12,630 bases of DNA from a bacterium (GTDB taxonomy: Bacteria > Fidelibacterota > Marinisomatia > Marinisomatales > UBA1611): positions 1-12,630 of the forward strand of contig JAYPIC010000045.1 in NCBI GenBank assembly GCA_038127595.1, given 5' to 3'. The notes beneath the pieces are model-generated. The model did no database searches and was not told the origin of the DNA. It worked only from the letters and a program-made list of their open reading frames with translations. Within the stretch, counting starts at the first letter, position 1. Each line of letters begins with the position of its first letter. The position numbers and the translations under genes were made by a program. Positions 1 through 12,630 of the stretch are shown here, piece after piece.

Positions 1-183
1 GTCCAATACTCTCTTGAGGAAAAAGAGGGTGAAATAGTCGAGCAGATTATTAAAAAAGCGGATAAAAACAAAATAATTGTGATGAAAGCATCAGACATGA
101 GTCCAATTAAAAGGTTTTTTAAGGGAAGTGTCCCTCTATCAGTTATGAATGAATGTGATGTGCCAATCCTAATTGTTAAGTAA
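1..183 (+). CDS. Universal stress protein (UspA family), C-terminal fragment; 5' end outside the window
   Basis: Frame +1 is open from base 1 to TAA at 181-183. My translation is VQYSLEEKEGEIVEQIIKKADKNKIIVMKASDMSPIKRFFKGSVPLSVMNECDVPILIVK*. The 'G..VE.I', 'IVM', 'FF.GSV...V....PILIV' pattern is the standard USP C-terminus. Not in the ORF track. Confidence 0.85.
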   Translation, partial: VQYSLEEKEGEIVEQIIKKADKNKIIVMKASDMSPIKRFFKGSVPLSVMNECDVPILIVK

Positions 184-249
184 ATATCAAAAAGCGAGTT
201 TAATAGGTATTATTTAATTAACTTTAAAAAAACAATTAAGGAATAAAAT

Positions 250-1482
250 ATGTCATCAAGCTCAAATCCAACCGAAGCTGCTTATAAAAGTGCAGTAGAA
301 AAATTAGGTCTTAAGTCTAATATTGCTAGAGCTTTAGAGATACCAGATAGAGAACTTAAGGTGGAGATTCCATTTCGTAGAGATAATGGGGAAATTGATA
401 GTGTAGTAGGTTACCGAGTTCAGCACAACAATACTCGAGGTCCTTTCAAAGGGGGAATTAGATATCATCATCATGTTGATATTGATGAAGTTAGATCATT
501 AGCTACGCTAATGACTTGGAAAACTGCTTTGGTTGACATTCCTTATGGCGGTGGAAAAGGTGGGATTGGAATCAATCCAAGTGATTACAGTAAAGTAGAG
601 CTGGAAAGAATTTCCAGGAAATTTTTTAGAGCCATTGATCCTATCATTGGTGTCAATATAGATATACCAGCTCCTGATGTAAATACAAATGCCCAGGTGA
701 TGAGTTGGTTCATGGACGAATACAGTCAAACACATGGCTATACGCCTGGAATTGTTACTGGGAAGCCACTTGAGTTAGGTGGGTCAGAGGGTAGAGAAGC
801 CGCTACAGGTAGAGGTACTGCTATAATCACTCGTGAGGCTGCTGAAAAATGGAATATTGACCTAAAAGGTGCGAAAGTAGTAGTCCAAGGCTTTGGTAAT
901 GTTGGTTCATATGCTGCAAAATTTTTACATGAATATGGTTGTAAAATCATAGGTGTGAGTGACATCAGTGGAGGTCTTTATGCTCCAGATGGTTTTGATG
1001 TAGAGGAGCTTTTTGATTATAATTATAAGCACAGAACTATTGATGGTTATCAGTATGGTAAAAAGATCACAAACGAAGAGTTGTTAGCTTTAGAGTGTGA
1101 TTTTTTAATTCCAGCTGCGTTAGGTAGTGCAATTAATGAAGATAATGTAGACTCATTAAATTGTAAAATTATAATTGAAGCTGCAAACGGTCCAGTCACC
1201 GGTGAAGCAGCTGACAAGTTATGGAAAAAGAAGATATCTATTATCCCAGACATTCTAACTAATGCAGGAGGTGTTACAGTTTCCTATTTTGAATGGGTAC
1301 AAAACTTACAGCAATTTAAATGGCCTGAAGATGAGATTAATCAAAAGTTAGAGCAAAAAATGGTCGCAGCCTTCGACGAAGTCTTTTCTGTAAAACAAAA
1401 TAAAAATGTCCCAATGCGTATTGCTTCTTTTATGGTGGCAATTGATCGCGTTAGTACCGCTTATAATTTGAGGGAAGGATAA
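250..1482 (+). CDS. gdhA: Glutamate dehydrogenase (Glu/Leu/Phe/Val dehydrogenase family), 410 aa
   Basis: Motifs GYRVQHNNTRGPFKGGIRYH, MTWK, PYGGGKGG, DIPAPDVNT, TGKP...GGS.GR..ATG.G, Rossmann VQGFGNVG, EAANGP and PDIL.NAGGVTVSYFEWVQN. AAGGA Shine-Dalgarno upstream. Confidence 0.95.
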   Translation: MSSSSNPTEAAYKSAVEKLGLKSNIARALEIPDRELKVEIPFRRDNGEIDSVVGYRVQHNNTRGPFKGGIRYHHHVDIDEVRSLATLMTWKTALVDIPYGGGKGGIGINPSDYSKVELERISRKFFRAIDPIIGVNIDIPAPDVNTNAQVMSWFMDEYSQTHGYTPGIVTGKPLELGGSEGREAATGRGTAIITREAAEKWNIDLKGAKVVVQGFGNVGSYAAKFLHEYGCKIIGVSDISGGLYAPDGFDVEELFDYNYKHRTIDGYQYGKKITNEELLALECDFLIPAALGSAINEDNVDSLNCKIIIEAANGPVTGEAADKLWKKKISIIPDILTNAGGVTVSYFEWVQNLQQFKWPEDEINQKLEQKMVAAFDEVFSVKQNKNVPMRIASFMVAIDRVSTAYNLREG

Positions 1483-1566
1483 CTTTGTCCAGATATAAAT
1501 TGATTTTATATTTTAATATTACATTATATAACAAATAAATTGACTTAAAATGAAAAGAGGAGAAAC

Positions 1567-2364
1567 ATGGAACTAATTCATCCAATTTTTAAATGGTTAC
1601 ATGTAGTAGCTGGGATAATGTGGATCGGCTTACTGTATTTTTTTAATTTTGTGAACACCGCTTTTGCTCCAACAATGGATGCAGATACGAAGAAAAAGGT
1701 TGTCCCAGAACTTATGCCTAGGACTTTATATTTTTTTAGAATGGGTGCGGCCTGGACTTGGGGTACTGGTATAGTGCTGCTTTACGTTATATATTGGGCT
1801 GGAGGTATGATGCCAGCAGATTTTACTTCGAATGATGTGACTGGTGAGTCTGCAAATATGTTCATACATTTTCTTCTACTTTTTACGTTTGTAGCTGTGT
1901 TTGCCTACGACGCCTTATATAAAAGCCCTCTAGCATCAAATATTAGAGCAGTTACAATTGTTAGTTTTCTTCTTATTACTGCTTACGTTTATGCAATGCA
2001 AACATTGGGCGGTTTCGAATACAGGGCAGTTAACATTCACTTAGGTGCTATGTTTGGAACGATAATGGCATTTAATGTTTGGTTTAGAATATGGCCTGCT
2101 CAGCAAAAAATTATAAACGCTATAAAAAATGGTGATGCTCCTGATGCAGACTTGTTGGCATTAGCTGGACTGAGATCAAAACACAATACTTATATGTCTG
2201 TACCTTTAGTTTGGACTATGCATAATCAGCATCATGTAACAGCTCCAACTGCACTTGGTATTCCAGCTGAATTCTCATGGGTTCTACCTATGCTGATTGT
2301 TATACTTGGATGGCACTTGGTTTTCCAGCTTTACAAGAAATCTGCAACAATCAAGGGTTTCTAG
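1567..2364 (+). CDS. PuuD-like (urate oxidase N-terminal domain) integral membrane protein without the cytochrome c domain
   Basis: KWLHVVAGIMWIGLLYFFNFV, YFFRMGAAWTWGTG, GTIMAFNVWFRIWPAQQKI and RSKHNTYMSVP are family motifs. Several hydrophobic segments, no Cys and therefore no CxxCH. Strong SD (GAGGAG) upstream. Confidence 0.8.
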   Translation: MELIHPIFKWLHVVAGIMWIGLLYFFNFVNTAFAPTMDADTKKKVVPELMPRTLYFFRMGAAWTWGTGIVLLYVIYWAGGMMPADFTSNDVTGESANMFIHFLLLFTFVAVFAYDALYKSPLASNIRAVTIVSFLLITAYVYAMQTLGGFEYRAVNIHLGAMFGTIMAFNVWFRIWPAQQKIINAIKNGDAPDADLLALAGLRSKHNTYMSVPLVWTMHNQHHVTAPTALGIPAEFSWVLPMLIVILGWHLVFQLYKKSATIKGF

Positions 2365-2387
2365 AGCTTAACTAATATTAGACTTCA

Positions 2388-2425
2388 ATAGTAAAAAGCC
2401 CCAGGGAACTGGGGCTTTTTACTAT
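2388..2425. terminator. Intrinsic terminator, probably bidirectional
   Basis: Perfect 17-bp inverted repeat ATAGTAAAAAGCCCCAG-ggaa-CTGGGGCTTTTTACTAT with a GNRA loop, a GC core and A/T tracts on both sides, 23 nt after the PuuD-like stop codon. Confidence 0.92.
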
Positions 2426-2427
2426 CA

Positions 2428-3261
2428 GTGCACAATAAAATTTTGGAAAGAAAAAATGCTATAGTTCTATTACTGGTTGCCGGTGCGATGTGGTCTTTGG
2501 GAGGACTACTTATAAAAAGTATTCCTTGGCATCCGTTGGCAATATCGGGAATGCGAGGAGGTATTGCAGCCGTTGTCATTTATGCATTTTCAAAAGACAA
2601 GAAGATAATTATTACATATGATAAATTACTTGCTGCTTGCTTCTACACTTTGGTCGTTACATTATTTGTTATATCGAATAAATTAACAACAGCTGGAAAC
2701 GCTATACTTCTTCAGTATACTGCTCCAGTATACGTAGCTCTATTTGGCTATATGTTCTTAGGCGAAAAGTCAACCCTAATTGACTGGGTAACAATAATCA
2801 TTTTGCTAGGAGGTCTAGCATTATTTTTTCTTGACGATTTAAGTTTTGATGGGTATTTAGGAAACGCTCTTGCAATATTATCTGGAATGTCTTTTGCGGC
2901 ATTGACCATTTCATTACGTAAACAAAAAGATAATAACCCCTCTGACTCCATTTTACTCGGAAACATTCTAACTTTAATAATTGGCTTGCCTATAATAATC
3001 AGTGAAACATCGTTTAACCTGCATTCAACTATTTTGATTTTAGTTCTTGGAATCATACAGTTAGGCGTACCTTATATTTTTTATACAACAGCGATAAAGC
3101 ATGTAACAGCTCTAGATGCAATAATTTTTCCAGTTATAGAGCCAATATTAAATCCAATACTTGTTTTTTTTATTTTAGGAGAAGCCTTAGGTCCTTGGGC
3201 TTTTTTAGGTGGGTCATTAGTACTAGGCTCAGTCGTTTTCAGAGGATTATTAAAAAAATAA
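2428..3261 (+). CDS. EamA/DMT family transporter; start uncertain (GTG 2428 or TTG 2443)
   Basis: About ten hydrophobic segments in two repeats. Motifs NAILLQYTAPVYVALF...LGEK and IEPILNPILVFFILGE. Confidence 0.9.
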   Translation: MHNKILERKNAIVLLLVAGAMWSLGGLLIKSIPWHPLAISGMRGGIAAVVIYAFSKDKKIIITYDKLLAACFYTLVVTLFVISNKLTTAGNAILLQYTAPVYVALFGYMFLGEKSTLIDWVTIIILLGGLALFFLDDLSFDGYLGNALAILSGMSFAALTISLRKQKDNNPSDSILLGNILTLIIGLPIIISETSFNLHSTILILVLGIIQLGVPYIFYTTAIKHVTALDAIIFPVIEPILNPILVFFILGEALGPWAFLGGSLVLGSVVFRGLLKK

Positions 3262-3286
3262 AAAAGGCTCATATTAGAGCCTCTTT
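3252..3286 (-). terminator. Intrinsic terminator for the peroxiredoxin transcript, between convergent genes
   Basis: Stem AGGCTC (3265-3270), loop atatta, GAGCCT (3277-3282). The preceding A-run gives a long U-tract on the minus strand; the plus-strand tail (CTTTC) is weaker. Confidence 0.7.
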
Positions 3287-3345
3287 CATTAAAGTTTAGT
3301 AGACATCACAGCCTACTAATGTTCAGATTTTTATTAAGTGAAATT

Positions 3346-3810
3346 CTAAATTTCTTTTAATTTTTCTTGAATTTCATCATAATTAGGCTCTTCTCCCGGA
3401 CTTGGGGCAACCCATTTATATTTTACGTCGCCATTTTTTACAATGAAAACTGCTCTATTTGCGCATGTATATTCTTCAATTCCACCAAGACCCTCAAATA
3501 AAACATCATAAGATTTGATGACAGATCTATCTATGTCAGATAGTAAATCAAATTCAAGATTATATTTATCGGAAAATCCCGCATTGGCCCATGGTGAATC
3601 AACGCTAATTCCTAAAACCGTGGCATCAAGATCATTGAAAGACTTTAAGTTGTCTTGGAAAGTGCACATTTCAGTATCGCAAACTCCAGTAAAAGCTCCT
3701 GGATAAAATGCTATTACTACTGATCTGTCACTGAAATCAGATAATGAAACATCTTCTTTTTTCGTGTTTTTAAGGGTGAATTCAGGTGCTTTATCATTTA
3801 GTTCAATCAT
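3346..3810 (-). CDS. Peroxiredoxin (AhpC/TSA family, PrxQ/BCP- or AhpE-like)
   Basis: APEFTL, then peroxidatic motif FYPGAFTGVC (PxxxTxxC) with a second Cys five residues later (CDTEMC), LGISVD, LLSD and the conserved Arg in NRAVFIV. SD AAGGA upstream on the minus strand. Confidence 0.93.
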   Translation of the reverse strand: MIELNDKAPEFTLKNTKKEDVSLSDFSDRSVVIAFYPGAFTGVCDTEMCTFQDNLKSFNDLDATVLGISVDSPWANAGFSDKYNLEFDLLSDIDRSVIKSYDVLFEGLGGIEEYTCANRAVFIVKNGDVKYKWVAPSPGEEPNYDEIQEKLKEI

Positions 3811-3895
3811 AATTATTCCTTTATTGTATTAAAATTCTCTTCTCAATTTACTGTTTTCATTTTAAAAAAATAATGATAAAGGAAATTTGTTTTTG

Positions 3896-3918
3896 TAAAT
3901 AGTAACTATTCCTATTTA
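3896..3918. promoter_or_regulatory. Candidate PerR operator overlapping a putative sigma70 promoter of perR
   Basis: Inverted repeat TAAATAG-taactattc-CTATTTA in the divergent prx/perR spacer, ending 9 nt before the perR ATG. It overlaps a possible -35 TTGTAA (3893-3898) and -10 TTTAAT (3915-3920). Confidence 0.65.
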
Positions 3919-3927
3919 ATTTTTGAT

Positions 3928-4293
3928 ATGAGATATAGTTACCAAAGAGAAATTATAAGAGAAATCATTTGCTCAACCAAATCACATCCAACAGCAGATT
4001 GGGTTTATTCAGAAGCAAAAAAGAAGATTGATAACATAAGTTTAGGTACTGTATACAGGAATTTGAAAACATTGGAAGAAATTGGATCGATCCAAATAAT
4101 ATATGATGAAAATTTGATTAGATATGACGGAAACACAGAAGAGCACCATCACCTTAAATGTAGTGAGTGTGGAGTTTTAATTGATACGAACATAAAATCA
4201 AATTTTGATGAAAAGGATATAGTTAGCAAATACAATTTCAAACCAGAAAAAACAAAATTTTTCATAATTGGAAAATGTAATAAACATAAATAA
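3928..4293 (+). CDS. perR: Fur-family transcriptional regulator, PerR type
   Basis: SHPTADWVY, ISLGTVYRNL (HTH), RYDGN..EHHHLKCSECG.LID. The His/Asp/His/His/Asp regulatory-metal ligand set of PerR is present. Located between peroxiredoxin and rubrerythrin genes. Confidence 0.85.
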   Translation: MRYSYQREIIREIICSTKSHPTADWVYSEAKKKIDNISLGTVYRNLKTLEEIGSIQIIYDENLIRYDGNTEEHHHLKCSECGVLIDTNIKSNFDEKDIVSKYNFKPEKTKFFIIGKCNKHK

Positions 4294-4306
4294 AAAGGAG
4301 ATAGAA

Positions 4307-4726
4307 ATGAGTTTAGATGGAACCAAAACCCATGAGAATCTAAAGGCAGCTTTTGCTGGAGAATCTCAAGCGAACAGAAGATACCTATATTTTGCTAGAG
4401 CAGCAGACATCGAAGGTTACCCTGAGGCAGCTGGAGTCTTCAAAAATACTGCGGACGGTGAAACTGGTCACGCTTTCGGGCATCTTGAGTTTCTTGAAAA
4501 AGGCGGTGCAGGAGATCCTGCTACAGGCTTAAACATTGGAGAAACTGAAGATAATTTAAAAGCCGCTGTAGCAGGTGAGACGTATGAGTATACAGAAATG
4601 TATCCAGGTTTTGCTGCGACAGCTAGAGAAGAAGGGTTTGATGATATTGCTGAATGGTTTGAAACTCTAGCAAGAGCTGAGAAATCTCATGCTGGAAAAT
4701 TTCAAGAGACCTTAGATTCTTTATAA
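4307..4726 (+). CDS. rbr: Rubrerythrin, short aerobic type (no rubredoxin domain), 139 aa
   Basis: [38 protein letters not shown] and AEKSHA supply the di-iron ligands. No Cys, so no rubredoxin domain. Start moved from TTG 4268 to ATG 4307 because of SD AAGGAG at 4295-4300. Confidence 0.95.
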
Positions 4727-4735
4727 AACTAGATC

Positions 4736-4776
4736 TTAGCATCAATGGGCATATAGTCCATTGATGCTAATTTATT
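4736..4776 (+). terminator. Intra-operon stem-loop after rbr (partial terminator or RNA stabiliser)
   Basis: TTAGCATCAATGGGC-atata-GTCCATTGATGCTAA forms a 15-bp stem with one G.U pair on the + strand. It is followed by TTTATT and then directly by the next SD (GGAGGTGA). Confidence 0.7.
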
Positions 4777-4786
4777 GGAGGTGATT

Positions 4787-6223
4787 ATGCTTAATCATTC
4801 TGATACAAAAGATGCTATATACGACATTACTAATCCTAGCTACTGGGATAAGTCTTCTTTAGATAATGAGCTCAACAGAGTTTACGATATTTGTATAGGT
4901 TGTAGGCTTTGTTTCAACTTATGCCCTTCATTTCCATCATTATTCAATTCCATTGATGGCATTGGCGATGAAAAACGAAGAGAAGCTGAAACCAAAGGGA
5001 TTGTAGAAAAAGAAGACTCAGACCGTGCATATTTAGATCTTCCTGAGGGTGAGCACGCCAGTGAAGCTAGTATTGAGGTTGATTTTCGTGGTGAAGTGAC
5101 CGAGCTTTCTATTGAGCAGAAATGGGAAGTTGTAGATTTATGCTATCAATGTAAATTGTGTGATCCTATCTGTCCTTACACCCCCGGTAAAGAGCATGAG
5201 TTTGAGCTTGATTTTCCTAAGCTGATGACCCGTGCCCAAGCAATCAGGACAAAAGATAGGGGCTTAAAATTAAATGATGTTTTTCTTTCAAAGACTGATT
5301 TATTAGGTACATTGGGTTCATATTTTGGACCGTTAATTAATTTCGTTAATCGTATCAGTATTGTCAGATGGTTCATGGATAAGATAATCGGGATCCATAA
5401 AGATAGAAAGCTTCCAGAACTGGCCACTTTGACTTTTGAGAAATGGTTTAAAAATCATAAGTCTGTAGTTGAAGATCCAATTGATAAAGTTGTTATTTTC
5501 GGTACTTGTTATACTAATTCAAATGATGTAGACCTAGGCATAAGTGCTGTGGAAATCCTAGAACACAATAATGTGGAATGTGTTTACCCCAAACAGCAAT
5601 GTTGTGGCGCGCCGCATTTAAGCCCTGGAGACTTTGATAGTTTCAAAAAACAGGCTGATCCTAATGTTGAAGAACTATATAAATGGGTTTCTAAGGGGTA
5701 CAAGATTATAGTAACAGGTCCGCCTACATGCAGTTTAACTTTAAAATCCGAGTATCCCGATTACTTGGAAATGAGCGATAAAGTAAAGAAGATATCAGAA
5801 AGCACATATGATATATCTGAATATTTAGCAATGTTGAAAAAAGAGGATAAAATCAAAACAGATTTCAAAAACAGCATTGGAACTGTTAATTATCATGTGA
5901 GTTGTCATTTAAAAGCGCAGCGAATCGGCTACAAAAGCAGGGATGTTCTAAGAATGGTTCCTGACACGAAAGTAAATCTGATTAATCAGTGCAGTGGAAT
6001 GGATGGAGGATGGGGAATGAAATCTGAGTTTTTTGAAGAGTCAATGAAAGTAGCTGATAGATGCGTAAATGATATTAGTGCTAAAGAATCTGATGTAGCT
6101 TGCTCAGATTGCTCTCTAGCCAGTCATCAGATAAAACAAGCTAGTGAAGAAAAAATTAAACCAAGCCACCCAATAATTGAGTTACATAAAGCTTATGGCT
6201 TTAATGATAGTGAAAGGAAATAA
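4787..6223 (+). CDS. Rubrerythrin-associated Fe-S oxidoreductase (GlpC/HdrD-like; 2x[4Fe-4S] plus CCG domains)
   Basis: Ferredoxin motifs CIGCRLCFNLCP and CYQCKLCDPICP, then FGTC, QQCCGAP, PTCS, YHVSCH, QCSGMDG and CSDC. ATG 4787 preferred over TTG 4775 because GGAGG lies at 4777-4781. Confidence 0.9.
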   Translation: MLNHSDTKDAIYDITNPSYWDKSSLDNELNRVYDICIGCRLCFNLCPSFPSLFNSIDGIGDEKRREAETKGIVEKEDSDRAYLDLPEGEHASEASIEVDFRGEVTELSIEQKWEVVDLCYQCKLCDPICPYTPGKEHEFELDFPKLMTRAQAIRTKDRGLKLNDVFLSKTDLLGTLGSYFGPLINFVNRISIVRWFMDKIIGIHKDRKLPELATLTFEKWFKNHKSVVEDPIDKVVIFGTCYTNSNDVDLGISAVEILEHNNVECVYPKQQCCGAPHLSPGDFDSFKKQADPNVEELYKWVSKGYKIIVTGPPTCSLTLKSEYPDYLEMSDKVKKISESTYDISEYLAMLKKEDKIKTDFKNSIGTVNYHVSCHLKAQRIGYKSRDVLRMVPDTKVNLINQCSGMDGGWGMKSEFFEESMKVADRCVNDISAKESDVACSDCSLASHQIKQASEEKIKPSHPIIELHKAYGFNDSERK

Positions 6224-6810
6224 TGATGAATACATTAATACAAAAATCTGATTTACTGAATATAATTGATTATGAAAAGCAGAGAGATACCTACAGGTCA
6301 GAATTAATTGATTACAAAAAAAATAGACGATTTAAACTTGGTCCAAATATCCTGATAACATTTGAAAATAGTAAAACGATGAAATTTCAGATACAGGAAA
6401 TGATGAGAGCTGAAAGAATGGTCCATGATAGCCAGATTGAAGAGGAACTAAACGTTTATAATCCATTAATACCTGGTGGTGATGAACTTAGCGCTACGTT
6501 GTTCATTGAAATCACAGATCCGGAAAAAATAAGACCGGTATTAGACAGTTTTATTGGTCTAACTGAAGGTGTAAATGTATTTTTTGAAATCGATGGAGAG
6601 AAGGTAGTAGCAAAATTTGAAGAAGGAAGAGAAAAGGAAGATAATATAAGTTCTGTTCATTATATTAGATTTCCTTTTACCGAACAGCAAAAAAATAATT
6701 TTGTTGAAAATTCAAGTTCAATTTCAATTCATATAGACTATGGTGAATACAGCCACAGCATTGTGCTGGATGACAATATGAAAAATTCACTTGCTGATGA
6801 TTTCATTTAA
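6223..6810 (+). CDS. DUF3501 family protein
   Basis: YEK.R, KK.RR..LG, FEN..T...QIQEM.RAER, YNPLIP...ELSATLFIE and SSVHYIRF. Translationally coupled (TAATG) to the Fe-S gene, in the known rbr / Fe-S oxidoreductase / DUF3501 order. Confidence 0.9.
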   Translation: MMNTLIQKSDLLNIIDYEKQRDTYRSELIDYKKNRRFKLGPNILITFENSKTMKFQIQEMMRAERMVHDSQIEEELNVYNPLIPGGDELSATLFIEITDPEKIRPVLDSFIGLTEGVNVFFEIDGEKVVAKFEEGREKEDNISSVHYIRFPFTEQQKNNFVENSSSISIHIDYGEYSHSIVLDDNMKNSLADDFI

Positions 6811-6911
6811 GGTTTAAACGTTTATTAAAAACATAGAAATCTTCATAGTTTAGAATCTTTTACTTTTTTTCTGTAAGCCTTACCTTTAGATAGTAATTCT
6901 AAAGGGTTTAA

Positions 6912-7712
6912 ATGAAAGTTTATATTAGTGCCGATATGGAAGGCATAACTGGTGTAGCTCATTGGGACGAAGTAGATCACAATAAACCTCCATACTCATA
7001 TTTTCAAGAGCAAATGTCTAAAGAGGTCGCAGCTGCATGTGAGGGCGCAAATTTAGCTGGTGCAAAAGAGATATTTGTTAAAGATGCGCATTACTCTGCA
7101 AGAAATATAATCCCATCATTTTTACCAAAAAATGTTAAGATTATCAGGGGATGGAGTGGGCATCCTTCATCAATGGTGCAAGAATTAAATAGTAAGTTTG
7201 ATGCATTGTTAATGGTTGGTTATCATTCAAAAGCAGGAAGTGGTGGTAATCCATTAGCTCATACAATGTCTAGTTCAAAAATTGAACGGATCATTCTGAA
7301 TGATAGGCCCGCTTCAGAGCTATTATTGCATGGTACCATTGCCTCAAAATATCACGTTCCGTTAGTCTTTGTTTCGGGCGATTTTGGCATATGCAAAGAG
7401 ATAAGAAAGATTAACCCCTTAACAATAACACATTGTACAATGCATGGGGTGGGAGATTCTACAATAAGCATGCAGCCTGAACTTTCCATTATGCAGATCA
7501 AGAAAAAAGTTGAAAAAGCTTTGAAATTGGATATGAAATTATGTACGTGGGCACATCCTAATAAATTTAAACTAAAAATTCGATACATGAAGCACGTTGA
7601 TGCCTATAAGGCGTCACAGTACCCAAGTGCAATTATGCTGAATGCAAAATCTATTGTCTACGAAAGTAAGGATTTTGATGATATTATGCGGTTTATATTA
7701 TTTTGTGTTTAA
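6912..7712 (+). CDS. dppA: D-aminopeptidase, peptidase family M55 (DppA)
   Basis: MKVYISADMEGITGV (DxE zinc ligands), VKDAH, SMVQ, VGYH, LAHT, ASE and VFVSGD. No signal peptide. Confidence 0.93.
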   Translation: MKVYISADMEGITGVAHWDEVDHNKPPYSYFQEQMSKEVAAACEGANLAGAKEIFVKDAHYSARNIIPSFLPKNVKIIRGWSGHPSSMVQELNSKFDALLMVGYHSKAGSGGNPLAHTMSSSKIERIILNDRPASELLLHGTIASKYHVPLVFVSGDFGICKEIRKINPLTITHCTMHGVGDSTISMQPELSIMQIKKKVEKALKLDMKLCTWAHPNKFKLKIRYMKHVDAYKASQYPSAIMLNAKSIVYESKDFDDIMRFILFCV

Positions 7713-8408
7713 ATGAATGATTGGATAATAAAAAGCCCTATTCCTGTGGAATGTGATGTATTAAATGAGACGCTACAATTTCCATCAAGAAACATTTATT
7801 GTGTTGGCAGAAATTATAGAGATCATGCCAAAGAGATGGGAGGTGATCCAGAAAGAGAGAAACCATTTTTTTTTCAAAAATCTTCAGATATACTAGTAAA
7901 AAATGGCTCCGAGTTCATATATCCAAATGATACTAGCGATCTTCAATATGAGGTCGAACTAGTAGTAGCAATATCTCAAGATGCCTTTAAAGTAGGTTCA
8001 AGTGAAGCAAAAAATATAATATTTGGCTACGCTGTCGGAGTTGACATTACTAAGAGGGACTTGCAGAAAATTTCCAAAGATAGCGGGAAACCATGGTTTT
8101 CAGCTAAAGTTTTTTACGGTTCAGCTATGATATCTGATATAGTTCCAAAAGAGGATTCTTATTATCCTGAGGATATAAAAATTTCCTTAGAAGTAAATGG
8201 AAAAAGAAAGCAATTCACTGGTTGTAATAACATGATTTGGAATGTCTTCGAATTAATATCCATTTTATCCCAAACAATTCCTTTAAAAGCTGGCGACCTT
8301 ATTTTTACTGGCACCCCTGCAGGTGTGGGGCAGTTGCAAAAAGGTGATGTTGTTGAAGCAAAATTAATTCAAAATAATTCTACTTCATTGTCATTCGTGG
8401 TTAAATAA
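7713..8408 (+). CDS. Fumarylacetoacetate hydrolase family protein (FAHD1/YcgM/NagK-like)
   Basis: IYCVGRNYRDHAKEMG, PFFFQK, YEVELVVAI, GYAVGVDITKRDLQ, KPW..AK and LKAGDLIFTGTPAGVG. Confidence 0.93.
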   Translation: MNDWIIKSPIPVECDVLNETLQFPSRNIYCVGRNYRDHAKEMGGDPEREKPFFFQKSSDILVKNGSEFIYPNDTSDLQYEVELVVAISQDAFKVGSSEAKNIIFGYAVGVDITKRDLQKISKDSGKPWFSAKVFYGSAMISDIVPKEDSYYPEDIKISLEVNGKRKQFTGCNNMIWNVFELISILSQTIPLKAGDLIFTGTPAGVGQLQKGDVVEAKLIQNNSTSLSFVVK

Positions 8409-8411
8409 AAT

Positions 8412-9233
8412 ATGAGAATATTATTTTTTTTCATCTTACTTTTTTCATGTAATGCTCAGGATCCATACGATTGGGTCAGATCGCTTCCGAAGCCTTGGAC
8501 AATAGATGAAAGTGAGTATGATGAAATACTTCCAAATTTTATAAAATATTTTCCTGACTTTGATGATAGGCTAAAAGCCATTAACATATGGAGAATAGGT
8601 ACTCCATATGGAATATTTAAATCTGGAGAGGAAAAAGAGCCAGATTTAGACCCAATATTGAGAATCGATACAACCGATTGTACTATACATGTCCTTACTA
8701 GTATTGCAATGAATTCAAGTAGAAGTTGGGGTGAAACAAAAAATAAGATGATTGACATTCATTATAAACCTAATGAGCAAAATATAAAGCAGCCTGAGTA
8801 CAAAAATAGGTGGCATTATACATCTGATAGAATATTGAATAATCCATACACTGTAAATATCACAAATGAATTAGCCTCAAAAAATGAGCTTGAAGAAATC
8901 GAATTGACACTAAATGAGAAAAGTGATGGAAGTGAGTTTTTAAAACTAAACTGGAATTTGAATGGCAGATTCAAATTCATTCGTTCAGAATTTGTTGACG
9001 ATCAGTTGCTTGAAAAATTACCACCAGTGTGTGGGGTTGCCTTTGTAAAAAAAGCATATGTAAAAAATGGAATTTTAATCGCTCATGAGGGTTTTGTGAT
9101 TGATCAAAAAACCTTGATTCATGCTTCCTCTGCCAGTAAAAAAACAATTCAGGAAGATTTATTAAATTATTTAAGTGGTAAAAAAGAATCAAAATTTGAC
9201 GGTGTAATGTTTTACAAAATATCTTCAATATAA
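8412..9233 (+). CDS. DUF1460 / NlpC-P60 N-acetylmuramoyl-L-alanine amidase-like protein, predicted lipoprotein
   Basis: IGTPY, LRIDTTDCTIHV (catalytic Cys), Y..RWHYTSD, IAHEG (catalytic His) and LIHASS. N-terminus MRILFFFILLFS-C13. Confidence 0.78.
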   Translation: MRILFFFILLFSCNAQDPYDWVRSLPKPWTIDESEYDEILPNFIKYFPDFDDRLKAINIWRIGTPYGIFKSGEEKEPDLDPILRIDTTDCTIHVLTSIAMNSSRSWGETKNKMIDIHYKPNEQNIKQPEYKNRWHYTSDRILNNPYTVNITNELASKNELEEIELTLNEKSDGSEFLKLNWNLNGRFKFIRSEFVDDQLLEKLPPVCGVAFVKKAYVKNGILIAHEGFVIDQKTLIHASSASKKTIQEDLLNYLSGKKESKFDGVMFYKISSI

Positions 9234-9250
9234 CATATTTCTGCAAGGCC

Positions 9251-10285
9251 TTGAATCTTCATAAAATCACTTTCTTTTATCTTATACTAGCTATAATGAT
9301 TTTTTCTTGCAGTTCAGATTCAAAATTAGAACTAGTGAAACCGGCAAGGTTGGAGGTGGGTGATACAATAGCATTTTGTGCGCCCTCAGGATTTTTAGAT
9401 TCTTCAAGAATGTCCGTAGCTAAAAAAAGGTTAATAGAAAAAGGATTCCACATAGTCTATGATGATTCTCTTTTCCGAAACTGGGGATATTTAGCTGGGA
9501 AAGATATAATCCGAGCTAATGAGCTAATGACATACTTTGAAGATAAAAGTGTAAAAGCAATTTTTCCTGGCACAGGCGGGTACGGCGCCACTAGAATATT
9601 ATCACTTCTTGATTATAACATTATAAATGATAATCCAAAAATTTTTATCGGCTTTAGTGACATAACAGCTCTTCACATTGCATTTAATGGTCTATCAAAA
9701 CTAGTTACTTTTCATACTCCTAACCCAATGTATGGTCTTGGTAGTGATAAAGGTCTAGAGCCTATATCCGAGTTGTATTTTTGGTCACTTCTTATGAACA
9801 GTGAGGATGATTATGAAATTCCATTTGATATTTATGGTGATTCTCTCAAAGTAAAAACATTGGTTGAAGGAGTATCATCGGGTATCCTTGTTGGTGGTAA
9901 TTTGTCTTTAATTTGCTCTGCCATGGGCTCTATGTATGAGATATCTACAGGTAATTCAATATTATTCATCGAAGATGTTGGTGAGTCCCCATATAGAGTA
10001 GATAGGTATCTTCAAGAACTTAAATTGGCAGGTAAGTTTGATGGTGTCAAAGGGGTAGTAATCGGAAGGTTCTCAAGAAGAAGAAGCGAGGCACCTGATA
10101 AACCAACTGATTTTACAATGGAAGAGGTTTTTAAACAGTATTTTTCAAAATCTGAATTTCCTGTAATTTATAATTTTCCATCTGGCCATGGCGCTAAGAA
10201 CATTTCCCTTCCATTAGGAATTCTCGCTGAGATAAATACAGATACTCAGGTATTCAGACTTCTTGAATCCCCTGTTAGAAATTAA
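9251..10285 (+). CDS. ldcA: LD-carboxypeptidase (peptidase S66), predicted lipoprotein
   Basis: L..GDTIAFCAPS, YLAG.D..RA.EL, GGYGATRIL, FIGFSDIT (Ser), GGNLS, IEDVGE (Glu) and SGHG (His). N-terminus MNLHKITFFYLILAIMIFS-C20. TTG start. Confidence 0.92.
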   Translation: MNLHKITFFYLILAIMIFSCSSDSKLELVKPARLEVGDTIAFCAPSGFLDSSRMSVAKKRLIEKGFHIVYDDSLFRNWGYLAGKDIIRANELMTYFEDKSVKAIFPGTGGYGATRILSLLDYNIINDNPKIFIGFSDITALHIAFNGLSKLVTFHTPNPMYGLGSDKGLEPISELYFWSLLMNSEDDYEIPFDIYGDSLKVKTLVEGVSSGILVGGNLSLICSAMGSMYEISTGNSILFIEDVGESPYRVDRYLQELKLAGKFDGVKGVVIGRFSRRRSEAPDKPTDFTMEEVFKQYFSKSEFPVIYNFPSGHGAKNISLPLGILAEINTDTQVFRLLESPVRN

Positions 10286-11514
10286 TGTTAAAATATTTCA
10301 TTTGTTTGATTATCATGATGAACATGTCCTGCAGTACAAACCAAAGTGAAAATATTTTGAATGAAATCATCGATAGTATGGGAGCTGAATTTCCAAATGT
10401 AGTTAGAAGCCCAGAAAAACACCGTTTGCAGATCCTTTACACTCAAATAAATAGAAATCAAAAAAATGAACCCACTTTCAAAACATTTTCATTTGGTGTT
10501 GACAAATCTAGGTATTTTTACCCAGCTAGCTCAACTAAGCTTCCTATTGCAGTATTAGCTGTAGAAAAAGCTAGAATGATAAGTGAAATTGATATTTATG
10601 ATAAGTTTCAGATTTTGCCTGGGCCAGTTTATAGAAATGGCGTTAATAAGGATATTAGCTCTGAGACTGGTTATCCTAGTTTAGCTCATTCAATTAGGAA
10701 TCTATTTATCATATCTGATAATTCAGCTAATAATTATTTGTATGACTTTTTAGGAAGAGATTTTATAAATGAAAGATTATGGGATCTTAGCCTTAATAGT
10801 ACAAGAATAAGGCACCGTTTAAGTATTAGTCTTTCTGATGAGGAGAATAGATTTACTCACCCAATGAATTTTTATGATAAATCAAAAATTATTTATAAGC
10901 AAGAAAGTCAAATAGCTTCTATTCCTCTTGAATTGAATGTAAAAGATTACAAAATTGGTAAATATCATTTTTATGAAGGAGAGAAAAAAGAGGGCCCTTT
11001 AGATTTTAGTTCAAAAAATTATATGAATTTGCCAGAACAGCATGAGCTTCTCAAGCGTATAATATTTCCAAAAAATTATGCAAAGGAAGAGCAGTTTAGC
11101 TTAAGTGAAAGTGATTATCAGTTTCTATATAGAGAAATGTCAATTCTGCCTAGGCAGAGTGATTACCCTAGATTCCCAGATTATGATAAACATTATGATG
11201 GTTATTGTAAGTTCTTTTTATACGGCGACACTAAAGACAAAATCCCAGATAATGTAAAAATTTTTAATAAGGTTGGGCTAGCTTACGGTTTCGTGGTAGA
11301 TAATGCTTACATTGTCGATACCAAAAATAATATTGAATTTTTATTGACTGCGGTTATTTACAGTAATTCCAATCAAACGATGAATGATGATGAATACGAT
11401 TATGAAAAAATTTCTATACCTTTTCTTGCCAGCCTTGGAAGGAAAATTTATGATCTCGAGTTAAAAAGATATAAAAAAGTGTTTCCAGACCTTCAATATT
11501 TTAAAAATCTTTAG
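10285..11514 (+). CDS. Serine hydrolase with class A beta-lactamase/PBP fold, predicted lipoprotein
   Basis: YFYPASSTKLP (SxxK), IISDNSANN (SDN) and IFNKVG.AYG (KTG-equivalent). N-terminus MLKYFICLIIMMNMS-C16. Coupled to ldcA by TAATG. Confidence 0.82.
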   Translation: MLKYFICLIIMMNMSCSTNQSENILNEIIDSMGAEFPNVVRSPEKHRLQILYTQINRNQKNEPTFKTFSFGVDKSRYFYPASSTKLPIAVLAVEKARMISEIDIYDKFQILPGPVYRNGVNKDISSETGYPSLAHSIRNLFIISDNSANNYLYDFLGRDFINERLWDLSLNSTRIRHRLSISLSDEENRFTHPMNFYDKSKIIYKQESQIASIPLELNVKDYKIGKYHFYEGEKKEGPLDFSSKNYMNLPEQHELLKRIIFPKNYAKEEQFSLSESDYQFLYREMSILPRQSDYPRFPDYDKHYDGYCKFFLYGDTKDKIPDNVKIFNKVGLAYGFVVDNAYIVDTKNNIEFLLTAVIYSNSNQTMNDDEYDYEKISIPFLASLGRKIYDLELKRYKKVFPDLQYFKNL

Positions 11515-11584
11515 ATCAATTTTATCTTACCTCCGACTATTCAAAGTCTTTATAATTAACTTATGATAAGAAATTATTTATATT

Positions 11585-11614
11585 TTGACATTTCGATTGC
11601 CTGAATTCTATATT
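11585..11614 (+). promoter_or_regulatory. sigma70-type promoter of the DUF4397 gene
   Basis: Perfect -35 TTGACA (11585-11590), 18-nt spacer, -10 TATATT (11609-11614). Confidence 0.7.
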
Positions 11615-11619
11615 TGAGC

Positions 11620-11639
11620 GTTATGAGCGGTTTCATAAC
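11620..11639. promoter_or_regulatory. Palindromic operator candidate at the predicted transcription start
   Basis: GTTATGA-gcggtt-TCATAAC, a perfect 7-6-7 inverted repeat starting 6 nt after the -10 element. Confidence 0.6.
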
Positions 11640-11660
11640 ATCAAAAAGAAAGGAAGTAAA

Positions 11661-12630
11661 GTGAAAAATTTAATAATTTTATTCAGTTTTATCAGTCTTT
11701 TATTGTCGAACTCTGTTGTGATTAATGCCATTAATCATACTAAACATGAAAACGTTTGGATCACAGCCAATGACAAGAATTTGATTAAATTATCAGATTT
11801 TGAAAAAATATCTAGGATTGCTCGAGTTTCTCCTGTGACAACATTAGCTGTTCACGTTGCAGATGAATTAGTTTTTAAGTCTGATTACAGATTTAGAAAC
11901 GGAACCTTACATACAATACATATCGACGAACAAAGGGAAGTTGATCAACCTCAAAACAAATTTCGTGTAAGGGTAGAGCAATTTAATCCAACTTTAGATG
12001 AGCCATTTTATTCTTTGGACCCTTTGACTTTTCAAAGTCAATCTGTTGAATTAAATGATCAAGGCCAATTCAAAGATATCAAGGTTGAGCGAGACAACGC
12101 TGACATACTTGAAACTGCAAACGTACAAATTATTCACAATTCTCCATATCCAGTTGTGGATATTTATGTTGATGATGCAGAAGCACTAGGTGATGTACCA
12201 TTTAGAGCAGCAACAGGAATGATACAACTTCCAATATCAACTACTGTAGGTATCGCTCCAGCCAATGGCGATGTAATCGCAAATTTTCCTTTTGCATTAG
12301 AAACTAATGGAAATTACGTAGTATCAGCATCCGGAATTTTAGGCAACGATGCGACTCCATTTGGCTTAGTGGCATCAGGCCTTGAGTTAGCAGCAGTAGA
12401 TACCAATCATTTTGGTTTAAAAGTTTTTCATGGCGTAACAGATGCGCCTGCTGTTGATATTTATGCTAATGGAAATTTGCTGGTAGAAAACCTTGGTTAC
12501 AATGAGTATGAAGGATACGTTCAAGTGCCTGTTGGTGATTATACCATTGATGTCACTGCTCATGGATCAGATCAGTCAGTAGCTTCGTTTGCTGCTCCTC
12601 TCTCAGGTTTTGGTGGAGGAACAGGTATTG
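11661..12630 (+). CDS. Secreted DUF4397 domain-containing protein, 5' part; runs off the window
   Basis: GTG at 11661 with SD AAAGGAAG. The frame is open to the window end (323 codons). Signal-like MKNLIILFSFISLLLS. Two related units: ANVQIIHNSPYPVVDIYVDD (from 12117) and LKVFHGVTDAPAVDIYANG...YVQVPVGDYTIDV (from 12417). Not in the ORF track. Confidence 0.85.
   Translation, partial: MKNLIILFSFISLLLSNSVVINAINHTKHENVWITANDKNLIKLSDFEKISRIARVSPVTTLAVHVADELVFKSDYRFRNGTLHTIHIDEQREVDQPQNKFRVRVEQFNPTLDEPFYSLDPLTFQSQSVELNDQGQFKDIKVERDNADILETANVQIIHNSPYPVVDIYVDDAEALGDVPFRAATGMIQLPISTTVGIAPANGDVIANFPFALETNGNYVVSASGILGNDATPFGLVASGLELAAVDTNHFGLKVFHGVTDAPAVDIYANGNLLVENLGYNEYEGYVQVPVGDYTIDVTAHGSDQSVASFAAPLSGFGGGTGI

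Follow-up and report, generated by a model that had tools for sequence, protein, structure and literature searches.

A five-gene run of a marine Marinisomatota bacterium combining predicted murein-degrading lipoproteins with an M55-FAH gene pair

Do five tightly packed bacterial genes form a single pathway for the scavenging of peptidoglycan stem peptides and D-amino acids, or were they brought together by rearrangement? We addressed this question in a window of 12,630 nucleotides (the whole stretch of DNA that was analysed) from the metagenome-assembled genome G000. The genome belongs to an ocean bacterium of the Marinisomatota (SAR406) and is 95.8% complete in 133 contigs.

The five-gene run

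Five open reading frames occupy positions 6912-11514 on the + strand, with gaps of exactly 0, 3, 17 and -1 nt.

6912..7712, + strand: M55 D-aminopeptidase (DppA-like), 266 aa, Pfam PF04951, without signal peptide
7713..8408, + strand: FAH-superfamily hydrolase (fumarylpyruvate hydrolase / FAHD1 / YcgM-like), 231 aa, PF01557, without signal peptide
8405..8415, no strand: FAH/AmiA junction with a 3-nt gap, putative scar of a genus-level reciprocal rearrangement
8412..9233, + strand: AmiA-like (DUF1460) NlpC/P60 cysteine amidase, 273 aa, PF07313, predicted lipoprotein
9251..10285, + strand: S66 peptidase of an exported clade, 344 aa, TTG start, PF02016 and PF17676, predicted lipoprotein
10285..11514, + strand: uncharacterised class-A-fold SxxK serine hydrolase, 409 aa, PF13354 (Beta-lactamase2), probably exported

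The co-orientation, families and spacing given in the initial annotation were borne out by the ORF coordinates and by Pfam, in which Peptidase_M55, FAA_hydrolase, AmiA-like (DUF1460), S66 N and C and Beta-lactamase2 all scored above cut-off. Its three lipoprotein signals were also recovered, as judged by a simple regex and hydrophobicity heuristic: LFSC13 in AmiA, IFSC20 in S66 and, in the hydrophobic N-terminus of the hydrolase, Cys16 in an atypical NMSC box that the regex missed. By the same heuristic, neither M55 nor FAH has a hydrophobic lipoprotein-type N-terminus.

Tight spacing is ordinary in this genome. Of its 1599 adjacent ORF pairs, 858 share an orientation and are separated by no more than 20 nt, and runs of at least five hold 461 of its 1732 ORFs, in counts that used longest-ORF starts, which shorten gaps. 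A promoter and terminator scan of the stretch gave counts at chance level. Twelve RNA runs match part of the stretch, and the four examined (labelled with X) all consist of assembled contigs. Together these cover the five genes, with contigs bridging DUF3501-M55-FAH (X3), FAH-AmiA (X1, X3), AmiA-S66 (X1) and S66-hydrolase (X6). Their summed depth drops after FAH in X1-X3 and not in X6, in contigs that can neither show a single transcript nor rank the genes.

Gene order inside and outside the genus

The full run is present in three of nine genus genomes (G000, G003, G005) and was seen in no genome outside the genus; in G002 and G007 the hydrolase is missing from it. The shorter order M55-FAH-AmiA-S66 is kept in all five of these genomes at 64-99% identity. 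Outside the genus, M55(-FAH) is followed by the unknown gene c43 in 11 genomes, often with ABC and M1 genes, and in 10 of 30 AmiA loci, from six families, the gene immediately before AmiA is a NagZ-β-lactamase gene (NagZ-BL). Inside the genus, the FAH-AmiA junction occurs in six genomes, and c43-FA hydroxylase-ABC comes after NagZ-BL in every one of the five genomes in which c43 was found. Each of G015 and G035 carries both older arrangements. The FAH/AmiA junction looks like the scar of a reciprocal rearrangement in which partners were swapped inside the genus, the direction of the swap being read from taxonomic labels rather than from a rooted tree.

M55 was present in 29 non-genus genomes, of which 22 loci were retrieved and 21 had a visible next gene. 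The gene after M55(-FAH) was c43-like in 11 of these, chorismate mutase/trp in five, a Na-sulfate symporter in one and unannotated in four; a murein-cluster homologue was found there in 0 of 21. Co-location was also surveyed across the phylum, a weak comparison in that most gene pairs lie on different contigs. Among the matches listed (122 of 127 M55 rows after five fragments were dropped, 150 of 200 for AmiA and 150 of 204 for S66), M55 and AmiA lie at most 20 kb apart only in G002 and G007, out of 64 phylum genomes with both. The sole non-genus M55-S66 pair within 20 kb among these matches is in G179, at 19 kb, where S66 stands beside LysA, GH18 and NagB and M55 is apart. Thus the reading of the run as a single conserved pathway was largely contradicted by the neighbourhood test, since M55-FAH joins AmiA in this genus only.

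M55 scores 271.5 bits against PF04951 (cut-off 25) and falls under the NCBIfam DppA equivalog cut-off (144.7 vs 430 bits). dppA is the first gene of the dpp operon, in agreement with the name of PDB 1HI9. Aligned to this B. subtilis DppA structure, M55 has D8, E10, H60, H105, H117 and E136 in register, which we take to be the metal/catalytic residues. FAH, whose best structure matches are 4MAQ (1.8e-54) and FAHD1 (7e-37), adjoins M55 in 19 of the 25 family genomes that carry it and had no murein link in any genomic context examined. M55 is likely to be a passenger from an older M55-FAH cassette.

Predicted enzymes and their genomic setting

AmiA scores 66.4 bits against PF07313 (cut-off 27), and its C90, H225 and H237 are invariant in 15 of 15 homologues. 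A single-sequence PDB search gave nothing significant, whereas a profile search matched 2IM9, 2P1G and 4H4J/4Q5K/4Q68, with DC and H aligned with 2IM9 and 2P1G, and BuAmiA distantly (E 5.9e-4). In 26 of 30 non-genus AmiA loci a murein-type gene (counted as NagZ-BL/NagZ, NamZ, AnmK, DacB, SH3-NlpC, Amidase_3, LysA or NagB-like) lies at most three genes away, and in G027 AmiA, S66 and the hydrolase are co-oriented within 13 kb. Judged from sequence, AmiA likely releases stem peptides from muropeptides.

The S66 protein has both Pfam domains and the triad S136, E241 and H313. The exported S66 proteins form their own branch (support 1.0), distinct from a signal-less paralogue on contig C33. It falls under the NCBIfam LdcA cut-off (143.9 vs 378), and the structures closest to it are MccF-like (1e-32), E. 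coli LdcA scoring less well (1.6e-25). Its neighbourhood favours a murein role, and it is likely to be an LD-carboxypeptidase.

The hydrolase was described at the outset as an SxxK/SxN/KTG enzyme. The first two motifs stand (S82xxK85, in 114 of 116 sequences, and S144-D-N146); the third is K329-V-G331 instead of KTG. The class A Glu166 equivalent is absent, as neither position 176 nor position 180 (the two possible registers) has a conserved Glu in 116 sequences. In Foldseek, the structure model (pLDDT 95.9) had class A folds as its top matches, at 10-15% identity and with about 130 extra residues in the hydrolase, and class A beta-lactamases and their near relatives (e.g., BlaB) filled all 50 top ranks shown. 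A single-sequence PDB search found nothing significant, whereas a profile search did match; the structure searches returned no solved close relative, and the ESM Atlas gave generic names only. A murein catabolic gene lies within 7 kb in 25 of 80 hydrolase loci (Bacteroidota, Gammaproteobacteria and Marinisomatota), a raw count with no shuffled control in which related genomes are not independent. S66 is directly upstream in three of the 25, the recurrent neighbours are an epimerase, YkfC-like, DacB and S66, and 55 loci have no murein neighbour. An M55 or FAH orthologue was found in 0 of the 80. The hydrolase is predicted from motifs, model and neighbours to be a stem-peptide DD-peptidase rather than a beta-lactamase; three relatives carry it in fusion with an SSF transporter.

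The part of the initial annotation that placed AmiA, S66 and the hydrolase in murein degradation was thus supported by independent neighbourhoods, and these three predicted lipoproteins belong to an order-wide murein-degradation toolkit. The claim that the run itself covers most bonds of the stem peptide was not upheld, since candidates for the γ-D-Glu-mDAP peptidase (SH3-NlpC/P60, C6) and the epimerase (C26) lie on other contigs. On a further contig, C3, NamZ, GH18 and Amidase_2 accompany a TonB-dependent receptor in one locus.

Of 61 genomes, none gave a DapB_C match (controls positive in 11 of 14) and 37 had LysA above its cut-off; DHDPS went undetected in all nine genus genomes. DapA, DapB, DapD, DapF and Asd were not found in G000, and E. 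coli DapA, DapB and DapF had no tblastn match there at E<=1. E. coli MurE does match, with the DAP-type motif DNPR in register. LysX, the aminoadipate gene searched, was not above cut-off in 5 of 5. The genome encodes a full dcw cluster, MurQ, alanine racemase and homologues of E. coli MurA (50% identity), Ddl (39%), MurI (32%) and GlmS (45%). With MurA, MurI, Ddl and GlmS, it falls short of full wall auxotrophy. Its one CysK homologue (39% to E. coli) does not distinguish a lanthionine from a cysteine synthase. The AmpG/AmpD/Mpl recycling route had been noted as missing from the window; for AmpG and Mpl this extends to the whole genome, in which neither exceeds its cut-off, whereas for AmpD it does not, as an Amidase_2 (AmpD-family) protein is encoded elsewhere. 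Like AmpG, AnmK and NagA were not found, and NagZ-BL has an in-frame stop, so that the assembly holds no complete sugar route.

Competing readings and known systems

We consider it probable that the run is composite, i.e., that three murein enzymes and an M55-FAH pair were joined by rearrangement in the genus ancestor. The M55-FAH-AmiA-S66 order speaks against this composite reading where it persists at only 64-80% protein identity, which could also be because of selection. Its conservation in five genomes likewise favours the view that all five genes are a selected, co-regulated operon for scavenging stem peptides and D-amino acids, a Gram-negative analogue of dppA-ykfABCD in which the rearrangement was kept for coupling M55 to exported enzymes. 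The M55 family comprises D-stereospecific aminopeptidases (PMC2651629), and in B. subtilis ykfA-D are neighbours of dpp (PMC2954226), in the available parts of these sources. However, such an operon is unlikely given the non-genus M55 loci, the rarity of M55-AmiA pairs among the matches listed, the absence of both M55 and FAH from the hydrolase loci, an FAH with no known murein role and the abundance of tight runs in this genome. Where genes are densely packed, two modules brought together by rearrangement can look like a neat five-gene "pathway".

The three exported enzymes might instead serve turnover of the cell's own wall (periplasmic self-recycling or remodelling) rather than foreign debris. 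This agrees with the full dcw cluster, MurA, MurI, Ddl and GlmS, and with the accessible account of Bacteroides AmiA as specific for turnover products in a recycling route (PMC4600125). It is nevertheless improbable, with no Mpl above cut-off, no AmpG to return fragments, and LysA, NagB-like, TonB-dependent receptor and secretion-type C-terminal-domain genes near these genes in relatives. Were the wall of the lanthionine type, foreign mDAP would be all that is left for LysA to act on. Finally, S66 could be a detoxifying MccF-like protein and the SxxK protein a true beta-lactamase, neither being a murein enzyme, as their best structure matches and Foldseek ranks would have it. The lack of a conserved Glu166 equivalent in either register, the low identity, the extra residues and the epimerase, YkfC-like, DacB and S66 genes recurring beside the hydrolase make this very improbable.

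Under the composite reading, the detection of LysA but of no dap genes lends plausibility to the use of foreign cell-wall debris, as first proposed. Muropeptides freed by other bacteria would reach the periplasm, with the C3 receptor locus as a candidate route, and there AmiA would cut the MurNAc-L-Ala bond and S66 would take off D-Ala4. The SxxK hydrolase would most likely cut D-Ala-D-Ala or D-Ala-mDAP cross-links, a role to which we give roughly even confidence. An SH3-NlpC/P60 or M14 enzyme encoded elsewhere could free mDAP, the epimerase/DUF1611 pair could handle L-Ala-D-Glu, and VanX with alanine racemase could handle D-Ala. LysA would convert mDAP to lysine, and the sugar would be left to MurQ and the NagB-like protein. 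For M55, D-Ala peptides of this flux are possible substrates, of which its position in the run is no evidence. With no dap pathway found, any mDAP that LysA receives would necessarily be foreign, and the likely gain would therefore be lysine (perhaps wall mDAP) plus carbon and nitrogen. More tentatively, and with considerable doubt, we propose that Marinisomatales, aerobic ocean bacteria with their own wall and no DAP pathway, mine foreign muropeptides at the surface as their sole mDAP/lysine source, with AmiA-S66-hydrolase as a stem-stripping module and the hydrolase as founder of a widespread family of stem-peptide DD-peptidases.

The combination had been thought undescribed, which proved too broad: scavenging itself is already known in the phylum, and comparable enzyme sets occur in Bacteroides and, as dpp-ykf, in Bacillus. 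The literature on dpp/ykf, DUF1460, M55, DAP scavenging and Marinimicrobia/Marinisomatota yielded no paper on the run, and the original AmiA and IA91 reports may bear on it. According to the available part of its report, Fidelibacter multiformis IA91, of the same phylum, draws on exogenous muropeptides for its wall, energy and carbon and is unable to make DAP, lysine, MurNAc, D-Ala or D-Glu (PMC11652737). G000 resembles it in having MurQ and in lacking DAP and lysine synthesis for the genes searched (DapA/B/D/F, Asd and LysX). It differs in its MurA, MurI, Ddl, GlmS and alanine racemase, i.e., in synthesis of MurNAc, D-Ala and D-Glu, and none of the five run genes is named for IA91 in that part (PMC11652737). 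B. subtilis dppA-E, with ykfABCD beside it, shares M55, S66, an NlpC/P60-fold enzyme and wall-peptide catabolism for carbon or nitrogen (PMC2954226, PMC3305447, as available). The B. subtilis enzymes are located in the cytoplasm, their NlpC/P60 member is the DL-endopeptidase YkfC, and the locus also encodes an ABC transporter and an epimerase, whereas in G000 NlpC/P60 is an AmiA amidase, S66 is predicted to be exported, and the transporter and epimerase genes lie outside the run; no peptide ABC transporter, epimerase or YkfC of the dpp-ykf type lies in the window. The Bacteroides AmiA-YkfC-YkfB route, postulated as self-recycling in the accessible text, also releases the stem outside the cytoplasm by AmiA, followed by D-Ala4 removal, DL-cleavage and epimerisation, steps for each of which G000 has a candidate; it differs in that the removal of D-Ala is ascribed to an alpha/beta hydrolase domain within the AmiA fusion protein rather than to a separate S66 (PMC4600125).

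In the deep sea, peptidoglycan debris has been proposed to serve as a nutrient pool (PMC11044484, in its available part). SAR406 is widespread there, and the exported candidate enzymes named here, with no DAP pathway found, make a murein diet testable. The hydrolase shares its fold, SxxK and SDN with the class A beta-lactamase-like proteins Tll2115/PBP-A (2J7V), BlaB (2WUQ) and 4EWF, and differs in KVG, in length and in sequence; Tll2115 is presumably a PBP without Glu166. If the hydrolase is a stem-peptidase, many "serine hydrolase" and "beta-lactamase" annotations would be corrected, these being the only labels of its family, which comprises 561 clusters at E<=1e-30.

Conservation of the five-gene run

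Five ORFs re-derived from the sequence have the coordinates and gaps (0, 3, 17 and -1 nt) of the initial annotation, and their Pfam domains (M55, FAA_hydrolase, AmiA-like, S66 and Beta-lactamase2) all exceed the cut-off:

6912-7712, + strand, M55
7713-8408, + strand, FAA_hydrolase protein (FAH)
8412-9233, + strand, AmiA-like protein (AmiA)
9251-10285, + strand, S66
10285-11514, + strand, class-A-fold SxxK serine hydrolase (the hydrolase)

By a heuristic, M55 and FAH lack a lipoprotein-like N-terminus, as had been described. Of the three proteins assigned lipoprotein signals, AmiA and S66 have lipoprotein-like N-termini and that of the hydrolase is less typical. The window corresponds to contig C45 of genome G000 (2.0 Mb, 33% GC, 95.8% complete). 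Because close homologues bear the names Neomarinimicrobiota or Marinisomatales, the genome belongs to the phylum Marinisomatota (SAR406). In G000, runs of at least five tightly spaced ORFs hold 461 of 1732 ORFs; because such runs are common, the tight gaps are no evidence for the single operon proposed.

Conservation of the gene order in relatives was not borne out. All five genes stand in order in three of nine genus genomes (G000, G003 and G005), and no such run was seen outside the genus among 61 related genomes, in which AmiA occurs in 47, FAH in 40 (scored at E<=1e-20), S66 in 37, M55 in 36 and the hydrolase in 12. Within the genus, two genomes (G002 and G007) keep four of the genes and have the hydrolase elsewhere, adjoining a GHL10 gene; contig ends interrupt the run in G006 and G001, and neither M55 nor AmiA was found in G004 or G008 (63% and 81% complete). 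Of the genomes that have M55, 19 of 25 inside the family place it next to FAH, as against 0 of 11 beyond the family. We examined 22 M55 loci outside the genus, from 29 genomes with M55; 21 reveal the gene following M55(-FAH), and none of these genes (four unannotated) is homologous to the murein clusters. A wider sample, of 251 genomes from the phylum, contains M55 in 117, AmiA in 164 and S66 in 133. Among the 64 genomes with both M55 and AmiA among the matches listed, only G002 and G007 have the two at most 20 kb apart, a weak count since most pairs are on different contigs.

Directly upstream of M55 (3928-6810) lies a PerR/Fur-rubrerythrin-CCG Fe-S protein-DUF3501 cassette, which is also found 5' of M55-FAH in G016, G030 and G031.

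Origin of the FAH-AmiA junction

The initial annotation read the five genes as one pathway for scavenging stem peptides and D-amino acids. The murein neighbours of AmiA, S66 and the hydrolase support a probable stem-stripping role for these three; membership of M55-FAH in the pathway is not supported, the junction having been seen in the genus alone and no recognised murein gene following M55 in the 21 loci read elsewhere. Beyond the genus, the gene after M55(-FAH) is c43 in 11 genomes of eight genera; c43 is unannotated, encodes ~280 aa and often lies near ABC and M1 peptidase genes. There too, a GH3-beta-lactamase fusion (NagZ-BL) directly precedes AmiA in 10 genomes of six families, and G015 and G035 have both arrangements. 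Genomes of the genus show the partners exchanged: FAH-AmiA occurs in six, and NagZ-BL-c43-FA hydroxylase-ABC in all five in which c43 was found (G000, G002, G003, G006 and G007). The simplest reading is that a single reciprocal rearrangement, in the ancestor of the genus, made the FAH-AmiA junction, which would account for the placement of M55 and FAH without a functional link. Selection may have acted on this placement afterwards. M55-FAH are probably passengers beside AmiA, S66 and the hydrolase, and we consider it reasonably likely that these three, predicted to be exported, form a stem-stripping module for foreign muropeptides.

The NagZ-BL gene of G000 (contig C86, L075:3591-6536) is interrupted by a single in-frame stop within the GH3 portion and is either a pseudogene or an assembly error.

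Murein neighbourhoods and individual proteins

A murein, amino-sugar or DAP gene (NagZ-BL, NamZ, AnmK, DacB, SH3-NlpC/P60, Amidase_3, LysA or NagB-like) lies at most three genes from AmiA in 26 of 30 non-genus loci. G027 holds AmiA, S66 and the hydrolase inside 13 kb and in one orientation, and 3 kb separate S66 from the hydrolase in G013. The hydrolase family has 599 confirmed loci, of which we read the best 80. Stem-peptide or murein neighbours occur in 25 (epimerase 13, SH3-NlpC 10, S66 7, DacB 6, NagZ-BL 3, DUF1611 3) and are absent from 55; S66 is immediately 5' in three of these best 80, AmiA is present in one, and an M55 or FAH orthologue in none.

M55 aligns with Bacillus subtilis DppA with the metal and catalytic residues in register. 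DppA is D-stereospecific according to PMC2651629. FAH is nearest to a putative fumarylpyruvate hydrolase and FAHD1/YcgM. C90 and H225 of AmiA are kept in 15 of 15 homologues, and a profile built on it retrieves solved DUF1460 proteins. S66 has S136/E241/H313; the exported S66 proteins form their own branch, separate from a signal-less paralogue. The confident structure model of the hydrolase (pLDDT 95.9) has a class A beta-lactamase fold, with 10-15% identity to its matches and the motifs SxxK, SDN and KVG, and no equivalent of Glu166 is conserved among 116 family sequences. This uncharacterised family is worth following, as is the link of the locus to mDAP and lysine supply.

Several fusions and clusters were also observed. 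Three loci (L043:5448-8072, L042:3272-5899 and L069:3421-5934) encode a sodium:solute symporter that carries the hydrolase as a C-terminal fusion, downstream of an Amidase_3-Ig protein. AmiA lies inside ~669-aa open frames (G052:C113:35349-36083 and G209:C36), which suggests a fusion in family f2. Woeseiaceae-type loci (L143, L146 and L155), with alanine racemase, PF00144 hydrolase, NhaC-family transporter, LysA-like protein, RpiR regulator, S66, hydrolase and M20 peptidase, are an independent stem-peptide cluster.

Wall-peptide use and mDAP supply

Outside the window, G000 encodes two NamZ, NagZ-type GH3s, SH3-NlpC/P60, VanX, alanine racemase, DUF1611 and an epimerase, MurQ, a NagB-like protein, LysA, and Amidase_2 and M14 proteins with secretion-type C-terminal domains. 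AnmK, AmpG, Mpl and NagA did not exceed the cut-off in this genome. On contig C3 (L073:4371-18436), LysA-GH18-NamZ stand opposite a block of TonB-dependent receptor, PorV-like and Amidase_2 genes. An unannotated 335-aa protein between GH3 and SpoIID (C127, L081:616-1620) has an N-terminus presumably resembling MurK/BadF-type sugar kinases and is a candidate MurNAc kinase; G000 has MurQ, and AnmK was not found.

MurE, MurA, MurI, Ddl and GlmS are present, and MurE has the DNPR motif of E. coli MurE, which we take to be DAP-type. Despite MurA and GlmS, E. coli GlmU had no convincing match in G000 (best E 0.003, partial). Neither HMM nor tblastn searches of G000 found DapA, DapB, DapD, DapF or Asd; DapB_C was found in 0 of 61 genomes, and DHDPS-family proteins in 12 of 61 and in none of the nine of the genus. 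LysA exceeds the cut-off in 37 of 61 genomes, and LysX in none of five. Because dap genes were not found while LysA is present, we infer that mDAP reaching LysA must derive from other cells.

PMC11652737 describes Fidelibacter multiformis IA91, of the same phylum, as using exogenous muropeptides for its wall and as a source of energy and carbon, and as unable to make DAP or lysine; G000 is not a full auxotroph of this type. In B. subtilis, ykfABCD adjoins dppB-E and is interpreted, in PMC2954226 and PMC3305447, as serving wall-peptide catabolism for C or N; the five-gene locus is not a member of this type. An AmiA-YkfC-epimerase route has been postulated in Bacteroides (PMC4600125). The locus would work like the front end of these three routes.

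A DUF4397 gene with a secretion-type C-terminal domain is broken by the contig end (window 11661-12630 and C33:43-408); since it spans both ends, the window joins contig C33, the continuation of its last gene. G003 lacks this gene at the corresponding place. C33 carries a second block, GATase-DacB-S66-SpmA-SpmB-APC permease (L079:4278-9805), and the arrangement (GATase)-DacB(S13)-S66-SpmA-SpmB-(VanX)-(S66)-APC permease is found order-wide (L079, L044, L045, L047, L050 and L098-L100). In G011, G025, G030 and G033, SpmB and a D-Ala-D-Ala dipeptidase form a single fusion protein, a hint that SpmAB may transport D-Ala or wall peptides.
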